A DNA stretch of 64,000 nt, taken from assembly GCA_028695135.1 (NCBI GenBank), contig JAQVJM010000002.1, forward strand, positions 14,249 through 78,248, in the 5' to 3' direction. Under the pieces are notes generated by a model. That model saw only the letters and a program-made list of their open reading frames with translations. It was not told the DNA's origin and searched no databases. Shown piece after piece: positions 1 to 64,000 of this stretch (positions are counted from its first letter, which is position 1; the number at the start of each line of letters is the position of its first letter). The DNA is from Candidatus Moraniibacteriota bacterium (GTDB taxonomy: Bacteria > Patescibacteriota > Minisyncoccia > Moranbacterales > UBA9337). The position numbers were made by a program, and so were the translations under genes.

Positions 1-12
1 TTTTTTGCGGTT

Positions 13-294
13 ATGGTTTTTTATCTGATGATTAACCAGTTCAACAAAAAATCTGAAGAAAGCGATAATTATTTTGACACCAGTATTGATACTAAAGATA
101 GAGAAGGATTTGGAGGAAATGTTTCCACAGATAAAGAAACTCTTTTGAACGTGGTTGAGAATAACAATGATAGTGAGGAAGAAATCGTTCCTCTTGAGAA
201 AAATGAATTATTGGAATTCGTAAAACAGAAGGAAACATCAACTCAAGAGGTTCCGGCTCCAAGCAAGGAAGATTTGTTAAAAAATTTAAAATAA
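13..294 (+). CDS. Acidic hypothetical protein, probably the C-terminal part of a gene that starts upstream of the window
   Basis: ORF track; frame 1 is open from position 1; Asp/Glu/Ser-rich, no recognisable family. Confidence 0.3.
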   Translation: MVFYLMINQFNKKSEESDNYFDTSIDTKDREGFGGNVSTDKETLLNVVENNNDSEEEIVPLEKNELLEFVKQKETSTQEVPAPSKEDLLKNLK

Positions 295-322
295 TCAATA
301 AAAAAATTAATAACATAAGACT

Positions 323-1393
323 ATGTTAGGAAAAATTATAAAAAAAGAAAGCGTTTATTATTGGTCGAGAGTGGCGGTGATAGGAGTTCTGGTCGGAGCG
401 TCTGTCCAATTTGTTTTTGCCTGGGCGGAACCCGAACTTGATCCTCCAGGGGGAAATCTCGAGGCGCCGATCAATGTGTCTGATACGGGGCAGACAAAAT
501 ATGGGACATTGGACATAAATACGAACAATGGCAGTTATTCTGTTTATACGCGGGAGTCCTTGTTGGTAGGAAATCAAATTGTCTCAGGCAGTCATATAAC
601 AGCAGGCGGAAATGTATGGACAGGAAGCGGATATATTTTCAGCGGTCGAGGAGAAGTATTGAGAAGCAATGATACCTGGCTCAGGCTAAACCAAGCCAAT
701 GATCACACTAGCGGAACCTTTACACCCTATCTGATGCGAGCTGACGGAGGATATCAAGTTGACGGAAAATGGGCGATTTCTGCCGATAATAATTGGCACA
801 GAGCCCAATATTCGGACAATACCCGTTATGGCTATTTCGAGGGTCGAAGGCAAGATGGTACTAGAGGTTTTTATCTCGGGTGGGGAAATGGCGGTACGGT
901 GGTGAACCTCGGCCTCGACAATGCGAACTATCTAGATATCACAGGAAACCAATATATCCGCTGGAATAGTCCCCAGGGCTCTAACTTGTTCTACTTCAAT
1001 AATGCTACCGCCACCAAGTCAACCGGTCTTTATTATGATGGCTCGAACCAATTTTCCATAGCGAGATTCGCAAATAACTTCGGAGCTTGGGAAAAGACCC
1101 CATATTTGTTCCAGATGAATGATAATGGCAATCTTGTCATCAATAATAACCATGGACTTAGGATAACGAAATATCCCGGTTGCGGAAAGCTTTATACCGA
1201 TTCCAGCGGAGTGGTGCAGTGTGGGCAAGATCAGACCGGATCAGGTAGAGGACTAAATTTGACAAACTGTTATGGCAAGAATGTCCCTGATAATGTTATG
1301 GTTACTTGCGGATCAGGGGAAGTTATGACAGGCGCTCTGTCTTACGGCCAGAATCAGATGCAAATTATGTGTTGCAGGGCTACTGTTCAATAA
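323..1393 (+). CDS. Hypothetical surface/secreted protein with N-terminal membrane anchor, Gly/Asn/Thr-rich body and C-terminal 8-Cys cluster
   Basis: Hydrophobic segment VAVIGVLVGASVQFVFAWA near N-terminus; C-terminal CGKLY...CGQDQ...CYGKN...CGSGE...MCC pattern; no family recognised. Confidence 0.5.
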   Translation: MLGKIIKKESVYYWSRVAVIGVLVGASVQFVFAWAEPELDPPGGNLEAPINVSDTGQTKYGTLDINTNNGSYSVYTRESLLVGNQIVSGSHITAGGNVWTGSGYIFSGRGEVLRSNDTWLRLNQANDHTSGTFTPYLMRADGGYQVDGKWAISADNNWHRAQYSDNTRYGYFEGRRQDGTRGFYLGWGNGGTVVNLGLDNANYLDITGNQYIRWNSPQGSNLFYFNNATATKSTGLYYDGSNQFSIARFANNFGAWEKTPYLFQMNDNGNLVINNNHGLRITKYPGCGKLYTDSSGVVQCGQDQTGSGRGLNLTNCYGKNVPDNVMVTCGSGEVMTGALSYGQNQMQIMCCRATVQ

Positions 1394-1605
1394 TGCGCAG
1401 AATAATTTTTGTCAAAATAATAAAAAATAGATAAATTAAAGAAAATATATCAAAAAGGAAAAATAAGTATACATAATCTAGAATATCAATTAGGATGTTT
1501 TAAGATATCTTTGATAATTTATTACAAAAACGGATAAAAACGATACTCCAAAAAATAATGGGAGCGGATAAATTATAATTAGATAGAAACAAATTAAATA
1601 AAAAA

Positions 1606-1797
1606 ATGAAAAGAAGCCAAATAAAATCCTTATCGATAATAATCTCGGCGATTGCCATAGTTGTTTTTGTGGCGGTGGTTTTGTATCTGGTAATGAATCA
1701 GTCCAGCAAGCAAAAAAATGAAAAAAATGAAATTTCTCCCGGAAGCATCGAAAAACAAGACGAAGAAATAATTTTTGAAAAACCCGCCTCTATGTGA
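1606..1797 (+). CDS. Small single-pass membrane protein (hypothetical)
   Basis: 63 aa ORF with one hydrophobic helix (LSIIISAIAIVVFVAVVLYLV). Confidence 0.35.
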   Translation: MKRSQIKSLSIIISAIAIVVFVAVVLYLVMNQSSKQKNEKNEISPGSIEKQDEEIIFEKPASM

Positions 1798-2084
1798 TGA
1801 TTCTGCAGAAAAGAATGTCGATTTAAATGTCGACCAACCGGAATTTGCTCCTGAGCTGGAGATGATGATAGAATAATAAAACCGCTTCGTATAATAGGAA
1901 ATTTTTCTATCCAAAGATCATATCTTTTATGTGCTTCTTGACTTTTTATCTTTAAAAAGCTATTATTGTTTTTGTGGTTTTAAGCGACCAAGATAATTTT
2001 TTTTGTTTTATTCATCCTGTTAATAATTTTATTGGAATAAAATTCCGCTCGCCACGGCGAGTCGGATTTAAACAGGGTAAAAAT

Positions 2085-2393
2085 ATGTTAGCGATAATAA
2101 GAACTGGAGGAAAACAGTATAAAATCAAAGAAGAGGACAAGATCAAGATTGAAAAAATAGAGGGAAAAGAGGGAGATAAGGTTAAATTTCCCGAAGTTTT
2201 GTTTATAGGCGACGAAAAAAGCGCCAAAATAGGAACTCCTCTAGTAAAAGGCGCGAAAGTCGAAGGAAAGATAATCGCCCAGAAAAAAGACAAAAAAGTC
2301 TGGGGGATAAAGCACAAGGCCAAAAAAAGATATAAGATCAAATTCGGCCATAAACAGCCGATCACGGAAGTAGAAATAGTAAAGATCGGATAA
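2085..2393 (+). CDS. rplU: 50S ribosomal protein L21
   Basis: MLAIIRTGGKQYKIKEEDKIKIEKIEG...KKVWGIKHKAKKRYKIKFGHKQ matches the L21 family N-terminus and length; start moved to the internal ATG at 2085 after a GC-rich leader hairpin. Confidence 0.85.
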   Translation: MLAIIRTGGKQYKIKEEDKIKIEKIEGKEGDKVKFPEVLFIGDEKSAKIGTPLVKGAKVEGKIIAQKKDKKVWGIKHKAKKRYKIKFGHKQPITEVEIVKIG

Positions 2394-2408
2394 ATATAAT
2401 ATCAAAAG

Positions 2409-2440
2409 AAGCCGCCTCTATAAGGCGGCTTTTAAGTTTT
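2409..2440. terminator. Bidirectional rho-independent terminator between rplU (+) and recR (-)
   Basis: GCCGCCT-CTATA-AGGCGGC hairpin followed by TTTTAAGTTTT. Confidence 0.6.
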
Positions 2441-2454
2441 GATCCAATCGTGTA

Positions 2455-3042
2455 TCAGTTCAATTTTTCCCGATTCGTCAATGCCGAGCTCAGAGTCAGC
2501 TCGTCGGCATACTCGATATCTCCTCCGGTTGAAAGTCCGCGTCCGAGGCGGGTAATTTTTATTTTGAAATTTTGAAGCTTCCTTTTAAGATAAAGAGAAG
2601 TCATATCGCCTTCTGTTGTCGGATTGGTGGCGATTATTATTTCTTTGATTCCTTCTTTTTTAAGCCTCTCCAAAAGCTCCGGTATTTTTAGATCATTTTT
2701 TTCTTCTCCCGCTTCCATTGATCCGCCCAAGACGTGATACAATCCCTTGTAAATCCCTGTCCTCTCTATGGAAATTATATCAAGAGGATCTTCCACCACG
2801 CAGATCGCATCGTCTTCTCTTTGTTTGTTATTGCATATTTCGCAAAGATTCTCTTCCGATATGTTGAAACATCTTTCGCAGTAGCGAAGCTCTTTAAGCT
2901 TGGCCAAATTTTCCGAAAAATCCTTTATTTTTTCCTTGTTCTGTTTGAATAAAAATAAGACCAGCCTTTCGGCCATTTTGGGACCGATGGAGGGAAGTGA
3001 TGAAAAATTATCTATCAGTTTTTGAAATATCTTGGGATACAC
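2455..3042 (-). CDS. recR: Recombination protein RecR
   Basis: N-terminal HhH (SLPSIGPKMAERLVLFL), C4 zinc finger (CERCFNISEENLCEICNN) and Toprim motif (IIATNPTTEGD). Confidence 0.9.
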   Translation of the reverse strand: MYPKIFQKLIDNFSSLPSIGPKMAERLVLFLFKQNKEKIKDFSENLAKLKELRYCERCFNISEENLCEICNNKQREDDAICVVEDPLDIISIERTGIYKGLYHVLGGSMEAGEEKNDLKIPELLERLKKEGIKEIIIATNPTTEGDMTSLYLKRKLQNFKIKITRLGRGLSTGGDIEYADELTLSSALTNREKLN

Positions 3043-3123
3043 GTTAAAAATTCAAAGTGCAAAATTCAAAAATAAAAATTTATAATTTTTTTGAAAATGA
3101 CTTCTTGTTTTATTTTTTTTAAA

Positions 3124-4515
3124 TTATTTATTTTCAGTAGCCATATCTTCTTCCGTATGGGTTCTTTCCAGAGATTTAAATGTCGTGGATTTTTCCTCAA
3201 AATAAAGGCTGGCTTTTCCCAGAGGCCCGTTCCTGTGCTTGGCTATGATGACGTCCACGATGTTTCTGTTGGGAGTATCCGGTTTTTCGCGGTCTTCGCG
3301 GTAAAGCATCAAAACGACGTCGGCGTCTTGTTCGATCGAGCCCGACTCCCTGAGATCGGAAAGTTTCGGAATTTGCGGAGATCGTGATTCAACTTGTCGG
3401 GAGAGCTGGGAGAGGGCGAGAATCGGGATATTCAGTTCCCTGGCAAGTTGCTTAAGGGCGCGCGATATTTCGGAAATTTCCTGGACGCGGTTGTCTCCGG
3501 AGCTTTTTCTTCCTTCCATAAGTTGCAAATAGTCGATTATTATCAGTCCCAGCTTATGCTCTGCCTGAAGCCTCCTGGCCATGGTGCGCATTTCCATAAT
3601 ATTGGCGGAAGCGGCGTCATCGATGTAAATCGGCGCTTCGCTCAAAATACCCATTGCTTCATTCAGTTTCTCAAAATCATTTTCCGTTCCGCTGGATCGC
3701 AGTTTTCCGGTCCGAAGCCTCCAAAGATCAATTCCCGCCTGGGCGGCCAGCATCCTGTCGATAAGCTGATCGGACGACATTTCCAGAGAAAAAATTCCCA
3801 CGGGAACCTTGGTCTGGATTCCTATCTGTCTGGCGATGTCGAGAGCGAGAGTCGTTTTTCCGATTGAAGGCCTGGCGGCCAATATTATCAGATCGGACTT
3901 TTGCAGTCCGGCAAGGATATTGTCGATATCCGGAAATCCTGTAGGCACTCCGCGTATGCTGCTGTCGTCTTTGTGTAATTCATCTATCCTGTTAAAGGCG
4001 CTTTCCAAAATTGATTTGATGGGGACAAAATCCTGCTTTAAATATTTCTGAGAAACTTTGAATATCCCTTGTTCGGCTTCATCCAAAATTTTTTCGACAT
4101 CTTCATTTCCGGAATATCCCATTTCCAGAATATTATCGGCGGCGGTGATAAGCCGGCGAAGCATCCCTTTTTTCTGGACAACCTTAGCGTAATGGGAAAC
4201 ATGAGAAGCGGAAGGGACGGAGTTTACCAGGGAAGCCACGTAACTGGAGCCGCCGATTTCTTCGAGCTGGCTCTTTTCTTCCAGCTTGTTGGATATGCTG
4301 AGTACGTCGATCGGATCTCTTTCTTCATAGAGCTCAAGCATCGCCTCGAATATCTTATTGTGGGATTCCTTGTAAAAATCGCCTGGCTGCAAAAAATCAG
4401 CGACTTTTATAATCGCATCCTTGTCGAGCATAAGAGATCCCAAAACCGACTGCTCAGCTTCGATGTTGTGGGGAGGAACCCTCAATTCGTCTTCATTTTT
4501 ATTGCTTCTGGCCAT
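3124..4515 (-). CDS. dnaB: Replicative DNA helicase DnaB
   Basis: PPHNIEAEQSVLGSLMLD N-terminal motif, Walker A ARPSIGKTTLALDIA, GLIIIDYLQLM, RecA-like C-terminal domain, 463 aa. Confidence 0.9.
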   Translation of the reverse strand: MARSNKNEDELRVPPHNIEAEQSVLGSLMLDKDAIIKVADFLQPGDFYKESHNKIFEAMLELYEERDPIDVLSISNKLEEKSQLEEIGGSSYVASLVNSVPSASHVSHYAKVVQKKGMLRRLITAADNILEMGYSGNEDVEKILDEAEQGIFKVSQKYLKQDFVPIKSILESAFNRIDELHKDDSSIRGVPTGFPDIDNILAGLQKSDLIILAARPSIGKTTLALDIARQIGIQTKVPVGIFSLEMSSDQLIDRMLAAQAGIDLWRLRTGKLRSSGTENDFEKLNEAMGILSEAPIYIDDAASANIMEMRTMARRLQAEHKLGLIIIDYLQLMEGRKSSGDNRVQEISEISRALKQLARELNIPILALSQLSRQVESRSPQIPKLSDLRESGSIEQDADVVLMLYREDREKPDTPNRNIVDVIIAKHRNGPLGKASLYFEEKSTTFKSLERTHTEEDMATENK

Positions 4516-4728
4516 TTGCTTAAAGAAAAAGATAAAGGATATCGCGCGTATCCTTGTATGACAAAATTAAGTATATATTATATAAAAAAGCAAAGCAATG
4601 CTTGACAAAATATGTAAATATGTGCTAATCTATATCGATTGGAAAAATTAATTTTTTCCGAATAAGCGCTGATTTTAAATATGAATTTTCTATATTTTTA
4701 TCATTTTTAACTATAAAAAAGGCTAGCT

Positions 4729-5835
4729 TTGCAAAAACATTTGCCGCTTTTTTTAGTTTATTATTTTATGAAGAATAAATCCATCATTAAAAAAAATTCC
4801 GAAATTTCTCTTTTTGAAAATGCGGTGAAATCCGTTACCGGCGGAATAAACGAAAGAGCTAAAGCGATGATATCTGATCGTTTTGGTTTTTATGGAAAAA
4901 GAATCAAGACCTTGGGTCAAATAGGGCAGGATTACGGCATTACCAGGGAAAGAGTTAGACAGATAATCCAGGAGGCTACAAGCAAGGCCAAGAAGTCTTC
5001 CAAAAAGGATCCTTTTTTCAAAAAAGCGGAAGAAAAAATCAAATTTACAATAGAAAAAAAATATGGTATAATTAATAAAAGCGACCTCATAGATTCCTTT
5101 TTTAAAGGAGAAGATGGAGGTAATTTTTTGGATTTTATCTTATATTGTTCGGATAAATTCGATATGTTTGGAGATAAGGAAAATATGAAAGAATCCGTGG
5201 CGTTAGCCGGATTTAAAAGGGAAGAATGGGATAAGATAATTGGAGAGACTCGAAAAATCTTGGAGGAGAAAAGAAGAGTCTTGAGTTTCAAAGGAATCTT
5301 TAACGAATTCAGAAAATTGTATCCGGATTTCGAGAAGGAAAAACTCGCTTCCTATCTGACCGTTTCCAAGGAAATCAAGAAAGGAGTCTTCGGGAAATGG
5401 GGGATGGCTGACTGGAAGGAGATAAATCCCAAAGGGATGAGACAAAAGGCCTACCTGGTGATAAAGGAATCGAAAAAACCTTTGCATTTCAGAGAAGTCG
5501 CCCGAATGATAGATGAATATAAGCTGAACAAGAAAAAAACTCATCCTCAGACGGTGCACAACGAGCTTATCAAAGACGAAAATTTTGTCTTAGTCGGCAG
5601 AGGGACTTATGCTCTCAAAGAGTGGGGATATCAGAAAGGAACGGTCAAGGATGTCATAGAGGGAATATTGAAGGTCAGCAAAAAACCGGTTTCTCAAGAC
5701 GAAATTATAGAAAAAGTTTTATCGGTAAGAAATGTCAAAGAAGCTACAGTTATAATAAATCTGAATAATTTTTTCAAGAAAATGGACAAAAGGAAATATT
5801 TTTTGAAAAAAAATGAGGTCAAAGATCGCGTTTAA
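4729..5835 (+). CDS. DNA-binding protein with sigma-70 region-4-like HTH (N-terminal) and HARE-HTH-like winged helix (C-terminal)
   Basis: TLGQIGQDYGITRERVRQIIQEATSKAKK resembles sigma70 region 4; FREVARMIDEY...THPQTVHNELIKDENFVLVGRGTYALKEW resembles the HARE-HTH of RNAP delta/Mrr N-terminus; start codon uncertain (alternative ATG at about 4768). Confidence 0.55.
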   Translation: MQKHLPLFLVYYFMKNKSIIKKNSEISLFENAVKSVTGGINERAKAMISDRFGFYGKRIKTLGQIGQDYGITRERVRQIIQEATSKAKKSSKKDPFFKKAEEKIKFTIEKKYGIINKSDLIDSFFKGEDGGNFLDFILYCSDKFDMFGDKENMKESVALAGFKREEWDKIIGETRKILEEKRRVLSFKGIFNEFRKLYPDFEKEKLASYLTVSKEIKKGVFGKWGMADWKEINPKGMRQKAYLVIKESKKPLHFREVARMIDEYKLNKKKTHPQTVHNELIKDENFVLVGRGTYALKEWGYQKGTVKDVIEGILKVSKKPVSQDEIIEKVLSVRNVKEATVIINLNNFFKKMDKRKYFLKKNEVKDRV

Positions 5836-5879
5836 GCGGGATTTCTAAATATCTTTTTGCATAAGCCAAACAAAAATAA

Positions 5880-7154
5880 ATGGAGATAATAATCGAAAGT
5901 TTTTCTGCGCTATTTTCAGAAGAAATGCGACAGGCCGTGGGAGCGAGCTGGTTCATAGTTCTTCCCGTAGCCCTCTATTTCTTGTTCAAAATATTATGGA
6001 TGGATTTCGTCCAGGATAACTTTTGGTCAAATATAGAATGGGATCTTATCGAAATAGTGCCTCCGAATGATATAGAGGCGACTCCTCAGCCGATGGAACT
6101 TATTTATTCCGGAATGCTCGGATCGATGAAGGGAATAAATGCCATAGAAGAATTTGTCAACGGAGAAATGGCGATGTATTACAGTCTTGAGCTGGTGAGT
6201 GACGAGGGCGGGGTTCATTTTTATATAAGAACGCCTAAAAATTTTACTCCTTTGATTGAGTCCAATTTCCATTCCCAATATCCCCAGGCTGAAATCAAAA
6301 TCGTTCCTGATTATGTAAATAACGTTCCAAAATTGGTTCCTAATAAAGAGTGGGATCTCTGGGGAACTGATTTCAAATTGGACAAACCGGATCCCTATCC
6401 GATAAAAAGCTACAGATGGTTTGAAGAAGACATAACCGGAAAAGCTCTTGACCCGTTGGCTTCCATTGTTGAAAGTATGGGGAAAATAGGTCCTGGCCAA
6501 AAATTTTGGCTTCAATTCATCATTACCCCGAAAGACGCCAGCCAATATGATACGGGCAAAGAATTGGCCAACGAGTTGGCCGGAAGGGCGATAGGTAAAA
6601 AAAGAGGATTTTTGGAGGGTGTGTTGGGAGATATCGTTGATGTGGCGATAGGGGCGTTAAAAACATTTTTCGGAGCTCCTCCCGAAGAATCCGCAACCGA
6701 AAAAGGCGAAGAAAATGTTCCCATAGAATTCAGGCTTACTCCCGGAGAAAGAGAAGTTTTAAAAATGGTCGAGGAGGGAATAGGCAAAAGCGCTTTCAAT
6801 GTGAAAATGAGAATGATTTATCTGGGAAGGAGAGAGGCTTTCAATAAAGTCGTCGTAGGTTCAGTGGCGGGAGGCATAAAGCAATTTTCCGATATAAATA
6901 CCAACGGATTTGCCATGGACAATGATACCAAAACATTCGCGCTCCACCTCTTCGTGGAGCAAAGGATGAGATACCGCCAAAGGACGATATTTAGGAGATA
7001 TGTCAAAAGAGATCGTACCGGAAAAACTTTTCATTTGAATACCGAAGAACTGGCTACCATTTTTCATCTTCCTAATATGTCTGTTATCACTCCTTCTCTG
7101 CGCAAGATTGAGACTAAGACCGGAAGTGCTCCGGCTAATCTGCCCATAGGATAA
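5880..7154 (+). CDS. Membrane-anchored hypothetical protein, probable partner of the downstream coupling-type ATPase
   Basis: N-terminal TM (WFIVLPVALYFLFKILWM) then a 380-aa soluble domain; 10-nt gap to the next gene suggests translational coupling. Confidence 0.5.
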   Translation: MEIIIESFSALFSEEMRQAVGASWFIVLPVALYFLFKILWMDFVQDNFWSNIEWDLIEIVPPNDIEATPQPMELIYSGMLGSMKGINAIEEFVNGEMAMYYSLELVSDEGGVHFYIRTPKNFTPLIESNFHSQYPQAEIKIVPDYVNNVPKLVPNKEWDLWGTDFKLDKPDPYPIKSYRWFEEDITGKALDPLASIVESMGKIGPGQKFWLQFIITPKDASQYDTGKELANELAGRAIGKKRGFLEGVLGDIVDVAIGALKTFFGAPPEESATEKGEENVPIEFRLTPGEREVLKMVEEGIGKSAFNVKMRMIYLGRREAFNKVVVGSVAGGIKQFSDINTNGFAMDNDTKTFALHLFVEQRMRYRQRTIFRRYVKRDRTGKTFHLNTEELATIFHLPNMSVITPSLRKIETKTGSAPANLPIG

Positions 7155-7163
7155 ATATAAATT

Positions 7164-9053
7164 ATGCAACAAGATATAACTTTTTTCGCCAAAACAAATT
7201 TCAGAAACCAAAACGTGAAATTCGGCATCAAAACCGAAGATCGGCAACGCCATATTTATGTGATCGGAAAAACCGGAATGGGCAAAACCACCCTTCTGGA
7301 GAATATTGTCATGCAGGATATCGCTAACGGATATGGAGTGGCTTATATCGATCCGCACGGAGATACGGCTGAAAAGCTCATAAAAGCCATACCTGCCAAC
7401 AGGATCAATGATGTGGTTTATTTCAACCCGGCGGATACCGAATATCCGGTCGCTTTTAATATTTTGGAAGCGGTCGATGAAGATAAAAAATATCTTGTCG
7501 CTTCCGGAATGATGGGAGTCTTTAAAAAAATTTGGCCCGATGTTTGGAGCGCCAGGATGGAGTATATACTCAATAACGCTATTTTGGCTCTTTTGGATTA
7601 TCCCGGTTCGACCATGATGGGAGTAAATAGGATGATGTCCGACAAAAAATATCGCCAGCGGGTTTATGAAAAGATAAAAGATCCGATCGTAAAAAGTTTT
7701 TGGATAGATGAATTCGAAACATGGGACGATCGTTTCAGGAAAGAGGCCGTGGCGGCGATACAAAATAAAGTGGGACAATTTCTATCTTCTTTTCTCATAA
7801 GGAATATAGTGGGACAGACCAAATCTACCATAAACATGCGTGATATAATGGAGGAGAACAAGATTTTGATAGTGAATCTTTCCAAGGGAAGAATAGGAGA
7901 GGACGCTATGCGCCTTCTAGGGGGAATGATAGTGACAAAATTGCAATTAGCCGCTATGGAAAGAGTCGATATTCCCGAAGAAAAGAGAAGCAATTTCTAT
8001 CTGACGGTGGATGAATTTCAAAATTTTGTTACGGAATCTTTTGCTAATATTTTATCCGAAGCCAGGAAATACCGCTTAAACTTGCTGGTGGCGCATCAAT
8101 ATATCAATCAGCTGGTTTTTGACGGAAATACGGTAGTGAGGGACGCCATCTTTGGAAATGTGGGAACGATAATCGCTTTTAGAGTGGGGGCGGAGGACGC
8201 CGAATTTTTGGAAAAAGAATTCGAACCTATTTTCATGATGAACGATATTGTCAATCTTCCGAAATACAATATATATTTGAAGCTGATGATTGATGGAATC
8301 GCGGGAAACGCTTTTTCGGCTACCGCTCTTCCTCCGATCGATATCAAGGGCACTGAGGAGAACGCCGAGAAGGTCATAAGGATTTCCAGGGAAAGGTATG
8401 CCAGAATCCGCAAAGATATAGAAGATAAGATTTCTCGATGGACGGGAATGATAGCTAAGGAAGATTTTAAGAGCGTATCCGAGGAAGTCGCAATAAAAAA
8501 GATCCGAGGAACGAATTTAAGAGAAGGCGATTCTAGCTCCAATTACAAGGTTAAGGAGAAACCGCCTTCTGTTTCCGCAGAGGAAATAAGAGAAAAAAAA
8601 GAATCGATTCAAAAAAAAGATAGGGAACAGGGGAAGAAGCATCTTTTTCAAGCCGAATGCGCCACTTGCGGGATAGAGATAGGTGTTCCTTTTAAGCCTG
8701 ACGGAGAAAGGCCGACTTTTTGCAAAGACTGCCTGAAGGATTATCAAAGGGCGATAGCGCGCCTTCAGAATGAAGAGAAAAGATCCAAAGAAAAGCGCGT
8801 TGACGAGGAAAAAAAATTTAAAATTATTGAGAAAAAGGAAGAAGTGAAAAAAGAAAATATCCCGGATAGAATAAAGTCCGGAGTGAGAACGGAGCAGAAG
8901 ATTTATGTCTCCAAAGAAAAGCCTATGAGTCTTTCTCAGACAAGATATGTAGCGCCTAAAAAAATTAAAAATTTGAAGCAGGACATGGGAAAAATAAAGG
9001 AGCTTATAAACAGGAATAGAAAAGCTCAAGGGGATATTGACAAAAAAAATTAA
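7164..9053 (+). CDS. FtsK/HerA-superfamily P-loop ATPase of the VirD4/TraG/TrwB type IV coupling-protein type, lacking N-terminal TM segments, with Lys/Glu-rich tail and CxxC...CxxC zinc ribbon
   Basis: Walker A YVIGKTGMGKTT followed by VAYIDPHGD (cf. TrwB GATGTGKS...IVDPNGD); Walker B FYLTVDEFQNF; ARKYRLNLLVAHQYINQL...IFGNVGTIIAFRVGAEDAEFL matches the T4CP/FtsK C-terminal motor motifs; C-terminal CATCGIEIGVPFKPDGERPTFCKDC. Confidence 0.7.
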   Translation: MQQDITFFAKTNFRNQNVKFGIKTEDRQRHIYVIGKTGMGKTTLLENIVMQDIANGYGVAYIDPHGDTAEKLIKAIPANRINDVVYFNPADTEYPVAFNILEAVDEDKKYLVASGMMGVFKKIWPDVWSARMEYILNNAILALLDYPGSTMMGVNRMMSDKKYRQRVYEKIKDPIVKSFWIDEFETWDDRFRKEAVAAIQNKVGQFLSSFLIRNIVGQTKSTINMRDIMEENKILIVNLSKGRIGEDAMRLLGGMIVTKLQLAAMERVDIPEEKRSNFYLTVDEFQNFVTESFANILSEARKYRLNLLVAHQYINQLVFDGNTVVRDAIFGNVGTIIAFRVGAEDAEFLEKEFEPIFMMNDIVNLPKYNIYLKLMIDGIAGNAFSATALPPIDIKGTEENAEKVIRISRERYARIRKDIEDKISRWTGMIAKEDFKSVSEEVAIKKIRGTNLREGDSSSNYKVKEKPPSVSAEEIREKKESIQKKDREQGKKHLFQAECATCGIEIGVPFKPDGERPTFCKDCLKDYQRAIARLQNEEKRSKEKRVDEEKKFKIIEKKEEVKKENIPDRIKSGVRTEQKIYVSKEKPMSLSQTRYVAPKKIKNLKQDMGKIKELINRNRKAQGDIDKKN

Positions 9054-9098
9054 AAATATAAAATATTTATTGTTTGGTAATAATTAAAAAGCAAAAAA

Positions 9099-9380
9099 AT
9101 GGGAATACAACCTTTAAAAGACAATGTTCTTATTTCTCCGATAAAAGAATCGGAAAAAACAAAAACAGAAGCGGGCATATATCTTCCGGAATCGGCCGAA
9201 GGAATGAATGAAAGGCCTCAAATCGGCAAGGTTGTGGAAGTGGGGGAAAGCAATAAAATTCAAGTAAAAAAAGGGCAAAAAGTAATTTATAATAAATATT
9301 CCGGAACGGAAATAAAATTGGATGGAAAAGATTTTCTGATAGTCAAGAGCGATGATATTCTGGCAGTGATTAAAAAATAG
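9099..9380 (+). CDS. groES: Co-chaperonin GroES (10 kDa chaperonin)
   Basis: IQPLKDNVLISP...EKTKTEAGIYLPESA...GKVVEVGE...KKGQKVIYNKYSGTEIK..DGKDFLIVKSDDILAVI, 93 aa. Confidence 0.9.
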   Translation: MGIQPLKDNVLISPIKESEKTKTEAGIYLPESAEGMNERPQIGKVVEVGESNKIQVKKGQKVIYNKYSGTEIKLDGKDFLIVKSDDILAVIKK

Positions 9381-9390
9381 TCCTAATGAA

Positions 9391-9420
9391 AAAACCGCCA
9401 AAAATGTCGGCGGTTTTTTC
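9391..9420. terminator. Bidirectional rho-independent terminator between groES and the convergent rhodanese gene
   Basis: AAAAACCGCC-aaaaatgtc-GGCGGTTTTTT. Confidence 0.6.
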
Positions 9421-10234
9421 ATTTTTCAATCGGGAATCCTTTTTCTTGCCAGGCCCTAAGTCCGCCTTCAATCGTATAGGTGGCCAGAAATCCTAGATCG
9501 TAGAGCTTGACTCCCGATTGGAAATCAAGCAACTCGGAATCCCCATATACTATTATTTCTTCCATCAAGGGGATATCCTCCTTTTTGCTTTCCAAATCTT
9601 TAAGGGGTATGTTCATAGCTTTGGGTATATGTCCCTGCGAAAAAAGATTTTCCGAACGAGTGTCTATTATTGTTACGGGATATCCGTTGTCTATGGCCAG
9701 CTTTAGCTGTTCCGGAAGTATGTTTTCTATCTTTGCCCTGTCCAAAACGGATTCCGGATCGCCTATGCCCACTGTATTGTTGGATTTTGTTTTCCAAGCG
9801 TAAATTCCTCCCGATAGGGCTAAAACATTCTTGAATCCGGAATCTTTGAAGAATTTGACTGCGCCAGCTTCGGCGTTTTTATCCTCGAAATCATATCCGA
9901 CTATGACTATAAGCTCTTCTTTGTTCAATTTTATTACTTCATCCTTTATTTTTTCTGGCGTTATGTTTACCGAGTCTTCTATGTGCTCCTTTTCATAACT
10001 TACGGCATCCCGAATATCTATTATTTTCAACTTTTCTTTTTTTATTATTTTTTCTCCAAGCTCCTCGGATGTAATATATGCATATTCATAAACTTCTTGT
10101 GTTTGCGGCGGAGCTTCTGTTTTTCCTTTATTAAATTTAAAAACTGGACGCATGAAAGTTATTGTTGCGACTATGAGGATAAGAAGAAAACCTAAGAGGA
10201 AAACTCTATTTTCTTTTTTAATTTTTTCGGACAT
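9419..10234 (-). CDS. Membrane-anchored tandem rhodanese-domain protein; both domains lack the catalytic cysteine
   Basis: N-terminal TM then two rhodanese-like modules (IIDIRDAVSYEKEHIEDSVNI...GGIYAWK and TIIDTRSENLFSQGHIPKAMNIP...GGLRAWQ); the active-site loop positions read VGYDFED and VYGDSEL instead of CxxGxR. Confidence 0.75.
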   Translation of the reverse strand: MSEKIKKENRVFLLGFLLILIVATITFMRPVFKFNKGKTEAPPQTQEVYEYAYITSEELGEKIIKKEKLKIIDIRDAVSYEKEHIEDSVNITPEKIKDEVIKLNKEELIVIVGYDFEDKNAEAGAVKFFKDSGFKNVLALSGGIYAWKTKSNNTVGIGDPESVLDRAKIENILPEQLKLAIDNGYPVTIIDTRSENLFSQGHIPKAMNIPLKDLESKKEDIPLMEEIIVYGDSELLDFQSGVKLYDLGFLATYTIEGGLRAWQEKGFPIEK

Positions 10235-10238
10235 ATTT

Positions 10239-11189
10239 TTATTTTAGCACGCTTCCTATGAAGCCGGGGTATCCGTTTATGAAACTGTTTGCCTCAGTTT
10301 CATTTTTTCCTTCCAGCTGTAATTTTTCTATGATTATGTTTCCTTTGCCTGTTTTTACGCGTATTTTTTTGTCTTCTTTCTGGAAGACTTCTCCCAAATG
10401 CCGTTCGTTTTCATTTTCATTTTCTTCCGCCGATATTGAAGTCAGTGATATTTTTTTAACAGCCCCTTCATTATCCCAAAAAGTATAAATTCCCGGCCAG
10501 ACTCGGAAAGCGCGAAAAGTATTATGAATTTCCGAGGCGCTTTTGCCCCAAAATATTTGCCCGTCGCTTTTTTCTATGAGCTGGCAAAGAGTGGCCTCCC
10601 CATCGTTCTGTTTGACTGGATTTATTTCTCCGTTAATCCATTTGGAAACAGTATGCAATAATAATTTGGATCCTGCTACAGCCAGCTTGCTTGTGAGAGT
10701 TATATAATCGTCATCATCGTTTATAGCTATCTTTTTTTGGGATAATATATCCCCGGTATCAATTCCTTTGTCCATCAGCATTATGGTTATTCCGGTCTCC
10801 TTATCTCCTTGAAGAAGGGAATTTTGAATAGGAGAGGGACCGCGCAATTTTGGAAGAAGCGAAGCGTGGACGTTCAGGGATTTCATTCTGGGTATTTCCA
10901 ATATTTTTTCTGGAATGATTTTCCCATAGGAAGCGACTATAAAAACGTCAGGTCTGAGGCCCTTTATCTCGTTTGTGAAATTTTCATCCAGTTTTTCAGG
11001 CTGGAGTATTTTTATGTTATTTTTCTGGGCGATATCTCTTACCGGATTCGGTAGATTTCCTTTCTTGTCTCTGCTGTCCGGTTGAGTGACTACTGCCGAG
11101 ATTTCATAGGGGCTTCCTGTCAAAGATTCAAGGACGATTCCGGCAAAATCGGAAGTGCCCATGAAAACTATTTTTAATTTTTCTTCCAT
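10239..11189 (-). CDS. fmt: Methionyl-tRNA formyltransferase
   Basis: IVFMGTSDFA, SLNVHASLLPKLRGPSPIQ, GDKETGITIM motifs; located immediately upstream-adjacent to def in the typical def-fmt arrangement. Confidence 0.9.
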   Translation of the reverse strand: MEEKLKIVFMGTSDFAGIVLESLTGSPYEISAVVTQPDSRDKKGNLPNPVRDIAQKNNIKILQPEKLDENFTNEIKGLRPDVFIVASYGKIIPEKILEIPRMKSLNVHASLLPKLRGPSPIQNSLLQGDKETGITIMLMDKGIDTGDILSQKKIAINDDDDYITLTSKLAVAGSKLLLHTVSKWINGEINPVKQNDGEATLCQLIEKSDGQIFWGKSASEIHNTFRAFRVWPGIYTFWDNEGAVKKISLTSISAEENENENERHLGEVFQKEDKKIRVKTGKGNIIIEKLQLEGKNETEANSFINGYPGFIGSVLK

Positions 11190-11327
11190 AATTTCACAAT
11201 CCGAATCTACGGATATAATTCAAATCTACAAATTTTATTCGAATTCCTCTAAATATCGCATCGGATTTATCCGGGATTTAAATTATTGCGATCGGAACGC
11301 TCAAATGTCATTCGTAGATTCGGATTA

Positions 11328-11756
11328 TTATTTATTTATAAAAAGTTTTCCGTTAAGATGGTCTATTTCATGCTGGAGCGCTCTGGCCAGCAGAGCCTCC
11401 GCTTTTATCTTACACTTTTCTCCTTTTTCATTCAAATACCTTACTGTAACTCCGGAAAATCTTTTTATCGGTAGGAATTTCCCGGGGAAACTGAGACATC
11501 CTTCTTCAGAAATATCACATTCTTTCGATTCGGACGTTATTTTGGGATTTATGAAAACATATGATTTTTTATCAATTTCGATAACGCAAAGACGGATTGA
11601 TTTTCCAATTTGAGGAGCCGCCAATCCTATGCCTTTATTTTCTCTCATAGTTTGGATCATGTCGATTATCAGTTTTTGAATCTCGGGATCAAGGGGATTT
11701 TTTATTTTTTCCGATTTTTTTTCCAGTATCGGATCGGGATAGGCTATTATTTTCAT
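11328..11756 (-). CDS. def: Peptide deformylase
   Basis: GIGLAAPQIG, EGCLSFPG, HEIDHLNG metal-binding motifs; 142 aa. Confidence 0.9.
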   Translation of the reverse strand: MKIIAYPDPILEKKSEKIKNPLDPEIQKLIIDMIQTMRENKGIGLAAPQIGKSIRLCVIEIDKKSYVFINPKITSESKECDISEEGCLSFPGKFLPIKRFSGVTVRYLNEKGEKCKIKAEALLARALQHEIDHLNGKLFINK

Positions 11757-11816
11757 TGAATTTCTATAAGTTGCAAATGAATACGAATTTACTAATATGC
11801 AAAATATCTAATCTGC

Positions 11817-12176
11817 TTAGAGTTTCTTATAAATGTTCTTCTCTTCCTTTCCGTGATCAGCCTTTATTTCAAAAAAGTTCCCTTCAGGAAGTCCTTGAAT
11901 CATAACATTTTTAGAATCATTTTTCAATATTTTTATATTTTCCATTTTTATCTTTTTGCCATCGACAATCAGCGACCAGGAGAAATCTTTATCATCGGAA
12001 TAGTTTTCAATAACGAAGCTCATGGAATCATTTTTTGGATTTTCAAAATATAAAAACCATCCGTTTTTAATCCGATGCTGGCGATTTTCCGCGATGCTTA
12101 GGAATAAAAAGCTCGTCAGAACGATCGCCAACGTTGAAACTATTATTATTTTATGGTTTTTCATAATATTCTTCAA
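11817..12176 (-). CDS. Exported hypothetical protein with N-terminal TM/signal
   Basis: N-terminal hydrophobic stretch IIIVSTLAIVLTSFLFLSIA; 4-nt overlap with the upstream GT-C-like gene. Confidence 0.4.
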   Translation of the reverse strand: MKNIMKNHKIIIVSTLAIVLTSFLFLSIAENRQHRIKNGWFLYFENPKNDSMSFVIENYSDDKDFSWSLIVDGKKIKMENIKILKNDSKNVMIQGLPEGNFFEIKADHGKEEKNIYKKL

Positions 12177-14212
12177 TGCCTATAAAATATCTCAATATGC
12201 TTCCCGGAATAAATTTTCCAGAAGTCATCGTTTTTTTCGAATTGGATGCTGTCAAATTCAGGATTTATCACTACAAATCGAGTGCCGGTTCCCGCATAGC
12301 ATCTTTGAGCTTTTTCTGAGGAAGGAGATTCTATCATCCAGAGCGTACACATTTCGCGAGGCTTAGTGGGATCTTCGTATCTCTTGAAAAATCCTCTAGA
12401 CAAAGGATAGCTATAATCTCTCATGAAAGAAAGCTTCATCCAGGCATCTGCTTTTATGTAATTGTGATCCTTTATCGTCATAATCTCGCTGTCAATCCTT
12501 TCGGTCAGATAACCGGAAGCATGAAAGGTTTCCAACGCCGATTGATTGTCAATTCTTCCCGATAAAGATTGGGAATTGTCGTAGTGTCCGGAAGAAAAAA
12601 CAGTAAGCGTCATCAGGAAAAAAAACAGGAGGATGATCTTGGAGGACACTGAAAAATATCCGCTCCCTTTTAAATTTTTTATGAAATAAGCCAGCCAGAC
12701 CAGGGCGAAAGAAGCGGATATGACAAACGGAAAACTTGTATAATTGGCGACTCTTCCCGAAGGTATGTTTATGTAAAGCCAATGAGGCTTGAGGGTCATA
12801 ACCGATAAGGCGATTGTCCAGCCGATGATAAAAGCGGGAGCTAAAATTTTTTCAAAAGTATTCTTTTTTTTGAAATTTTTGTGCGAAAGCGCAATTAGAG
12901 ACAAAAGAAAAATTCCTATCAATCCCAGCGCCAGGCGTGGTTCTCCGACTGCGTATTTGAATTGAGCGGGAGTGAGTCCCGTCCGGGTTGATTTGGAAGG
13001 GGCGCCGACAGCTGTGGAAGTGGCGTCAAAGTTGAGGTAGGAAGGCGTATGGATAAATAAAACAAATATGGATATTGCTGCCAGAAATACTATGTTTTGA
13101 GCGGAGAAAGCGATTTTAAAATATTTTTTCATCAAGTCTGAAAAATCGGAAAAGCGGCTTTTGTTTTCCTTGATTCTTAAAAATGCGATATCGAGCAGAG
13201 ACGCGAATGTGAAAAACAATATTATAAAGATGAAGATAAAGATAAAAATCAGCGAGCTGAGATGATGAAAATAGAACATTCCGCCGCTTGCAAACAGAGC
13301 CAGAGTCATCAGGTTTTTGTTTTCTTCCTTCAACGCTCTGAAAAAAAGATAAAGAGAAAGGGGGATAAGCAGATTGCCGATTATGTTTCCCACAACTCCT
13401 CCGCTTACGAATTTGGCTTGCGGAGAAGATATGGCATAAATCGGACCCATAAGAAGAAGAGCGGCTATGGATATATTCAGCGGGTTTTTAATCAGGCTTT
13501 TGGGAGTGATAAAATTTTTTCTGGAAAAAATTCTAAGGGTCAGGATAAAAATAGCCAGAATGCCGATTATATCTATGAGAAAGAGGACCAGGGTGGGAAA
13601 GTAAGAAATGAAATCAGCTCCGCTCAGGAGATTTATGGCGGAAAAAACCAGATGTTCTCCAATTATAAAATCGGCGATATCGCTTTTTTCCAAAAAATAA
13701 TTTCCCTCGTCTTCAATTATTTCCAGTTTCTCATAATCGGGGAGATTTCCGGTTTCGGAAACAAGTTTAGCCCAGTACATGTGGTGGCCGAGGTCGGTGG
13801 AAGTAGGGAAGATGGCGTCTTTTAGATAAGCGGTTTTTATGAATACGGTAAGAAAAATTATCAGAATTATCAATATAGATTGCTTTTTCGAAAAATCCGC
13901 AAATATCGATTCCTGCCTATCTACTTTATTTTTTTTGTTCTTATTTTTATAAAATAAATAACAAGTTGTCAGAAAAAATCCGATAATTGCCGAGATAGAA
14001 AGTGTCGTTATCGGAATTCCCGTTTTTCCCAGAATTATTATCAAAAAATTTACGGCAATAAGGCTTAATCCGAAAGAAATAGTGAAATTTTCCAAAGGCA
14101 GGAAAATTTTCCTCACATCTTTGCCAAAAATCGCCAGAAGTAAAAAATATCCCGGAAGAAATAGGATGATAATCAAGGATAAATAAAATAGAATTTGTTC
14201 GATAATAAACAT
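12173..14212 (-). CDS. Large polytopic membrane protein, putative GT-C-fold glycosyltransferase (ArnT/PMT-like architecture: ~11-13 TM helices plus C-terminal extracytoplasmic domain)
   Basis: Many TM helices in the first ~520 aa, soluble C-terminal domain; operon context with the GtrB/DPM1-like GT2 and a GT4; no sharp family motif recognised. Confidence 0.5.
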   Translation of the reverse strand: MFIIEQILFYLSLIIILFLPGYFLLLAIFGKDVRKIFLPLENFTISFGLSLIAVNFLIIILGKTGIPITTLSISAIIGFFLTTCYLFYKNKNKKNKVDRQESIFADFSKKQSILIILIIFLTVFIKTAYLKDAIFPTSTDLGHHMYWAKLVSETGNLPDYEKLEIIEDEGNYFLEKSDIADFIIGEHLVFSAINLLSGADFISYFPTLVLFLIDIIGILAIFILTLRIFSRKNFITPKSLIKNPLNISIAALLLMGPIYAISSPQAKFVSGGVVGNIIGNLLIPLSLYLFFRALKEENKNLMTLALFASGGMFYFHHLSSLIFIFIFIFIILFFTFASLLDIAFLRIKENKSRFSDFSDLMKKYFKIAFSAQNIVFLAAISIFVLFIHTPSYLNFDATSTAVGAPSKSTRTGLTPAQFKYAVGEPRLALGLIGIFLLSLIALSHKNFKKKNTFEKILAPAFIIGWTIALSVMTLKPHWLYINIPSGRVANYTSFPFVISASFALVWLAYFIKNLKGSGYFSVSSKIILLFFFLMTLTVFSSGHYDNSQSLSGRIDNQSALETFHASGYLTERIDSEIMTIKDHNYIKADAWMKLSFMRDYSYPLSRGFFKRYEDPTKPREMCTLWMIESPSSEKAQRCYAGTGTRFVVINPEFDSIQFEKNDDFWKIYSGKHIEIFYRH

Positions 14213-14224
14213 TTTTGATTGAAG

Positions 14225-15349
14225 TTAAGCCTCTTTTTCTAATAAGTCTAAATATTTCAAAGCTATTTTTTGCCAAGAAAAATTTTCGATGGTGAATTTC
14301 TGAGCACGTTCTCCAAAAGCCGATCTGAAATCGTCAGCCTCCATAATAGCTTCTATTTTTCTTTTCCATTTGTCTGCGTCCTCGGGATCGACTAAAAATC
14401 CATTTTTTCCGTCATAAATCGCGTCTCTTAATCCTTCCAATCGGGAAGCCACCACTACTTTTCTGCAAGCAGCTCCTTCAATGGCGTTTATCCCGAATCC
14501 CTCCATTGATCCCGGAACCTTAATATTGGGAGAGATGAAAATATCAACGGCGTTAAATAGGACATTCATTTTTTCTTGGGGCATATTAGCAAACAGAAAA
14601 ACCCTATTTTCCAATCCTAATTCTTTTATGACCTTCTCACATTCCGGGTAAATGTCGCTGTCTCCGGCTGTTTTTCTAGCGACTCTGCCTCCGGCGGCAA
14701 TCAGAACATAATCGGAGGAAAGCTTCGGCATCACATTTTTAATAAACCACAGAAGTCCTTTGTGCCTTACAAACCTTCCCACTCTTAGCATAACCTTCTT
14801 TCCTTCTAACCTTATGTTTAACAAGTCTTCCAATTCTTTTCGGGAATGTTTTTCATATATGGAATAAAGATCGAACCCGTTGGGAATGAAGAAGCATTTT
14901 TCTTTTGGAATTCCGGCTTTTTCTGCTTCCGATATTGTATGATTTCCTACCATTATAAGCTTATCAAGTTTTTTAAGCGAAGGAATATTTATTTTTCTAT
15001 ATATCTTTCCCAGGAAGGTATTTTTTTGGGCATAAGTTATATCCAAACCGTGAATAATACTGAAAAATCTTTTTTTGGGATGGAATAATTTAAGCAAAGG
15101 TCCCAAGGGGGACAGGACTCCGTCCCCAAAAAGAACAACATCATATTTCCAGAGAGAAAACAGGGATTGAAAGTAAGCCGAGAGAATGAAAAAGGGAAGG
15201 AATTTTTTCCCCCGCCTATTGGCGATTATTCTTACTTCAGCTATTTGGGACAGCGCCTTTCCGATGCCGTAATTTTGGTTCTCTATTCCTCCGATTACGG
15301 GGGGATAAGCGCGGGAAATAAACAGTATTTTAAAATTTTTTTTATTCAT
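14225..15349 (-). CDS. Glycosyltransferase family 4 (GT-B, retaining)
   Basis: C-terminal EX7E region SMEGFGINAIEGAACRKVVVAS...GKNGFLVDPED; start taken at the second ATG (MNKKNFKILFISRAY) to minimise overlap with the upstream gene; ORF-track start is 15394. Confidence 0.75.
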   Translation of the reverse strand: MNKKNFKILFISRAYPPVIGGIENQNYGIGKALSQIAEVRIIANRRGKKFLPFFILSAYFQSLFSLWKYDVVLFGDGVLSPLGPLLKLFHPKKRFFSIIHGLDITYAQKNTFLGKIYRKINIPSLKKLDKLIMVGNHTISEAEKAGIPKEKCFFIPNGFDLYSIYEKHSRKELEDLLNIRLEGKKVMLRVGRFVRHKGLLWFIKNVMPKLSSDYVLIAAGGRVARKTAGDSDIYPECEKVIKELGLENRVFLFANMPQEKMNVLFNAVDIFISPNIKVPGSMEGFGINAIEGAACRKVVVASRLEGLRDAIYDGKNGFLVDPEDADKWKRKIEAIMEADDFRSAFGERAQKFTIENFSWQKIALKYLDLLEKEA

Positions 15350-16316
15350 TCTTAGGATTTTTTTTAGCTTTCTTGAATTTTTTTGATCTTTCAAAATATG
15401 CCAGATCTTCTATCAGTTTGCGATTAGCTTTTATCATATCGGCAATCAGGGCAAAGACCAAAAACTGAAAACCGACCAGAAGGGAAGTTATCGAAAGCAA
15501 CAGGTAATTTCGGTAAGGAGTTATCTTGAAATCCTGAAGATATAGAGAAAGAAATATGACGATTGAAGCTAAGGATACGAGGAGCAATATGAATCCCGGG
15601 ATGCCGAAAAATTTCATGGGACGGACATCGCGGATAGCTTTTATTATTATCCTGAAGCTATTATTTATATAATTATAGATGCTTTTCACCACTCGGGATT
15701 TCCTTTCTTTGAAATAAGTAACTTCTACGGGTACCCACTTTACTTCCAAATTTTTTCCTATTGCGTCGATTATGGTTTCTTGGGTATAGGTAAAATTTCC
15801 CGGAAGATTGAGGCGCAACATCGTTTCTTGGGAATAGGCCCTGAATCCGCAGGTCAGATCGTTTATCCTGTGGTTCAAAAATTTCCCGATTATTTTGGCT
15901 GCCAGCCGGTTAAGGAAATTTTTTGCCCAAGGCATGTCTTTGGCCTTATGGCTTCCGAATCTGTCGGCGCTCACCATGTCAGCTTTGCCACTAATTATAG
16001 GTTCTACCAGCTTTTGAATGTCCCGGGGGTCGAATTGTCCGTCGGCATCCATATTTACCATTACATCCGCTTCGTTTTTAAGGGATTTAAAAACCGCTCT
16101 CCTGAAAGTTATCCCGATACCCTTGTTGGGAAAATGAGAATACACAAAATCAGCTCCGGCTTTTCTGGAAATTTCGGCTGTCTTGTCTCTTGATCCGTCA
16201 TCGATCACCTGGATCAAGACTTCGTCGAACCCTTTTATGTCGCGGGGGATTTTTCTTATAGTTTCTCCAATTTTGGCCTCTTCGTTAAAGGCCGGCAGAT
16301 TTACGATTAATCTCAT
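15342..16316 (-). CDS. GT2 polyprenyl-phosphate glycosyltransferase (GtrB/ArnC/DPM1-like) with C-terminal TM anchor
   Basis: MRLIVNLPAFNEE...IQVIDDGSRDKT...MVNMDADGQFDP (DxD) and two C-terminal TM helices, the standard GtrB/DPM1 architecture. Confidence 0.8.
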   Translation of the reverse strand: MRLIVNLPAFNEEAKIGETIRKIPRDIKGFDEVLIQVIDDGSRDKTAEISRKAGADFVYSHFPNKGIGITFRRAVFKSLKNEADVMVNMDADGQFDPRDIQKLVEPIISGKADMVSADRFGSHKAKDMPWAKNFLNRLAAKIIGKFLNHRINDLTCGFRAYSQETMLRLNLPGNFTYTQETIIDAIGKNLEVKWVPVEVTYFKERKSRVVKSIYNYINNSFRIIIKAIRDVRPMKFFGIPGFILLLVSLASIVIFLSLYLQDFKITPYRNYLLLSITSLLVGFQFLVFALIADMIKANRKLIEDLAYFERSKKFKKAKKNPKNE

Positions 16317-16510
16317 AATCTAAAATTTACTTATTTATCTTTATTCCAATATTATCCTAATTTTTGGCGATTGACAAATAAAAAATACGGATCAAAAAAT
16401 GAATATCAAATGTTTGGCATTTCGACTTTTTCTGATATAATTGACGTTGAGGAGGAGCCTCGGGTCAAATAAATAAATAAATAAACCCGCATTCTTAAAG
16501 TAGCTGAAAT

Positions 16511-17320
16511 ATGAAGAGAGGATTAAAAAGATTATTTATCATATTCATATATCTGATGATTTTTTCCGCGATAGGACTTTTTTTCTATATGGTACTAAAG
16601 CCTAATCCGACTTGTTTTGACGGAGAGCAGAATCAAGCCGAAGACGGAATCGATTGCGGGGGGCCGTGCCAGCCGTGCGAAAAAGAAATCGTCGTCCAAG
16701 AAATGGAAATCTTGGAAAAGTATTTCGTGCAGGGAACCGGAGAGTTTTATGATGTTATGGCCAAATTGGACAATCCCAACAATAGATACGGGGCGGCTAA
16801 ATTTTATTACGAATTCAATCTGGTGGACAAAGAAGGAAATTCTTTGGCCAATAGGAGAGGGGAAAGTTTCATCCTTCCGGGAGAAACTAAATATGTCATA
16901 GAGCTCAATCTGCAGTCGCAGGTACATCCCTATACGGCTAAGTTTGAGATAATCGATGTCGCTTGGGAAGAATTTTTAAATTATGAAGAGCCAAGGCTTA
17001 GCATTTACAACAAAAATTATGCAGAAGAGAGCGGAAAAAGCGAAGTTTTCGGACTGATGAAGAATGAAAGCTATTTTGACTTCAACTCGATTGAGATCGA
17101 TATAATCCTGAGGGACGAGAGTGGAAATCCTCTGGCATTGGGAAAAAACGAGATGCGGACGATCAGCTCCCAGCAGGAGAGGGACTTCAGGGTTTTTTGG
17201 CCGTATAATTTTTCCAGGGAAGTGCGAGATATTGAAATCAGGGCGGAAGCTGACGTGTTTGATCCCAATAATAGCTATGTAAAAAAATATATGCCCCAGA
17301 GGTTCCGAGACTATAGGTGA
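16511..17320 (+). CDS. Exported hypothetical protein with N-terminal TM and Cys-rich segment
   Basis: LFIIFIYLMIFSAIGLFFYMV TM; CFDGEQNQAEDGIDCGGPCQPCEKE. Confidence 0.45.
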   Translation: MKRGLKRLFIIFIYLMIFSAIGLFFYMVLKPNPTCFDGEQNQAEDGIDCGGPCQPCEKEIVVQEMEILEKYFVQGTGEFYDVMAKLDNPNNRYGAAKFYYEFNLVDKEGNSLANRRGESFILPGETKYVIELNLQSQVHPYTAKFEIIDVAWEEFLNYEEPRLSIYNKNYAEESGKSEVFGLMKNESYFDFNSIEIDIILRDESGNPLALGKNEMRTISSQQERDFRVFWPYNFSREVRDIEIRAEADVFDPNNSYVKKYMPQRFRDYR

Positions 17321-17389
17321 GCTGGATCATAATTTTGAAATTGAAAATTTGAAATTATGTATAAATTATAAATAAAAAATGCGATGATA

Positions 17390-17416
17390 AAAAACCCGCC
17401 AGAGCGGGATTTTATG
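17390..17416. terminator. Hairpin terminator between convergent genes (stronger T-run for the minus-strand gene)
   Basis: CCCGC-CAGA-GCGGG flanked by A-run and T-run. Confidence 0.5.
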
Positions 17417-18551
17417 ATTTTGGATTTTTCTTTGCCCTTAGGCTTGCGTCGAATCTGATTCCCCCGGGATTCAATGCTTCGATTGCGCTCATTATTTCAT
17501 GGTTTTCCAAGCCTCTTCCTATCCTGTTTTCCATTTTCTTTATTTTTTTCAAGTAATCCATTATTAATTTTTTTCTTATCTCATCATCTTCTTTGGTTTT
17601 AAATCTGTCTATTTCCAAAGTTAAATGTCTGGCCAATTTTCTTTTGTCAGTTTTAAAATGCATCGCTTCTATCCCGTCGCTTATTTCTTTCAAAAAATTC
17701 AGATGCCTTTCCGGTCGCTCGTGATAATCCTTGGCCGGTTTCGTTTTTATAAAATTGGGCTTTTTCTTTATAAGAGTAGGCCCTTCCTTATAAGCCGTTA
17801 TTATCTTTTTCAGAGCCTTTTCCCTGTCTCCCGCTTCGTATTCTTCTTTTCCTATGCCGTATATCTTATATAACATAGCGACGTAGATCGCCCCAAAAGC
17901 TCGTCCGTGTCGAGGGCTCTCTTTTATTATCTTTTTTATTTTTTCCAGCTTTGCGGTCGACTGGAGATTGCTGTGGGGATTTATCTCTCTGTAATCGACC
18001 AGCCGGTGGAGCTTCTCGATGATATCTCTTGTGGCCGCTTCTCGCAGTTGCATCACTCCGAAGGCCCCTTTGTTTTCCAACGGTTCAGGGTTTCTCACAT
18101 TTTTTATGCTTCCTCCGGATTCTCTTAGCTCTATGGCATCGACGAGATGATCGTTTACCAGATCTTCCGGCAGAAAGCCTTTTTTATCATAAATCTCGTG
18201 TGATATCTCTATCATTTTATCTGCCAATTCCCGGGCGTTCAATTTTTCCAGATCGATCGTTTCATATTTTTCATTTTTGATTTCCGAAGCATCATATTTT
18301 TTTTCTGTCAATCCTTCCTTATTTTCTGCATAATTCTTTCTGCGGAAAAATTTTCCTATAGCTTCTATGATGCTGGTCACTTTTCTCGGTTCCTGAGTTA
18401 TTGCTGTAGCCGATAAAGCGGTGACAGCAAATCCAAATAAAAAATCCCGCCTGCTGAGCATCGTTTTTTCGAAATTTCCTGCCATAGGTTTTTCAGAGCT
18501 GTTTTCCTCAGGCTTATTTTTTTTCGGCGATACATAAGATTCTATTTTCAT
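17412..18551 (-). CDS. Lytic-transglycosylase-like (SLT-domain) protein with twin-arginine-like signal peptide
   Basis: LSRRDFLFGFAVTALSATA resembles a Tat motif; ELRESGGS...GAFGVMQL matches the SLT catalytic E-S...GAxGxMQ signature. Confidence 0.55.
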   Translation of the reverse strand: MKIESYVSPKKNKPEENSSEKPMAGNFEKTMLSRRDFLFGFAVTALSATAITQEPRKVTSIIEAIGKFFRRKNYAENKEGLTEKKYDASEIKNEKYETIDLEKLNARELADKMIEISHEIYDKKGFLPEDLVNDHLVDAIELRESGGSIKNVRNPEPLENKGAFGVMQLREAATRDIIEKLHRLVDYREINPHSNLQSTAKLEKIKKIIKESPRHGRAFGAIYVAMLYKIYGIGKEEYEAGDREKALKKIITAYKEGPTLIKKKPNFIKTKPAKDYHERPERHLNFLKEISDGIEAMHFKTDKRKLARHLTLEIDRFKTKEDDEIRKKLIMDYLKKIKKMENRIGRGLENHEIMSAIEALNPGGIRFDASLRAKKNPKS

Positions 18552-18706
18552 ATTTTTATTATATAATAATAAACAAAATGAGCCAATAAAAATAATAAAT
18601 AAAAATCACGCGAAAATACGGTCGTCAGTTTATGTGAAGGAAATAAAAAATCAATATACTTGATTGAAAGAGGTTTTTTATATAGTATGGACTTATTGGA
18701 AATTTA

Positions 18707-18879
18707 TGGGGATTAGCCAAGCGGTAAGGCAGCTAGTGGCGCCTGTCCTGCTTAAAGTTCCGAGATCGTCTAATGGTAGGACGACGGGTTCTGGTCCCGT
18801 TAATCCTGGTTCGAGTCCAGGTCTCGGAACTTTGCGCGGGAGTCCCCGTCATGCGGGGGTTCGAATCCCTCATCCCCAG
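18707..18879 (+). pseudogene. Disrupted bacterial-type tRNA-Gln-like gene. The 5' part (18707-18731) carries acceptor strand plus D arm; the 3' part (18836-18879) carries an anticodon-stem hairpin with a 4-nt loop, T arm and 3' acceptor strand. The halves are separated by ~104 nt that contain a complete tRNA gene
   Basis: 5' TGGGGATTAGCCAAGCGGTAAGGCA is nearly identical to the E. coli tRNA-Gln 5' end (UGGGGUAUCGCCAAGCGGUAAGGCA). 3' GCGGG-AGTC-CCCGT CATGC GGGGGTTCGAATCCCTC ATCCCCA G is perfectly complementary to the 5' acceptor strand with U1:A72. The anticodon loop is only 4 nt. Confidence 0.5.
18759..18829 (+). tRNA. tRNA-Gln (anticodon CUG), Glu-like body, U1:A72
   Basis: Cloverleaf TCCGAGA TC GTCT AATGGTA GGAC G ACGGG TTCTGGT CCCGT TAAT CCTGG TTCGAGT CCAGG TCTCGGA A; anticodon loop TT-CTG-GT; D arm resembles tRNA-Glu. 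Confidence 0.8.
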
Positions 18880-18963
18880 CAAGAAAAACCAGAAGGGATT
18901 TGAAGGGCGTGAGTGGGTCGAGCGCCCAGATCCGAAGGGGAATACCTTATTCCCAATATAAAA

Positions 18964-18988
18964 AGACACTCTCGGTGTCTCTTTTTTA
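18964..18988 (+). terminator. Rho-independent terminator after the tRNA cluster
   Basis: AGACAC-TCTCG-GTGTCT followed by CTTTTTT. Confidence 0.65.
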
Positions 18989-19000
18989 TTTATTCATATT

Positions 19001-19897
19001 TTACGGCTGTAAGATATCCTCGGTTCTTCCATCGATCGAAATCACGACATTTTCAACTGTCGGAAATTGTTTCAAGGTTTCGGTTATCTGGGCGCGGATG
19101 GCTGTCACTCGGCAGGATCCTCCGACAGCTCTTTCCAGCTGTTCATCAAAGTCGGCATAGGCGGTTCCGTTCTGGATGGTTATTTTTTGCAGTTTGACAT
19201 CCGGATTTATGGAGGTGAAATATCCCGAATCTTTTTCTTCCCGGGTCGGGCCGACCAAAAGTTCTTCTATGGCTCTTTTGCCGACTGCCTGGGTTCGAGT
19301 GATCGTTCTTTCCCGCGCATACATCTCAGAGCACAGGTCGACGTCGTTATCATTGCCGAAAAAAACTTTTACCGTCATTGTTTCTGTCGGAGCGAATCTT
19401 ATCGGAATCTCTAGCGAATCGTCGAGCTCGCGCATATCGGACGGATTATCTTTTTGAAAAATCAATTTTCCTTCTTGCGCTCCTCGGGAATCGAATTCCA
19501 GAAAGGCCGTGAAGGGGACGAATTCCTCGGTCATCCATTCTTCCTGGGCCGTGGCTATGGCGCTTCCCAGCTCCTGTCCGTTTTCGTTCAGGAGAATTAT
19601 AGGAAAGCTGGCTTCAAAATACCAAGTCCCGCGAGCTTCACCGGATATTTCCAAGGGACTGGATATTTCATCTCCGGCGGACAAGTCCTTGACCCGGATG
19701 AGATCATTTTTTTCTGTTTCAGAAGTCTCTTTCCCGATCTCTTTGCCTTCTTGATCTTCTTCAGAAACGGGAATCCGATCCGTTTCCGGCGGGATGCCGG
19801 AATCATTCTTATTTTTATTAAAAAAATAAAAAGCGAAAAATACCAGAAAAAGGACTGCCGTTGCGATGTAAAAAAGTTTTTTCGTATTTTCCGCCAT
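19001..19897 (-). CDS. GerMN-domain protein (LpqB/Gmad2-like), membrane-anchored
   Basis: N-terminal TM; C-terminal GTREEKDSGYFTSINPDVKLQKITIQNGTAYADFDEQL...GGSCRVTAIRAQITETLKQFPTVENVVISIDGRTEDILQP is typical of the GerMN domain. Confidence 0.6.
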   Translation of the reverse strand: MAENTKKLFYIATAVLFLVFFAFYFFNKNKNDSGIPPETDRIPVSEEDQEGKEIGKETSETEKNDLIRVKDLSAGDEISSPLEISGEARGTWYFEASFPIILLNENGQELGSAIATAQEEWMTEEFVPFTAFLEFDSRGAQEGKLIFQKDNPSDMRELDDSLEIPIRFAPTETMTVKVFFGNDNDVDLCSEMYARERTITRTQAVGKRAIEELLVGPTREEKDSGYFTSINPDVKLQKITIQNGTAYADFDEQLERAVGGSCRVTAIRAQITETLKQFPTVENVVISIDGRTEDILQP

Positions 19898-20083
19898 ATT
19901 TTTTTATTGAATCATATACTATTATAGCAGTAAATTATGGAAATAACCAACAAATATGTCGGACCGGTGCGGCATTAGATTTTTAAAGAAAAAAATGCTA
20001 TTATAAAGAAGGTCTTGGAGGCTTCTATAGAGGCCTCTATAGAAGCCTCTATTTTTAAAATCATTTTTTAAAATCGATATAGT

Positions 20084-20308
20084 ATGCTAATTTACGCATA
20101 TGCGCAAATTAGCATAATTATAAATTATGATATGAGAGCAGGCAACAAAAAAGCGGTCTGTAAGATAAAAAAATCAAGCGCATACAGCTATTCCATAACC
20201 ATTCCCAAAAAAATGATGGATAAATATGATTGGCGGGAAAAACAGAAAATGGTGATAGAAGACAAGGGCGGGGGAAAGTTGGAAATCAGGGATTGGCACA
20301 GCAGATAA
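20084..20308 (+). CDS. Small hypothetical protein
   Basis: 74-aa ORF followed by a 34-bp perfect palindrome and T-run; no family recognised. Confidence 0.3.
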   Translation: MLIYAYAQISIIINYDMRAGNKKAVCKIKKSSAYSYSITIPKKMMDKYDWREKQKMVIEDKGGGKLEIRDWHSR

Positions 20309-20326
20309 TCGGTCTCATAATTTTTT

Positions 20327-20360
20327 TCTACAGTATCGTTCGATCGAACGATACTGTAGA
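20327..20360. terminator. 34-bp perfect palindrome (17-bp stem) followed by a T-run, either a terminator or an operator
   Basis: TCTACAGTATCGTTCGA|TCGAACGATACTGTAGA then AATAAGTTTTTTT. Confidence 0.5.
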
Positions 20361-20377
20361 ATAAGTTTTTTTAGGGT

Positions 20378-20584
20378 ATGGAAGAAAGTGTATTGAATAA
20401 ACTTGAAAATCAAGAGAAAAAGATAGACGAAATATATAAGTCCGTAGAAAAAACCAGGAAATATTTTTTATGGACGCTGATAATTTCCGCGGGAGCGATC
20501 CTTATTCCGCTTGTCGGACTCATGATCATAGTTCCTTGGTTTTTGAAAGCGATAAGCTCCGCTTATTCCGGATTAGGGATATAG
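20378..20584 (+). CDS. Small membrane protein (hypothetical)
   Basis: 68 aa with one long hydrophobic segment. Confidence 0.3.
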   Translation: MEESVLNKLENQEKKIDEIYKSVEKTRKYFLWTLIISAGAILIPLVGLMIIVPWFLKAISSAYSGLGI

Positions 20585-20629
20585 CTGCGCATCCAAGAAA
20601 AAAATTTTTTATCTTTAAGTTTGTTCCTA

Positions 20630-20733
20630 TATGATGAGAATATATTATTTTATGAACCTGTAGGCAACCTAGCGCTTTTTTATTAGAATAAGGAGCATTC
20701 CTGGGGTTCATAAAATAATATATTCTCATCTCT
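20630..20733. repeat. Long perfect inverted repeat (28-bp arms, 46-nt spacer) forming a large hairpin, MITE-like or a structured RNA
   Basis: TATGATGAGAATATATTATTTTATGAACC ... GGTTCATAAAATAATATATTCTCATCTC. Confidence 0.6.
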
Positions 20734-20788
20734 TAAAATTATTTAAAATTCGAGCATCGTTGTAAGAATTACAAAATTAGTATATTCG

Positions 20789-20808
20789 CCTGCCTGCCGG
20801 CAGGCAGG
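20789..20808. repeat. GC-rich REP-like perfect palindrome CCTGCCTGCCGGCAGGCAGG (copy 1), nested in a longer AT-rich inverted repeat
   Basis: Exact 20-bp palindrome; identical copy at 22270-22289; related copies at 29197-29218 and 33196-33262. Confidence 0.7.
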
Positions 20809-20833
20809 TACAAATTTGTAATTTCGTAAAGAT

Positions 20834-21955
20834 ATGAAGATTGCCATTCAAGCGGCTGATCTGGACAACAACAGGATAGACGGGACGCGCGTCTATCTTT
20901 TAAATGTGCTTAAATATCTGGGAAAAATTTCCCCGGAAGATGATTTTTTTATTTATCATAAAAAGGAATTTAATCCGGAACTAGTTCCGCCAGAGTTTAC
21001 GAATTACGTAATCAAAAAAGTGTCATCTCCTTTCCTATGGACGCAGACAAGATTTGCTTGGGAGGTTTGGAAGGAAGGTGTCGATGTCTTGTGGATGCCG
21101 ATGCATAATGCGCCACTTTTTGGAAGCAAGAAAACAAAAAAGGTCGTAACGATCCACGATTTGGCTTTCAAGAGATTTTCTGAAGCTTTCACCAAGGGAG
21201 ACCTGTTCAAATTAAACCTGCTTACGGAGCTGGCGATAAAAAAAGCCGACAAAATTATCGCTGTTTCGCAGTCCACCAAAAGAGACATACTGGAATTTTA
21301 TCCGGAAATAAATCCAGAAGATATTAGAGTTATCTATCACGGATTTGACGCTGAATTATTTGAAAAAAGATATTCAGAAGAAAAGAGGAACAGCGTCCTA
21401 AAAAGCTATAAGTTAAAAGCTAAAAGCTACATTCTCTATGTCGGCGCGATCCAACCGAGAAAAAACTTGAAGACCCTAATAAGGGCTTTCGAATCGTTGA
21501 AGGGAAGCGGGGAAGCGGAAGATCTTAAATTGGTCATTTCCGGAAGCAAGGCTTGGCGCTGGGAAGACACGATCGAAGCGGTGGAAAAAAGCAGCCAGAG
21601 GGAAAACATAATTTTAACCGGTAGGGTTTCTTTTGAAGATCTTTCGATTATCTATAGGGGCGCGTCGGTTTTTGTTTTTCCTTCCCTGTATGAAGGTTTC
21701 GGCATTCCGGTTTTGGAAGCTTTTGCTTCGGGCGTTCCGGCCGTCGTTTCCAGAAATTCCAGCCTTGAGGAAGTGGGAGGGGAGGCGGTAGAATATTTCG
21801 ACGGATCGGATGCCGGAGACCTTTCGAAAAAAATAGGAAATATTTTGAAAAGCGATGAGATTCAAAGATCAATGGTTGAAAAAGGGAAAAAACGATTGAA
21901 AAATTTTTCTTGGGAGAAATGCGCGAGGGAGACTTTGGGTTTTTTGAAAAGTTAA
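20834..21955 (+). CDS. Glycosyltransferase family 4
   Basis: GT-B fold; C-terminal SLYEGFGIPVLEAFASGVPAVVS...EEVGGEAVEYFD (EX7E). Confidence 0.8.
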   Translation: MKIAIQAADLDNNRIDGTRVYLLNVLKYLGKISPEDDFFIYHKKEFNPELVPPEFTNYVIKKVSSPFLWTQTRFAWEVWKEGVDVLWMPMHNAPLFGSKKTKKVVTIHDLAFKRFSEAFTKGDLFKLNLLTELAIKKADKIIAVSQSTKRDILEFYPEINPEDIRVIYHGFDAELFEKRYSEEKRNSVLKSYKLKAKSYILYVGAIQPRKNLKTLIRAFESLKGSGEAEDLKLVISGSKAWRWEDTIEAVEKSSQRENIILTGRVSFEDLSIIYRGASVFVFPSLYEGFGIPVLEAFASGVPAVVSRNSSLEEVGGEAVEYFDGSDAGDLSKKIGNILKSDEIQRSMVEKGKKRLKNFSWEKCARETLGFLKS

Positions 21956-22008
21956 AAAGCGCTTCTCTTTCCCCGAAAGGGCTGAAGCGCAGTTCATTTA
22001 TATTCTCA

Positions 22009-22040
22009 AATATGCCCGTTTTCTTTCTCGCCAAAGAAAA
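22009..22040. terminator. Strong 13-bp hairpin downstream of the GT4 gene (putative terminator, weak T-run)
   Basis: GCCCGTTTTCTTT-ctcgcc-AAAGAAAACGGGC. Confidence 0.4.
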
Positions 22041-22059
22041 CGGGCAAAAAGAAACCGCA

Positions 22060-22200
22060 TCCTGACAACCTCGGCGATAAGATCAAGCTTCATTCTTTAA
22101 AATTTCATATTCCCCCGCTCGCCTAGGCGAGCGGGTCCATTTCACTGAAATTTTAAATCATTCAGCCTGATCTTATGACGCCTCGGTTGTCGCGGATGAA
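22060..22200. repeat. Long imperfect hairpin element centred on a CTCGCC-TAG-GCGAG stem and bounded by CCTCGG...CGCCTCGG repeats
   Basis: Arms GATAAGATCA/TGATCTTAT and TTAAAATTTCA/TGAAATTTTAA around CCCCGCTCGCCTAGGCGAGCGGG; ends with the CCTCGGTTGTCGCGGA motif. Confidence 0.5.
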
Positions 22201-22269
22201 TGATAATTAATTCGAGATTAAATTGTGCAAAAATCCGCCCGTCTGCACATGTCATTCTGAACGAATTGA

Positions 22270-22289
22270 ACCTGCCTGCCGGCAGGCAG
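22270..22289. repeat. REP-like palindrome CCTGCCTGCCGGCAGGCAGG (copy 2)
   Basis: Identical to 20789-20808; the two copies bracket the GT4 gene 20834-21955. Confidence 0.7.
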
Positions 22290-22352
22290 GAAATCTCTGT
22301 TTATTTAGATGAGATCATTCTCTGCGCCCAGGATGACATTTGAGAAATGTCA

Positions 22353-22453
22353 CTTCTTGACGCTCAAAAGCTAAAATTTGGAAACGCACTTGCGATGTGC
22401 GGAATGCAGCTGATCGTTCAGTCTAATTTTATTATACCTCGGTTGTCGCGGAC
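22353..22453. repeat. Intergenic repeat element (copy 1): TTCTTGACGCTCAAAAGCTAAAATTTGGAAACGCACTTGCGATGTGCGGA ... CCTCGGTTGTCGCGGA
   Basis: Near-identical copy at 62998-63100 downstream of another GT4 gene. Confidence 0.65.
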
Positions 22454-22477
22454 GGAGCGAAAGAATTTTATTTGTAT

Positions 22478-22855
22478 TTAATTGTCTATAAAAAGAACTT
22501 TAAAAAAGTAATAGATTATAAAAAGCGAAGTTGTCGTTATTATTATAATTTCTGACCAGTGAAATTTGATCAGAGAAAGGGAAATTATGATTATTCCAAA
22601 AATGGCGGCAATCGCGCAGTGCCATTTTTTTATCTTTAAATCGAATGATAAACCCAGAATTTTCCCTAGCGCAGACAGCATAACTATCAGAATCAAGGAG
22701 AATATAGCCAGCCTCAGAAAACTGAGATGGGCGGATATTAATCCGGGCAGGATGCTTTCGGCCAGAAGCGCCGCGGACCATACGAAAAAAGCAAGAAATA
22801 TTATGATTTCCAAAATTTTATAAATCAATAGTTTTTTATTTTTGTCCAGTTCCAT
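22478..22855 (-). CDS. Polytopic small membrane protein (hypothetical)
   Basis: 125 aa, 3-4 hydrophobic helices. Confidence 0.4.
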   Translation of the reverse strand: MELDKNKKLLIYKILEIIIFLAFFVWSAALLAESILPGLISAHLSFLRLAIFSLILIVMLSALGKILGLSFDLKIKKWHCAIAAIFGIIIISLSLIKFHWSEIIIITTTSLFIIYYFFKVLFIDN

Positions 22856-22955
22856 TTTTTTATGATTAAAATTTATAATCCGTCATGGCGGATCGGATCC
22901 TTCGAATATGCGGTTCAGGATATTTGAATATCATTTTTTGTAGATTCGTATTATA

Positions 22956-23900
22956 TCATAATTTTTCTCCCGTAAATCTCGCTCTTATTTTATTCTTGGT
23001 ATCGGCAAGGAAGAGAAAGAGGTTGCTTTTATTGGGCGTCTTTTTGAATTCCAAATCTATTTTTGCTATTTTTACACTTTTGGGAATGTCGGACAATTCG
23101 AAACGGTAATCCTTTCCGGAAAATCGCGATAATTTTTCTGCGGATATTGTGCAGGAATATCTCCTTTTAAAAAACGGATGCTGATCCGGATGGCAAACTT
23201 CTCCTATGGCCAAGCTTCCTTCCTGGACTGATATGTTATTTTTAAAATCTTTCACATAAGGATATTCGGAGAGATTTATCTTTTTCTTGAATCCGTTTTC
23301 TATCAGGTAATAGTTGTCCTTATCAGTATGAAGTATCGTTCCTTCAGGATGGGCGGACGAGATATTAAGAAGATCTTCTTTCTCATATTCGCTAAGGTCA
23401 ATCTCTCCTGTTTCTCTGTTTTCAAAAGCATATCCTAATCCGGTTAGAGTGAGAGGGTTGTCTATGGGGTTCTTTTGGCGGTTTCCCGCGATGAAATAAG
23501 ATTCCTCCGAGGCCACTAAGAGATTTTCTTGGATATCCGTTCCAAGGCTCTCCCGCAGTTCAGCTTCCGGGTAAAAGAATGACTTGTAGGATTTTTTTAC
23601 GTTTATTTGAGATACGGAAATCGGATCGGATTTTTTTTCCAAATTGATTGAAATATCTATTTTTGAAAAATCTTGCGGAGTAGAAGCAAAGAATGAAATG
23701 GAATTTTCCGATTGGGAAACGTCAGTCACAGTGTTTTTCAGGCTGTTCATATTCCTAAAAGACTGCATAAAATATTCCGAAGGGAAAAGAAGACGGTAAA
23801 AGAAGCAGAGGGAGCCTAAGATGAAAATTGTAAAAATAAAAAGAACGGAAATCCTAAAATTTTTTTTGTTTTTTTCATCCAGCTTGAGATTATTTTTCAT
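22956..23900 (-). CDS. Exported hypothetical protein with N-terminal TM anchor
   Basis: ISVLFIFTIFILGSLCFFY TM then soluble domain; directly downstream of (3 nt from) the big membrane protein gene. Confidence 0.4.
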   Translation of the reverse strand: MKNNLKLDEKNKKNFRISVLFIFTIFILGSLCFFYRLLFPSEYFMQSFRNMNSLKNTVTDVSQSENSISFFASTPQDFSKIDISINLEKKSDPISVSQINVKKSYKSFFYPEAELRESLGTDIQENLLVASEESYFIAGNRQKNPIDNPLTLTGLGYAFENRETGEIDLSEYEKEDLLNISSAHPEGTILHTDKDNYYLIENGFKKKINLSEYPYVKDFKNNISVQEGSLAIGEVCHPDQHPFFKRRYSCTISAEKLSRFSGKDYRFELSDIPKSVKIAKIDLEFKKTPNKSNLFLFLADTKNKIRARFTGEKL

Positions 23901-23903
23901 AGG

Positions 23904-25790
23904 CTATTTTTTTATTTCAAAAATTTCTCCCTTTACATGAATATTTTCTTTTTTAGGAAATGAAAAATCTTTTGGCGGATCGATAAGCGCATTGGTGACG
24001 AAGGAATAGGAATTGACGGATATAAGCTTGTCTCCTAGATAGCTTTCCTTGTAGTATTTTACATTGCTTTTGGGAGTTATCAAATATATTTTCTCATATT
24101 TTTGAGTATTGAGACGCTTCAAGTCATCGGGATTGAAAAAATAAACGGCATTTTTTTCAAAAAGGAAGTTCATAGGAGCGGCGATCATTTCTTGGCTGTT
24201 TCCCCCGGATTTTTGATCTACGAGAATCAGATCGTTCTCGGTGAAATTCTGGCTTATATTCCTGGTATCCTCCATGAGGTTCATTCCGGGGACATAAGAG
24301 AAAAAATAAATGGCGGCCGGGAGGTTAAGAATAATTATAAAAAGCAGGATAATTTTATAATAAAGCGCTTGTGCGGGTTTTTTGAAAAAAGCGCAGAGCA
24401 AAAGAGGGGAATATAATATCGCAGCCGGCAGGACGGCGAAGACGAATCTTCTCAGCATCCATGGATGGTCGGGGGTTATCTGTGGATTGAGTATATATAT
24501 GAAAGAGGGGAGAGCGATAAAAAAGGGAACAAGTTTTACGTAGTCTCTTTTTTTGAAAAAATATATTACGGAGACGAATCCCAAAAGAAGGGGCGCCAAT
24601 ATTCCGTAAAGCGCAAAGATTTTAAAAAGGTTGAGAGAGGAGATGGCGTAATCGCCGGTAATCTTTGCGGCGTTTCCGGAAAAATCTTTTGCCAAAGCTT
24701 TAATGATAGCTTTGTAAAAATAAACATCCGCGACCAAATTCCAAGCGAAGAAAAAGACGAGCAATGCAATAGCCGGTAAAATGATCTTTAGGAAATTTAT
24801 TCTAAAATATCTAGCAGTGTTTTTGTGGAGAAGAAGGATAAAAATCATTGCTACAAAGAAGGCCAAACCTTCAATCCGAGTAAAGACCAACAATCCGAAA
24901 CTCATAAATAAAACAAGCAACGTTATCGCATTTTTGTAAAAGCTTTCTACTTTTGATCCGGTCAGATAAATCATCTGAAGAATTCCTATCCAAAGGAGGG
25001 CCAGTGCCATATTTTCCGTGAGAGTGAATTTGGCAAACCAGAAAAAGGAAAAGGATGTGGCGACAATAGACAAGGTTGCAATTGATGCAAAAAGAGCCTC
25101 TTTTTTCCCGAGGGGTTTTGCGAGACTGAAAGAAATCAAAAATATGGATAGGAGAAAAATATAAAGGAGAATGGCGTTGGCGATTATGAATCCGGCCAGA
25201 CCCAAAAAGGAATAAAAAAATGAAAGCCATGATATGTAGACTAAGGGAAATTGGGTAGATAGATTTCCATCCGGTGTGTAAAAAAATCCGGGAAAATTCA
25301 GCGCTTTTCCGGAAGCATCGGCGTGGCAGTAAAATCCATCCAGTTTTTCTTTCAAGGAGCGGTTATCTTTTTCAGTCAGGCCTTTTTCTTTGATACAGCC
25401 GGCCATTTTGTCCCGGGGCGCGGAATTTATCTCAAAAAAATCTCGGGATACCGGATTGGAAAATTCCAGCTGATTGTTCTGTGAGAGCCTGATGGCGGCT
25501 TCGCTTATGGATCCCTGGTCGCGTCCGGAAAAGACAGTCGGATTTACATAGACAGAAAAAGCGGTGACAATTATAAATAAGCTTAAGTTGACGATTACGA
25601 AAGTCCGGGATGATTTTAGGAGAGGTTTCAAGAAAAACCTTATTCCCAGAGCTACTACAAGCGCTATAAACAAGACAAGGATCCACCAGTAAAAAGCGCC
25701 CAATAGGGTGATAATAAAAGCCAGCCATCCGAGAGCCAGCCAGAAAAGTAAAAATATATTAAAAGATTCAAAGTCATTTTTGTTTAGCAT
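23904..25790 (-). CDS. Large polytopic membrane protein (~14 TM), possible GT-C/ArnT-like glycosyltransferase or related
   Basis: Multiple TM helices across 500 aa then a C-terminal soluble domain; the architecture resembles 12173-14212. Confidence 0.45.
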   Translation of the reverse strand: MLNKNDFESFNIFLLFWLALGWLAFIITLLGAFYWWILVLFIALVVALGIRFFLKPLLKSSRTFVIVNLSLFIIVTAFSVYVNPTVFSGRDQGSISEAAIRLSQNNQLEFSNPVSRDFFEINSAPRDKMAGCIKEKGLTEKDNRSLKEKLDGFYCHADASGKALNFPGFFYTPDGNLSTQFPLVYISWLSFFYSFLGLAGFIIANAILLYIFLLSIFLISFSLAKPLGKKEALFASIATLSIVATSFSFFWFAKFTLTENMALALLWIGILQMIYLTGSKVESFYKNAITLLVLFMSFGLLVFTRIEGLAFFVAMIFILLLHKNTARYFRINFLKIILPAIALLVFFFAWNLVADVYFYKAIIKALAKDFSGNAAKITGDYAISSLNLFKIFALYGILAPLLLGFVSVIYFFKKRDYVKLVPFFIALPSFIYILNPQITPDHPWMLRRFVFAVLPAAILYSPLLLCAFFKKPAQALYYKIILLFIIILNLPAAIYFFSYVPGMNLMEDTRNISQNFTENDLILVDQKSGGNSQEMIAAPMNFLFEKNAVYFFNPDDLKRLNTQKYEKIYLITPKSNVKYYKESYLGDKLISVNSYSFVTNALIDPPKDFSFPKKENIHVKGEIFEIKK

Positions 25791-25887
25791 ACTTAAACTA
25801 TAAACGCAAAATCTTCGGTTGACAAGGTTGCCGGGTTTTGTAAATCAGGCTAATATTAGGGAAGGCGAGCATTTTTAATCATTTTTT

Positions 25888-26262
25888 ATGTCTATAAGAT
25901 TTTACATCTGGGGCCTTGTGTTTAGCACGATCCTATCTCTGGCGGCGTGGGTCTTTGTCATCTTCTATATCGATCCGGAAGAAGCGGGAGTATTCGGGAA
26001 ATTTTTCTTCTTTGCCAGCTTGTTTCTTTTCCTTTCCGGGCTGTTTGTGACTTTTCTGGTATGGCTCAGAATGAAATTTATGGGCGAAGAAGTCGCGGCG
26101 GAAACTATCGGGCTTAGCTCAAGGCAGGGAATTCTCTCGGCTTTATTTTTTACTGCAGTTATTGTTTTATTCGGATCCGGATACCTGGTTTGGTGGAACG
26201 CCCTTTTGGTTTTGGCGGGAATATTGTTGGTTGAATTTTATTTCTTGAGCCGGGATAAATAG
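25888..26262 (+). CDS. Four-TM small membrane protein (hypothetical)
   Basis: Hydrophobicity pattern. Confidence 0.4.
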   Translation: MSIRFYIWGLVFSTILSLAAWVFVIFYIDPEEAGVFGKFFFFASLFLFLSGLFVTFLVWLRMKFMGEEVAAETIGLSSRQGILSALFFTAVIVLFGSGYLVWWNALLVLAGILLVEFYFLSRDK

Positions 26263-26353
26263 ATTTGACTTAGGGCATAAAGGATGCAAGAATAAGTCAA
26301 CCAAAAATGGTTGTTTTTTAGTTTTTTTGAAAATTTACATAAGGAGAAGAAAA

Positions 26354-26545
26354 ATGGAGATTAAAAAATTCAAAAAGAACGGACTGAATGTTATTAAGAT
26401 CTACGGAACGATGGCCGGGAAACTCAGATATCCTATTACATTGATCGATACTCCGGGCGCAATTATAATCGATATCGAGAAGCCGGAGCTGCTAAGCATC
26501 AAGGGCTATAGGATCGTTAAGGAAGAGAATATTTCTTCACGTTGA
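26354..26545 (+). CDS. Small hypothetical protein upstream of thyX
   Basis: AGGAG RBS 6 nt upstream of the ATG at 26354 (MEIKKFKKNG...); the ORF track begins at 26327. Confidence 0.3.
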   Translation: MEIKKFKKNGLNVIKIYGTMAGKLRYPITLIDTPGAIIIDIEKPELLSIKGYRIVKEENISSR

Positions 26546-26677
26546 TGCTGCGGCAGAAATGCGCGCAAAGATATTCTTTGAGATAAAGACTGCTCCGGAA
26601 AGTTTTAAAAGAACCTGATGACCAAGGCGAGGTTTTTGGGTAGTGATAAAATTCAAATATGAGGAGGAAAGCGGATT

Positions 26678-27661
26678 ATGAAAAAATATTACAAACCTAA
26701 GGTTGTTTCTCCTTCTTTTGAGATAGTTCCCGATGATATCGGCTTGGCCGTAAGGATAGAGTTTACCGGCCGGGTTTGCTACAAGAGCGAGGACAGGATA
26801 AGTGCCGACTCTTCAGCCGGATTTTGCCGGGGAATGGTAAATCACAAACACAATTCCGTTCTCGAAATGGGCGTGCGCACCTGTGAGGTGAAAGCCAGGA
26901 CTAAGTCGCATATGCGCGAGATAATCATGGCTATGCCGAAGTATCTTTTTATCGATGATTTTCCTTTTGAAAAAAGGACTCTGATAACCGGAAGCGTGCG
27001 CGCTTTCCGGGAAATGCTGATGAGACTTCCTGGAAATGAGATAATAAGGACGATTGCTTTTGACATGAATAAAAATCATCCTTATTTTTTTGAGGATATA
27101 GCATCTTTGCTTCCGGTGAAAAGATCAAGAAAGATTTCTTGTCGGCAAGTTTCCCTAGAGGAAATCGATCAGATGGAACCGGAAATCCAGGCTCGCCATC
27201 GACATTTGGCGGTCAAGTTTATCGTCAGTCGCGCGGTGACTCATGAAATCGTCCGGCATCGCCCTTGCTCTTTTCTGCAAGAGAGCCAGCGATATTGTTG
27301 CTATAGCGATGGAAAATTCGGTTCTCGCATTACTTTCATCAAACCTGTATTTTTCAAAGAGGACAGCGAGGATTATGAGATATGGGGGAAAGAATGTTTA
27401 TCAGCCGAGGCCGTCTATATGAAGTTGATAAAAAACAATTCCCCCCAGGCGGCTCGCACGGTTCTTCCAAATTCCTGTAAGACGGAAATATTTGTCTATG
27501 CGAATCTGGCAGAGTGGCATCATATTCTTCATATGCGCACAAGCAAGGCTGCCGAGCCTTCAATGCGGGAAGTTATGATCCCCCTGCAAAAAGAACTTAT
27601 GAAAAGATTTCCCGAACAGAATTTTGGAGAGCCTCTCCGGATGCCGGAGGGCTATGTGTAG
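26678..27661 (+). CDS. thyX: Flavin-dependent thymidylate synthase ThyX (with N-terminal extension)
   Basis: Signature EIVRHRPCSFLQESQRY (RHR-X7-S...QRY) plus LPNSCKTEIFVYANLAEWHHILHMRTS C-terminal ThyX region. Confidence 0.85.
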   Translation: MKKYYKPKVVSPSFEIVPDDIGLAVRIEFTGRVCYKSEDRISADSSAGFCRGMVNHKHNSVLEMGVRTCEVKARTKSHMREIIMAMPKYLFIDDFPFEKRTLITGSVRAFREMLMRLPGNEIIRTIAFDMNKNHPYFFEDIASLLPVKRSRKISCRQVSLEEIDQMEPEIQARHRHLAVKFIVSRAVTHEIVRHRPCSFLQESQRYCCYSDGKFGSRITFIKPVFFKEDSEDYEIWGKECLSAEAVYMKLIKNNSPQAARTVLPNSCKTEIFVYANLAEWHHILHMRTSKAAEPSMREVMIPLQKELMKRFPEQNFGEPLRMPEGYV

Positions 27662-27776
27662 AAAAAAAACAATGAGGAATTTATCCGCTTATGCTAGAAG
27701 GGCATAAGCGGCCTTTTATTTTTACAAGCTGATGTGGTAAAATAAAATACGGTGTCTTTTAAATTTTAATGAGATA

Positions 27777-29141
27777 ATGATGAATAATGAAAAAAATAAT
27801 CACGTGATCAGAGATTTGGACAACGGCGGGTTCGTCTTGGTTCTGAATAACGGAGCCGAGATCGACGGGCAGGCGGAAGCCATGCTCCAAGCGCTCCATT
27901 CGCGTTCCACCGGGGGAATAAAAAGCCATCTGAAAATATTGGAAGAGAAGGGCGCGGAGGATTTTATGGAAAAGTTTTATGTGGGCTACGGGCATAAATC
28001 CATAGGAGATTGCGGCAGCGCGACCGTTTTTGTGGAAGGAATATCGATGCTGGCCGCCAAAGCCATTCAGGACTGGCGGCTTTATTCGGGGCAGGAAGCT
28101 TCGACCAGATACGTTGATTTTTCCAAGCAGAAATTCTTGGATCCCACCGGCAAGGAAGAAGGAAAAGAAGTTTTGGAGAATTGGAGGAAATTTTATCTTA
28201 AAGCCCAAGAGCCCGTAAGAAAACATCTAAAAAAACAATTTCCGAAGGGAAAGGAAGAAGATATAAATATATATGAAAAAGCGATTAAGGCGAGAGCCTT
28301 TGATATTACCAGATCATTTCTCCCGGCCGGAGCGACTACCAATGTAGCCTGGAGGATGAATTTTCGCCAGTTTGCCGATGAGCTGATGCTTCTCAGACAT
28401 CATCCGCTTAAAGAGGTTCGGGATATTGCCGAGAAAACCGAAGAAGCTCTCAAGGAAATGTACCCCAGTTCTTTCGGGCACGAAAGATTTGCGCATACCG
28501 AAGAATACAATAAAAAATGGATGCGAGATAAATATTATTATAAGAATGAAAGTGCCGGAGACTTCGAATTGATTTACGATAATGTTGATAGGAAAATGCT
28601 TTCCGAATATGGAGAAGTTTTGAAATCAAGACCTATGAAGACGGAGTTGCCTGCGGCAATCGGAGAGTGCGGGACAGTAGCTTTTGAATTTTTATTGGAT
28701 TTCGGGTCTTTCAGGGACTTCCAGAGACATCGCGCAATCGTACAAAGGATGCCTCTCTTAGTGATGATCCACGGATTCAATGAGTGGTATTTGGACGCTT
28801 TGCCGGAAAATTTAAGAGAAAAGGCTGAAAAATTCATCAAAGAGCAGGAAAGAAAAATTGAAAAGATCGATGCTTCTGAAACAGACAAGCAATATTTCAT
28901 GGCGATGGGGTATCGGGTTCCATGCAGGTTTTCAGGAGATTTAAAAGCGCTGGTTTATCTGACTGAACTCCGATCGACCCGATTCGTCCATCCGACATTA
29001 GTTGAACAGATACTTAAAATGATCAATAATATGAAGGAATTATTTGAAAAAGACGGGTTGGTATTCCACCTAGACGAGGAGCCGAACAGGTTTGACGTAA
29101 GAAGAGGGGAGCAAGACATAATTGAAAAACATAAATCATAA
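27777..29141 (+). CDS. Tandem-duplicated ThyX-like protein (two ThyX-fold halves fused). Half 1 retains S-x-Q-E-x-S-x-RY but lacks RHR; half 2 retains RHR but lacks the Ser/RY part
   Basis: Half 1: GFVLVLNNGAEIDGQAEAMLQALHSRS...GHKSIGDCGSATVFVEGISMLAAKAIQDWRLYSGQEASTRY...RSFLPAGATTNVAWRMNFRQFADELMLLR. Half 2: GSFRDFQRHRAIVQRMP...MAMGYRVPCRFSGDLKALVYLTELRSTRF. Confidence 0.7.
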   Translation: MMNNEKNNHVIRDLDNGGFVLVLNNGAEIDGQAEAMLQALHSRSTGGIKSHLKILEEKGAEDFMEKFYVGYGHKSIGDCGSATVFVEGISMLAAKAIQDWRLYSGQEASTRYVDFSKQKFLDPTGKEEGKEVLENWRKFYLKAQEPVRKHLKKQFPKGKEEDINIYEKAIKARAFDITRSFLPAGATTNVAWRMNFRQFADELMLLRHHPLKEVRDIAEKTEEALKEMYPSSFGHERFAHTEEYNKKWMRDKYYYKNESAGDFELIYDNVDRKMLSEYGEVLKSRPMKTELPAAIGECGTVAFEFLLDFGSFRDFQRHRAIVQRMPLLVMIHGFNEWYLDALPENLREKAEKFIKEQERKIEKIDASETDKQYFMAMGYRVPCRFSGDLKALVYLTELRSTRFVHPTLVEQILKMINNMKELFEKDGLVFHLDEEPNRFDVRRGEQDIIEKHKS

Positions 29142-29179
29142 TGTAGCAGGTATTAATCATTAAGTGGTATAATATAACA

Positions 29180-29809
29180 ATGGAAGGGGAAAATATCCTG
29201 CCTGCCGGCAGTCAGGGAAAATTCATAGTTTTTGAAGGATTGGACGGATCGGGACAGAGCACGCAGATAAGTTTTTTGGAGAAATATCTGAGGGACAAGG
29301 GGGAAAAATTTCACACCACTTCTGAGCCTTCCGGCAGCCTGATCGGCGGATTGATCAGGTCGGTTCTTGCCAAGCAATGGACGCTGAGCAATACCGGAAT
29401 ACAGCTGCTTTATGCTGCTGACAGGGCGCATCATTTGGAATCAGAAGTCCGGCCGGCTTTGGAGAAAGGCAATCACGTCATTTCCAGCCGTTATTATTTT
29501 TCCACTTTTGCTTTTGGATCTCTGGAAAATGACGTGGAATGGCTGGAAAAGATAAACGAGAAGTTTCGTGCTCCGGATATAACCATCTATATAAAAGTTT
29601 CACCGGAAGAATGCATCAGGAGAATAGAGGATTCCAGATTTCGCCGAGAGCTTTTTGAAGAAAAGGAAAAATTGGAAGAAGTTTCTAAGATGTATGACAA
29701 AATTTATACTAGCGGAAAGTATGATAATTTTCACGTTGTAGACGGGGAGAGGTCAGTCGAGGAAGTTTTTAAAGACGTGATCGGAATAATCGATAAATAT
29801 ATAGATTAA
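29180..29809 (+). CDS. tmk: Thymidylate kinase
   Basis: FIVFEGLDGSGQSTQ P-loop, DRAHHLE, lid region; N-terminal ~12 codons contain a copy of the REP-like palindrome. Confidence 0.85.
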   Translation: MEGENILPAGSQGKFIVFEGLDGSGQSTQISFLEKYLRDKGEKFHTTSEPSGSLIGGLIRSVLAKQWTLSNTGIQLLYAADRAHHLESEVRPALEKGNHVISSRYYFSTFAFGSLENDVEWLEKINEKFRAPDITIYIKVSPEECIRRIEDSRFRRELFEEKEKLEEVSKMYDKIYTSGKYDNFHVVDGERSVEEVFKDVIGIIDKYID

Positions 29810-29824
29810 GATATATATAAAAAT

Positions 29825-30154
29825 ATGGATTTCAAAGAATACCAGGAAAAGTCGAGAAAGACCGCCCTCTATCCGGACAAGGATAATAATTTTATTTATC
29901 CCACTTTGGGACTCTCCGGAGAGGCCGGGGAAGTTTCTGAAAAGATAAAAAAAGTCATCCGGGATAAGGAGGGAAAAATTGACGAGGAAACTCGGGAAAT
30001 GATAAAGAAGGAATTGGGGGATGTGCTTTGGTATGTCGCGCAGTTGGCGACGGAGCTGGGATTGGATATGGACGAAGTCGCCGGGAGCAATATCGAGAAG
30101 CTATATAGCCGTCTGGAGAGGGGAAAGATCGGAGGAAGCGGTGATGACAGATAA
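29825..30154 (+). CDS. MazG-like all-alpha NTP pyrophosphohydrolase
   Basis: LGLSGEAGEVSEKIKK...ELGDVLWYVAQLATELGLDMDEV (EExxE/D metal motifs of the MazG/HisE superfamily), 109 aa. Confidence 0.7.
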   Translation: MDFKEYQEKSRKTALYPDKDNNFIYPTLGLSGEAGEVSEKIKKVIRDKEGKIDEETREMIKKELGDVLWYVAQLATELGLDMDEVAGSNIEKLYSRLERGKIGGSGDDR

Positions 30155-30182
30155 AAACAATAGCAGTAATCAAAAATATATA

Positions 30183-30210
30183 TTTTACCATATTACGTAA
30201 TATGGTAAAA
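30183..30210. promoter_or_regulatory. 28-bp perfect palindrome immediately upstream of gatB (candidate operator)
   Basis: TTTTACCATATTAC|GTAATATGGTAAAA, 30 nt upstream of the gatB ATG. Confidence 0.4.
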
Positions 30211-30241
30211 TGAGTATGATGGAGTTATAGCGGGAAAAATT

Positions 30242-31765
30242 ATGAGCAAATATAGCGCTACAATCGGGATGGAAATACATGTTGAGCTCAAGACCGAGTC
30301 CAAGATGTTTTGCAAATGCAAGAACGGGATGGGGGCGGAAAAGGAGCCGAATAAGAATATCTGCGAAGTTTGCACCGCTCATCCGGGGACTCTTCCTGTG
30401 CCTAATGAAAAAGCCGTTAGATTTGTCCAACTTGCAGGAATGGCGCTCAATTGTGAATTGCGAAAGGAGTCGAAATTTGACAGAAAGAATTATTTTTATC
30501 CGGATATTCCGAAGGGTTATCAGATTTCCCAGTACGACCAACCTCTATGCCAAAACGGAGTTTTGGAAATTCGAAATTCAAAATCCGAAATCCTAAACAA
30601 TAATCAAATTCAAAATTCAAATATTCAAACTAAAAAGATAGGTATTACTAGGATTCATCTTGAAGAAGATACCGGTAAGCTAACTCATCCCAAAGGAACT
30701 GGCTATTCTTTAGTAGACTTTAACCGTGCCGGTGTTCCGCTTATGGAGCTTGTGACCGAACCGGATTTTGAGAGCGGGGAGGAGGCCAGAATATTTTGCC
30801 AGAAGCTCCAGCAGATCTGCCGCTATATCGGCATAAGCGATGCCGATATGGAAAAAGGGCATATGCGTTGCGAGGCCAACATTTCTCTTCATAAAGAAGG
30901 CGAGGATAAGTTGAGCGGGACAAAAGTCGAAGTCAAGAATATAAATTCATTCAAATTTGTAGAAAAAGCGATCAATTACGAGATAGAGCGCCAGGCGGAA
31001 GCTTTGGACAAAGGCGAAAAAATTGTCCAGGAAACCAGAGGCTGGGATGCGAATCGGAACGCGACGATTTCTCAGCGAACCAAGGAGACCGCGGCCGATT
31101 ACAGATATTTCCCCGAGCCGGATATCCCGCCGATGAAATTCAGTGATGGCTATATTGAAAAATTAAAAAGGAATCTTCCCGAGCTTCCGGATCAAAAAAT
31201 CAAGAGATTCATGGAACAATATGGGATTTCCCAGGAAAATGCGGAGCTTCTTACGATGGAAAAGGGCTTGGCTGATTATTTTGAAAAAACCATAAGCGAG
31301 ATAGCAGAGAAAAGAGATGCGGGAGAAATTAAGGCCGAGGAAGAGAAGCTGATAAAGCTGGTTGCAAATTATATAAATACTGAATTGAGAAAGTATCTTT
31401 TTGAAAGCCAGGAAAAGATAGAAAGCATCAAAATTACTCCGGAAAATTACGCTGAGCTCATCGGAATTGTGGCGGATGGAAAAATTAATTCCAGCGCCGC
31501 CCAGACAGTTCTCAAAGAGATGTATGAAACCGGAGGGGATCCGTCCCAAATTATTGAAGAAAAGAATTTGGCGCAAATGGAAGATGATGGAGAAATGGAA
31601 AATATTATTGATAAAATCTTAGTGGATAACCAGTCTTCTGTTGATGATTACAAGTCAGGAAAAGAAAATGCTTTGAAGTTCTTGATGGGGCAAGTTATGA
31701 AAGAGACACAAGGAAAAGCCAATCCGCAAAAGGCGATGGAGATGATAAGGGAAAAATTGAAATAG
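30242..31765 (+). CDS. gatB: Asp/Glu-tRNA amidotransferase subunit B, with a ~20-aa low-complexity in-frame insertion
   Basis: YSATIGMEIHVELKTESKMFCKC, IGITRIHLEEDTGKL, C-terminal GatB/YqeY domain; insertion NSKSEILNNNQIQNSNIQT encoded by 30565-30630. Confidence 0.9.
   Translation: MSKYSATIGMEIHVELKTESKMFCKCKNGMGAEKEPNKNICEVCTAHPGTLPVPNEKAVRFVQLAGMALNCELRKESKFDRKNYFYPDIPKGYQISQYDQPLCQNGVLEIRNSKSEILNNNQIQNSNIQTKKIGITRIHLEEDTGKLTHPKGTGYSLVDFNRAGVPLMELVTEPDFESGEEARIFCQKLQQICRYIGISDADMEKGHMRCEANISLHKEGEDKLSGTKVEVKNINSFKFVEKAINYEIERQAEALDKGEKIVQETRGWDANRNATISQRTKETAADYRYFPEPDIPPMKFSDGYIEKLKRNLPELPDQKIKRFMEQYGISQENAELLTMEKGLADYFEKTISEIAEKRDAGEIKAEEEKLIKLVANYINTELRKYLFESQEKIESIKITPENYAELIGIVADGKINSSAAQTVLKEMYETGGDPSQIIEEKNLAQMEDDGEMENIIDKILVDNQSSVDDYKSGKENALKFLMGQVMKETQGKANPQKAMEMIREKLK
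30565..30630 (+). repeat. Copy of the AT-rich rRNA IVS repeat family embedded in frame in gatB
   Basis: AAAATCCGAAATCCTAAACAAT is 22/22 identical to 23S IVS1 (35898-35919); continued similarity (CAAATTCAAAATTCAAATATT) to IVS3. Confidence 0.7.
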
Positions 31766-31875
31766 GCGCTTGATATGATTTATTTGATCCTCTATCTATA
31801 TTTTCTATAAAAAAATCCCACTTCGCCGGCTAGCGGATAAGCGGGTTTATCGGTCTGCACGATACTATAATCTTT

Positions 31876-32112
31876 TTACATAAAATGCTTTCTTATGAAT
31901 GCCCTGCCCGAACCTGATTTTAGATATTTTTCGAATTCAAAAGCTTTGTATTTACCAGAAAAAGATGTATAGCACATCAATTTCACTGGCAATCTACCCT
32001 TAGTTGAATCAATATATCCCTTTCCATGTCTTTCAATCCTATCTTTCAAATCATTAGTACAACCTGTGTATAGATTGCCATCAGAACATACTAATATGTA
32101 AACATAGAACAT
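31876..32112 (-). CDS. GIY-YIG nuclease-domain small protein (UPF0213/YhbQ-like)
   Basis: MFYVYILVCSDGNLYTGCTNDLKDRIERHGKG...GRLPVKLMCYTSF; start moved to the internal ATG because the upstream part of the ORF overlaps tRNA-Ser. Confidence 0.7.
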   Translation of the reverse strand: MFYVYILVCSDGNLYTGCTNDLKDRIERHGKGYIDSTKGRLPVKLMCYTSFSGKYKAFEFEKYLKSGSGRAFIRKHFM

Positions 32113-32124
32113 ATGCGAATCTCT

Positions 32125-32185
32125 CCTTCGCGGCGAACCACTGGCGGACTTGTCCGCCGTAGCTCGCCGTTTCGGCGAGCGAAGG
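32125..32185 (-). ncRNA. GC-rich multi-hairpin structured element in the tRNA-Ser trailer/GIY-YIG leader (tRNA-like three-way junction)
   Basis: On the minus strand: CCTTCGC [CTCGCC-GAAA-CGGCGAG] CTAC [GGCGGA-CAAG-TCCGCC] AGTGGTTCGCC GCGAAGG; ~70% GC in an AT-rich genome. Confidence 0.4.
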
Positions 32186-32272
32186 CGGAGAGAGAGGGAT
32201 TCGAACCCCCGGTACCCTTTCGGGCACAACGGTTTTCAAGACCGTCGCATTCGACCACTCTGCCATCTCTCC
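32186..32272 (-). tRNA. tRNA-Ser (anticodon UGA), class II with long variable arm
   Basis: Minus-strand GGAGAGA TG GCAG AGTGGTCGAAT GC.. ACGGT CTTGAAA ACCGT TGTGCCCGAAAGGGTACC GGGGG TTCGAAT CCCTC TCTCTCC G. Confidence 0.8.
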
Positions 32273-32395
32273 AAAAATCTTTTACATTTTTATTTCAGAG
32301 ATTACTATAACAGTTGCCGGCCTGTTTGTAAACCGCTTATCTTTTGTCTGCATAATTTTAATGTGCTATAATTAATAAAATTTAAATTTCATATT

Positions 32396-32962
32396 ATGAA
32401 TATCGACTTACGGAGAAGCGGGCATAAAAAAAACAATATCCGCATAAATCATGAAGGGGATTATCTCGAAAAACCCCATGATTTTATGATTTCTGAGCAT
32501 AGCGACGTGCTTATCGAATGGCAGGGTCCGGAATATGAGCATTATCCCAAGGAAAAAGTCTGGTATTTAGTGGCTTCGCTTATTTTGGCGGCGATAGTAT
32601 TTTACGCGCTCATAAACAATAGTCCCATCATGGCGATACTTTTCATCCTGATAGGGATAGTGGGCTATATCCAACTGGAAAAGCATCCCCGAGTTCTAGA
32701 TTTCAAAATTACTCATGAAGGAGTCATGGCAGGAAATGAATTGTATGATTTTGACAGCGTAGAATCTTTTTGGATTTTTTATGAGCCGCCCCATACGAAG
32801 ATTTTAAGCCTTCATACGGACGCTCTCCTCGTTCCTTATGTCCATATACCGGTTCACCAGATCGATCCTGTAAAATTAAGGGAGGTCTTGATGGATTTCA
32901 TTCCGGAAAAGAAGCAAAAACCTACGATGATAGACACGATAGAGAGACTTTTGCATATATAG
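32396..32962 (+). CDS. Two-TM membrane protein (hypothetical)
   Basis: Hydrophobic helices VWYLVASLILAAIVFYALI and IMAILFILIGIVGYI. Confidence 0.4.
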   Translation: MNIDLRRSGHKKNNIRINHEGDYLEKPHDFMISEHSDVLIEWQGPEYEHYPKEKVWYLVASLILAAIVFYALINNSPIMAILFILIGIVGYIQLEKHPRVLDFKITHEGVMAGNELYDFDSVESFWIFYEPPHTKILSLHTDALLVPYVHIPVHQIDPVKLREVLMDFIPEKKQKPTMIDTIERLLHI

Positions 32963-33108
32963 GATAAATTAAAATTTCAAAATACAAATTAAAAGTCGTG
33001 TAATTTTTTTAATCATTCTTATTATACAATTCCTGTGCGGTCGCAAGATAATGGTATAATGTTATGCGCTTGATATTCGCGCCATTTTGTGGTTGAATTC
33101 TTTTGCAT

Positions 33109-33182
33109 GTTCCCATAGCTCAGTTGGATAGAGCGTTGGCTTGCGGAGCCAAAGGTCGGAGGTTCGAATCCTCCTGGGAACA
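33109..33182 (+). tRNA. tRNA-Arg (anticodon GCG as read; U33 and purine-37 context)
   Basis: GTTCCCA TA GCTC AGTTGGATA GAGC G TTGGC TTGCGGA GCCAA AGGTC GGAGG TTCGAAT CCTCC TGGGAAC A. Confidence 0.75.
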
Positions 33183-33190
33183 CAATTGAG

Positions 33191-33335
33191 GTTCCCTGCC
33201 TGCCGGTCGTACGCCGCCATAGGCTTTGGCCGACGGAGCGCCGGCAGGGATTCCTCACGAGGGCACAGGCATAGGCAGGCGGGGAGCGTTGGCTTGAGGA
33301 GTCAAAGGTCGGAGGCTCGAATCTTCTCGGGGACA
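33191..33335 (+). pseudogene. Degenerate tRNA-Arg-like duplicate interrupted after the 5' acceptor strand by a ~75-nt GC-rich palindromic (REP-like) insertion
   Basis: GTTCCCT + [GCCTGCCGG...CCGGCAGGGATTCC...] + CATAGGCAGGCGGGGAGCGTTGGCTTGAGGAGTCAAAGGTCGGAGGCTCGAATCTTCTCGGGGACA aligns to the upstream tRNA-Arg with multiple stem-breaking substitutions. Confidence 0.55.
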
Positions 33336-33557
33336 CGGAATAATTCTGACGATTATCCAGTCTTGAACATACTATAGTATGTTCAAAGGTATGTTCATCG
33401 GTATGTTATTTTTTGTATTTTAAAATTAATGCAAAAGTAAAATCGTATATGAATTTTTTTTAAATCTGGATTTTAAGAGGGGATTTTGAAAGTTAGTTTG
33501 TATGGCAAGAAGAGTATGGTAGAATAAAGATGACAGGCTAAATATAGTCATAATATC

Positions 33558-34004
33558 ATGGATACTCAAATAAGAATCAGGGAGGCCTCGATAGACGAGG
33601 TCATAAAAATCGGGAAAAAGGTTCTCGGCGCTGAGAAAATGAAGCCCCGGGAGCATTTTGAGGAGAGATATAAAGACAAATATCATCTGATTACGGTTGC
33701 TTACCTGGGGGATAATCCGGCCGGATATGCGGTGTGGTATGACAAATATGGCGACGGGTCGCTTTATTGCTGGATGACTGGAGTAAGTCCAGATTTCAGA
33801 AGGAAAGGAATTCTTAAGGGACTTATGGCTTTCGGATTGGCGATAGCCAGGAATAAAAGATATGAAAAAATAAAAACCAAAGTGAGAAACAGCGAACGGG
33901 GCATGCTGGCTTATCTGACTAAATACGGATTTTCAATCACCGATTTCGAAGAACGTCCGAATAATGAAGACAGCAAAATAAGTTTCGAAAAAGATCTGGA
34001 ATGA
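33558..34004 (+). CDS. GNAT-family N-acetyltransferase
   Basis: HLITVAYLGDNPAGYAVWY...GVSPDFRRKGILKGLMAFGLAIA (acetyl-CoA-binding R-x-x-G-x-G/A motif region). Confidence 0.7.
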   Translation: MDTQIRIREASIDEVIKIGKKVLGAEKMKPREHFEERYKDKYHLITVAYLGDNPAGYAVWYDKYGDGSLYCWMTGVSPDFRRKGILKGLMAFGLAIARNKRYEKIKTKVRNSERGMLAYLTKYGFSITDFEERPNNEDSKISFEKDLE

Positions 34005-34156
34005 TACGGATCTTCATGAAATTTATCAGACAAGGCGCGATAGGTTAAATCGCGTTTTTTGATCCAGGGGGAATTGTATTGCAATTTAGCATTTGCAGAA
34101 TTTGTAGGCATTTCTCTTTTTTAAGAGGGTGTGGTAAAATTAATGAAAATAAGAAT

Positions 34157-35074
34157 ATGTCGAGCTTAGACGGCAAAAGATTACAAATAACTCCCAAAGA
34201 CTATATTTCGGCTGATAATAGCAACTATGGTTTTGAGTTTGAAGAGCCGAGTTATGTGGAAAATGAAGGGACCGGAATTGAGGAAAGAATGAATCAGATG
34301 AACGGTTGGGAAAAGGCCTCGGCGCATCTTTCGAGAGTGGGCGATTATATGAGAATTACCAAAAATCCGGACTTGAAAAAAGCATTTGATGAAAAAAGGG
34401 AATATTTGAACGAAAAGGTCGCTGAATTGGAGATAGCGTCCGGATTAGAAAAAGAAGAAATATTAAGGGCTTATTCCGGCATGAGTGAAAATCCCGGGCT
34501 TGCCTTGGAAAAAATCAAAGAGGTTGTGGAAGTCTCTCCCGATCATGCCAGGGGCAAAGGCCTTGCAGGATTTGTCTCATGGATAAAAAAAGAGAGATAT
34601 TCCGATCCGAAAAGAACGGCATCCATAGCATCTGCGTTGATAATTCTAGTCGCTCTTGAGGGGGAGGCGTTTTTTTCAAATGAGGCGGAAAATGATATTG
34701 AGGAAAATATTCCAGCGGGAGAGGGCGGGTCGGAAAATGATCCTGAAAAAGACATTACCGTGGAGGAAAAAGAAATTCTTCCTAAAATTACAAAAAAAGA
34801 AGAAATAGCTCTTATAAAATCTTTATTCGATATCAAGCTCTACGCCCATTATCCGTCTTCCATAATCATAGATTCCCCGAAAGGATTTCCGGAAGATATT
34901 TACGAGATTTTCAATAAGCTCAAAAAAACAGACGGTTATGCGGTCAAGCCGTTCATCGATCTTTTGAAGGAAAATTCCGGAAAATTTGAGCCCGGAGAAT
35001 TGGAAAGGCTGGACGATTATTTGTCTCATGAATTTACCAGAAATTTTTCTTCGGAAAAAAATAATCATACTTAG
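34157..35074 (+). CDS. Acidic hypothetical protein
   Basis: ORF 34079-35074; start chosen at MSSLDGKRLQ; no family recognised. Confidence 0.35.
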   Translation: MSSLDGKRLQITPKDYISADNSNYGFEFEEPSYVENEGTGIEERMNQMNGWEKASAHLSRVGDYMRITKNPDLKKAFDEKREYLNEKVAELEIASGLEKEEILRAYSGMSENPGLALEKIKEVVEVSPDHARGKGLAGFVSWIKKERYSDPKRTASIASALIILVALEGEAFFSNEAENDIEENIPAGEGGSENDPEKDITVEEKEILPKITKKEEIALIKSLFDIKLYAHYPSSIIIDSPKGFPEDIYEIFNKLKKTDGYAVKPFIDLLKENSGKFEPGELERLDDYLSHEFTRNFSSEKNNHT

Positions 35075-35147
35075 GCTTTTTCTGGGCAACAAAGACAGCC
35101 ATATTGGAATCGTTCCGTCGAGCTGTCAACAAATCGCCAAAAAGGCC

Positions 35148-35176
35148 TTGACACATTTTTAGCCGTTTGTTATTAT
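35148..35176 (+). promoter_or_regulatory. Near-consensus sigma-70 promoter (TTGACA-17-TATTAT) upstream of the 23S-5S operon
   Basis: TTGACA at 35148-35153, 17-nt spacer, TATTAT at 35171-35176. Confidence 0.5.
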
Positions 35177-35880
35177 GTATGAGCGTTCAAGATTTTTATT
35201 ATGATGTAATTTTTTAAAGATAATAAATTACTTGAAAAGACAACAAAACAAATCTAAATACAAAAGCGGGTGAATTTTTTTACAGCTATTTTTTAGTTGT
35301 CAAGAGATTGCTCGCCATTAAGGCGAGTTTTTTATTTGGTCCTGCGGATGGCGGAATTATGCGGAAGTCTGGACAAAATAATGTAAAATAGGAGTTGTGC
35401 CGAAATACTTTTTTGTGAATATTTCATGAAAAAATATTTCCGCGCAAATCCGGTAAGAATGATCCGGATGAAGCGAACCTTAAAAATTTAATATTGACCT
35501 ATTGAGTAGCTTTGATCCAGATCAAGCAATTGCGGAAAATCTGATCGGGGCCAAGAAATAGGCGTAGGTAAATCCTGCCGCTTTATCGGCGGCGGGAAAC
35601 AAAGCAATTGCAGTTGACGATCTTAAATGATTGTTAACTGTTAACTTTACCCCGTGTAATCCAGCTTTGCTGGTCTCGCTTGCGAGAATTTCACGGGGTG
35701 AATCCTGCCGCTTTCGAGCGGTGGGAAAAACAACAAAAAGGTTACTTAAGCGTATGGTGGATGCCTAGACTCGTGTGAGCGATGAAGGACGTAGCAGATT
35801 GCGATAAGCCTCGGGGAGCTGTCAAGCAAGCTTTGATCCGGGGATTTCCGAATGGGGAAACCCAGCCGTACATAGCACAG

Positions 35881-36012
35881 AAAATCCGAAATTTAAAATC
35901 CGAAATCCTAAACAATTTTAAAGTCCAAATAATTTAAATTTAAAAACTTTTTAAATTTAGAATTTGGAAAATTTTAATTTATTTAGAAATTGATGCTTTG
36001 AATTTCGAATTT
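35881..36012 (+). repeat. 23S intervening sequence IVS1 (AT-rich hairpin element family) in the helix 9/10 hairpin loop
   Basis: Interrupts the loop of stem CCGTACATAGCACAG/CCGTGTTGTGTGCGG; begins AAAATCCGAAATTTAAAATCCGAAATCCTAAACAAT, ends ...GAATTTCGAATTTC; internally self-complementary. Confidence 0.7.
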
Positions 36013-36382
36013 CCGTGTTGTGTGCGGTTACTATTATCTGAATTCATAGGATAATGGAGCAAACCCAGTGAACTGAAACATCTTAGTAGCTGGAGGAATA
36101 GAAATCAATAGAGATTCCGCAAGTAGTGGCGAGCGAACGCGGAACAGTCTAAAACTCGTCGCCCTCGGGCGACGGGTGGTTGCGAGATAATTGTACTCGT
36201 TTAATCGGGATTGCCTCATATTTTTTAGCAGAACGTTCTGGAAAGAACGGCCAAAGGAAGTAATAGCCTTGTATGCGAAAAAAAATATGAAGCGATGAAA
36301 TTATTCTCAAGTAAGGCGGGACCGGAGAAATCCCGTCTGAATCCGGGAGCACTAACTTCCAAGACTAAATATTACACGAGAT

Positions 36383-36419
<37 letters not shown>

Positions 36420-36492
36420 CATCCCGATAAGGGAGATGAAATAGTATCTGAAACCATATGTTAACAAGGAGTCAGAGCCGTACGTAGTACGG

Positions 36493-36623
36493 AAATCCGA
36501 ATATTAAAATCCGAAATCCGAAACAATATCAAAATTCGAATTGCAAAAATTCAAAAAAATTTTGAATTTAGAATTTTGAAAATTATGATTTGTTTAGAAT
36601 TTCGTGTTTAGAGTTTAGAATTT
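36493..36623 (+). repeat. 23S intervening sequence IVS2 (same family) in the helix 25 loop
   Basis: Interrupts stem GCCGTACGTAGTACGG/CCGCACTGCGCACGGC; begins AAATCCGAATATTAAAATCCGAAATCCGAAACAAT. Confidence 0.7.
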
Positions 36624-37817
36624 CCGCACTGCGCACGGCGATGGCGTGCTTTTTGCAGAACGAGCCAACGAGTTAGTTTTATACGGCTTGCATAAATTAC
36701 TCTGTAAGATATGCATAGTGAAAGCGAGGCTTAACCGCCGATTTTGTCGTATGGACTAGACCCGAATCCAGGCGAGCTACGCATGGGCAGGGCGAACCCC
36801 GAGTAACATCGGGGGGAGGCCCGCACCCACTGATCGTTCGACATCAGGGGATGACCTGTGCGTAGGGGAGAAATTCCAATCGAGCTTGGCTATAGCTGGT
36901 TCTCTCCGAAATAGCTTTGGGGCTAGCGTTCGTTAAATGAGCGCGGGAGGTAGAGCTACTGGATGAGTGTTCGCGGTTCGCCGTAGAACACTCAACCAAA
37001 CTCCGAATTCTTGCGTTTCTTATTCGAGCAGTCAGAAATCCGGCTCTAAGGTCGGATCTCAAAAGGGAAAAAGCCCAGACCATAATCTAAGGTCCCTAAA
37101 TTCATATTAAGTGGCAAAGGAAGTAGAGTTTCTTAAACACCTAGTAGGTTGGCTTAGAAGCAGCCATCCTTTAAAGAGTGCGTAATAGCTCACTAGCTTA
37201 GAGACTTTGCGCCGAAGATGTAACGGGGCTAAATATGATACCGAAGATATGGACCTGTCGCTCTCGAGCGACGGGTGGTAGGAGAGCGTTCTCTGTGAGC
37301 CGAAGCCAAAGGCGTGAGCCATGGTGGATCGCAGAGAAGTGAGAATGTTGGCATGAGTAACCGCAATGTGAGTGAGATCCTCACACCCCGAAAGTTCAAG
37401 GTTTCCTGGGCAATGGCAATCATCCCAGGGTTAGTCGGTCCTAAGGCGAGGCTGAAAGGCGTAGTCGATGGACATACGGTTAATATTCCGTGACTATGAT
37501 TACAATCGATGGAGTGACGCATTTTAGTAACTGTCGCATGTTATTGGATTCATGTAGGTTTTCTGAGGATGTATAGCAGGCAAATCCGTTATACATTAAG
37601 TCCAAGGAAAATCTGGACGCTTCTCTTCGGAGGAGCTAACGACAGCCAGCAGAGTGCCAGGAAAAACTTCTAAGATTATTGTTTTCATATCCGTACCGCA
37701 AACCGACACAGGTGAACAGGGCGAGTAGCCTAAGGGGAACGGGAGAACCTTCGCTAAGGAACTCGGCAAAAAATCTAGACGTAAGTTCGCGAGATGTCTT
37801 GCCAGTGCTTAGCACTA

Positions 37818-37938
37818 AAAATTCGAAATCCGAATATCGAAATCCGAAACAATATCAAAATTCAAATAATTAAGGGCCGTTTTGAATTTAAAAAATTTGA
37901 AAATTATAATTTGTTTTGAGTTTCGTATTTTGATATTC
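37818..37938 (+). repeat. 23S intervening sequence IVS3 (same family) in a domain IV variable helix (helix 63 region)
   Basis: Begins AAAATTCGAAATCCGAATATCGAAATCCGAAACAATATCAAAATTCAAAT; ends ...TTTTGAGTTTCGTATTTTGATATT. Confidence 0.65.
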
Positions 37939-38123
37939 GTGCTTTTGGTGCTATGCATTGGCCGCAGCTAAAGATTCCAAGCGACTGTTTATCAAAAACA
38001 CAGGTCTCTGCAAACCCGTAAGGGGATGTATAGGGGCTGACGCCTGACCAGTGCTGGAACGTTAACGGGAGCGGTGCAAGCCAATCCCCGAAGCGCCAGT
38101 GAACGTCGGCGATAACTATAATC

Positions 38124-38155
<32 letters not shown>

Positions 38156-38384
38156 ATTCCGACCCGCATCAAAGGCGTAACGACTTGGAAACTGTCTCAG
38201 TGAAGGACCCGGTGAAATTGCAATAACGGTAAAGATGCCGTTTACCTACGGCAAGACGAGAAGACCCCGTGGAGCTTTACTACAACTTGGCATTGAATTA
38301 AGATTCTGGCTGCCGAGAATAGGTGGGAGACTTTGAAACCGCGATCCAGGTCGCGGTGGAGTCGCCAGTGGAATACCACCCTGT

Positions 38385-38525
38385 CATTATTTTAATTCTA
38401 ACCCTGTGCTGTTAAGAGTTTGGTAGAAAGTATAAAGTAGCAAGTATAAAGTATGGCAAACCACAATATATATCTTAGTGTCTGAACATAATACATACTA
38501 CATAATACTTCCTGCTTGATTCTTA
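38385..38525 (+). other. ~90-nt expansion in the 23S helix 79 region containing (AAGTATAAAGTA)x2
   Basis: About 140 nt where E. coli has ~50 nt between GAAATACCACCC and CAGTGTCTGGTGGGTAGTTTGA. Confidence 0.45.
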
Positions 38526-38742
38526 CCAGCACGGGAACAGTGCCTGGTGGGTAGTTTGAGTGGGGCGCTCGCCTCCTAAATGGTAACGGAGGCGCTTACA
38601 AAGGTTGGCTAAGTCCGGATGGAAATCGGACTGATAGTACAAAAGCATAAGCCAGCTTTACTGAAAGACTAATAAGTCGCTCAGTTACGAAAGTAGAATT
38701 TAGTGAACCGACCATCGCTTGTAGGAGCGTGGAAGATCATCA

Positions 38743-38774
<32 letters not shown>

Positions 38775-38907
38775 AGTGCCCAAGAGTTCATATCGACGGC
38801 ACTGTTTGGCACCTCGATGTCGGCTCATCTCATCCTGGGGCTGGAGCAGGTCCCAAGGGTTTGGCTGTTCGCCAATTAAAGAGGTACGCGAGCTGGGTTC
38901 AAACCGT

Positions 38908-39166
38908 AAAATGGCTTTTTAGCTTTTAGAAAAAGGAAATTTTACAGTTTGAATCCGAGGTTATAGACATCACATCATGGCGGCTTTTGTTAGCAATAAC
39001 AAAAGAGAAGCTAACTAATATCGGTAGAATCCTAGCGAGTAATCGCGGACAATACCGAGGGAATTTGTCTAATTTGACAAAGCCCGTAGAGACTAGACGT
39101 TAGCCTCCATAATTATTTGTGGATGAAGTTATAGTCCAATGCACGCAGTAATGCGTGAAAAACATG
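38908..39166 (+). other. 259-nt ORF-less group-I-intron-like insertion at the classic 23S homing site (between ...AACCGT and CGTGAGACAG, E. coli ~2593)
   Basis: Exon junction matches E. coli GAACGT|CGTGAGACAG; 5' exon ends in U, insert ends in G; core-like elements AGAGACTAGAC (R-like) and AAGTTATAGTCC (S-like, cf. AAGAUAUAGUCC). Confidence 0.55.
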
Positions 39167-39572
39167 CGTGAGACAGGTTGGTCTCTATCTGCCGTAGGCG
39201 TTATTACTTGAGAGGATTCTTTCCTAGTACGAGAGGACCGGAAAGAGCGAACCTCTGGTGCATCGGCTGTTCCGCCAGGAGCAATGTCGAGTAGCTATGT
39301 TCGTAAGGGATAACCGTTGAAAGCATCTAAACGGGAAGCCTACCTCAAGATAAGGTAATTTATGTTTTCCTAGAAGAAGACTAGGTTGATAGGCTCTAGG
39401 TGTAAGCGTAGTGATACGTTTAGCCGAGGAGTACTAATAAACTAAAACCTTTTTTTGTTTTTGCTTAGTGGCATACTATAGTAGCCATTAGGAAAAAAGT
39501 TAACAGTTAACAGCCATTTATATACATCTGGCTGGAGCTTTTTAAAACCTACAATTTTTTTGAATATATGAT

Positions 39573-39686
39573 TCTTGGTGTCTCTAGCGAAGGGGGTACA
39601 CCTGATCCCATTCCGAACTCAGCAGTTAAGCCCTTCAGCGCCGATGATACCCGGTTTTTCCGGGGAAAGTAGGTCGGTGCCAAGAA
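39573..39686 (+). rRNA. rrf: 5S ribosomal RNA
   Basis: TCTTGGTGTCTCTAGCGAAGGGGGTACACCTGATCCCATTCCGAACTCAGCAGTTAAGCCCTTCAGCGCCGATGATAC...GTAGGTCGGTGCCAAGA; flanked by complementary ATATGATTCTTGG/CCAAGAATCATAT processing stem. Confidence 0.85.
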
Positions 39687-39703
39687 TCATATATTCAAAT
39701 TAG

Positions 39704-39731
39704 AAACCGCTTTAAAAGGCGGTTTTTTTTA
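39704..39731 (+). terminator. Rho-independent terminator of the rRNA operon
   Basis: ACCGC-TTTAAAAG-GCGGT followed by TTTTTTT. Confidence 0.65.
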
Positions 39732-39823
39732 ATCTCTGCCTGCCTGCAGTGCTTTGCGCATGCATTGCAAGCGGGCGATTACGAATCTTTATGAATCTCT
39801 TTGGCTGGATATTTTTTTAGATT

Positions 39824-40921
39824 ATGGCTATAATGGATATGCTAAATTTAAACCAGAAAATTTTTATGATAAATCGCAGAAAAACCAAAAAGATAAAAGT
39901 CGGCAACATGTATATCGGCGGAGATGCTCCAGTTTCAGTTCAGTCAATGTGCAATACCGATACCCGAGACGTTGATGCGACTGTTGCCCAAATAAAGCAA
40001 TTGATCCAGGCGGGCTGTGAGATTATCCGCGTGGCTGTGCCCGATATGGAAGCGGCTAAAGCTTTGGGAAATATTAAAAAACAGATTAATATTCCGTTGG
40101 TAGCTGATATTCATTTTTCTGCCGAATATGCTATGGAAGCGATAAGACAGGGAGTGGACAAGCTTCGTATCAATCCGGGAAATATCGGATCCAGAGAAAA
40201 AGTCGAGATGCTCGTAAAAGAATGCAAGAACAAAAAAATTCCTATTAGGATCGGAATAAATGCAGGATCTCTGGAAAAAGAAATTTTAGAGAAATATGAT
40301 GGGAAAGTGACGTCTGAGGGGATGGTCGAATCGGCTATGGGACACATAAAAATTTTAGAAGAGAATGACTTTTATGATATCGCAGTTTCTCTTAAGGCCA
40401 ATGACATAGAAAGAACCGTCGAGGCCTATAGGTTGCTTTCAGAAAAAGTTGATTACCCTCTCCACATAGGAATAACGGAAGCCGGGACAAGTTTTCGCGG
40501 AACAGTTATGTCTTCAGTCGGACTGGGCATTTTGCTTTATGACGGAATAGGGGATACAATGAGGGTATCGCTTACTGCTGATCCGGTCGAGGAAATAAGG
40601 GTTTGCTGGGAAATCCTCAAGTCTTTGGGGCTTCGCAAAAAAGGAATTTCCGTAACGAGCTGTCCCACTTGCGGGAGGACTGAAATTGATCTCGTGAGCC
40701 TAGCCCAAAAAGTTGAAAAATCTCTGGAAGGAATAGACAAGGATATCAGGGTGGCGGTAATGGGATGCGTGGTAAATGGTCCCGGTGAAGCCAGAGAAGC
40801 CGATCTGGCTATAATCGGAGGGAAAGGTGTAGGCCTTATAATGAAAAAAGGGAAATTGCTCAAAAAAGTGGATGAGAAAGATCTGCTTGATGAGTTTATC
40901 AAAGAAGTGGATAAGTTTTAG
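39824..40921 (+). CDS. ispG: 4-hydroxy-3-methylbut-2-enyl diphosphate synthase (IspG/GcpE)
   Basis: IKVGNMYIGGDAPVSVQSMCNTDTRD, RINPGNIG, C-terminal TSCPTCGRT...MGCVVNGPGE Fe-S motif. Confidence 0.9.
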   Translation: MAIMDMLNLNQKIFMINRRKTKKIKVGNMYIGGDAPVSVQSMCNTDTRDVDATVAQIKQLIQAGCEIIRVAVPDMEAAKALGNIKKQINIPLVADIHFSAEYAMEAIRQGVDKLRINPGNIGSREKVEMLVKECKNKKIPIRIGINAGSLEKEILEKYDGKVTSEGMVESAMGHIKILEENDFYDIAVSLKANDIERTVEAYRLLSEKVDYPLHIGITEAGTSFRGTVMSSVGLGILLYDGIGDTMRVSLTADPVEEIRVCWEILKSLGLRKKGISVTSCPTCGRTEIDLVSLAQKVEKSLEGIDKDIRVAVMGCVVNGPGEAREADLAIIGGKGVGLIMKKGKLLKKVDEKDLLDEFIKEVDKF

Positions 40922-41106
40922 TTTAGGTTTCGGGTAGAAATCCCCCTTTTCTAAAGGGGGTGCCTGTGAAGTATGCGGGGGATTTGAAAGGTTTTCAAAT
41001 TAGCAGACGTTTGCGTTGATTTAAAGTTTTTCAAATCCCTCTGTCTCGTCGCGGCGAGACATATCCCTTTTCCAAAGGGAGATAATAATAATTTAAATAA
41101 TTTAAT

Positions 41107-41493
41107 ATGTTTAAAGATTTTAAAAAATTTGCCATAAAAGGCAATGTTGTCGATCTGGCAATCGGAGTAGTCATCGGAACCGCTTTCAGCAAAATAGTGA
41201 GTTCCTTTGTCTCCGATATCATTATGCCTCCGCTAGGAGTGCTTACCGGGGGAGTGGATTTTTCAGATTTATCATTGACCCTAAAAAAAGCCACGGAAGA
41301 TTCTCAGGCAGTTGCTATGAATTACGGATTGTTCATCGATGCAGTGATAAATTTCTTCATAATTTCCTTCTCTATATTCATTGTAATAAGACAATTTGAG
41401 CGTTTCAAGAAAAAAGAAGAGAAGAAGCCCCAGCGGCCGCCGGAAGAAGTCAGGTTGCTCAGGGAGATAAGGGATGAGCTGAAGAAAAGATGA
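41107..41493 (+). CDS. mscL: Large-conductance mechanosensitive channel MscL
   Basis: MFKDFKKFAIKGNVVDLAIGVVIGTAFSKIVSSFVSDIIMPPLG, 128 aa. Confidence 0.85.
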   Translation: MFKDFKKFAIKGNVVDLAIGVVIGTAFSKIVSSFVSDIIMPPLGVLTGGVDFSDLSLTLKKATEDSQAVAMNYGLFIDAVINFFIISFSIFIVIRQFERFKKKEEKKPQRPPEEVRLLREIRDELKKR

Positions 41494-41566
41494 AATTAAT
41501 AAGTTATTCGAGAAGATAGCAATAAAAAAGTGTATCTTTAAAGATACACTTTTTTAAATTGTCTTT

Positions 41567-42106
41567 TTAATTTTTCAATTGCTGATTATCAATTATATCC
41601 TCCGTGATCCTGTTTTGGCATACTTCTTTTATTTTGGAATCTTCTATCTTTTGACAGATTGAAAAATCGGTTTTTCTTACCGCTTCGTCTTTCCAGCAAT
41701 AGTCTCTTTCTAGTCCGCTTAAGGCATCGCAACCGTTATCCTGTGGATCTGTCGGAGCGCTCAGCCCGCAGACTTGTTTGCAATAGTCCCTTTCTTTTTC
41801 GATTTCGAAATAAATGCACTCATTGTCGCAGTCAACAGGTGTAATTTCCAGAAACATGTTGCCTTGTTCCGATTCCGGAAAATTAACATCTCCTTCTTTT
41901 GGCCCAGGTTCGTTTTTATTGCCGTTTTCCGCAGTGGAATAAGAGTCTGCCGATCCATTTTTTAAGGCATCTTTATTCTCTTGCGATGAAGATATTTCCG
42001 CATCTTTTCCACCGTTAAAATAGCGCTCTTTTATTACGGGATAAGCCCAGTAAGTTATGGCGCTAAGGCCTACGATGTATAAAAATAATGCCAGTTTTCT
42101 TTTCAT
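41567..42106 (-). CDS. Secreted Cys-rich hypothetical protein
   Basis: N-terminal signal/TM, repeated (E)RDYC motifs, 10 Cys. Confidence 0.4.
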   Translation of the reverse strand: MKRKLALFLYIVGLSAITYWAYPVIKERYFNGGKDAEISSSQENKDALKNGSADSYSTAENGNKNEPGPKEGDVNFPESEQGNMFLEITPVDCDNECIYFEIEKERDYCKQVCGLSAPTDPQDNGCDALSGLERDYCWKDEAVRKTDFSICQKIEDSKIKEVCQNRITEDIIDNQQLKN

Positions 42107-43542
42107 ATTTTTTTAATTTCGTATTTTTCTTCCAGGTCTTTTATTTCATAGCCTTTCTCTTTGAGCTTATCTCTGATTTTGTCGGCTTTTTTGAAATCTT
42201 TTTCTTTCCGGGCACTTTCTCTTTCTTCCGCCAGTTCTTTTATCTCATCAGGGACAGCTTCCTCTTTTTCATATAATCTCAGCCCCAAAACATCATTAAT
42301 TTTTTCCCAGAAATTCAGAATATCTTTCACCTGATCGGCGCTTATTTTTTTATCATTCATGAGCTTATTTACTTCTGTTATCATTTCGTAAATCGCGCTA
42401 AGAGCCAGGGGAGTATTTAGGTCATCGTCCATAGCTGATTCGAATTTGTCTTGATAGCCTTTCAGCTTTTTGTCATCAAACTTCCCTTTTTTTGATAATT
42501 CCATCGGCTCGACAGATTTTAGTTTTTTAATAAATTCGGATATTCTATCCAAGTTTTTTTTGGCTTGGTCCATCGCGTCCCAAGAAAAATTTAAAGAAGA
42601 TTTATAATGAGATGAAATAAGCAACATCCTTAAATCCATAGCGGTGTATCCTTTTTTCTTTATATCTTCAATCAAATATAAATTTCCTTTGGATTTGCTC
42701 ATTTTTTCGCCCTTTTCCTGCAACATTCCTCCGTGAAACCAATAATTAACAAACTGTTTTCCTGTAAAACATTCGGTTTGAGCTATTTCCGCTTCATGAT
42801 GGGGAAAAATATTGTCTTCTCCGCCGGTGTGGATGTCGATGGTCTCTCCCAGGTATTCTGTGCTCATGGCGCTGCATTCGATGTGCCAGCCCGGGTAGCC
42901 GATCCCCCAAGGACTTTTCCATTTCATCAGGTGTTCTTCGGGCGCCTTGAGCCAAAGGGCGAAGTCCCAGGGATTTTTTTTGTCGGGATGTTCTTCGAGC
43001 CTGGCGCCTACTTTTAAGTTTTCCAGAGTGTTTCCGGAAAGTTTTCCGTAATCTTTAAATTTTGAGATATCAAAAAATACATTGCCATTTTTTTCGTAGG
43101 CATATCCTTTTTCTATGAGACCTTCTATTATTTTAATCATTTGAGGAACATGGGCGGTAGCTCTCGGAAAATACTGAGCCGGAAGGATATGCATCTCATT
43201 TTCCACGCTTCTGAAATAACTTTCATAGAAATCGGCGATTTCCTGGGGGGTTTTCTTTTCGCTCAAAGCTTTTTTTATGAGCTTGTCCTCGCCACTATCC
43301 CCTTGGGCTAAATCATCATCCGTTAGATGTCCGACGTCCGTGATGTTTTTTATATGGCGGACCTCATATCCGGCATACTCAAGATAACGTCTGAGGATGT
43401 CCGCATTGGTGTAGGCGCGAATATTTCCGATATGGATGTAGCCGTAAACCGTCGGACCGCAAGTGTACATGCCGACTTTTCCGGGATGTATCGGTTTAAA
43501 TTCTTCTTTTCTGTTGGTGAGAGTATTGTATATATGCAACAT
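42103..43542 (-). CDS. cysS: Cysteinyl-tRNA synthetase
   Basis: [18 protein letters not shown] (HIGH), KMSKSKGN, zinc ligands; start taken at MLHIYNTL (the ORF track extends to 43563). Confidence 0.9.
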
Positions 43543-43701
43543 GTAGCATGCGACACGTGACATGGAGCATTTTTTATCTTTTTAATGTCCAATGTTTTAT
43601 GTCCAATGATATGCTTTTAGCTTATTATAAAAACCGCTTGATAACAAGTAATTGCAAAAAATTAAATCCTTGTCCCATGTCGCATGTCTCTTGTCACTTG
43701 A

Positions 43702-44610
43702 TCAAAGCCATTTTTTAATTTTAAACATTACTATAGTAAAAAGTGATATAAAAAACATTATTCCTATATGGATCCAAAAACCGAAAGGGTGGGATGCGAA
43801 AGGTATTTTGGCGCTCATGGCCAGGATGTTGGAATAAACCGTCATCGGAAGCATTATGGCGGAAAAAATCGTCAAAACTTTCATGGTAAGGTTCAATTTA
43901 TTAGAAAGCAGAGAATTGTTGGTTTCCTCCAGGGACTCGATCGTTTCCTTGGCGCTTTCCAGAGAGCTCCAAAGCCTTATATTGGTGCCGATCAGGTCTT
44001 GGTAATAAGGTTTAAGTTCGCTCGGTATGAACCTCGTTTCCATCTGAGCCAATGATTCCAAAATCGATCTCTGAGGCTTTAAAGTCCTTCTGAAGTTTAA
44101 AATATCTCTTTTGGCGAGAGAAATTTCACGAACCATTTCTGTTTCGTCTCCGTTAAAGACGTGCCCCTCGATTACATCTATATTTTTATGGATGTGAGCC
44201 AACCTGGGGAAGCAGGATTCTATAAGCATTTCCAATATATGGTAGAGGAGATGGGCAGGGGTCTCATTCATATAAAGTTTTTTTCTGCCTTCGCTTGATT
44301 CCAATTTTCTGAAAAAATCGGTTAGCTGATAAATGTCTTGCTTGTGCCCCGTAATAAGATGATTTTTGGTTATTACTATATCGAGTTCTCCCGGATAAGT
44401 CGTTCTCTCTACGGCATCGAAAAGAGGGATATGGACGGTCAAAAATATGCAGTTATTGTATTCCGTAGCCCTGGGTCTTATGGTAGGCGTGACAAATTCT
44501 TCAATGGCCAACGGATGGATATTGAAGTTTTCTTGCAAATAATAAGTGCTTTCCTTATCGGGATTTTCAAAGTCTATCCAGTTTATATTTTTGTATTTGA
44601 CTTCTCTCAT
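43702..44610 (-). CDS. CorA-family divalent cation transporter homolog with the GMN signature replaced by AMS
   Basis: CorA architecture (cytoplasmic N-domain plus 2 C-terminal TM); TM1 end reads MPMTVYSNILAMSAKIP where CorA/ZntB have (Y/F)GMN. Confidence 0.6.
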   Translation of the reverse strand: MREVKYKNINWIDFENPDKESTYYLQENFNIHPLAIEEFVTPTIRPRATEYNNCIFLTVHIPLFDAVERTTYPGELDIVITKNHLITGHKQDIYQLTDFFRKLESSEGRKKLYMNETPAHLLYHILEMLIESCFPRLAHIHKNIDVIEGHVFNGDETEMVREISLAKRDILNFRRTLKPQRSILESLAQMETRFIPSELKPYYQDLIGTNIRLWSSLESAKETIESLEETNNSLLSNKLNLTMKVLTIFSAIMLPMTVYSNILAMSAKIPFASHPFGFWIHIGIMFFISLFTIVMFKIKKWL

Positions 44611-44693
44611 TTTTGTTTAGGTCTTAGGCATGAATCTAAATATAAAATTATTATACATTTTATTTGACTAATTGGCAAAAGTTTTATAAAATT

Positions 44694-44948
44694 ATGCGAA
44701 TGAAGAAATTTTTGCTGTTTTTAATAAGGCTTTATCAGAAATTCCTGTCTCCGGATCAGGGGATTTTTAGCTTTATTTTTTCCGAAAGATTCTGCCGTTT
44801 TCATCCGACCTGTTCTGAATATACCTATCAGGCTGTAGAAAGATTCGGTATCCTTAAGGGAGGTTTCTTGGGATTTAAAAGAGTGATAAGATGCCACCCG
44901 TGGAATGAGGGAGGCTATGATCCGATACCGCCGAAACATAAATCATAA
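44694..44948 (+). CDS. yidD: Membrane protein insertion efficiency factor YidD
   Basis: LIRLYQKFLSP...CRFHPTCSEYTYQAVERFG...GFKRVIRCHPWNEGGYDPIP; start chosen at MRMKKFLL. Confidence 0.75.
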   Translation: MRMKKFLLFLIRLYQKFLSPDQGIFSFIFSERFCRFHPTCSEYTYQAVERFGILKGGFLGFKRVIRCHPWNEGGYDPIPPKHKS

Positions 44949-45073
44949 AGCATGAAGCATAGAACATTCGTAATGATGCTTCATGTTATATGTTGTATGT
45001 TCAATGAAATAGCTTTCAAATTTTTTGGAAGTCAGATTTTAGAAAAAAGTTCCTTGAAAAAAGAGGTGAAATT

Positions 45074-45376
45074 ATGGGCGAAAGCAACGTCAGGAATTTG
45101 CTGGGAGGCCTGTTTACTATTTTAGTAGGAGGCTTTGTCCTTTATCTTTCGTTAACTGTTTTTGCGCTTGTTTTTTGTGAAAGGGCGCAGGATAACTTTT
45201 GCGGCTTGATCTTGCCGAATATTATTATTGGGCTAGCTATTTTGGCCGTTTATTCATTCTGGAGGAAAGTAAGGGAGTATGAAAATTATCCAGAGTTTCT
45301 CAAAGATGAATTGTCAAAGACAAGCCCGATATTCGTATGGATTTATAAAGCGATAAGGAGGATCGCCCATGAATAG
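45074..45376 (+). CDS. Two-TM membrane protein (hypothetical)
   Basis: Hydrophobicity; overlaps the next ORF by 8 nt. Confidence 0.35.
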   Translation: MGESNVRNLLGGLFTILVGGFVLYLSLTVFALVFCERAQDNFCGLILPNIIIGLAILAVYSFWRKVREYENYPEFLKDELSKTSPIFVWIYKAIRRIAHE

Positions 45377-45749
45377 CGGTAAGATAGACAGAGGGATGGA
45401 ACTCATCCTTGTGCCTTTGTGCATATTGATTGTAGCGGCCACGGTTTTTCACAATTTTCCGGCAAGAAATTTTTTTCTCGTACTGTCCATCGTGATAGCA
45501 TCCGGATGCGCCATGGTGCTGATCTTCATCTCTCCGATCGTTTCCCGATACGAGGAATTGCAGAGGAATATCCGAAGCGCCAGTTTCTCTTCCAGGGATT
45601 CTCCATATTGCAATGAAATGAGGCAGAGGATAATGGAAGAGATAGAGGAGTTCAAGAAAAAGCATCCGCTGATAATAAGGTTAGCGGAAGAAAATGAATC
45701 CGAGGAGAAGAGCGATGAAAAATTTGATAGGAAAAAAAGTTATTATTGA
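45369..45749 (+). CDS. Two-TM membrane protein (hypothetical)
   Basis: Hydrophobic N-terminal half, charged C-terminal tail. Confidence 0.35.
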   Translation: MNSGKIDRGMELILVPLCILIVAATVFHNFPARNFFLVLSIVIASGCAMVLIFISPIVSRYEELQRNIRSASFSSRDSPYCNEMRQRIMEEIEEFKKKHPLIIRLAEENESEEKSDEKFDRKKSYY

Positions 45750-45912
45750 TTATTATGACAGCGTCGGCGAGGGTTCGATCGTTCAAGGAAGTTTGCCGGG
45801 GTTTCCCCTGGATGTTGCTGACAGCCAGGGAAGGACGGTGACTTTTCTTAGTTTGTCCGAAATCGAAATCCTCAATAGCAAAGGAGCGCTGCGGGATATT
45901 CGGCTGGCGTAA
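45715..45912 (+). CDS. Small hypothetical protein
   Basis: ORF 45694-45912, start chosen at MKNLIGKK; no family. Confidence 0.25.
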   Translation: MKNLIGKKVIIDYYDSVGEGSIVQGSLPGFPLDVADSQGRTVTFLSLSEIEILNSKGALRDIRLA

Positions 45913-46097
45913 AAAATATTTTGCTCTTCAAAAAATGGGAGTCTTCGAATCATCGACAGACTCCTTTTTAAATTTATTGAAAAATGCTAGAATGACATAG
46001 AGTATGGAGCACATAGCACATAGCATGGAGTATAAAGCGTTGCGAGTTACACGCCATAGATTATATATTGCACGCTACGCGTTATGTGATACTAGAT

Positions 46098-46931
46098 ATG
46101 CGATTTGATATAATCACAATTTTTCCAAATATTTTTGATTCATATTTCAGCGAGTCGATTTTAGCGCGGGCGCAGAAAGAAAAGTTGGTCGTAATCAACG
46201 TGCATAATTTGAGAGATTACGCCCGGGATAAGCATAAGACTGTCGATGATACTCCGTATGGCGGAGGAGCGGGGATGGTGATGAAAGTGGAACCGATTTT
46301 TAATTGCGTGGAAACAATTAAAAATGTTCTAGATGTTGAAAATGTTGCAAGTGTTGAAGATGAAACAATACAACGAGCAAAGCGATTTAACAAGCAAGGC
46401 GATGGAACATTTAGAACAATATTGTTTTCTGCTAAGGGAAAAAAATATACGCAGGAAGATGCCAAGCGTTTTTTGAATTATGATAATATAATTATGATAT
46501 GCGGGCGGTATGAAGGGGTGGACGAACGGGTGGCCGAGCATATAGCGGACGAAGAAATTTCGATAGGAGATTATGTCCTGACCGGAGGAGAAATTCCGGC
46601 GATGGCAGTTGTCGATTCGGTCACAAGGCTTCTTCCGGGAGTATTAGGAAATCCGGAGTCCCTTGATCAAGAGAGCTTTAATGATGTTCAAGTTGTTATA
46701 GATGTTCAAGGTGTTGAAAATGTTCAAGATGTTAAAAATGAATCAATTCAACAAGCGAAGCAATATGACAAGCGAAGCAATATGACAAGCGAAGCGATGA
46801 AGAATTTGGAATATCCCCAGTATACCAAACCGGAAGAATTCAATGGTTGGAAGGTGCCGGAAGTCCTCCTTAGCGGGAACCATGCGGAGATTGAGAAATG
46901 GAGGGAAAAAACAATGACAAGGCATAAGTGA
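46098..46931 (+). CDS. trmD: tRNA (guanine37-N1)-methyltransferase TrmD carrying two repetitive in-frame insertions
   Basis: [67 protein letters not shown]; insertions at ~46325-46370 and ~46684-46800 built from GATGTT/GTTGAAAATGTT and 17-nt tandem repeats. Confidence 0.85.
46751..46799 (+). repeat. 17-nt tandem repeat (ACAAGCGAAGCAATATG x2.9) inside trmD
   Basis: Direct reading of 46751-46799. Confidence 0.7.
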
Positions 46932-47074
46932 TATGCAACAAGGCATGATGGGACAGGAGAGAAGAAGGTAATTTAGCGATGTAGCAAAGCGGTAAGGTTA
47001 TTATATCGTTAGTTTAGTCTTAAAAACTATTTATAAAACGATTCGTAGTTTCATAAAATTCGTAATTTGTAGAG

Positions 47075-48181
47075 ATGTCAAACACAAAAAAACAATTCGA
47101 TAAAACCTTGCTTACCCTGGCTTTAACCCTGGCTGTTTTTGGTTTGATCATGATTGCTAGCGCCGGAGTGCTTTATTCCCAAACCCGCTTTGAGGATCCC
47201 AACTATTTTATCAAGCATCAATTTTTATTTGGCTTCATCCCGGGACTTTTTTTCCTTTATTTGTTCAGCAAAATCGATTATCATTTTTGGAAAAAGTTTT
47301 CCATTCCGTTTTTTTTCGCTTCTCTTTTTGCTTTGGTTTTGGTTTTTATACCCGGGATAGGAAGCGACATCTATGGAGCCAGCCGTTGGATAAATCTGGG
47401 GTCGATATCCTTCCAGCCTTCCGAAATGGCAAAAATCTCAATCATATTATACTTGGCGGCCTGGCTGGAAAATAAAGGGACGGAAAAGATAAAAGATATA
47501 TATGAGGGCACGATTCCCTTTTTGACCATATTGGCGATAGCCGGTTTTTTGATCATCCGCCAGCCGGACACGGGAACTCTAGGAGTGATCATCATGATTG
47601 CGGTTTCAATGTATTTCGTTTCAGGAGCCAGTGTGGGACATATTTTTGGAATATTTCTGGCCGGCTTGGCCGGACTGGCAGCGCTTATCATGATAGCGCC
47701 TTATCGCATGAATCGTTTTTTGGTTTTTCTCAATCCTGAGCACGATCCGCAAGGAGTGGGATACCAGATAAATCAAGCGCTTTTGGCAATCGGATCGGGA
47801 GGGATATTCGGACTCGGCTTGGGGCACAGCCGTCAGAAATTCAATTATCTTCCCGAACCGGTGGGGGACTCTATTTTTGCGATAATCGGGGAAGAGCTGG
47901 GGCTTCTGGGCGCCGGAATAGTTGTCATAATTTTCGTCCTTCTTACCCTTAGGATATTAAAGATCGCCAAAGCCGCGCCGGATAACTTCGGAAGAATTGT
48001 CGCCATCGGAGTAGCTTCATGGATATTCTTCCAAGCTTTCGTAAATATTGCGGCGGTCACGGCCATTATGCCCTTGACCGGAATCTCTCTTCCTTTTATA
48101 AGTTACGGGGGAACCTCTCTAATATTTTTGATGGCGGCGATAGGATTATTGCTCAATATCTCGAAGCAGAGTAAAATATAG
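47075..48181 (+). CDS. ftsW: SEDS-family peptidoglycan glycosyltransferase FtsW/RodA
   Basis: 10-TM pattern, GSDIYGASRWINLG, QPSEMAKI, C-terminal LPFISYGGTSL. Confidence 0.8.
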   Translation: MSNTKKQFDKTLLTLALTLAVFGLIMIASAGVLYSQTRFEDPNYFIKHQFLFGFIPGLFFLYLFSKIDYHFWKKFSIPFFFASLFALVLVFIPGIGSDIYGASRWINLGSISFQPSEMAKISIILYLAAWLENKGTEKIKDIYEGTIPFLTILAIAGFLIIRQPDTGTLGVIIMIAVSMYFVSGASVGHIFGIFLAGLAGLAALIMIAPYRMNRFLVFLNPEHDPQGVGYQINQALLAIGSGGIFGLGLGHSRQKFNYLPEPVGDSIFAIIGEELGLLGAGIVVIIFVLLTLRILKIAKAAPDNFGRIVAIGVASWIFFQAFVNIAAVTAIMPLTGISLPFISYGGTSLIFLMAAIGLLLNISKQSKI

Positions 48182-48278
48182 TTAGCTTCATTGGCTTATA
48201 GCTTCTAGCTGATAGGTTTTCGGGTTTAATTTTATAAATAATACATAAGCTGATAGCCAAAAGCTAAAAGCTAATAAA

Positions 48279-49373
48279 ATGATTTCACAAGTACAAAACA
48301 TCCCTGAAGTTATCGATATTTTGAAAGTTCTTTCAACCGGAATGATAGTTTTTGCGTTTGCTTTTATGATTACGCCTATTTGGACCAATATTCTCTACAG
48401 ATATAAAATAGGCATAAAGATAAAGAAGAATTCGGTTGACGGAGAAAAATTAAGTATAGTAAATAAATTTCACGCGAAAAAAGCGGGAACTCCTACTATG
48501 GGCGGAGTGATAATCTGGTTCAGCGTTTTTGCGGTCATATTTATTTCAGAATACGTCTTTCCTTGGTTCGCCACTTTGACTGATACGAATTTTATCGCTC
48601 GGCTTGATTTTTTGGACAGATCCCAAACGTGGCTTCCCCTTTTCGCCTTGATCTCTGCGGGAGTTTTGGGATTTTTTGACGATATTATGAGCGTTCGAGG
48701 CTGGGGGTCGAACAAAGGAGGAGGGATGAGGTTTGCAATGAGGTTTTGGTGGCTTTTTGCGATTGCTTTTGGCGGCGCTTGGTGGTTCTATTCAAAATTA
48801 GGATGGGATCAGCTCCATGTTCCCGCTGTGGGTGATTTTGCCATAGGATGGCTCTATATCCCTCTTTTTATTTTTGTCATTCTTTTTACCGCCATTTCTT
48901 CAAACGAAACGGACGGCCTTGACGGCTTGAACGGCGGGGTGCTTTTTATCGCTTTTTCATCTTTTGCGATAATTTCCTTCGCTCAGAATCACGTCAATCT
49001 GGCTTCTTTTTGCGCCGCAGTGGCAGGAGCTCTCTTGGCTTTCCTGTGGTTCAATATTCCTCCGGCCAGGTTTTTTATGGGAGATACTGGGGCGGTTTCC
49101 CTGGGGACGACTTTGGGCGTGGTGGCTATGCTCAATAATTCCATCATCCCGCTTTTTTTCATAGTTTTCATATATATTCTTGAATCAGGGAGCGCGGCCG
49201 CTCAGTTGTTGAGCAAGAAATTCCTTGGAAGAAAAATTTTTTTGGCAGCGCCTATCCATCATCATTTCGAGGCCAAGGGATGGCCGGAGTCGAAAATAGT
49301 TATGCGGGCTTGGATATTTTCTATCGTTATGGCCGCATTCGGGGTGATTATCGGAATTTTGGGGATGGGTTAA
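48279..49373 (+). CDS. mraY: Phospho-N-acetylmuramoyl-pentapeptide transferase MraY
   Basis: KKAGTPTMGG, DDIMSVRG, NETDGLDGL, FMGDTGAVSLG motifs. Confidence 0.9.
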   Translation: MISQVQNIPEVIDILKVLSTGMIVFAFAFMITPIWTNILYRYKIGIKIKKNSVDGEKLSIVNKFHAKKAGTPTMGGVIIWFSVFAVIFISEYVFPWFATLTDTNFIARLDFLDRSQTWLPLFALISAGVLGFFDDIMSVRGWGSNKGGGMRFAMRFWWLFAIAFGGAWWFYSKLGWDQLHVPAVGDFAIGWLYIPLFIFVILFTAISSNETDGLDGLNGGVLFIAFSSFAIISFAQNHVNLASFCAAVAGALLAFLWFNIPPARFFMGDTGAVSLGTTLGVVAMLNNSIIPLFFIVFIYILESGSAAAQLLSKKFLGRKIFLAAPIHHHFEAKGWPESKIVMRAWIFSIVMAAFGVIIGILGMG

Positions 49374-49433
49374 CCCAGCTTTTATTAACGTAGCTTATAG
49401 CTTTTAGGTTTAAAATAAGATAAAAATAAAAAC

Positions 49434-50510
49434 ATGGAGCTGAAAAAAATACAAGACGCAAATTTAAAAGGAAAAAATGTTTTGGTACGGGTCGATTTTA
49501 ACGTGCCTCTGAAGAAGGGAGGAGGAATCGAGGAGACTTATAAGATAAGATCGGCCAAGGCGACTGTGGATCACATATTGTCGAAAGAGGGAGCGGTGAC
49601 TCTGATTTCCCATCTGGGAAGACCTTTGGAGCAGCATAAAGATAATCTCGGATCGGGCATAGAAAGCATGGGTGAATTTTCCCTGAAAAAAATCATTCCT
49701 GACGCAAGAGATATTTTGGGTGTGGATATCAAGCTTATTTCCAGTTGTGATTCCAATGTGATTAAAAAGAGCAGGAAAGAGTCAGGCGATGAAAATCGGG
49801 TCTTTCTTCTGGAAAATATAAGATTCTATAAGGAGGAAGAAGAAAATGATGAAAATTTTTCTGCCGATCTGGCGGAGAATTTCGATATTTTTATCAATGA
49901 AGCTTTCAGCGTCTGTCATAGGGCGCATGCCTCCGTCGTGGGAGTGGCCAAAAATCTGCCGAGCTATGCCGGTTTTCATCTGCAAAGAGAAGTGGAAAAT
50001 TTGGAAAGAGTTAAAAATTATCCGGAGCATCCGGCCGTGGCTATTATCGGAGGGGCAAAGATTGAAACAAAGCTGCCCTTAATAAAATCTTTGAGCGACA
50101 ATTACGATTTCATATTGGTAGGAGGAAAGATCGCCAATGAAGCCATCGATCAGGGGATAAAATTTGATGAAAAAGTTATCTTGCCGTTTGATTTTGCGGA
50201 TGCCGATAGGTTTGATATCGGTCCGAAAACGATCGATAAGTTTATAGAGGTCATCGATCAGGCGGAAACCATCGTCTGGAACGGTCCGATGGGAATGTTT
50301 GAAAAAGAGCCTTTTGACAGGGGGACGAGAAAAATCTTGGAAGCGGTTATCGGAAGCGGAGCCTTTGCGGTTGTTGGCGGAGGCGAATCGATCCAGGCCA
50401 TCGAGCAGGGAGGATTTATGGATAAATTATCTTTCGTTTCCACCGGAGGCGGTGCGATGCTTGAATTTCTAAGCGGGGAAAAAATGCCGGGGCTGGAGGT
50501 TTTGGAATAA
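49434..50510 (+). CDS. pgk: Phosphoglycerate kinase
   Basis: GKNVLVRVDFNVP, ISHLGRP, FVSTGGGAMLEFL. Confidence 0.85.
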   Translation: MELKKIQDANLKGKNVLVRVDFNVPLKKGGGIEETYKIRSAKATVDHILSKEGAVTLISHLGRPLEQHKDNLGSGIESMGEFSLKKIIPDARDILGVDIKLISSCDSNVIKKSRKESGDENRVFLLENIRFYKEEEENDENFSADLAENFDIFINEAFSVCHRAHASVVGVAKNLPSYAGFHLQREVENLERVKNYPEHPAVAIIGGAKIETKLPLIKSLSDNYDFILVGGKIANEAIDQGIKFDEKVILPFDFADADRFDIGPKTIDKFIEVIDQAETIVWNGPMGMFEKEPFDRGTRKILEAVIGSGAFAVVGGGESIQAIEQGGFMDKLSFVSTGGGAMLEFLSGEKMPGLEVLE

Positions 50511-50622
50511 TATTGATTCAGCGACGAGGGATAATGAATGCAGATGGTTATTTTCTTGATTCTATTTTCGATTTTAGACTTTCATGTTATATTTAAGGTG
50601 TAAATATTAATATTTAATTTTT

Positions 50623-51180
50623 ATGGAAAGCCTGAAATTTGAAACTGCTTTTAAATACCCTTTCAACAGGGCAAAGGGAATGTGGAATATTTTGTGGATT
50701 TTTGTGCCGATTGTAGGTTGGTTTGCATTAGGAGGTTATAGTGTCAGGATTGTAAAAGAATTTGTGGGTGGAAAATTTGACAAACTTCCGAGCTTTAGTT
50801 TCAGCAACGATCTGAGCTTGGGATTTATGATGCTTATTAAGGCTGTCCCGTTCATGGTAGTCTATGGGGTGTTTGATGCAGTCGTGGGCAAAGCAGGGGA
50901 TATTACAATGACACTGGCCAATATACTCGTCGGGGTGTTCGTAATACCCATACTTAGCATAAACTTCTTCAATAAGGAGACCGTAGCCTCTTTCTTTGAA
51001 TTCAAGATAGTGGGGGATGTTTTTAACAATATCGGGGATTATTTGATGGCAGTCCTCAAAAGCATCCTGCTTAGCCTCGTGTTTTTGGTCCTAAGTTTGG
51101 TATTGGTGGGTATTCCTGCGGGGGCTTTTACAAAAAATATTTTCTTGGCGGATTTTTACAGAAGAAGGGTAGGAAAATAA
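50623..51180 (+). CDS. Four-TM membrane protein (hypothetical)
   Basis: Hydrophobicity pattern. Confidence 0.4.
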   Translation: MESLKFETAFKYPFNRAKGMWNILWIFVPIVGWFALGGYSVRIVKEFVGGKFDKLPSFSFSNDLSLGFMMLIKAVPFMVVYGVFDAVVGKAGDITMTLANILVGVFVIPILSINFFNKETVASFFEFKIVGDVFNNIGDYLMAVLKSILLSLVFLVLSLVLVGIPAGAFTKNIFLADFYRRRVGK

Positions 51181-51228
51181 TTTAAACATACCATTGAACA
51201 TACTATTGAACATACCTTTGAACATACC

Positions 51229-51259
51229 AAGATACGTGTCTCAGCACGTATCTTTTTTG
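51229..51259 (+). terminator. Rho-independent terminator preceded by CATTGAACATAC x3 repeats
   Basis: AAGATACGTG-tctcagc-CACGTATCTTTTTTG. Confidence 0.6.
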
Positions 51260-51274
51260 TCTCAAATTCTTGCG

Positions 51275-51326
51275 GTACATAATTACACGACCGCGGAATT
51301 GTGCACCACCCGACTTGCCGGGTCGG
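51275..51326 (+). ncRNA. Conserved two-hairpin element (copy 1) upstream of eno
   Basis: GGTACATAATTACACGACCGCGGAATTGTGCACC + CCGACTTGCCGGGTCGG; a second copy is at 62676-62715. Confidence 0.4.
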
Positions 51327-51508
51327 AGTACGAAAAAAGCACCCCCATATTTTAATATATAGGAGTATCTTATTCTTCTAGATTTATGCCTCGCCCCCGC
51401 GCATTTTGTCTGAAATTTTTAGGATCAGGCGGAAATAGCGCCCCGGCTTGTTTAAAGCATAAAAAAACGTTAAAATGAAAGAGTGGTAAATCTTAATACA
51501 AAAAATCA

Positions 51509-52771
51509 ATGAGTAATATAAAAGAAATTAAGGCTAGGGAGATTTTGGATTCCCGGGGTAATCCGACCGTGGAAGTCGAAGTAATTTTGGAAGACGGCAG
51601 TGCAGGCGTGGCGGCGATCCCGTCCGGGGCATCGACCGGATCGCATGAGGCGCTGGAGCTTCGAGACGGGGACGGCGGACGTTATGGAGGAAAAGGAGTG
51701 CTTAAAGCCGTGGAAAATGTCAAAACTAAGATTTCCGAGGCGGTTATCGGAATGGAAGCTGCCAATCAAGAAGAAATTGATAAGAAAATGATCGGACTTG
51801 ACGGTACGGAAAACAAATCCAATCTGGGAGCCAACGCTATTTTGGGAGTATCTCTGGCGGTTTGCCGGGCGGCAGCCGAAAGCAAAGGCAAAGAGCTTTA
51901 TGAATACATTGGTGAAAAATTCAAAATTCAAAATTCAAAATTCAAAATTCCATATCCGATGTTTAATATTATTAACGGAGGAGAGCATGCCGATAACGGG
52001 CTTTGCATCCAGGAATTTAAGCTGGTTCCGAGGGGGATTGAGGGATATCCCGAGCAATTAAGGGCGGGAAGCGAAATTTTTCACGCTCTTGAAAAAATAC
52101 TTTCATCCAGGGGACTTAGCACGGCGGTCGGCGATGAGGGAGGATTTGCGCCAAAAATGGAAAGCAATTCCCAAACGCTTGAAACCATAAACCAAGCCAT
52201 AGAAGAAGCCGGATATAAGCCGGGAAATGAAGTTTTCGTAGCACTGGACGCGGCGGCCAATTCATTTTATGAAACGGAAAGCGGACAATATATGCTAAAA
52301 CCGGAAAACGAAAAAATAAACAAAGAAAATCTTATAAATCTCTATAAAGAATGGATAGAAAAATACAATGTAATTTCGGTCGAGGACGGACTCCATGAGG
52401 AGGATTGGGAGGGGTGGAGAATGATGAATGAAAAACTCGGGGAGGGAATAATGAATATCGGAGACGACCTCTTGGTTACCAATGTAAAAAGATTGGAAAA
52501 AGCGATCGAAGAGAAAGCTTGTAATAGTGTCCTGATAAAAGTCAATCAGATCGGAACTCTGACTGAAACTATCGAGTGTATAAAGTTGGCCAAAAAAAAT
52601 GATATGAAAACAGTTATTTCTCACAGAAGCGGAGAAACTACTGACGATTTCATTTCCGATCTGGCTGTCGGGATGATGGCCGATTATATGAAAAGCGGAT
52701 CGCTTTCAAGGGGTGAAAGGATTTGCAAATATAATAGATTGCTTAAGATAAACGAAATTTTAGCTTCTTAG
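51509..52771 (+). CDS. eno: Enolase, with a short in-frame insertion encoded by a heptanucleotide tandem repeat
   Basis: IKAREILDSRGNPTVEVEV, SGASTGSHEALELRDGD, NIINGGEHADN, IKVNQIGTLTET; insertion KFKIQNSKFKI. Confidence 0.9.
   Translation: MSNIKEIKAREILDSRGNPTVEVEVILEDGSAGVAAIPSGASTGSHEALELRDGDGGRYGGKGVLKAVENVKTKISEAVIGMEAANQEEIDKKMIGLDGTENKSNLGANAILGVSLAVCRAAAESKGKELYEYIGEKFKIQNSKFKIPYPMFNIINGGEHADNGLCIQEFKLVPRGIEGYPEQLRAGSEIFHALEKILSSRGLSTAVGDEGGFAPKMESNSQTLETINQAIEEAGYKPGNEVFVALDAAANSFYETESGQYMLKPENEKINKENLINLYKEWIEKYNVISVEDGLHEEDWEGWRMMNEKLGEGIMNIGDDLLVTNVKRLEKAIEEKACNSVLIKVNQIGTLTETIECIKLAKKNDMKTVISHRSGETTDDFISDLAVGMMADYMKSGSLSRGERICKYNRLLKINEILAS
51916..51950 (+). repeat. (AAAATTC)x5 heptanucleotide tandem repeat inside eno
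   Basis: Direct reading; related to the CAAAATTCAAAT motifs of the rRNA IVS family. Confidence 0.8.
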
Positions 52772-52869
52772 ATTTTAATAAATTTTTTCACTCGAAATAT
52801 TATTTTTTCTCGCCTTTCGTTTCACCCGACAGTTCGAAAAAATAATATATTCTCGGAAAAAATTAAAAA

Positions 52870-54435
52870 ATGAAAATAAACAAAAAACCACTGGTCCTTA
52901 TGATTTTGGACGGTTGGGGAGAAGCTCCGAAAAGTCGGAGCAATGCGATTTCTCTTTCCAAGACGCCTTTTTTTGAAGAAGCGAAAAGGAAGTATCCCTT
53001 CACTGTTCTCGGCGCTACCGGAAGAGATGTCGGATTGGACATGGATCAGATGAGCGGATCGGAAGCCGGGCACATCAATATCGGCGGAGGAAGGGTGGTG
53101 GAGCAGGAATCCTATATCATCGATAAGGCTGTGGAAAATGGCAGTTTTTTTACCAATCCCGTCATGGCGGACGCGATAAAAAATTGCCATATGAAAAACA
53201 GCAATCTTCATGTCATGGGTCTTATGAGCACTTATGACAGCCAACACATAAATCCGGGACACTTCAGGGCCGTGTTGAAATTAGCCAGAAAAAAAGGCAT
53301 CAAGGAAGTTTATTGCCATTTATTTACCGACGGCAGGGATTCTTATGACAAAACCGCTCTCAATCATCTTAAAGATTACAGAAAAATGATGGAAGAAGAA
53401 AAAATCGGAAAAATCGCCTCCCTCTCCGGAAGATACTGGGCGATGGACAGAGCCAAAAATTGGGATAGGCTGGCCAAGGCTTATGAGGCTATAGTTTTCG
53501 GCAAAGGGGAAGAGGCCGGCACTGCCGAGGAAGCCATCGAAAGAGCTTATAAAAGAGGAGAAGGAGACGAGACATTGCTACCGACGGTCATTGTCGAAAA
53601 CGGAAAGCCGATTATGACTTTGAAAAAAAATGATACGATGATTTTTTACAATTTCCGTTCTGACAGAGCCAGGCAGTTCACCAAATTATTCGTTGAAGTA
53701 AGCGATGAGATAAAAGCCAAAAACCATCTGCCTAAGTTAGAAAAGATGGAAGGCCTGTATTTTGTCGCCATGAGCGATTTTGGACCGGATATGGATGTGC
53801 ATACCGCTTTTTTGGGAGAGACATTGGAGGGCACGCTTCCGATGGTTCTCAAGAATCACAGGCAGCTTTACATAAGCGAAGATGAAAAGTACGCTCACAT
53901 AACTTATTTTTTCAACGGGGGATTCCCCGATCCTGTCGGAGGGGAAGACAGGGTCACTATTCCTTCTCCGATAGTCAAGTCTTATGCGGACGCGCCGGAA
54001 ATGTCTGCTAAAAAATTGACGGACTATGTGGTCGGCAAACTGAAAAAAGACGAATACGATTTTATCGCTCTCAACTTTGCCAATTCGGACATGGTCGGAC
54101 ATACCGGAAACATAAAATCTGCGGTCAAAGCCATAGAATTTGTCGACAAGCAGATGATAAGAATAAACAAAGTCGTTTCAGAAAAAGAAGGCTGCGTGCT
54201 TATAACTTCCGATCATGGAAACGCCGATAATATGATCGATCGCATAGACGGCAAAGATGTCGCAAATACATTCCACACGAAAAACAAAGTGCCTTTCTGC
54301 GTCGTGAGTGAAAAATGCAAAGGAAGAAAACTTTATGACGGAGGAGTGCTGGGAAATATCGCTCCCACCATTCTTGATATTATGAATATTGAAAAACCCG
54401 CTGAAATGGAAAAGAGATCTCTTTTTATAAGCTGA
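52870..54435 (+). CDS. gpmI: 2,3-bisphosphoglycerate-independent phosphoglycerate mutase
   Basis: PLVLMILDGWG, GxxxMSGSEAGHINIGGGR, TSDHGN motifs; 521 aa. Confidence 0.9.
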   Translation: MKINKKPLVLMILDGWGEAPKSRSNAISLSKTPFFEEAKRKYPFTVLGATGRDVGLDMDQMSGSEAGHINIGGGRVVEQESYIIDKAVENGSFFTNPVMADAIKNCHMKNSNLHVMGLMSTYDSQHINPGHFRAVLKLARKKGIKEVYCHLFTDGRDSYDKTALNHLKDYRKMMEEEKIGKIASLSGRYWAMDRAKNWDRLAKAYEAIVFGKGEEAGTAEEAIERAYKRGEGDETLLPTVIVENGKPIMTLKKNDTMIFYNFRSDRARQFTKLFVEVSDEIKAKNHLPKLEKMEGLYFVAMSDFGPDMDVHTAFLGETLEGTLPMVLKNHRQLYISEDEKYAHITYFFNGGFPDPVGGEDRVTIPSPIVKSYADAPEMSAKKLTDYVVGKLKKDEYDFIALNFANSDMVGHTGNIKSAVKAIEFVDKQMIRINKVVSEKEGCVLITSDHGNADNMIDRIDGKDVANTFHTKNKVPFCVVSEKCKGRKLYDGGVLGNIAPTILDIMNIEKPAEMEKRSLFIS

Positions 54436-54797
54436 TATCCATCCATTCGATCGCCACATTCCAATTTTTAAAGGCATGGTTTTTAAAAAATCCATGCCTT
54501 TTCAAGCGTTTCTTGGGATTAAAAGCGCCGAGATTATATTTTCCCTGATATCATCCGGCAATCGCAGATTTCTGTCCTTGCATTTTCCGTCGCACGAGCC
54601 GATTTTTCTTATGTAAGTTATTTCTTTGCGCAGAGATGAATAGCGGGCACAATAATGTTTTCCGTCGATACAGACGAAATAGGTTATTCCCCCTCAGCAG
54701 CATTTCGAACAAAAAAAATTAAATTTGTTTTTAAGTGGCATTTCCATAACTTACTCCTTTTTGACGATGATTTTTTCAAAAAACTGTCGATATTTTT

Positions 54798-57140
54798 TTA
54801 AGGCATCTTTATCCTGAAGATCTCGCTGTCTGTTGATAGGTACGCCCAACCGTTTTTCTCGTCGATCCAGAGATTTTCAGATTTTAAAATTTCCTGATTT
54901 GACCATTGTGATTCCATGGAGCCGTCCTTTCTGAATCTTATCAACTCTCCGTTCTGCCTGTCTATGGCGTACAAAAAGTCCGTATTCTCATTGGTAAAAA
55001 TATTCTTTATATCCGAGTTTTCGTCTTTTTTCAGACCAAAATCTTCCTTTCTCCCTCCTGAAAGCCTGATGACGTTGTTATTTTCAATTAAATATATATT
55101 CTCATCGATTGCTATTGAAGCCGTGTTTTCAAGATTCAAACCTTCCCTGAGCCAATCCACCTTTTCTCCAAATCCTCCCTCGGCTCTCGGATAGCGGTAA
55201 ATCTGGCTGTTTTTTGAATCTACCAGATATATATATGTGAGATACGTTCCTATTGCCGGTATCTGCGCATCTTCAGGAATGTCGATGTTGTTTTGGCTGA
55301 AATTTTTTGAAATCGGGCTGAAGCTGGAGATTTTTTTATCTTTGTTTATCAAGAATATGAGGTTTAGATCTTCCATAAAAGAAAAAGCTTCCGCTTCCCG
55401 GGCATAGTCAGGCAAGTAATATTCTTTCATATTTCCGTTTTCGGAGAGAACCACCTTTTCTTCCGTTATTATGAAAATATTTCCCTCAAAGGGGATCGCT
55501 CCGATTATATTTTCTCCGAAATATATTTTTTCCGCTTCGATATAATGGCCGGATGAAGGATTCACCAGCATTTCTTCTCGATGATTTTTTACCTCTTCCA
55601 CCTTGCTTATGATCTCATTTTTTTTATTTTGAATCTTTATTATGAAAATCGGGGCGATAAATATCGCCGCTATCAGTCCCAAAGCGTAAATTTTTTGTTT
55701 TTTGCTCAGTTTTATGAAAAATCTTTTGGCCTTCGAAAAGCTCGGAATAATTTTTCTCATCGAATGCGAAAAATGTCCGGATTTCTTAGGGGCAAAGATT
55801 CTTTCCGGCCCTTTCTCATATCCAAAAGAAATCTTATCCGGAGCGGAAATTTTTATTTTTTCCGAAATTATCTTGTCCAAAAAACTCTCCGATTTTTTTT
55901 CCGGCTTATCTTCGCCCGATCCCTTGAGCTCGACGTCTATCTTTTGCGGTTTTTCGGGAATGATCCTCCTTGCAAAATTTCCGGCAGAAATGAAAAATCC
56001 GGAGAATAAACTTCCGACTGATTTGAAAATCCCAGCCGCGCCTCCCCAGACCGTTTCTTTGAAAAAATAAGCGGCTTTTTCTTTTATATCGAGATTGCTC
56101 GAAGAAAGACTTTTCCTTATTTTATAGCTACCTTTTTCCAAATAGCGATCCTTCAGCCAGAAGCAAAAGCCCGACATTCTTTCCTTGCAGGTAAAGGAAA
56201 ATTTCTTGACTAAGTTTTCATTCTCTTCTTCGTAATTTTCCGCGGAAGAATCCTTTACGTAGATATGGCCGGTTTTTTTGTTCGTATATTCTTCTTTCTC
56301 GGTTCCATCCGGGGGAGAAACCTCTTCCGGGACGGATTTTTTATCGGAAACGGGTTTTTGGAAAGTTTTATTGCTGAAGGCATTGATATTTTGAGCGATA
56401 ACCTTTTCTTCATCCTCTTTCGCTTTTTTTATTTCCGGAATTTTTTCTTCTATCTCTTTCTCTCTTATATCGACGATTATCGTTCCGGCGATATCAAGCT
56501 CATTGATGAGAGCGGTTTTTAAAAATCTCAAAAAATCCTTCTTTTCAAAAGATAGGGCATGCTTTTCCAGATCTCCGAAGCTGAAAAGGTGGAAAATATC
56601 TTCCGTTGTCAGTATCAGCTTGTCTCCGTCCTTAAGCTTTCCGCTGGCGATGTCGGTAAAAGTTTTTATCGGATTTATCGCCTCGTCCTTCGGAGAAAGT
56701 CCGTTGCTTATCTCGCTTAGTCTCCCTTCTCTCAGAAGGAGTATTTTGGCGTCTCCGGAAACTGTAAAATTTATTTCTTTATCGTCGATGGAGCAGATCG
56801 CAGCGTCTATCTTTCCGATCCAATTGACATTTCCGTGTTTTGCCACTTCCGATAGCGACAGATTAAGGCGATAAAGAGTGGCTTCGAAGCTTTCCAGCGC
56901 CGTTCTGTGGTGGCTGGCAAAATAGGTTTTTTTGCATACAGAAGCCAAAAAATTGACGATGTAAGCGGAATCTTCCGAAGTATCTTTTATTTCGAATATT
57001 CCAAGGATCGTCCCCAGTTTTTTTTGGTCTATATTTTGATAGGAAAAATTTACGGACTCGATATAGGGAGCCAGTTTCTTATTGTTGACTATGAGTATTT
57101 CGGAAATTTCCTTTTCCAATATTTTTTGTTTTAGGGGCAT
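54798..57140 (-). CDS. Large bitopic hypothetical protein: cytoplasmic N-domain (weak PP2C-like pattern), central TM, C-terminal repeat-rich extracytoplasmic domain (beta-propeller-like)
   Basis: TM KIYALGLIAAIFIAPIFIIKI; C-terminal repeated ...IY.../...LY... blades; N-domain ...VSGDAKILLLREGRLSEIS...TIIVDI is only weakly PP2C-like. Confidence 0.45.
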   Translation of the reverse strand: MPLKQKILEKEISEILIVNNKKLAPYIESVNFSYQNIDQKKLGTILGIFEIKDTSEDSAYIVNFLASVCKKTYFASHHRTALESFEATLYRLNLSLSEVAKHGNVNWIGKIDAAICSIDDKEINFTVSGDAKILLLREGRLSEISNGLSPKDEAINPIKTFTDIASGKLKDGDKLILTTEDIFHLFSFGDLEKHALSFEKKDFLRFLKTALINELDIAGTIIVDIREKEIEEKIPEIKKAKEDEEKVIAQNINAFSNKTFQKPVSDKKSVPEEVSPPDGTEKEEYTNKKTGHIYVKDSSAENYEEENENLVKKFSFTCKERMSGFCFWLKDRYLEKGSYKIRKSLSSSNLDIKEKAAYFFKETVWGGAAGIFKSVGSLFSGFFISAGNFARRIIPEKPQKIDVELKGSGEDKPEKKSESFLDKIISEKIKISAPDKISFGYEKGPERIFAPKKSGHFSHSMRKIIPSFSKAKRFFIKLSKKQKIYALGLIAAIFIAPIFIIKIQNKKNEIISKVEEVKNHREEMLVNPSSGHYIEAEKIYFGENIIGAIPFEGNIFIITEEKVVLSENGNMKEYYLPDYAREAEAFSFMEDLNLIFLINKDKKISSFSPISKNFSQNNIDIPEDAQIPAIGTYLTYIYLVDSKNSQIYRYPRAEGGFGEKVDWLREGLNLENTASIAIDENIYLIENNNVIRLSGGRKEDFGLKKDENSDIKNIFTNENTDFLYAIDRQNGELIRFRKDGSMESQWSNQEILKSENLWIDEKNGWAYLSTDSEIFRIKMP

Positions 57141-57475
57141 ACTCCAAAATTAAAACGAATATATGATCGGCGCCAAAGCCGATTTTCTGCCTTTATAATT
57201 ATACCAAATATTTAAATGGTGTTAAAGGCTTTCTTCCTTGCATCTTTTCAATCATCATCTTTCTCCATCTGCTGAGGCGTTTTTCGCATGAAATGTTTTT
57301 CGAGATTGAGATTTTTTTCGAAAAATATTATCCGAACTTGTCATGCCGGATATATCCGCCTAAGCGAATGGCGAGGAAGGATCGCAATTTAACGGGGTTT
57401 ACTTTTTGTTTTTTTAGTATTAGACTGTATTTTAGCGGGATGTGAATAATTTTTTAAATTTTCTTTCATAAAAAT

Positions 57476-58084
57476 ATGTCGACGACAGAAGTTTTGGAAG
57501 TGCTATTCGGATCAAAGACCAGGGCTAGGATGATGCGTTTCTTCATCCTTAACCCAAAGGGAGAGTACACTTTTCCCGAGATTTTGAGAAAAAATTTATT
57601 GAAATCTCCCGAAGCCAGAAAGGAGCTGAACATATTTAAAAAAGCCAGATTTACCAAAGAAAGGAAAAAAGGAGGGAAAAAATATTATTTTATAAATCCG
57701 GATTTTCCCTTTTACAAGGAGATAGAGAGACTGATAGTGAGATCGGATATTTTTCCCCAGTGCAAAAGTTTGTCAATGATAAAAAAAGTAGGCAACGTAA
57801 AATTGGCGGTGACTACCGGAGTTTTTTTGAATTATGAAAAAGGCGATGTCGATCTGCTTATAGTCGTCGATGGAGTAAGTCGGGCGAAGCTTAAAAAGAT
57901 GATAGCCAACTTGGAGGCCGAAGTGGGCAGAGAGATAAGATATATGATTATCGACAACGAGGAACTGACCTACCGCTTAAATATGCTGGACAGGTTCATA
58001 ATTGATATGTTCAAGGGGCCTCATGAAATCATAATAAACAAAGCTCCCAAGGTTAAGCAAATAATATCCAGACTGGAAAAATAA
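57476..58084 (+). CDS. Winged-helix plus minimal nucleotidyltransferase (MNT)-like protein
   Basis: N-terminal wHTH-like SKTRARMMRFFILNPKGEYTFPEIL; GS...GDVDLLIVVDG resembles the NTase fold G-S...D-x-D motif. Confidence 0.4.
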   Translation: MSTTEVLEVLFGSKTRARMMRFFILNPKGEYTFPEILRKNLLKSPEARKELNIFKKARFTKERKKGGKKYYFINPDFPFYKEIERLIVRSDIFPQCKSLSMIKKVGNVKLAVTTGVFLNYEKGDVDLLIVVDGVSRAKLKKMIANLEAEVGREIRYMIIDNEELTYRLNMLDRFIIDMFKGPHEIIINKAPKVKQIISRLEK

Positions 58085-58092
58085 GATCCAAA

Positions 58093-58455
58093 ATGCATCT
58101 CGAAAATTTGAGACAATTTATAAAAAACCCCTTACTATCTCTTATTTTTGGCATTTCGATATTGATCAACTTGATAAATTTTACGGCGCTTTTCCTTTTT
58201 TTAAGAAGGCTTAACAATGTCATAATTCTCCATTACAACGTTTATCTCGGCGTCGATATTTTCGGCCACAGACGGCAGGCTCTTTTTATGCCTTTTGTGG
58301 GTTTCTTTTTTATTTTAGTCAATTTGATCCTGGCCTATTATTTTTTCAGCCAGAAAGAAAGGCTTATTTCCCATGTTTTATCCCTAACCACCCTGATAAT
58401 CCAGCTGGGCTTGACTGTCGCCGGGGCATCGATTATTATGGTGAATTATCTATGA
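58093..58455 (+). CDS. Three-TM membrane protein (hypothetical)
   Basis: Hydrophobicity. Confidence 0.35.
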   Translation: MHLENLRQFIKNPLLSLIFGISILINLINFTALFLFLRRLNNVIILHYNVYLGVDIFGHRRQALFMPFVGFFFILVNLILAYYFFSQKERLISHVLSLTTLIIQLGLTVAGASIIMVNYL

Positions 58456-58546
58456 AGTAGGAATTATCAGGTAGCAAGTAGCAGGCCTATTTTCGTTCTC
58501 TATCTTATACTTTCTACTTTCTATCTTATACTTTCTGTTTAACCAT

Positions 58547-60226
58547 ATGTTCAAATTTCCAAGTCCGCTACCCGACAATCCAAAGGACAAAAAAGCCCAG
58601 AGATATCTGGAAGTGATTCCGGGGATTTTGACTTGGGGAACTCTGATAAGTATGCCTCTTTTGTCTTTTCTGCTTCCGGTCTGGATAGCGATCTTCATAA
58701 TCCTTTTTGACATTTATTGGATCCACAGGACTATTTTCATATCTTTTTATTCGGTAACGGCTTACAAAAAGTTGCAGAGAGGAAAAAATCTAGACTGGTG
58801 GGGGAGATGCCAAAATATAAGCGAGCCGAGGAAATACGCGGAAACCCTGAACGCCCGGATAGAAGATCTCAAAAGAATGTTAAGCGAGAATATTTCTTTC
58901 AAGAAAAAAAGTAAAATAAAAAAAGAGATCAAGCTTCTCGGGGACGACAAGAAAGAAGTCGAGAAACTGGAAGGCATAAAGGATCAGATCTGGGATTGGA
59001 GAAAAATAATCCATGTGGTCGCGCTTCCTACAGCCGGAGAGCCGGCCGAAGTCATCGAGCCAGCCATCCAGGCGGTGGCGGACAGCAATTTCCCCAATAA
59101 GCAGATAATAATACTTCTGGCTACGGAGGAACATGAGCCGGAAGAAAGACGGCTTAAGAAAGTGAATTATCTGAAGAATAAATTTGAAGGAGTATTCAGA
59201 GATTTCCTGGTTACGACTCATATAGTTCAGGAAGGAGAGATGAAATGCAAGGCTTCAAACATGACTTTTGCAGCCAGAGAGCTTAAGAAATATTTGGAAG
59301 AGCGCGGTGTAGATTTTAAGCGGGTCATATTTTCTAATTTTGATTGCGACAGCGTCTGCCACAAGGAATATTTTGCGGCGCTTACTTATTCCTATATAAC
59401 CGATCCCAAAAGGCTTCAGCGTTCCTATCAGCCGATTCCGGTCTATCACAACAATCTTTGGGACACCAACGCCTTTGTGAGAGTGATTGTCACCAGTTCT
59501 TCTTTTTGGCATATGTATCAGAGCACCAGGAAGGAAATGGTCACTTTTTCCTCTCATAGCGAGCCTTTCGATACTTTGGTGAAGGTGGACTTCTGGCCAG
59601 TCAATATGATCAGCGAAGACTCGATAATTTATTGGAAATGTTTTTCTTATTACCACGGAGATTACCGGGTTACGCCTATTTATCTGCCGATTTCCTTGGA
59701 CGCGGTTCTGGCCGACACTTATTGGAAGACCATCAAAAACCAATATTTCCAGAAAAGGCGCTGGGCATACGGGGTGGAAAATTTTCCTATTATAATGAGA
59801 GCCATCTGGAATGACAAGAAGGTCAAGTTCCTGAAGAAAATGAGGATCGCTTTTGAAATGCTGGAAGGCCATCATTCATGGGCTACGGCGCCTTTCATCC
59901 TGGCGATTCTCGGATGGTTGCCGCTGATTTTCGGAGGAACTCAATTTAATGAAAGCGTTTTGGCGCACAATCTTCCTTTTATTACCAGGAATCTTATGAG
60001 CTTAGCCATGGTCGGACTTCTTATTTCCATGTCATTGAGCTTTATCCTGATGCCGGAAAGGCCTAAAAAATATTCCCGTGTGAAATACGTCTACATGTTT
60101 TTGCAGTGGCTCTTGGTTCCGGTCATCGCGCCGACACTGGGAGCGATGCCGGCCATAGATTCCCAGACAAGGATTTTAACTAAAAAATATTTCACGGAAT
60201 TTTGGGTGACGCCTAAAAATAAATAG
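58547..60226 (+). CDS. Processive family-2 beta-glycosyltransferase (cellulose/chitin/hyaluronan-synthase-like) with QxxRW motif and flanking TM helices
   Basis: N-terminal TMs, cytoplasmic GT-A domain (ILLATEEHEP..., FDCDSV), FQKRRWAYG (QxxRW), C-terminal TMs. Confidence 0.7.
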   Translation: MFKFPSPLPDNPKDKKAQRYLEVIPGILTWGTLISMPLLSFLLPVWIAIFIILFDIYWIHRTIFISFYSVTAYKKLQRGKNLDWWGRCQNISEPRKYAETLNARIEDLKRMLSENISFKKKSKIKKEIKLLGDDKKEVEKLEGIKDQIWDWRKIIHVVALPTAGEPAEVIEPAIQAVADSNFPNKQIIILLATEEHEPEERRLKKVNYLKNKFEGVFRDFLVTTHIVQEGEMKCKASNMTFAARELKKYLEERGVDFKRVIFSNFDCDSVCHKEYFAALTYSYITDPKRLQRSYQPIPVYHNNLWDTNAFVRVIVTSSSFWHMYQSTRKEMVTFSSHSEPFDTLVKVDFWPVNMISEDSIIYWKCFSYYHGDYRVTPIYLPISLDAVLADTYWKTIKNQYFQKRRWAYGVENFPIIMRAIWNDKKVKFLKKMRIAFEMLEGHHSWATAPFILAILGWLPLIFGGTQFNESVLAHNLPFITRNLMSLAMVGLLISMSLSFILMPERPKKYSRVKYVYMFLQWLLVPVIAPTLGAMPAIDSQTRILTKKYFTEFWVTPKNK

Positions 60227-60360
60227 GAAGCAGGAGGCAAGTGACATGAGACAGGTGATAAGAGACAACAGATATGATATTTGATTTATGAGACGCAAGC
60301 TATGAGTTATAAGATACGAAGTTGCTAAAAGCCATAACATAAAAGCTATAAGCTAAGAAA

Positions 60361-60948
60361 ATGGAACTGAAAGAATACATAAAAATATTCAAAAATAACT
60401 TCAAATTTTTCGCGCTGATTGTCGCAAGCGTTTTGGTTTCCGGCATCGCTTTTCAGGAATTTATGCCGGAAAAATACAGAGTCGAAGCCAATCTGGATGT
60501 CACTCGGTCAGGACTGCAGAAAGAGACTTCAGATTATCGATATGATGAATTTTATCGCCTGCAAGCTGATGAGCGCTTCGCCGATACGGTCGTGCGCTGG
60601 ATAGGTTCAGGAAGGATCAGAGAGGATATTTCCACGGAATCGAAAGGCGCCGGCTTTGAAAAGTTGAAAGCCGAGAGGCTTTCTTCCCAGCTGGTAAGGA
60701 TAACTTTTGTCGTTTCCGATGTGGAGGATTCAAAAAAGATTGTTGCGGCGATTGAAAAAGTTCTGAATGATAAGACGCAGGAACTTAATAAGGATCAAAA
60801 TAATCCCAACTGGTTCAAGATAATAGTAAGCAATCCCGTGGTTTCCCCGCATAAGCTTCCTTTCGCCAGACTCTTTTTTATGATGTCGGCCCTGGGAATT
60901 TTTGTCGGATTCTGGTCGGTATTGGCGAGGCATTATTTGGAAGAATAG
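60361..60948 (+). CDS. Wzz/PCP-like protein (N- and C-terminal TM, periplasmic middle), putative polysaccharide chain-length/co-polymerase
   Basis: TM at 14-32 and 170-190; position between a processive GT2 and a GT4. Confidence 0.4.
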   Translation: MELKEYIKIFKNNFKFFALIVASVLVSGIAFQEFMPEKYRVEANLDVTRSGLQKETSDYRYDEFYRLQADERFADTVVRWIGSGRIREDISTESKGAGFEKLKAERLSSQLVRITFVVSDVEDSKKIVAAIEKVLNDKTQELNKDQNNPNWFKIIVSNPVVSPHKLPFARLFFMMSALGIFVGFWSVLARHYLEE

Positions 60949-61027
60949 GCATAATCGATATGCGACAAGCGACAAGGTTTGGTGCATCGGTATATTTGTA
61001 AAAAATTAGCAATTAGCAAAGAATTTC

Positions 61028-62179
61028 ATGAGGATAGGCATCGATGTGCGTTGCCTCTATGAGGGCCGGCAGACCGGAGTGGAGGAGTACGCAGTGAATT
61101 TATTAAAAAATATTTTTAAGGAGGACAAACGCAACAGGTATGTTCTTTTTTTTAACGCTTTCAAGAAAAGCAAGGCCGATTTCGGATGGATAAAGGATTA
61201 TTCCAACGTCGAGCTGAAGACATTCCGCTATCCCAACAAGCTTTTGAATTTTTTGTTCTGGTACCTGAAATATCCCAAGGCCGACAGGATGCTCGGAGGG
61301 GTGGATTATTTTTTTATGCCCAACATCAATTTCATCGCTCTTTCCAGGAAAGCGAAACTGATCTTGACGATCCATGATCTTTCTTTTAAGCATTTTCCGG
61401 AGACTTTTCCTTTCAAGACGCGCCTTTGGCATTGGTTCGTAAATCCGAAGACGCTGGCGCGAAATGCCCAGAAAATCATTGCTGTATCCCGATCCACCAA
61501 GGAGGACTTGGAGCGCATCTATAAAATTCCGGAAGAGAAGATAGAAGTGATTTATAACGGAATTTCGGAAAAATTGGGAGTTATTGACAGGAACAATCCC
61601 AGGCTCCTGGAGGTAAAAGAAAAATACGACTTGCCTTTCAATTTTATATTGTTTTTGGGAACTTTCGAGCCTAGGAAAAACATAATCGGGGCGGTCAGGG
61701 CTTACGAGATTTTGCGGAGACGAGGAGGGAAAGATATGGAAAGATTCAAGCTGGTGATTGCCGGAGCGAGGGGATGGAAATCCAGGAAGATAAAAAAAGA
61801 TATCGGCAGGTCAGAATTTAGAGAGGATATTCTGCTTTTGAATTTCATCGAAGAAGATGATAAGACTTATCTTTACAACCTGGCTTCGCTTTTTGTCTAT
61901 CCTTCTTTTTTCGAGGGTTTCGGAATTCCGCCTTTGGAAGCGATGAAGTGCGGAATAAACGTGGTGGCGTCCAATAATTCTTCCATGCCGGAAGTAGTGG
62001 GGGGAGGGGGAATCTTGGTCGATGCCGACCGACCGGATGAGATCGCCATCGCGATGAGAGAGCTTATTTTGGACAAAAAGGCCAAGGAGGAAATTTCTCG
62101 CGAAAGGATGCGCCAGGTCCAGAAGTTTTCCTGGGGCAGATCGGCCCGGGAATTTATAAGAATGCTGGAATCTTTCTAG
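61028..62179 (+). CDS. Glycosyltransferase family 4
   Basis: GT-B; SFFEGFGIPPLEAMKCGINVVASNNSSMPEVVGGGGILVD (EX7E). Confidence 0.8.
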   Translation: MRIGIDVRCLYEGRQTGVEEYAVNLLKNIFKEDKRNRYVLFFNAFKKSKADFGWIKDYSNVELKTFRYPNKLLNFLFWYLKYPKADRMLGGVDYFFMPNINFIALSRKAKLILTIHDLSFKHFPETFPFKTRLWHWFVNPKTLARNAQKIIAVSRSTKEDLERIYKIPEEKIEVIYNGISEKLGVIDRNNPRLLEVKEKYDLPFNFILFLGTFEPRKNIIGAVRAYEILRRRGGKDMERFKLVIAGARGWKSRKIKKDIGRSEFREDILLLNFIEEDDKTYLYNLASLFVYPSFFEGFGIPPLEAMKCGINVVASNNSSMPEVVGGGGILVDADRPDEIAIAMRELILDKKAKEEISRERMRQVQKFSWGRSAREFIRMLESF

Positions 62180-62314
62180 ACAATTGAATGTGTATCTTTA
62201 AAGATACACTTTTTAAGGATTTTTTTAGAATTATTTTTTGACAAAGAGATCTTTTTAAGATATATTTTTATGTCTGAGTTATTTTAAAAAAGCCCGAGAA
62301 GGGGCAATTCCCAA

Positions 62315-62665
62315 ATGGAGGAAAAAATGAAAAAGATAGGTTGCTTTCTGGCAGTGGCGTTTGTGTTGGCGTTTTTCTCTTTTGCTTCGGCAGAAGAGAT
62401 GGGAGTTTCCACCAAAAGTTTTGAGCTGGAATGCGGATCGGATAATCTTATACAGGATCTGGGCAACGGATTTACACTGATTGTCGATACCAGTGAAAAT
62501 GATTCCGAGGTTTGCGGATCATACAAAGTTTTCAAGTCGGAATATATACTTATCGAGGGAAGGATACCGAAGGATGATCCGCGATCCAGCGTGTCGATCA
62601 ACGAATATATCTGGGTCACCTTCCAGCCATCGGAAGACGGCCGGAGAGTTTTGGTCAAGTGGTAG
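62315..62665 (+). CDS. Small secreted hypothetical protein
   Basis: Signal peptide MKKIGCFLAVAFVLAFFSFASA; 116 aa. Confidence 0.4.
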   Translation: MEEKMKKIGCFLAVAFVLAFFSFASAEEMGVSTKSFELECGSDNLIQDLGNGFTLIVDTSENDSEVCGSYKVFKSEYILIEGRIPKDDPRSSVSINEYIWVTFQPSEDGRRVLVKW

Positions 62666-62675
62666 TTTATATGTG

Positions 62676-62715
62676 GGTACATAATTCTACGACCGTGGAA
62701 TTATGTAACCGGATG
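62676..62715 (+). ncRNA. Conserved hairpin element (copy 2), followed by a T-run
   Basis: GGGTACATAATTCTACGACCGTGGAATTATGTAACC (9-bp stem ACATAATTC/GAATTATGT) + GGATGTCGGTTGCTTTTT. Confidence 0.4.
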
Positions 62716-62997
62716 TCGGTTGCTTTTTAAAAAAAACATGGCGCGGGTCTGAAAACAGATTTGCGCCGTTTTTTAAATTATTATATATTTTTTGGTCAGT
62801 GTAGGCTTATTTTCTCCACTTTCTTTGACAGCAAAGAAAGTGGATGAAAGAAACTGCGCTCCGTGCTCCACCGCTAAAGCTTTAGGCGGCACGCGGTCGG
62901 CCAAAGCTCGCCTAGGCGAGCGGCGTGCGACCGCACGTGCTTAGTGCTGGCCAAATTTCTTGACGCTTTTTCACTGAAGTTCCACGCGCTTCGCTGT

Positions 62998-63100
62998 GAA
63001 ACTTCTTAACGCTCAAAAGCTAAAATTTGGAAACGCATTTGCAATGTGCAGATAATATTTGATAGTTTGCCTGATTTCTTTACGCCTCGGTTGTCGCGGA
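62998..63100. repeat. Intergenic repeat element (copy 2): TTCTTAACGCTCAAAAGCTAAAATTTGGAAACGCATTTGCAATGTGCAGA ... CCTCGGTTGTCGCGGA
   Basis: ~90% identical to 22353-22453; also preceded by a CTCGCC-TAG-GCGAG hairpin (62895-62912) like the one at 22120. Confidence 0.65.
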
Positions 63101-63456
63101 TTAAAGAATATAGCATCACTGATATTTCCCATTTGATTTTTATAGTAAAATCAAAGATTCTGATAAAAAGAAAAAAGCCCTCAATGCGGGAAGAGCGTAT
63201 GGCTTGTCCGCCATGCCCTAGCGCGCATAAAGCGATTAAGGCAGGCAGAATCCCTTGAAAAATATTGTCGGAAAAAATAAATTTTTTCCCTGAAAATCCA
63301 GGTGGGATCCAATTTTTCACTCCTCCGTTCTGAAGGCTCCGATCTGATTGTAGCATAAATCGAGCTTGCTGTCATTTCGATAATTTTTTAAAAACATTTT
63401 CGGATTTACACAATCAGCTTTTTATGTTAAAATGCTATAACTAAAAAATAAAAAAG

Positions 63457-64000
63457 ATGTTTGAAAAAATTCCGACAAAAAATTGGATCTTTTTGGGAAT
63501 ATTTTTATTGATCGCTGGAGCTTCAACTTTCTTGATCTTGCAAGAAATAGACAAAAGAACGGAAATAAGAATAGAAGAGCAGAAAAAGCTTCAGGAGGAA
63601 GCGGAATTCGAGGCGATAGAAATGAAATATGATAAGCTGATCAAAGAGCGAGAAGCGTCTCTTCCTATCGAGCCTCTTTTTGATCCGCCTCCGCCTCCGG
63701 ATATGGAAAGGATAAAAAGAGAGGGGTGCGTGGCGGATGGCCTTCTTAACGGATACAGCAAAGGAACGGAGGAGGCCGTAAAGCTCATCAATAGATCCAA
63801 TTGTTATTATCTCCATCGTTCTGTCGAGACTTGGCTTGAGACGCCGGATTTTGAGGAAATAAAAGAGACGATGGACAAGATAAAGAAAGAAGACATCGTT
63901 TATGGGATGTTCATCGCAGAGGCGATCGATACCAAGGCTGATTATTTTTACGAAACCAGGAACAGGGAATTCGATTTTTCCAGAATGTGCCGTGACGGAA
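63457..64000 (+). CDS. Hypothetical membrane-anchored protein (3' end beyond window)
   Basis: ATG at 63457, open to the window end; N-terminal TM IFLGIFLLIAGASTFLIL; PPPPP stretch. Confidence 0.35.
   Translation, partial: MFEKIPTKNWIFLGIFLLIAGASTFLILQEIDKRTEIRIEEQKKLQEEAEFEAIEMKYDKLIKEREASLPIEPLFDPPPPPDMERIKREGCVADGLLNGYSKGTEEAVKLINRSNCYYLHRSVETWLETPDFEEIKETMDKIKKEDIVYGMFIAEAIDTKADYFYETRNREFDFSRMCRDG

What the first reader, a model, noticed from the sequence alone, without database searches (positions are those of the whole stretch)
30565..30630. A segment of the rRNA IVS repeat is inserted in frame inside gatB, giving a 20-aa low-complexity loop
gatB nucleotides 30577-30598 (AAAATCCGAAATCCTAAACAAT) are 22/22 identical to the 5' arm of 23S IVS1, and the following CAAATTCAAAATTCAAATATT continues the family consensus seen in IVS3. 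The insert encodes NSKSEILNNNQIQNSNIQT between the conserved GatB blocks ...QNGVLEI and KKIGITRIHLEED, where GatB homologs have only ~6-8 residues. The same selfish repeat therefore appears to have colonised both an rRNA gene and an essential protein-coding gene while keeping the reading frame. This is an unusual case of a repeat element tolerated as a protein insertion.
Basis: seen in the sequence. Interest (0 to 1): 0.75.

Follow-up and report, generated by a model that had tools for sequence, protein, structure and literature searches.

The report
rRNA-type repeat arm inside GatB
One arm of a hairpin repeat that also expands this bacterium's 23S rRNA sits in frame in the essential gatB gene and adds a floppy 18-residue surface loop. 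The same repeat family occurs in many bacterial phyla and recurs inside housekeeping proteins of CPR bacteria.

Summary
gatB (30242-31765, a Candidatus Moranbacteria genome) carries 54 extra bases (30578-31631 is wrong; correct span 30578-30631). Its 63-nt core (30565-30627) matches the A-rich 5' arms of three hairpin insertions in the same genome's 23S rRNA: 22/22 exact at 30580-30601, about 81% over 65 nt.

The repeat is not private to this genome. It belongs to a cross-phylum family of 130-200-nt hairpins built from degenerate heptamers (AAATCCN). In some genomes the hairpin encloses a PF05635 '23S rRNA intervening sequence protein' gene.

The gatB copy is a single arm with no partner and no predicted RNA structure. 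It lies at the tip of a beta-hairpin and is modelled as a disordered loop.

Homologous inserts occupy the same site in many Moranbacteria GatBs, interleaved with insert-less close relatives. Their synonymous sites are far more conserved than in the rest of the gene. So this is an old, shared insert, kept alike by recombination or by a constraint on the DNA or RNA sequence. It is not a fresh jump from the rRNA.

Arm copies also sit inside the reading frames of LeuRS, SecA and transketolase in other CPR genomes.

Closest precedent: Rickettsia palindromic elements. I rate it a new variant of a known kind.

The parts
30242..31765 (+). gatB (Asp/Glu-tRNA amidotransferase subunit B), 507 aa, intact ORF
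   Evidence: ORF. 100% match to a protein named GatB of Candidatus Moranbacteria, with PF02934 and PF02637. PDB GatB matches at E 4e-144. The AF2 model matches GatB structures at TM 0.74-0.86.
30565..30627 (+). A-rich arm of the heptamer-hairpin repeat family, about 9 degenerate AAATYCN units. It overlaps the Glu-Ile codons that precede the insert.
   Evidence: nhmmer profile built from 123 arms of other genomes: model positions 1-63 of 72, 36.4 bits, E 2.3e-10. The 20-nt core of that profile is circular, so the flanks were scored alone at fixed register: 15.7 bits upstream (0 of ~126,700 null positions reach it) and 10.5 bits downstream (50 of ~126,700). TRF reports period 7, 9.3 copies.
30578..30631 (+). 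The 54 nt (residues 113-130, SKSEILNNNQIQNSNIQT) that are absent from the empty-site relatives L002 and L204
   Evidence: Codon alignment. In the AF2 model residues 112-129 have low pLDDT (<50 at 118-126) and lie between strands 103-111 and 130-142.
30580..30601 (+). 22-nt stretch identical to 23S IVS1 35895-35916
35876..36017 (+). 23S rRNA insertion IVS1: a hairpin of the same family, at LSU model position ~139
   Evidence: 5' arm E 9e-9; MFE -28.7 kcal/mol, z -3.9
36485..36631 (+). 23S rRNA insertion IVS2: a hairpin of the same family, at LSU model position ~583
   Evidence: 5' arm E 2.7e-11; 3' arm on the minus strand E 1e-3; MFE -33.0 kcal/mol, z -4.2
37813..37950 (+). 23S rRNA insertion IVS3: a hairpin of the same family, at LSU model position ~1765
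   Evidence: E 7e-7; z -3.3
35735..39456 (+). 23S rRNA gene that hosts the three hairpins (context)
   Evidence: Rfam RF02541, 2452 bits

Best explanation
The gatB segment is a single A-rich arm of a widespread hairpin repeat family built from degenerate heptamers (AAATCCN). Complete copies of this family form three intervening-sequence-type hairpins in this genome's 23S rRNA. In other bacteria complete copies lie between genes or enclose a PF05635 ('23S rRNA intervening sequence protein') gene.

In gatB the arm lies in frame at the tip of a beta-hairpin of the N-terminal cradle domain. It is translated into about 18 extra hydrophilic residues (N/Q/S/K/I) that form a disordered surface loop, and the enzyme tolerates it.

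Inference: only a one-armed copy is compatible with an essential mRNA. A full hairpin would create a long double-stranded RNA, a likely RNase III substrate, and its T-rich arm would encode a hydrophobic, Phe-rich peptide.

The insert is not a fresh transposition from the rRNA. It is homologous to inserts at the same site in many Moranbacteria GatBs. Its patchy distribution and unusually conserved synonymous sites indicate one of two things: spread or loss by homologous recombination through the conserved flanking gatB blocks, or maintenance at the nucleotide level.

Shown: family membership, in-frame insertion at a hairpin tip, absence of a partner arm, shared orthologous inserts, patchiness, synonymous conservation. 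Inferred: translation and tolerance, the reason for one-armedness, recombinational spread.
For: Sequence identity to the 23S hairpins.

Family membership: a profile from other genomes' arms hits gatB 30565-30627. The non-circular flank test gives 15.7 and 10.5 bits, p < 1e-5 and about 4e-4.

These loci come from Planctomycetota, Desulfobacterota, Patescibacteria, Verrucomicrobiota and others, with locus GC 0.32-0.67. Most are complete hairpins, with the complementary arm 20-130 nt downstream. The variable seventh base covaries with its partner, 79% paired versus 53% expected. In four loci the arms lie about 400-450 nt apart around one ORF; two of the four ORFs were tested and match PF05635 at E 4e-16 and 2e-11.

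One arm only: no complementary arm is found in or near gatB, and the region has no RNA structure, z -0.5.

Loop location: PDB alignment and AF2.

Empty sites: the closest relatives L002 and L204 lack the insert.

Homologous inserts: L001, L203 and L205 each carry a 54-nt insert; its 3' half is 29-30/32 identical to the window's.

Patchiness: 18 heptamer-type, 47 empty and 55 other loops among the best 120 GatBs. P0001, P0007 and P0008 are each closer to insert-less GatBs than to any other insert-bearing one in 1000/1000 bootstraps.

Synonymous conservation: identical codons at identical residues make up 71-92% in the insert and 64-91% in the 12 upstream codons, against 43-48% in the rest of the gene. 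Fisher p for the insert is 0.001-0.08 per pair.

Precedent for tolerance: arm copies lie in frame in LeuRS (L046), transketolase (L004) and SecA (L070) of other CPR genomes.
Against: No transcript or peptide data, so translation of the insert is inferred from the intact frame only.

The profile's 20-nt core is circular, because the pattern came from this window. The downstream flank score is only moderate.

The 3' half of the insert is specific to gatB and only weakly family-like (at most 25/32 to any arm). A composite origin cannot be excluded.

Distant GatBs carry perfect tandem heptamers at the same tip (L144, L148, L149), which fits local slippage as well as insertion.

A full hairpin does survive in frame in one LeuRS (L046). 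This weakens the argument that only one arm is tolerable.

The flank sites that group insert-bearing genes are partly non-synonymous (VLEI versus KLKI). They could reflect structural co-adaptation rather than co-transfer.

The trees are distance-based only.
Confidence: 0.7

Rival explanations
1. Local origin by replication slippage. The codons for Leu-Glu-Ile (TTG GAA ATY) seeded a GAAATYC heptamer that expanded in place. Its resemblance to the rRNA hairpin arms is then convergence between cryptically simple sequences shaped by the same slippage bias.
For: Period-7 structure of the insert. Perfect (GAAATCC)x4, (AAAATCA)x4 and (GAAATTAGAAACTC)x2 arrays at the same hairpin tip in the distant GatBs L144, L148 and L149. 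A perfect (AAAATTC)x5 array inside this genome's enolase. The arm begins inside the pre-existing GAAAT of the Glu-Ile codons.
Against: The match runs past the pure repeats into the family's non-periodic signature (…AAACAA + downstream), with flanks significant at fixed register. Insert length is constant at 54 nt in all four sequenced genes, with no copy-number variation. Changes of one heptamer would shift the frame of an essential gene. The same arm consensus is conserved across phyla whatever the genome GC, and the two arms change in a compensating way. Slippage alone does not predict that.
Confidence: 0.1
2. Recent intragenomic event. The gatB segment was copied, by transposition or gene conversion, from this genome's own 23S IVS1/IVS2.
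For: 22/22 exact identity with IVS1, and the same G-A-G-T series at the variable seventh positions. The first half is 33/37 identical to IVS1, above the 95th percentile (32) of arms from other genomes. Relatives' gatB inserts use the 'C' heptamer type, whereas the window's insert and its IVSs use the 'G' type.
Against: Orthologous 54-nt inserts exist at the same site in L001, L203 and L205 and in at least 18 of 120 GatB homologs. The first half is 31/37 identical to those, barely less than the 33/37 to IVS1. One unrelated arm reaches 34/37, and 4 of 127 share an exact match of 22 nt or more. The second half matches other gatB inserts (29-30/32), not the IVSs (21-22/32). At most a short conversion tract in the 5' half is compatible with these data.
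Confidence: 0.1
3. The insert is kept for a function. Either it is a protein loop contacting a partner of the transamidosome, or it is an RNA element: the A-rich arm in gatB mRNA is complementary to the T-rich 3' arms of the rRNA hairpins and could pair with them or with excised IVS RNA.
For: Conservation of the insert peptide and of its synonymous sites across GatBs that are only 70-78% identical overall. The predicted duplex of the gatB insert with the IVS2 3' arm is -46.8 kcal/mol. Shuffled inserts give -16.4 +/- 3.6, and IVS2's own 5' arm gives -34.6.
Against: Closest relatives do without the insert, so it is dispensable. The loop is predicted disordered. The IVS arms should pair within their own molecule as they are transcribed. 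There is no expression data. Other CPR lineages carry unrelated GC-rich palindromes at the same tip, which suggests a permissive site rather than a specific function.
Confidence: 0.07

Closest known systems
Rickettsia palindromic elements (RPEs)
   Same: A dispersed repeat family found between genes, in frame inside protein-coding genes with the ORF kept, and also in a structural RNA gene. [quoted passage not shown] The host is also a small-genome, host-dependent bacterial lineage.
   Different: RPEs insert as whole palindromes, whereas the gatB copy is one arm only. The present family is heptamer-built, spans many phyla, is linked to a PF05635 gene, and forms rRNA intervening sequences. Sequence homology to RPEs was not tested and is not expected.
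23S rRNA intervening sequences carrying the PF05635 / 'S23p' ORF (Leptospira and Coxiella type; also reported in CPR rRNA insertions)
   Same: Long-stem insertions at 23S helix tips. In other genomes the same arm family encloses a PF05635 ORF. CPR rRNA insertions encoding 23S_rRNA_IVP, and short RNase III-type IVSs, are described in 10.1101/2024.02.27.582315.
   Different: That literature treats IVSs as rRNA features. A conserved heptamer arm shared across phyla, many non-rRNA copies (only 2 of 120 loci are in 23S) and in-frame copies in proteins were not found in any paper searched. Excision by RNase III is not testable here.
REP / MITE-type extragenic hairpin repeats (REP-RAYT, Correia, ERIC)
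   Same: Short non-autonomous hairpin repeats dispersed in bacterial genomes.
   Different: No transposase, terminal tetranucleotide tag or target-site duplication was identified. The element is built of heptamers. No Rfam family matches it.
Cryptically simple rRNA expansion segments that co-evolve by slippage (Hancock and Dover; from my own knowledge, not checked here)
   Same: Several insertions in one rRNA share the same simple motifs, and similar motifs occur elsewhere in the genome, including in coding regions.
   Different: Here the arms keep a specific consensus across phyla and covary as a hairpin, which indicates a discrete element rather than mutational bias alone.
PARCELs (palindromic amphipathic repeat coding elements; PMC2996958, seen)
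   Same: Palindromic repeat DNA that is translated inside proteins and is distributed horizontally.
   Different: PARCELs form tandem repeat domains of surface proteins. This element is a single insert in housekeeping enzymes and rRNA. I read only that paper's title and abstract.

Membership tests
Heptamer-hairpin repeat family (23S IVS-type, PF05635-associated; unnamed) | A-rich arm matching the family consensus (gaAAATcCgAAataCgAAATCCGAAATCCGAAACAAATtCaAA...) | tested here: met
   nhmmer, model positions 1-63, E 2.3e-10. Flank-only PWM test: 15.7 and 10.5 bits.
Heptamer-hairpin repeat family (23S IVS-type, PF05635-associated; unnamed) | Complementary T-rich arm downstream, forming a long hairpin | tested here: not met
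   No partner arm in gatB and fold z -0.5. The feature is met by IVS1-3 and by most loci elsewhere. The gatB copy is therefore a half element.
Heptamer-hairpin repeat family (23S IVS-type, PF05635-associated; unnamed) | PF05635 ORF in the hairpin loop (present in a minority of copies) | tested here: not met
   No such ORF in gatB or in the window's IVSs, whose loops are short. Arms about 400-450 nt apart around one ORF in L032, L043, L078 and L110; the L032 and L043 ORFs match PF05635.
Rickettsia palindromic elements (as a kind: in-frame palindromic repeat insertions) | Member of a dispersed repeat family inserted in frame with the host ORF preserved | tested here: met
Rickettsia palindromic elements (as a kind: in-frame palindromic repeat insertions) | The inserted unit is itself palindromic | tested here: not met
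   One arm only
Rickettsia palindromic elements (as a kind: in-frame palindromic repeat insertions) | Insertion at a surface-exposed position that does not disturb the fold | tested here: inconclusive
   Tip of the hairpin formed by strands 103-111 and 130-142, with low pLDDT. The rest of the model matches GatB structures. Contacts with GatA, GatC or tRNA could not be computed.
Rickettsia palindromic elements (as a kind: in-frame palindromic repeat insertions) | Sequence homology to RPE-1 to RPE-8 | not tested
   No RPE sequences were compared. The taxon and the sequence composition differ.
RNase III-excised 23S rRNA intervening sequence (applies to IVS1-3, not to gatB) | Extended stem inserted at an rRNA helix tip | tested here: met
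RNase III-excised 23S rRNA intervening sequence (applies to IVS1-3, not to gatB) | Excision from the transcript, giving fragmented 23S rRNA | not testable with these tools
   Needs RNA-end mapping
Slippage-generated tandem repeat (microsatellite-like) | Near-perfect tandem units and copy-number variation among relatives | tested here: not met
   74% matches with 11% indels over 9.3 units. Length is 54 nt in all four genes. By contrast L144 and L148 do show perfect arrays.
Intein or intron | Splicing motifs, a catalytic RNA fold, or an adequate size | tested here: not met
   54 nt, no Rfam match, no structure

The most novel reading that the evidence does not exclude
The heptamer hairpin is a mobile cassette that crosses phyla. 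Its stem is cut by RNase III, and some copies carry a PF05635 gene. In CPR bacteria its single arms are repeatedly captured in frame at loop tips of essential proteins. The gatB copy is not inert: it co-evolves with the genome's rRNA hairpins, either through short-tract conversion or because gatB mRNA pairs with the complementary IVS 3' arms. This would make one repeat family part of both the ribosome's RNA and a tRNA-charging enzyme. It would also explain the insert's conserved synonymous sites and its homing-like, patchy spread among gatB alleles.
Probability: 0.15. Interest if true: 0.85.

Novelty: new variant of a known kind. Interest (0 to 1): 0.7.

Why it matters
In-frame colonisation of proteins by palindromic repeats has essentially one textbook case, the Rickettsia RPEs. 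This finding shows a second, unrelated system in CPR bacteria, a huge radiation of small-genome organisms, and ties it to the long-unexplained 23S rRNA intervening sequences and their PF05635 gene.

It identifies a conserved hairpin family shared by very distant phyla that is absent from Rfam and from the papers searched.

It identifies a hot spot for in-frame insertions in an essential enzyme, the tip of one GatB beta-hairpin. The heptamer arm, perfect heptamer arrays and GC-rich palindromes all land there.

The one site also has natural filled and empty alleles. These make questions about how such elements spread (recombination versus transposition) and whether they are neutral directly testable.

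On the practical side, such arms can create spurious ORFs and misleading low-complexity regions in CPR protein annotation.

Tried and rejected
- **Rfam.** Gathering-threshold scans of the window and of 18 loci with hairpins found no family covering the hairpin.
- **Literature.** Searches for the DNA motif, the encoded peptides (RNPKSE, FRISDF and others), CPR rRNA insertions, PF05635 and CPR palindromic insertions found no description.
- **Partner arm in gatB.** Searched for and not found.
- **Intein, intron or structured RNA.** Rejected on size, lack of fold and lack of an Rfam hit.
- **Assembly chimera.** Rejected: the identical protein occurs on 4 independent contigs, and homologous inserts occur in other assemblies.
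- **The 22/22 identity as proof of a direct IVS1-to-gatB transfer.** Rejected after comparison with 127 arms from unrelated genomes.
- **nhmmer E-value taken at face value.** The profile core is circular, so it was replaced by a flank-only test.
- **Hairpin copies near gatB in relatives.** A scan of 82 gatB loci found only L144 (inside gatB) and L198, so the relatives' own hairpin repertoires could not be examined.
- **Database search with the 49-aa loop peptide.** It returned nothing usable; the query was too short for the word index.
- **SecA as a clean example of an insertion.** Ambiguous, because T. maritima SecA also has extra sequence at that spot.
- **Enolase (AAAATTC)x5 array.** It matches the arm profile only weakly (E 1.5), so it is listed as a side observation and not as a family member.
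Full report
**Observation.**
The window is from a Candidatus Moranbacteria (CPR/Patescibacteria) genome, GC 40%. gatB is the 507-aa ORF 30242-31765.

It recurs exactly at 35895-35916 and with one mismatch at 36506-36527, where shuffles expect 0.01 matches. The next 21-mer matches 37850-37870 with 3 mismatches.

The similarity is longer than reported. gatB 30565-30629 aligns without gaps to 36491-36555 at 81.5% (E 7.5e-14) and to 35882-35948 at 80.6%.

These three targets are 135-150-nt insertions at helix tips of the 23S rRNA gene (35735-39456), at Rfam LSU model positions ~139, ~583 and ~1765. Each folds as a long imperfect hairpin, z -3.3 to -4.2. The gatB match is to their 5' arms.

**What the repeat is.**
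The arms are runs of degenerate heptamers (AAATCCG/AAAATTC). By record title, about 42 loci are Planctomycetota, about 24 CPR and about 21 Desulfobacterota or Myxococcota. The rest include Verrucomicrobiota, Omnitrophota, Elusimicrobia, Chloroflexi, Nitrospirota and others, with locus GC 0.32-0.67.

- Nearly all loci share extended flanks: aaatYcgaagcacg-AAATCCGAAATCCGAAACAA-attcRaatgaccaaaattcaaatgaccaaaac.
- In most loci the reverse-complement arm lies 20-130 nt downstream, giving 130-200-nt hairpins.
- The variable seventh base is usually the same in both core heptamers of an element (78 of 94). It pairs with its partner in the other arm in 79% of cases, against 53% expected.
- Only two of the 120 loci are in 23S rRNA.
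- In L032, L043, L078 and L110 the arms are about 400-450 nt apart around one ORF. The two tested ORFs (L032, L043) match PF05635, '23S rRNA intervening sequence protein' (E 4e-16 and 2e-11).
- No Rfam family covers the hairpin, and no paper in the library mentions the motif or its peptides.
- A recent survey of CPR rRNA insertions notes short IVS-type insertions and 23S_rRNA_IVP ORFs, but reports no shared repeat and no link to protein genes (10.1101/2024.02.27.582315).

**Is the gatB segment a member?**
A profile built only from arms of other genomes hits gatB 30565-30627 over model positions 1-63 of 72 (E 2.3e-10), second only to IVS2. The 20-nt core of that profile is circular, because the scan pattern came from this window. 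I therefore scored the flanks alone at fixed register:

- The 16 nt upstream score 15.7 bits. None of ~126,700 null positions in the window reaches that.
- The 36 nt downstream score 10.5 bits. Fifty of ~126,700 null positions reach it, and 26 of 6,949 A-rich ones.

So gatB carries essentially a full A-rich arm. It has no complementary arm, and the region has no predicted structure, z -0.5.

**Where it sits in the protein.**
Relative to T. maritima GatB (3AL0_B) there are 14 extra residues between GFLEIDGDE and GRKKVRIRRLHLEED. Relative to the closest relatives (..KLKING-KEIGITRIH..) there are 18, corresponding to nt 30578-30631.

In an AF2 model (mean pLDDT 81.7; TM 0.74-0.86 to solved GatBs) strands 103-111 and 130-142 form a hairpin. 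The insert, residues 112-129, is its low-confidence tip. All invariant GatB residues are intact.

**Distribution among GatBs.**
Among the best 120 homologs (67-82% identity), 47 have the minimal 1-3-residue turn. Eighteen have a same-sized heptamer-type insert (for example PNPKSQILNNNQIQNSNIKT), and 55 have other loops.

Filled and empty genes are interleaved. P0001 (this gene), P0007 and P0008 are each closer to insert-less GatBs than to any other insert-bearing one in 1000/1000 bootstraps, with the loop and its flanks excluded. L002 and L204 share the gene order Tmk-MazG-GatB with the window and are empty sites.

DNA of three filled relatives (L001, L203, L205) shows a 54-nt insert at the same position.

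The inserts are much more alike than the genes around them:

- Third-position identity is 72-89% in the insert and 44-47% in the rest of the gene.
- Identical codons at identical residues make up 71-92% in the insert and 64-91% in the 12 upstream codons, against 43-48% elsewhere. Fisher p for the insert is 0.001-0.08 per pair. The difference persists when only N/Q/K/I/S/T codons are compared.
- Quartet-informative sites within 30 nt of the insert group the window with filled genes 7-8 to 0-1, while the rest of the gene is star-like. Several of those sites are non-synonymous, so this point is weaker.

**Relation to this genome's own rRNA hairpins.**
The 5' half of the insert is 33/37 identical to IVS1 and shares its G-A-G-T series at the variable positions. 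The relatives' inserts use the C type.

This is only suggestive. The orthologous inserts are 31/37 identical, one unrelated arm reaches 34/37, and 4 of 127 unrelated arms share an exact match of 22 nt or more.

The 3' half (…AATAATCAAATTCAAAATTCAAATATTCAAACT) is 29-30/32 identical to other gatB inserts, but at most 25/32 to any arm and 21-22/32 to the IVSs.

Hence the insert is an old gatB feature of family origin. At most its 5' half has been converted by a local copy.

**Mechanism.**
Shown: a single family arm, in frame, at a hairpin tip, with empty alleles in close relatives.

Inferred:
1. It is translated as a disordered hydrophilic loop and is tolerated.
2. One-armed copies are what survives in an essential mRNA. 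A full hairpin would be a long dsRNA, the known substrate of RNase III in classical IVSs, and the T-rich arm encodes Phe-rich peptides. In all eight CPR-type ORFs examined that carry arm copies, the sense strand carries the A-rich arm. One LeuRS does keep a full hairpin in frame.
3. The patchy distribution and the 'young' synonymous sites are best explained by recombination through the highly conserved blocks on either side (…YFYPDIPKGYQISQYDQP… and …ITRIHLEEDTGK…). The alternative is nucleotide-level maintenance.

The arm begins inside the Glu-Ile codons (GAAAT). This gives microhomology that may make the site a hot spot. The same tip carries perfect heptamer arrays in L144, L148 and L149 and unrelated GC-rich palindromes in L129, L187 and several other homologs.

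**Rivals.**
- Pure slippage with convergence (0.10).
- A recent copy from the genome's own IVS (0.10).
- A selected function, as a protein loop or as an RNA partner of the IVS 3' arms (0.07). The predicted duplex with the IVS2 3' arm is -46.8 kcal/mol, better than IVS2's own arms at -34.6.

**Comparison and novelty.**
The closest precedent is the Rickettsia palindromic elements. R. bellii has 526 copies, 53 of them in protein genes and one in tmRNA (PMC1458961).

The kind of phenomenon is the same: a dispersed repeat translated inside proteins and also present in a structural RNA. This case differs in four ways:
- The element is unrelated and built of heptamers.
- It spans many phyla and is tied to 23S IVSs and PF05635.
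- The protein copy is a half element.
- Alleles with and without it coexist among close relatives, with signs of recombination.

I rate it a new variant of a known kind.

Arm copies inside the ORFs of LeuRS (L046, four arm-like stretches), transketolase (L004) and SecA (L070) show that gatB is not an isolated case.

**Limits.**
- There are no expression data.
- Only four filled and two empty gatB DNA sequences from near relatives were available.
- The trees are distance-based.
- The rest of the source genome was not available.

Noticed in passing
window 51916-51950 (enolase ORF 51509-52771): A perfect (AAAATTC)x5 heptamer array lies inside enolase (Pfam PF03952/PF00113). It encodes KFKIQNSKFKI, a 5-residue insertion versus PDB enolase 9no2 at the linker between the N- and C-terminal domains. 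It matches the arm profile only weakly (E 1.5).
   Followed up: partly
window 46299-46403 and 46670-46800 (trmD ORF 46068-46931): TrmD (PF01746, matched in 2 stretches) carries two in-frame repeat inserts that are 72% identical over 105 nt (E 1e-16). They are built of GATGTTSAA 9-mers plus a perfect 17-nt repeat, ACAAGCGAAGCAATATG x2.6. This is a second repeat family inside an essential gene of this genome.
   Followed up: partly
L046 (LeuRS), L004 (transketolase), L070 (SecA), L003, L067, L083, L054: Arms of the same hairpin family lie in frame inside housekeeping or large proteins of other CPR-type genomes. One LeuRS has four arm-like stretches, one of them a complete hairpin (…NSKSKIPNSKQSQNSNDKNSKSFENLNFKNSDLFRIWNLEF…).
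   Followed up: partly
L032, L043, L078, L110: In these loci the hairpin arms are about 400-450 nt apart around one ORF. The L032 and L043 ORFs match the four-helix-bundle family PF05635 (23S rRNA intervening sequence protein). This suggests a cassette of stem plus ORF, of which the short hairpins would be ORF-less derivatives.
   Followed up: partly
L144 4848-4879; L148 and L149 (gatB loop): Distant GatBs carry perfect tandem heptamers at the same hairpin tip, with a different unit in each genome: (GAAATCC)x4, (AAAATCA)x4 and (GAAATTAGAAACTC)x2. Loop length is normal. This indicates homogenisation of the units within each array.
   Followed up: partly
L129, L187, L125; proteins P0071, P0079, P0095, P0096, P0117, P0048, P0051, P0068: Unrelated GC-rich palindromes are translated in frame at the same GatB hairpin tip. 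Examples are CACCTCGAG-AAA-CTCGAGGTG, read as SPRETRGETS, and a 51-aa insert with at least 3 nested hairpins. Some are nested inside the heptamer arm. The site is a general insertion hot spot.
   Followed up: no
L207, L208, L212, L214, L215, L219, L220, L223, L224 (IMG/VR contigs): The arm motif occurs in 19 contigs classed as viral. About 11 of them show the family flanks or a full hairpin, so they are possible vectors, or else prophage regions or misclassified contigs.
   Followed up: partly
window ~31876-32112 (- strand), just downstream of gatB: A small GIY-YIG domain protein (PF01541, E 8e-14), next to a tRNA gene at 32186-32272. No link to the insert was established.
   Followed up: no
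window 38961-39158; whole window: The 23S rRNA also contains a group I intron (RF00028, 54 bits). The 23S and 5S genes have no 16S gene anywhere in the 64 kb, so the rRNA genes appear unlinked.
   Followed up: no
window 30560-30640 versus 36557-36632: The gatB insert is predicted to pair with the 3' arm of IVS2 at -46.8 kcal/mol. That is stronger than IVS2's own 5' arm (-34.6) and far below shuffled controls (-16.4 +/- 3.6).
   Followed up: partly

Follow-up and report, generated by a model that had tools for sequence, protein, structure and literature searches.

Miniature palindromic repeats are represented by REP/BIME, the Rickettsia palindromic elements, the GC clusters of mitochondria and the double-hairpin elements. 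GIY-YIG enzymes of the I-TevI type cut DNA about 23-25 nt upstream of the site at which they themselves are inserted. Fragments of the 3' part of a tRNA gene, lying past the intact gene and in the same orientation, were reportedly described by Williams in 2002 as the footprint of integration. Integrating elements leave tRNA gene fragments behind as remnants of their att sites (PMC9897764), and the tRNA gene cluster of phage T4 harbours SegB, a free-standing GIY-YIG homing endonuclease (PMC2988022; PMC13096335). The mORFs of fungal mitochondria bring with them a foreign copy of a gene end, the native end being left as a pseudogene; gene hybrids formed in this manner include atp6 of Allomyces and atp6, atp9, cox2 and nad3 of Glomus (PMC3630166). 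We describe here a bacterial tRNA-Arg locus at which pieces of other alleles of the gene lie directly downstream of the intact one, and one of these pieces carries a palindromic insert.

The window, as the whole stretch of 64,000 nt that was analysed is called below, encodes proteins which are also present in a MAG (GCA_028718005.1) of Candidatus Moranbacteria, ultra-small bacteria of the Patescibacteria/CPR, and which recur in several independent assemblies. It contains a 5S rRNA gene and a bacterial 23S rRNA gene that carries a group I intron as well as large insertions. The intact tRNA-Arg(GCG) gene, of the allele that we call type A, occupies positions 33109-33183 (+ strand); it is the single tRNA called there by both ARAGORN and Rfam (RF00005, 74 bits), in agreement with the original prediction that such a gene is present, and its acceptor strands are GTTCCCA and TGGGAAC. 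Since at least eight independent assemblies (ENA, JGI, NCBI, Logan) agree at 100% over positions 33001-33400, an assembly artefact is excluded.

Two tRNA remnants follow on the same strand. Remnant B begins 1 nt past the gene and consists of a left piece (AATTGAGGTTC, 33184-33194, +), which comprises the variable loop, the 5' strand of the T-stem and the TTC of the T-loop, and a right piece (GATTCCTCACGAGGGCAC, 33249-33266, +), which supplies the rest of the T-loop, the 3' strand of the T-stem, the acceptor 3' strand and the discriminator. Between the pieces, within the T-loop at position 56|57, sits a 54-nt GC-rich nested palindrome (33195-33248, +). When joined, the two pieces match the 3' end of the tRNA-Arg(GCG) of a related locus, L032, at 29/29 positions, and those of L016, L017 and L021 at 26/29, as against only 19/29 for the window's own tRNA-Arg. 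Remnant B is the 29-nt 3' end of a "type B" tRNA-Arg(GCG) allele (nt 44-76). Next comes a 17-nt filler (33267-33283, +) ending in ...GGCAGGCGGG directly 5' of GAGCG; it resembles the right half of the hairpins found at D-loop position 21|22 in relatives, L083, L017 and L086 reading ...GCAGGCGGG|GAGCG at the corresponding place. Judged by this likeness, the filler is probably the right half of a hairpin that stood in the D-loop of the following remnant and has lost its left half. A 12-nt inverted repeat links 33193-33204 with 33274-33285, the latter running from the end of the filler into that remnant.

Remnant A' (33284-33336, +) begins 101 nt past the tRNA-Arg gene and extends from the D-stem 3' strand to the 3' end (nt ~22-76). 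It is type-A-like, being 87% identical over 53 nt to positions 33131-33183 of the resident gene, with GAG in the anticodon position (GCG>GAG) and TTCGAAT changed to CTCGAAT. The D-arm 5' strand is absent from the downstream copy. The acceptor 3' strands of the remnants are CGAGGGC in B and CGGGGAC in A', neither of which fits the resident GTTCCCA; that of A' is of the type found in L027 and L041. B and A' are distinct remnants and do not make up a single interrupted copy. We hold this reading of the anatomy of 33184-33336, and of its lack of function (see below), with high confidence.

The insert in remnant B belongs to a family of palindromes which we define by arms of the form CCTGCC(TGCC)...GGCAGG and by the ability to form a hairpin. 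Its arms, CCTGCCTGCCGG...CCGGCAGG, are those of the 20-nt palindrome CCTGCCTGCCGGCAGGCAGG (left arm 12/12, right arm 8/8), the arms CCTGCCGG and CCGGCAGG are 100% complementary, and the 54 nt fold as DNA with a predicted energy of -15.7 kcal/mol. Perfect 20-nt copies are found in the window at 20789-20808, where the sequence is intergenic and identical in six independent assemblies, and at 22271-22290, where it forms the centre of a larger inverted-repeat element and is identical in five. A third copy with one mismatch (29197-29216) falls within the thymidylate kinase (tmk) ORF, in its 5' end as called. A sequencing or assembly artefact was rejected as the source of the palindrome, given its recovery in independent assemblies, its variants and nested forms, and its presence at orthologous sites in diverged species.

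For comparison, 80 Moranbacteria loci were collected through the neighbouring 188-aa protein. The order tRNA-Ser, 188-aa protein, tRNA-Arg(GCG) is kept in about 60 of the 80, and the tRNA-Arg genes are of three types: type A (...AGYTGGATAGAGC..., 75 nt) in the window, L019 and L025, type B (GCYCTCGTAGTTCAACGG...) in L016, L017, L021 and L032, and type C (...AGTGGATAGAGCGTYTGGTTGCGGTCCA...) in most other loci. In the window the type-A-like A' lies distal to the type-B remnant, an arrangement that is awkward for a simple stacking model (order A', then B, then A). A neighbour-joining tree of the 188-aa protein places the window, L019 and L025 as sister to a type-B clade, with type A scattered patchily among the type-B and type-C lineages. 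A BLAST census revealed truncated same-orientation tRNA copies beside intact tRNA-Arg, tRNA-Ser and tRNA-Pro genes in about 55 of the 80 loci. Copies of the 5' part lie upstream of the gene and run from nt 1 to about nt 34-61, while copies of the 3' part lie downstream and run from about nt 22-57 through the 3' end. In L041, L042 and L048 a live type A gene is flanked, on one side or on both, by remnants of type C, and flanking remnants are often of an allele other than that of the live gene. Many relatives have a dead copy that does not differ from the live one (100% identity), which is as compatible with local duplication as with import.

The window contains a second disrupted tRNA (18707-18879, +), the existence of which had been correctly anticipated in the original prediction as another tRNA locus with a large insertion. 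Here an intact tRNA-Gln(CTG) gene (18759-18830) is nested between a 5' part (18707-18736) and a 3' part (18855-18879) whose acceptor strands pair perfectly, and when the middle of the region is removed ARAGORN calls a tRNA in 540 of 1080 deletion variants.

The best explanation overall, to which we give a probability of roughly 0.6, is that these pieces are scars left as the tRNA gene was repeatedly replaced, and that mini-palindromes which seek out loops have colonised them. The tRNA-Arg(GCG) gene resident here would have been swapped more than once for another allele from incoming DNA, each new complete gene being joined at the 5' side so that the 3' part of the old gene was stranded just downstream. 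B (type B, nt 44-76) and A' (nt 22-76) would be the stranded remnants that survive. Such pieces would have been free to take insertions, and B would have acquired its 54-nt palindrome in the T-loop at 56|57 in this way. The palindromes themselves may be regarded as small non-coding mobile DNA which inserts cleanly and without target duplication. The order of events, the involvement of a nuclease and the movement of the palindromes are what we infer from the arrangement of these sequences.

The behaviour of the palindrome can be examined on a larger scale. Public metagenome contigs were scanned for the exact 20-mer, which was found in at least 120 contigs ranging from 29 to 71% GC. Among the matches listed there are 142 palindrome copies (≤2 mismatches), and 13 of these, in nine contigs, lie within tRNA-derived DNA (a call that required the alignment to span the insertion point), compared with about 0.3-1% expected (P≤1e-9). 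The tRNA genes make up 0.3% of the sampled DNA, and the P value holds if tRNA-derived DNA is three-fold that. Insertion points among the metagenome matches listed fall after nt 10, 13, 14, 17, 21-23, 36, 41 and 53; to these may be added nt 47 in L120, and nt 56 or 61 in the window, L074 and L082. Of the palindromes in tRNA-derived DNA, most lie within a loop or next to one, and the D-loop is the main site (after nt 17 or 21-23). The host copy is mostly truncated and lies 100-400 nt from an intact gene for the same tRNA (Ser, Lys, Arg(TCG), Leu, Asn). Among roughly 230 called tRNA genes a palindrome is present in one only, the tRNA-Met of the phage-like contig L120, where it mimics a long variable arm. 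We found no locus with a hairpin-bearing tRNA-Arg as its only copy; the relatives in which no tRNA-Arg is called simply lack the gene.

Graded variants of 16, 20, 40 and 54 nt occur at equivalent tRNA-loop sites in the window and its relatives, and the insertion site in remnant B is the same as or equivalent to those of the copies in L074, L082, L035, L083, L077 and L041. A 16-nt palindrome lies in the T-loop of the tRNA-Arg remnant of L074 and another copy in the T-arm of L082; D-loop position 21|22 of tRNA-Arg copies holds a 20-nt palindrome in L077 and L041 and 40-nt nested palindromes in L035 and L083; and the tRNA-Ser D-loops of L078 and L060 carry a 20-nt palindrome after GAGT. Two more hairpin families, YCCRCCAYAGGYGGA... 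and a double hairpin of ~57 nt in tRNA-Ser copies, share these loop sites. The palindromes thus end up in loops of tRNA-derived DNA, and they are observed almost only in dead copies. The original proposal that palindromes target tRNA genes is borne out as far as the enrichment in tRNA-derived DNA is concerned, and has to be amended in that nearly all of the copies concerned are dead. The preference for loops and for tRNA is a tendency and not a rule, 91% of the palindromes listed being outside tRNA-derived DNA. Survivorship could explain part of the enrichment, in that only dead DNA tolerates insertions.

No palindrome is flanked by an immediate target-site duplication (0% with ≥4 nt) or by a conserved flank, and no transposase, RAYT-type included, is seen among the genes called in the surveyed stretches of the window. 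Nearby direct repeats of ≥8 nt are present at 14% of the non-tRNA palindromes against 2.2% in the comparison, a six-fold enrichment which again is not a rule. Larger surrounding hairpins (stems ≥7 bp) enclose ~8% of palindromes and 1.7% of controls, about a five-fold difference; with these proportions and an overall rank test of P=0.075, insertion into hairpin loops was rejected as a general rule.

Four other explanations were weighed against replacement. The one that survives best, improbable as we consider it, places the palindrome first: its insertion would have killed the only functional tRNA, and the survivors would have gained an intact copy simultaneously or soon after, either through a local duplication, the replication fork stalling at the hairpin and switching template, or because a foreign allele was taken up. 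Such a sequence of events would account for the finding that, among the metagenome matches listed, palindrome-bearing copies adjoin an intact gene in all contigs of sufficient length, and for the frequent 100% identity of dead and live copies; the enrichment of direct repeats also suggests hairpin-associated local duplication. The scheme, however, needs a lethal intermediate. Many pseudo-copies, moreover, are free of hairpins (several 3' fragments as well as L080, L048 and L034), the loop sites in question are shared by three hairpin families unrelated to one another, and the remnants at the tRNA-Arg locus are foreign or older alleles rather than duplicates of the live gene.

Slightly less probable still is that the remnants are the scars of an integrase. 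The 3' part of a tRNA-Arg gene would have arrived on a phage, a plasmid or an integrative element, which would have recombined site-specifically within the tRNA (T-loop or anticodon-loop class) and displaced the native 3' end (attR); the interior of the element would later have been deleted. Pieces of a 3' end lying past an intact tRNA in the same orientation are what integration classically leaves behind (PMC9897764), and the tRNA-Arg gene is a synteny breakpoint, the window and L019 differing in their downstream genes. In an att remnant the 3' end of the flanked gene is duplicated, whereas remnant B follows the other allele (29/29) in preference to the resident (19/29). A swap of 3' ends would also keep the resident 5' acceptor strand, with which the strands of the remnants fail to pair; this misfit with the live genes argues that whole genes were imported, and not the 3' end alone as by an integrase. 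No integrase (Pfam) was detected among the genes called in about 29 kb surveyed around the locus, and the fragments start 0-100 nt past the gene with no island left between. Upstream 5' pseudo-copies and the nesting of one tRNA within another are not made by the usual 3'-restoring integrases. Lastly, type-A tRNA-Arg has no exact match on the viral contigs of IMG/VR, and on this basis a phage origin of the allele was rejected.

According to the original prediction the downstream DNA was a single duplicate of the resident gene, beginning with the acceptor strand GTTCCCT, interrupted just 3' of the acceptor/D region by ~75 nt of GC-rich palindrome, and decayed through stem-breaking substitutions. 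Tandem duplication of the resident tRNA-Arg, followed by decay through point mutation and the arrival of a REP-like element just after the acceptor strand, is very unlikely. It is true that GTTCCCT at 33191 agrees with 6/7 of the acceptor strand, that the 3' part shares 87% identity with the resident gene, and that some relatives (L068, L075, L034) possess tandem tRNA-Arg(GCG) and tRNA-Arg(CCG) genes 9-40 nt apart. However, because the flanks of the insert match the L032 allele at 29/29, GTTCCCT is the T-loop GGTTC together with the first bases of the insert, and this leaves no room for an acceptor-strand reading. A MAFFT alignment of the two copies requires two insertions and a broken D arm, and the acceptor strand of A' differs from that of the resident gene; the pieces come from other alleles. 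What stands of the earlier description is the palindromic segment, at 54 nt and in the T-loop of remnant B, its membership of the same family as the copies at 20789, 22271 and 29197, and the degenerate tRNA 3' part at 33284-33336 with the substitutions GCG>GAG and TTCGAAT>CTCGAAT, this being one of two remnants and not the end of one interrupted copy.

Judged from model scores and folding, 33184-33336 is dead, non-functional tRNA-derived DNA. The downstream copy scores 15.8 bits against the Rfam tRNA model (E=2.9, model positions 9-63 only), where the gathering threshold is 29, and ARAGORN calls no tRNA in the region downstream of tRNA-Arg. A brute-force scan in which possible "introns" were deleted gave a weak ARAGORN call in just 4 of 1155 variants, which is essentially negative for a hidden intron-containing tRNA, so that the second copy is not the functional gene with an intron that would have told against the original prediction. 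The sole match to the group I intron model (RF00028) in the window is within the 23S gene, and neither the inserts of the window region (E≤10) nor those of 12 related loci match any Rfam family. The fold energy is no better than that of shuffled sequences, either for the whole region (z=-1.2) or for 33267-33336 (z=-0.03), and the nearest relatives, L019 and L025, are without the downstream remnant DNA. Against these results, and with no archaeal-type splicing endonuclease being known from bacteria, it is extremely unlikely that 33184-33336 is a functional RNA, whether as a tRNA (anticodon GAG) that is split or contains an intron or as a tRNA-like element transcribed together with tRNA-Arg and serving in processing or regulation, even though the anticodon and T stems of A' keep their pairing through G-U pairs, the 12-bp helix of the inverted repeat could enclose the entire insert, and the sequence is invariant across all assemblies of the population. 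An archaeal origin or archaeal-type intron was ruled out by the bacterial 23S and 5S genes and the Moranbacteria MAG source. Reverse transcription from mature tRNA was likewise rejected, the fragments being without CCA and one of them running into the 3' flank of the gene.

Repeated replacement of the tRNA-Arg gene is the reading that we retain, and a possible agent is suggested by small ORFs beside tRNA genes. The window carries a 78-aa GIY-YIG nuclease ORF (31876-32112, - strand; Pfam PF01541, E=8e-14) located 72 nt downstream of tRNA-Ser(TGA) (32184-32272, -), and we regard it as a candidate member of a class of tRNA-associated nuclease cassettes. An HMM built from ORFs of this type identified 29 in the fetched loci, 21 of which are within 110 nt of a tRNA gene called by ARAGORN. 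In L230, L180, L209 and L186 a GIY-YIG ORF of 75-95 aa lies between a palindrome-bearing 5' pseudo-copy and the intact tRNA. The same layout is seen in L235 with the ORF degraded, and in L127, where the downstream tRNA copy is not called by ARAGORN. The point at which the pseudo-copies in these contigs break off is about nt 27-50, in most cases close to the anticodon loop, and the palindrome is found roughly 10-40 nt upstream of that point; by analogy with the spacing for I-TevI, the palindromes may mark a putative cut site. The small 78-aa proteins possess no DNA-binding domain. At the tRNA-Arg locus of the window no nuclease ORF is present between the pieces, and at the tRNA-Ser of L188 an ORF-less 3' version, with a remnant of another allele, has the same layout as in the window.

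The replacement would most likely have proceeded as with the fungal mitochondrial mORFs, a nuclease gene travelling with a partial copy of its target and the native part being displaced; complete cassettes would then be those of the other contigs, and the tRNA-Arg locus would keep the scar only. The alleles are as expected of such an event, in that B is of the type present in the sister clade and L032 and the live type A is patchy. We would accordingly call the locus the possible scar of an mORF-like cassette and not a member of the class, the mechanism at tRNA-Arg being extrapolated from other contigs. Cassette-mediated replacement as such we consider tentative, with a chance somewhat below even. 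A more comprehensive scheme, that of a hitherto undescribed selfish system present in uncultured bacteria, including CPR lineages, is doubtful: minimal GIY-YIG cassettes would cut the D-/T-loop region of tRNA genes, insert at or near the anticodon loop and duplicate or import part of the gene, the cut loops either capturing the 20-nt palindrome or being its target, with continual turnover of tRNA alleles and horizontal replacement as the outcome and the tRNA-Arg and tRNA-Gln loci of the window as its fossils.

In the annotation of CPR genomes, loci such as these give rise to spurious tRNA calls, either "extra" or "intron-containing", and they are breakpoints of synteny. The data suggest that, in genomes which are highly reduced, foreign alleles often take the place of tRNA genes that are essential and single-copy; they also indicate an extremely small (20-nt) palindromic mobile sequence, widespread in environmental bacteria and phage-like contigs, with a bias towards tRNA loops. 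If the part proposed for the nuclease is true, DNA of tRNA genes with and without the palindrome would offer a testable substrate for a very abundant and uncharacterised protein family. A search of the literature returned no description of the palindrome sequence, nor of a link between tRNA genes, GIY-YIG proteins and CPR bacteria; Rfam contains no family for it, and a paper on the insertion sequences of CPR holds nothing on tRNA. Taken together, the turnover of tRNA genes, the loop-seeking mini-palindromes and the minimal GIY-YIG ORFs associated with tRNA genes in uncultured bacteria form a pattern that is apparently undescribed.

How closely the locus approaches the described systems varies. 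The non-canonical introns and the split or permuted tRNAs of archaea resemble it in that a tRNA is interrupted at D-loop or T-loop positions, but here the organism is a bacterium, there are neither complete exons nor a bulge-helix-bulge motif, and the interrupted copies are truncated and adjoined by an intact gene. With REP/BIME, the Rickettsia palindromic elements, GC clusters and double-hairpin elements the palindromes share their nature as short GC-rich hairpin repeats in an AT-rich genome, sometimes nested and sometimes within genes (compare the copy at the 5' end of tmk). They differ in having a core of only 20 nt that is perfectly palindromic and without a flanking GTAG-type motif, in the occurrence of identical copies in contigs of 29% to 71% GC, and in a marked preference for D- and T-loop positions of dead tRNA copies.

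The att-site remnants of integrating elements (PMC9897764) are likewise partial, non-functional, same-orientation copies beside an intact tRNA, and are as easily mis-annotated. The remnants here are of other alleles with non-matching acceptor strands, stand 0-100 nt from the gene with neither integrase nor island, and are accompanied elsewhere by 5' fragments, by nested tRNA-in-tRNA arrangements and by GC-rich hairpins mostly in or beside loops. SegB provides the parallel of a GIY-YIG gene among tRNA genes, its activity favouring the inheritance or amplification of its own tRNA region. Unlike the proteins considered here it belongs to a phage, has a DNA-binding region and brings about clean gene conversion, and neither truncated tRNA copies nor palindromes have been reported with it.

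In the fungal mORFs, as in the cassettes, a nuclease ORF (LAGLIDADG or GIY-YIG) lies between a functional hybrid gene and the displaced native part, the incoming part being a foreign allele and the native part resembling that of relatives. The differences are that the targets here are bacterial tRNA genes, that the duplicated part is often the 5' half, and that the nuclease is a minimal GIY-YIG domain of 75-95 aa, absent as an ORF from the tRNA-Arg locus itself. Should these small ORFs prove to be the engine of replacement, they would represent a bacterial counterpart of the mORF gene hybrids of mitochondria.

Positions 18707-18879 of the window are occupied by a tRNA-in-tRNA arrangement, in which an intact tRNA-Gln(CTG) (18759-18830) lies between the two halves of one other tRNA. 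The 5' part of this disrupted outer tRNA (18707-18736) carries a bacterial tRNA-Gln-like TGGGGAT... D arm, while the 3' part (18855-18879) supplies the T arm and ATCCCCA. When trial deletions joined the outer halves, 540 of the 1080 variants formed a tRNA.

Other interrupted tRNAs occur outside the window. The phage-like contig L120 (IMG/VR, 64% GC) contains at 2239-2330 a tRNA-Met(CAT) whose variable loop holds the 20-nt palindrome. ARAGORN still calls a tRNA here, and in its model the palindrome forms a long variable arm; the gene may be live and tolerate the insertion. Its L097 homologue (8616) has lost the T arm. Locus L127 (440-900) has, in this order, a tRNA-Lys-like 5' copy that carries the palindrome at 21|22, a GIY-YIG ORF, and a second copy of this tRNA, into which GC-rich structured sequence breaks after the anticodon stem; this second interruption is possibly an intron or another insert.

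In the window, 72 nt separate tRNA-Ser(TGA) from a 78-aa GIY-YIG ORF downstream of it (within 31876-32183, minus strand). This spacer (CCGCC TTCGCTCGCC GAAAC GGCGAGC TAC GGCGG...) is GC-rich and hairpin-forming, the outer stem of the hairpin being built with the tRNA's own 3' end, and the same spacer is kept after the tRNA-Ser genes of the related Moranbacteria loci L045, L085, L087 and L092. Upstream of tRNA-Ser genes at L065, L069, L088, L093, L094, L075, L051, L070, L081 and L043 we identified a conserved double-hairpin element of ~57 nt (GNCNNATGCG..GCATNNGNC GGGTTTCAAAAGAAACCC), which has no match in Rfam. It is a D-loop insert, placed after GAGTGG in truncated 5' tRNA-Ser copies, and is succeeded by a T-run and promoter-like AT stretch and then by the intact tRNA-Ser gene; in L065 the element is present in tandem.

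The tRNA-Arg encoded at the conserved Moranbacteria locus (all tRNA-Arg loci among L016-L095, and 33109-33183 in the window) has the anticodon GCG, the usual bacterial counterpart being an ACG (inosine) tRNA; at a few of the L016-L095 loci an extra tRNA-Arg(CCG) adjoins it. Within the 54-nt insert that interrupts one of the dead tRNA-Arg pieces downstream of the window's gene, GCTTTGGCCGACGGAGC (33223-33239) agrees at 13/17 nt with GCGTTGGCTTGCGGAGC, the anticodon arm of tRNA-Arg. This likeness could be due to chance, or could be the trace of recombination between hairpins in different tRNA copies. Just 3' of these remnants (33363-33400) lies a 24-nt perfect AT-rich palindrome, TTGAACATACTATAGTATGTTCAA, after which come two more GTATGTTCA repeats; prediction of terminator-like sites over 32900-33600 returned none. 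Downstream of tRNA-Arg in L064, L065, L069, L071, L076, L080, L082 and L095 there is a conserved element of ~150 nt, comprising an antisense tRNA 3' fragment whose acceptor and T-stem strands are separated by a hairpin. At its end the final 18-20 nt of the same genome's tRNA-Arg are repeated in sense orientation, and this copy shows 100% co-variation with that gene, which may reflect gene conversion or function.

The palindrome is not confined to tRNA-derived DNA. Its one-mismatch copy at 29197-29216 falls within the thymidylate kinase ORF as called, at its 5' end and before the conserved GKFIVFEG motif; either the protein has an N-terminal extension encoded by the palindrome, or translation really starts further downstream. 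A larger inverted-repeat element (ATGTCATTCTGAACG ... CGCCCAGGATGACAT; 22250-22340) has the 22271 copy at its centre; L214, L155, L181, L192, L249, L138 and L039 also belong here. The same GTCATTCTGAGCG/CGCTCAGGATGAC-type arms enclose palindromes in several unrelated metagenome contigs, and this suggests a second repeat family acting as host of the palindrome. Among the matches listed for the public metagenome contigs (L137-L256), those to the exact 20-mer come from contigs of 29% to 71% GC, and no copy has an immediate target duplication of ≥4 nt; 14% of copies, versus 2.2% of control positions, have direct repeats of ≥8 nt on each side at a distance of up to 30 nt.

A scan of the entire window found no 16S rRNA gene. 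The 23S rRNA gene (ca. 3.7 kb, within 35735-39685), which is followed by 5S rRNA, contains several large insertions and a group I intron (38961-39158); rRNA genes rich in insertions are typical of CPR bacteria.

Follow-up and report, generated by a model that had tools for sequence, protein, structure and literature searches.

The stretch of Candidatus Moraniibacteriota DNA analysed here, 64,000 nt in length and referred to as the window, contains a full-length bacterial 23S rRNA gene (35735–39456) followed by a 5S gene, and the question raised by this locus is what kind of element interrupts the 23S sequence next to the catalytic centre of the ribosome. No 16S rRNA gene occurs in window positions 1–64000; the rRNA operon is thus unlinked, with the 23S–5S pair standing alone and a tRNA-Arg gene some 2.5 kb upstream of it. 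By 23S similarity and gene features, the host is most probably a member of the CPR (Patescibacteria).

A first-pass annotation of the sequence had reported 259 extra nucleotides in this 23S gene, and the surplus was borne out by several means. The Rfam LSU model aligns 265 nt where 6 are expected, leaving a surplus of exactly 259 nt at 38908–39166, and MAFFT alignment against the 23S of Escherichia coli places the same interval. The E. coli copy used is 6 nt shorter upstream, so that its position 2587 is the standard U2593, and numbering of the site was anchored on U2585 and A2602. The insert lies between U2593 and C2594 in the loop of helix 93, directly after the closing pair and near A2602. 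Its 5′ junction reads GGGUUCAAACCGU (ending at 38907) and then AAAAUGGC (starting at 38908), while the 3′ junction reads AAAACAUG (ending at 39166) and then CGUGAGACAGG; a 5′ exon ending in U and an insert ending in G, both noted earlier, are seen in the sequence. Comparison with relatives lacking the insert, which had been suggested as a check, gave the same interval: 23S genes of about 89–90% identity lack exactly 38908–39166, as seen in full-length alignments of L196 and L167 (about 89.5% identical) and also of L141 (88%).

A covariance-model search, likewise suggested, returned the group I intron family of Rfam (RF00028) at 54.1 bits against a curated gathering score of 50 (E 6e-11 for the whole window), with a match that spans 38961–39158 and the full model (1–253). 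The margin is a narrow one, 4 bits above the threshold. Taken together with a full secondary structure backed by covariation, the L2593 insertion site, and the I-CreI-family genes of relatives, this match makes it very probable that 38908–39166 is a functional, compact, ORF-less self-splicing group I intron, with splicing itself predicted from the sequence. The structure was drawn by hand, with intron position 1 at 38908, and all of its pairs from P1 to P10 are standard pairs in the window sequence. Its features are as follows.

38895–38903, plus strand: 5′ exon positions −13 to −5 (E. coli G2581–A2589), part of the peptidyl transferase central loop; would pair with the antisense segment
38904–38907, plus strand: 5′ exon positions −4 to −1, CCGU, the 5′ strand of P1, pairing with GCGG at 38980–38983; U38907 (U2593) is the predicted 5′ splice site, in a U·G pair
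38908–39166, plus strand: probable group I intron, 259 nt, without an ORF; 54.1 bits with RF00028 and 200.8 bits with the family-specific model R1; absent from the closest relatives
38908–38943 (intron 1–36), plus strand: hairpin starting from the splice site, within the P1 loop; basal 5 bp 84% paired, with compensatory changes in 4 of 5
38947–38956 (intron 40–49), plus strand: antisense segment GUUUGAAUCC, complement of exon −13 to −4; covaries with exon variants
38975–38983 (intron 68–76), plus strand: internal guide, with the P10 guide UCAUG (38975–38979) followed by the P1 guide GCGG (38980–38983); P10 94.7% paired
38984–39005 (intron 77–98), plus strand: P2 hairpin with a GCAA (GNRA) loop; compensatory changes in 8 of 8 pairs, 91.7% paired in 150 sequences
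39010–39015 (intron 103–108), plus strand: P3 5′ strand GCUAAC, pairing with 39099–39104; 5 of 6 pairs compensatory
39021–39058, plus strand: P4 (39021–39026 with 39053–39058; intron 114–119 with 146–151) around P5/P5a; P4 97.8% paired
39030–39049 (intron 123–142), plus strand: P5/P5a with a GUAA loop; P5 93% paired, 7 of 7 pairs compensatory; J4/5 is GAA and J5/4 is CAA
39059–39085 (intron 152–178), plus strand: P6/P6a hairpin of 27 nt; 92.6% paired, six compensatory pairs
39089–39095 (intron 182 and 184–188, with A183 bulged), plus strand: P7 5′ strand G-A(bulge)-GACUA, pairing with 39132–39137 and forming a pseudoknot with P3
39099–39104 (intron 192–197), plus strand: P3 3′ strand GUUAGC, 3 nt (GAC) from P7
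39106–39123 (intron 199–216), plus strand: P8 hairpin with compensatory changes; poorly aligned by MAFFT, 77% paired in the model-based alignment
39132–39137 (intron 225–230), plus strand: P7 3′ strand UAGUCC, with J8/7 UGAAGUUA just before it; invariant across homologues
39139–39165, plus strand: P9.0 (AUG/CAU; intron 232–234 with 256–258) around the P9 hairpin (intron 235–250), which has a GUAA loop
39166 (intron 259), plus strand: terminal guanosine (omega G) at the predicted 3′ splice site; 33 of 34 occupied sites in an unbiased metagenome sample end in G
39167–39171, plus strand: 3′ exon CGUGA (C2594–A2598), the P10 partner, complementary to UCAUG at 38975–38979

These features include a P3–P9 core with a P3/P7 pseudoknot, supported by covariation; a P1 formed by an internal guide, with a U38907·G38980 wobble at the 5′ splice site; a terminal G39166 together with a 5-bp P10 (UCAUG/CGUGA); and a P7 G–C pair beside a bulged nucleotide (G39089, bulged A39090 and G39091, opposite C39136 and C39137) that is invariant in homologues. 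By analogy with introns of solved structure, the G–C pair next to the bulged A is the predicted guanosine-binding site. Only GAC separates P7 from the 3′ strand of P3, and P7.1/P7.2 are therefore absent; a single nucleotide lies between the P3 3′ strand and P8. The GNRA loops on P2, P5, and P9 resemble those of very compact introns, and the hairpin at 38908–38943 is present in the minimum-free-energy fold as well. Of the core elements proposed in the first-pass annotation, R (AGAGACUAGAC) is indeed the P7 5′ strand and S (AAGUUAUAGUCC) corresponds to J8/7 plus the P7 3′ strand. The proposed P element (AAUCGCGGACAA) was misplaced, being the 3′ side of P5/P5a together with J5/4; the true P4 strands are UCGGUA (39021–39026) and UACCGA (39053–39058).

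The linker that joins the antisense segment to the guide (38957–38974; intron 50–67) carries a conserved motif, GAGG...AUAGACAUCA, which is also found in homologues and resembles both the exon (GGGUUCAGAC) and the J8/7–P7′ region (GUUAUAGUC). This linker can also pair with the antisense segment as an alternative hairpin. Longer relatives have a recurrent CUUUUCGUYU...GAUAGA motif at the linker position.

Comparative support for the fold comes from two alignments, one of which is an independent test of the structure: a MAFFT alignment (A1) of the window intron with 14 compact homologues and their exon flanks. In A1, 87.7% of cells are paired, against 35–44% when the 3′ partners are slid by 1–3 columns; compensatory changes on both sides occur in 48 of the 87 pairs, and none of 500 shuffles reached the observed value for any of five measures. 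The compensatory changes fall in P2, P3, P5, P6a, P9, and P9.0, with P4 and P7 nearly invariant. P7 is 100% paired among 15 homologues, with one compensatory pair (AU in 13, GC in 2), while P9 is 98.7% paired with compensatory changes in 4 of 6 pairs, and in P9.0 a G:C pair (7) alternates with C:G (5).

The second alignment derives from the family-specific covariance model (R1; 195 positions, 55 pairs), whose seed includes the window sequence. Its single match in the window scores 200.8 bits, and in most other loci R1 has strong matches that stop at the L2593 junction. Among the best 150 R1 matches, drawn from the window and 99 loci, 73 end at the L2593 junction. When these 150 sequences are aligned by the model, 88.4% of cells are paired, against 35–47% when slid, and 54 of the 55 pairs show compensatory changes; because this alignment is fitted to R1, A1 serves as the independent test. 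In many loci the model also has several weaker matches elsewhere in 23S, implying multiple group I introns per gene. RF00028, by comparison, passes only two of eight sampled L2593 members, the window intron (54.1 bits) and L104 (50.8 bits); at the gathering score it misses L092, L054, L088, L006, L115, and L183, to which the family-specific model gives 70–165 bits. Rfam-based censuses of the rRNA introns of CPR bacteria therefore probably undercount them.

The assignment of the guide is supported by the exons themselves. Within the close homologue set P1 shows no variation and is fully (100%) paired, and it covaries across exon types family-wide: among 127 distinct L2593 introns, 104 of the 110 with exon CCGU have GGCGG, and 13 of the 17 with exon ACGU have GCGU. 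That the guide changes with exon position −4 supports this P1. The five bases 5′ of the P1 guide complement the first five bases of the 3′ exon, as a P10 guide would, and relatives with a plain P1 have the same guide directly after a short hairpin.

By the canonical mechanism of the family, which we infer to apply to the window intron, the GCGG guide would pair with exon CCGU to form P1 with a U·G wobble at the splice site. The attack after U2593 would then come from exogenous guanosine docked at the P7 G–C pair beside the bulged A, and the UCAUG guide would align the 3′ exon via P10. G39166 would take the cofactor's place in the G site, and the exons would be ligated with restoration of helix 93, giving an expected junction of AAACCGU followed by CGUGAGAC. 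The antisense segment at 38947–38956 would hold the 5′ exon (−13 to −5) for the ribozyme against the exon–exon pairing of helix 93. Because CPR genomes usually carry one 23S copy (Tsurumaki et al. 2024, J Bacteriol, PMC11270868) and the insertion site abuts A2602, splicing should be essential.

The P1 loop has a feature beyond those of the first-pass annotation. In the window and in most compact relatives, it holds the segment GUUUGAAUCC, complementary to exon −13 to −4. The helix with exon −13 to −5 is 97% paired with two compensatory pairs among 15 homologues, and a perfect 9/9 complement to these positions is found in 70 of the 127 introns (55%), against 3.5% of shuffles. At exon −6, the exon base and its partner across the family are A:U in 47, G:C in 42, G·U in 12, and mismatched in 1, and the antisense follows the exon variants (CAGAC with GUCUG, CAAAC with GUUUG, UAGAC with GUCUA, and UAAAAC with GUUUUA). 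The pairing of antisense positions opposite exon −1 to −3 is not conserved, which suggests that −4 to −1 pair with GCGG while −13 to −5 pair with the antisense. From this we infer that P1 and the antisense helix make up a pseudoknotted, quasi-continuous exon duplex of 13 bp. The module is thus supported as a conserved pairing, and its functional role is putative: it may be an anchor, or a conformational switch opposing the exon–exon pairing of helix 93.

The module and an extension between the two strands of P7 hardly ever occur together, as judged from counts that are phylogenetically non-independent. A perfect antisense module occurs with a P7-to-P7′ distance of at most 70 nt in 59 introns and of more than 70 nt in 4, while a plain P1 occurs with the shorter distance in 3 and the longer in 25. 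The window intron, at 36 nt, contrasts in this respect with the plain-P1 members of more than 70 nt. L054 has two hairpins at the P7.1/P7.2 position, in line with the published cyanobacterial L2593 introns (Haugen et al. 2007, PMC1995217). A crude UPGMA of the ribozyme core does not cleanly separate the two architectures (distances of 0.33 and 0.37 within types and 0.40 between them). It is conceivable, and we put it forward tentatively as something short of probable, that the compact L2593 lineage uses a two-part recognition of the 5′ exon, in which a 4-bp P1 is combined with a 9–10-bp upstream antisense helix and this module replaces P7.1/P7.2.

Two other readings of the antisense segment were rejected. 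As a mimic (ACAGUUUGAAUCC) of the helix 93 3′ strand (ACAGGUUGG), it would not account for the conserved register, which is that of a plain antisense to −13 to −5, with no A2602-type bulge and no conserved pairing opposite −1 to −3. The long exon–antisense hairpin was also considered as the real P1, and it would give U–A, not U·G, at the splice site; GCGG was preferred because of its U·G pair, its covariation with the exon, the adjoining P10 guide, and its role as the sole guide in plain-P1 relatives. In a thermodynamic fold, where pseudoknots cannot be drawn, one long hairpin does run through the splice site with a U–A pair there (z = −4.2), and a two-state switch is therefore possible, as is an inactive conformer.

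That long hairpin bears on the strongest alternative to a functional intron, namely a decayed group I relic that no longer self-splices and either needs a host or trans-acting protein (a maturase) or splices poorly enough to limit ribosome production. The P1 with only four exon base pairs counts against the functional reading, and a relic would likewise be in keeping with the competing hairpin around the splice site, the marginal Rfam score, the lack of an endonuclease or maturase ORF, and the absence of P7.1/P7.2, which stabilise the G-binding pocket in IA introns. Set against this, the core elements are intact, with purifying selection and compensatory changes throughout the compact lineage, and the same compact architecture is found in at least 59 other species; moreover, a non-splicing insert by the peptidyl transferase centre should be lethal where there is usually one 23S copy. 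A relic is thus unlikely.

Less likely again is an intervening sequence or expansion segment that RNase III cuts out with the exons left unligated, so that the 23S is fragmented, or that stays in the ribosome. Insertions of the IVS type have been noted in CPR 23S genes (Tsurumaki et al. 2024, PMC11270868), and the same 23S gene has other inserts resembling such elements. The ends of the present insert, however, form no long processing stem in the fold, the sequence folds as a group I core with a pseudoknot, and it ends in G after P9.0, as do 33 of 34 occupied sites. The site, moreover, is the loop of helix 93 next to A2602 and not a surface helix. Given the missing terminal stem and the catalytic-centre location, this interpretation was rejected, and the self-splicing intron is retained as the preferred reading.

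The other inserts form a separate group of observations. Three of them (35867–36014, 36485–36633, and 37803–37945) represent a single AT-rich repeat, about 145 nt long and 76–79% identical between copies, at sites near E. coli 132/helix 9, 540/helix 25, and 1725–1763. The copies are self-complementary, each forming a long hairpin (z −3.1 to −3.9), and relatives with 23S of about 89% identity lack all three. A partial copy is also located at 30565–30631, inside an ORF (30242–31765). The repeat looks like a MITE-like or IVS-like hairpin that colonised rRNA surface helices. Another insert, at 38412–38527 (110–116 nt relative to E. coli, near 2206), is unrelated to this repeat in sequence and, unlike the others, is present in close relatives.

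The site occupied by the window intron is a familiar one for introns, and the earlier identification of the region around E. coli 2593 as a known LAGLIDADG insertion site was well founded: it is L2593, the homing site of the I-CreI family, and relatives carry I-CreI-family genes there. The window intron itself had been described as ORF-less, and the longest ORF is indeed 38 aa, with none longer on either strand. A tblastn search of the whole 64-kb window with the endonucleases of relatives returned nothing at E below 0.6 and no gene remnant, and a decayed endonuclease gene within the intron or elsewhere in the window was thereby rejected. The element thus falls outside mobile group I introns that carry a LAGLIDADG gene.

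In relatives, by comparison, about 30 of the 104 L2593 inserts measured among the matches listed are 670–830 nt long with an ORF of 120–250 aa. These intron ORFs carry a LAGFLDGDGS motif, and the ORF of L115 matches the PDB sequences of I-CreI (about 1e-24) and I-MsoI (7e-34). The ORF lies between the strands of P6 in all mapped ORF-bearing members, including L115, L050, L103, L058, and L053, at the place where the window intron has its 27-nt P6 hairpin. L115 and L050, which are among the GTDB species with the most similar 23S exons, possess this ribozyme in an ORF-bearing form. The window copy, having no endonuclease gene, cannot promote its own homing; it would be either the leftover of an earlier invasion or an element mobilised by an endonuclease provided in trans. 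L097 has a further insert, encoding a LAGLIDADG motif (IAGFLDGDGS), that starts about 60 nt past its L2593 junction, behind CCUAGU and near E. coli 2657.

The distribution of the family was surveyed in one genome per species, the search being for 3′ exons preceded by G where U2593 would stand. Matches occur in at least 120 species, mostly Patescibacteria, with some Acidimicrobiia, Omnitrophota, Chloroflexota, and others. Most listed inserts show detectable similarity to the window intron, and no identical copy is among them, the best intron match being 78%. The 104 inserts with both junctions recognisable among the matches listed range from 213 to 1034 nt, and about 70% of them are below 600 nt. 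The description of the window intron as minimal therefore stands insofar as 259 nt is near the small end of this range, and falls short in that smaller ones exist. The accompanying expectation that CPR rRNA introns are usually larger and ORF-bearing did not hold up, given the small size of most of these inserts and an Rfam-based survey in which 433 of 968 insertions in CPR 23S genes were group I introns, 222 without and 211 with an ORF (Tsurumaki et al. 2024, PMC11270868).

Occupancy of the site was also assessed in metagenomes. A lineage-specific 29-mer probe just 3′ of the junction had no match in metagenome contigs, and a broader probe starting exactly at the 3′ exon was used instead. It yielded an unbiased sample of 118 23S genes of this exon type, 84 with an empty site and 34 occupied by an insert. 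The site is empty in each of the 14 genes with the most similar 3′ exons (86.6–94.5% identity); an occupied one first appears at rank 15. Such patchy, mosaic occupancy is as expected of mobile rRNA introns. The nearest relatives of the window (L196, L167, L146, L141, and L159), all without the L2593 intron, have an insert of their own, of 806 or 334–343 nt, after the equivalent of window position 38133 (about E. coli 1917–1931), where the window has none; that of L141 scores 67.5 bits as a group I intron. Finally, an assembly chimera, in which another organism's intron was joined into this 23S gene, is scarcely credible: although the flanking exon is nearly identical across many CPR lineages and could mislead an assembler, and no near-identical copy of the intron is found elsewhere, the antisense segment (GUUUG) fits the exon variant of its host (CAAAC), both junctions are precise, and to either side of them the 23S gene is full length.

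Among known systems, the I-CreI-encoding intron Cr.LSU from the chloroplast 23S gene of Chlamydomonas reinhardtii occupies the same homing site, and the 3′ exon CGUGAGACAG belongs to the I-CreI target. Cr.LSU is organellar, ORF-bearing, and 888 nt long. The endonucleases in relatives of the window intron belong to the I-CreI/I-MsoI family. The cyanobacterial L2593 introns of Synechococcus C1/C9 and Thermosynechococcus are about 745 nt long, with an endonuclease gene and a P7.1/P7.2 extension of about 65 nt (Haugen et al. 2007, PMC1995217). They are group I introns at the same 23S site, share a short P5 and a P2 with the window intron, and are linked to a single-motif LAGLIDADG endonuclease. 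The window intron is 259 nt long, has no ORF, and has just 3 nt between P7 and P3′, with the 5′ antisense module instead. Lacking the P7.1/P7.2 extension, it differs from the IA-type L2593 introns of the cyanobacterial type.

The closest counterpart is the class described in the survey of Tsurumaki et al. (2024, PMC11270868), of which the window intron is an instance with respect to host group, gene, and insertion position. In that survey, insertions were found in 82% of CPR 23S genes, position 2593 was a hot-spot for LAGLIDADG_1, and introns with and without an ORF, sharing one site and highly similar apart from the ORF, were spread across the phylogeny; classification was by Rfam only, without analysis of secondary structure or peripheral domains. 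The class is therefore already known in CPR 23S genes, and the window copy is an ordinary example of it. It agrees with the known picture: self-splicing introns are tolerated by CPR bacteria even where their sole 23S gene is most conserved, and copies without an endonuclease outlast the invasion. Inserts of this kind should be anticipated in rRNA-based surveys and in annotation.

The exon–antisense module may be the only new part of this intron, and a limited literature search found no description of a natural upstream exon-binding helix. If the two-part recognition of the exon is true, it would be a natural case of a minimal ribozyme securing a strand that is otherwise locked in rRNA structure, and designers of trans-splicing ribozymes could draw on it. 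In engineered trans-splicing group I ribozymes, an extra antisense duplex beside P1 increases the hold on the substrate (PMC3895272, PMC6155759). Those extended guides are artificial, lie at the 5′ end of the ribozyme, and pair downstream of the splice site, whereas the antisense segment of the window intron is natural, belongs to the P1 loop, and has its partner in the 5′ exon, upstream of P1.
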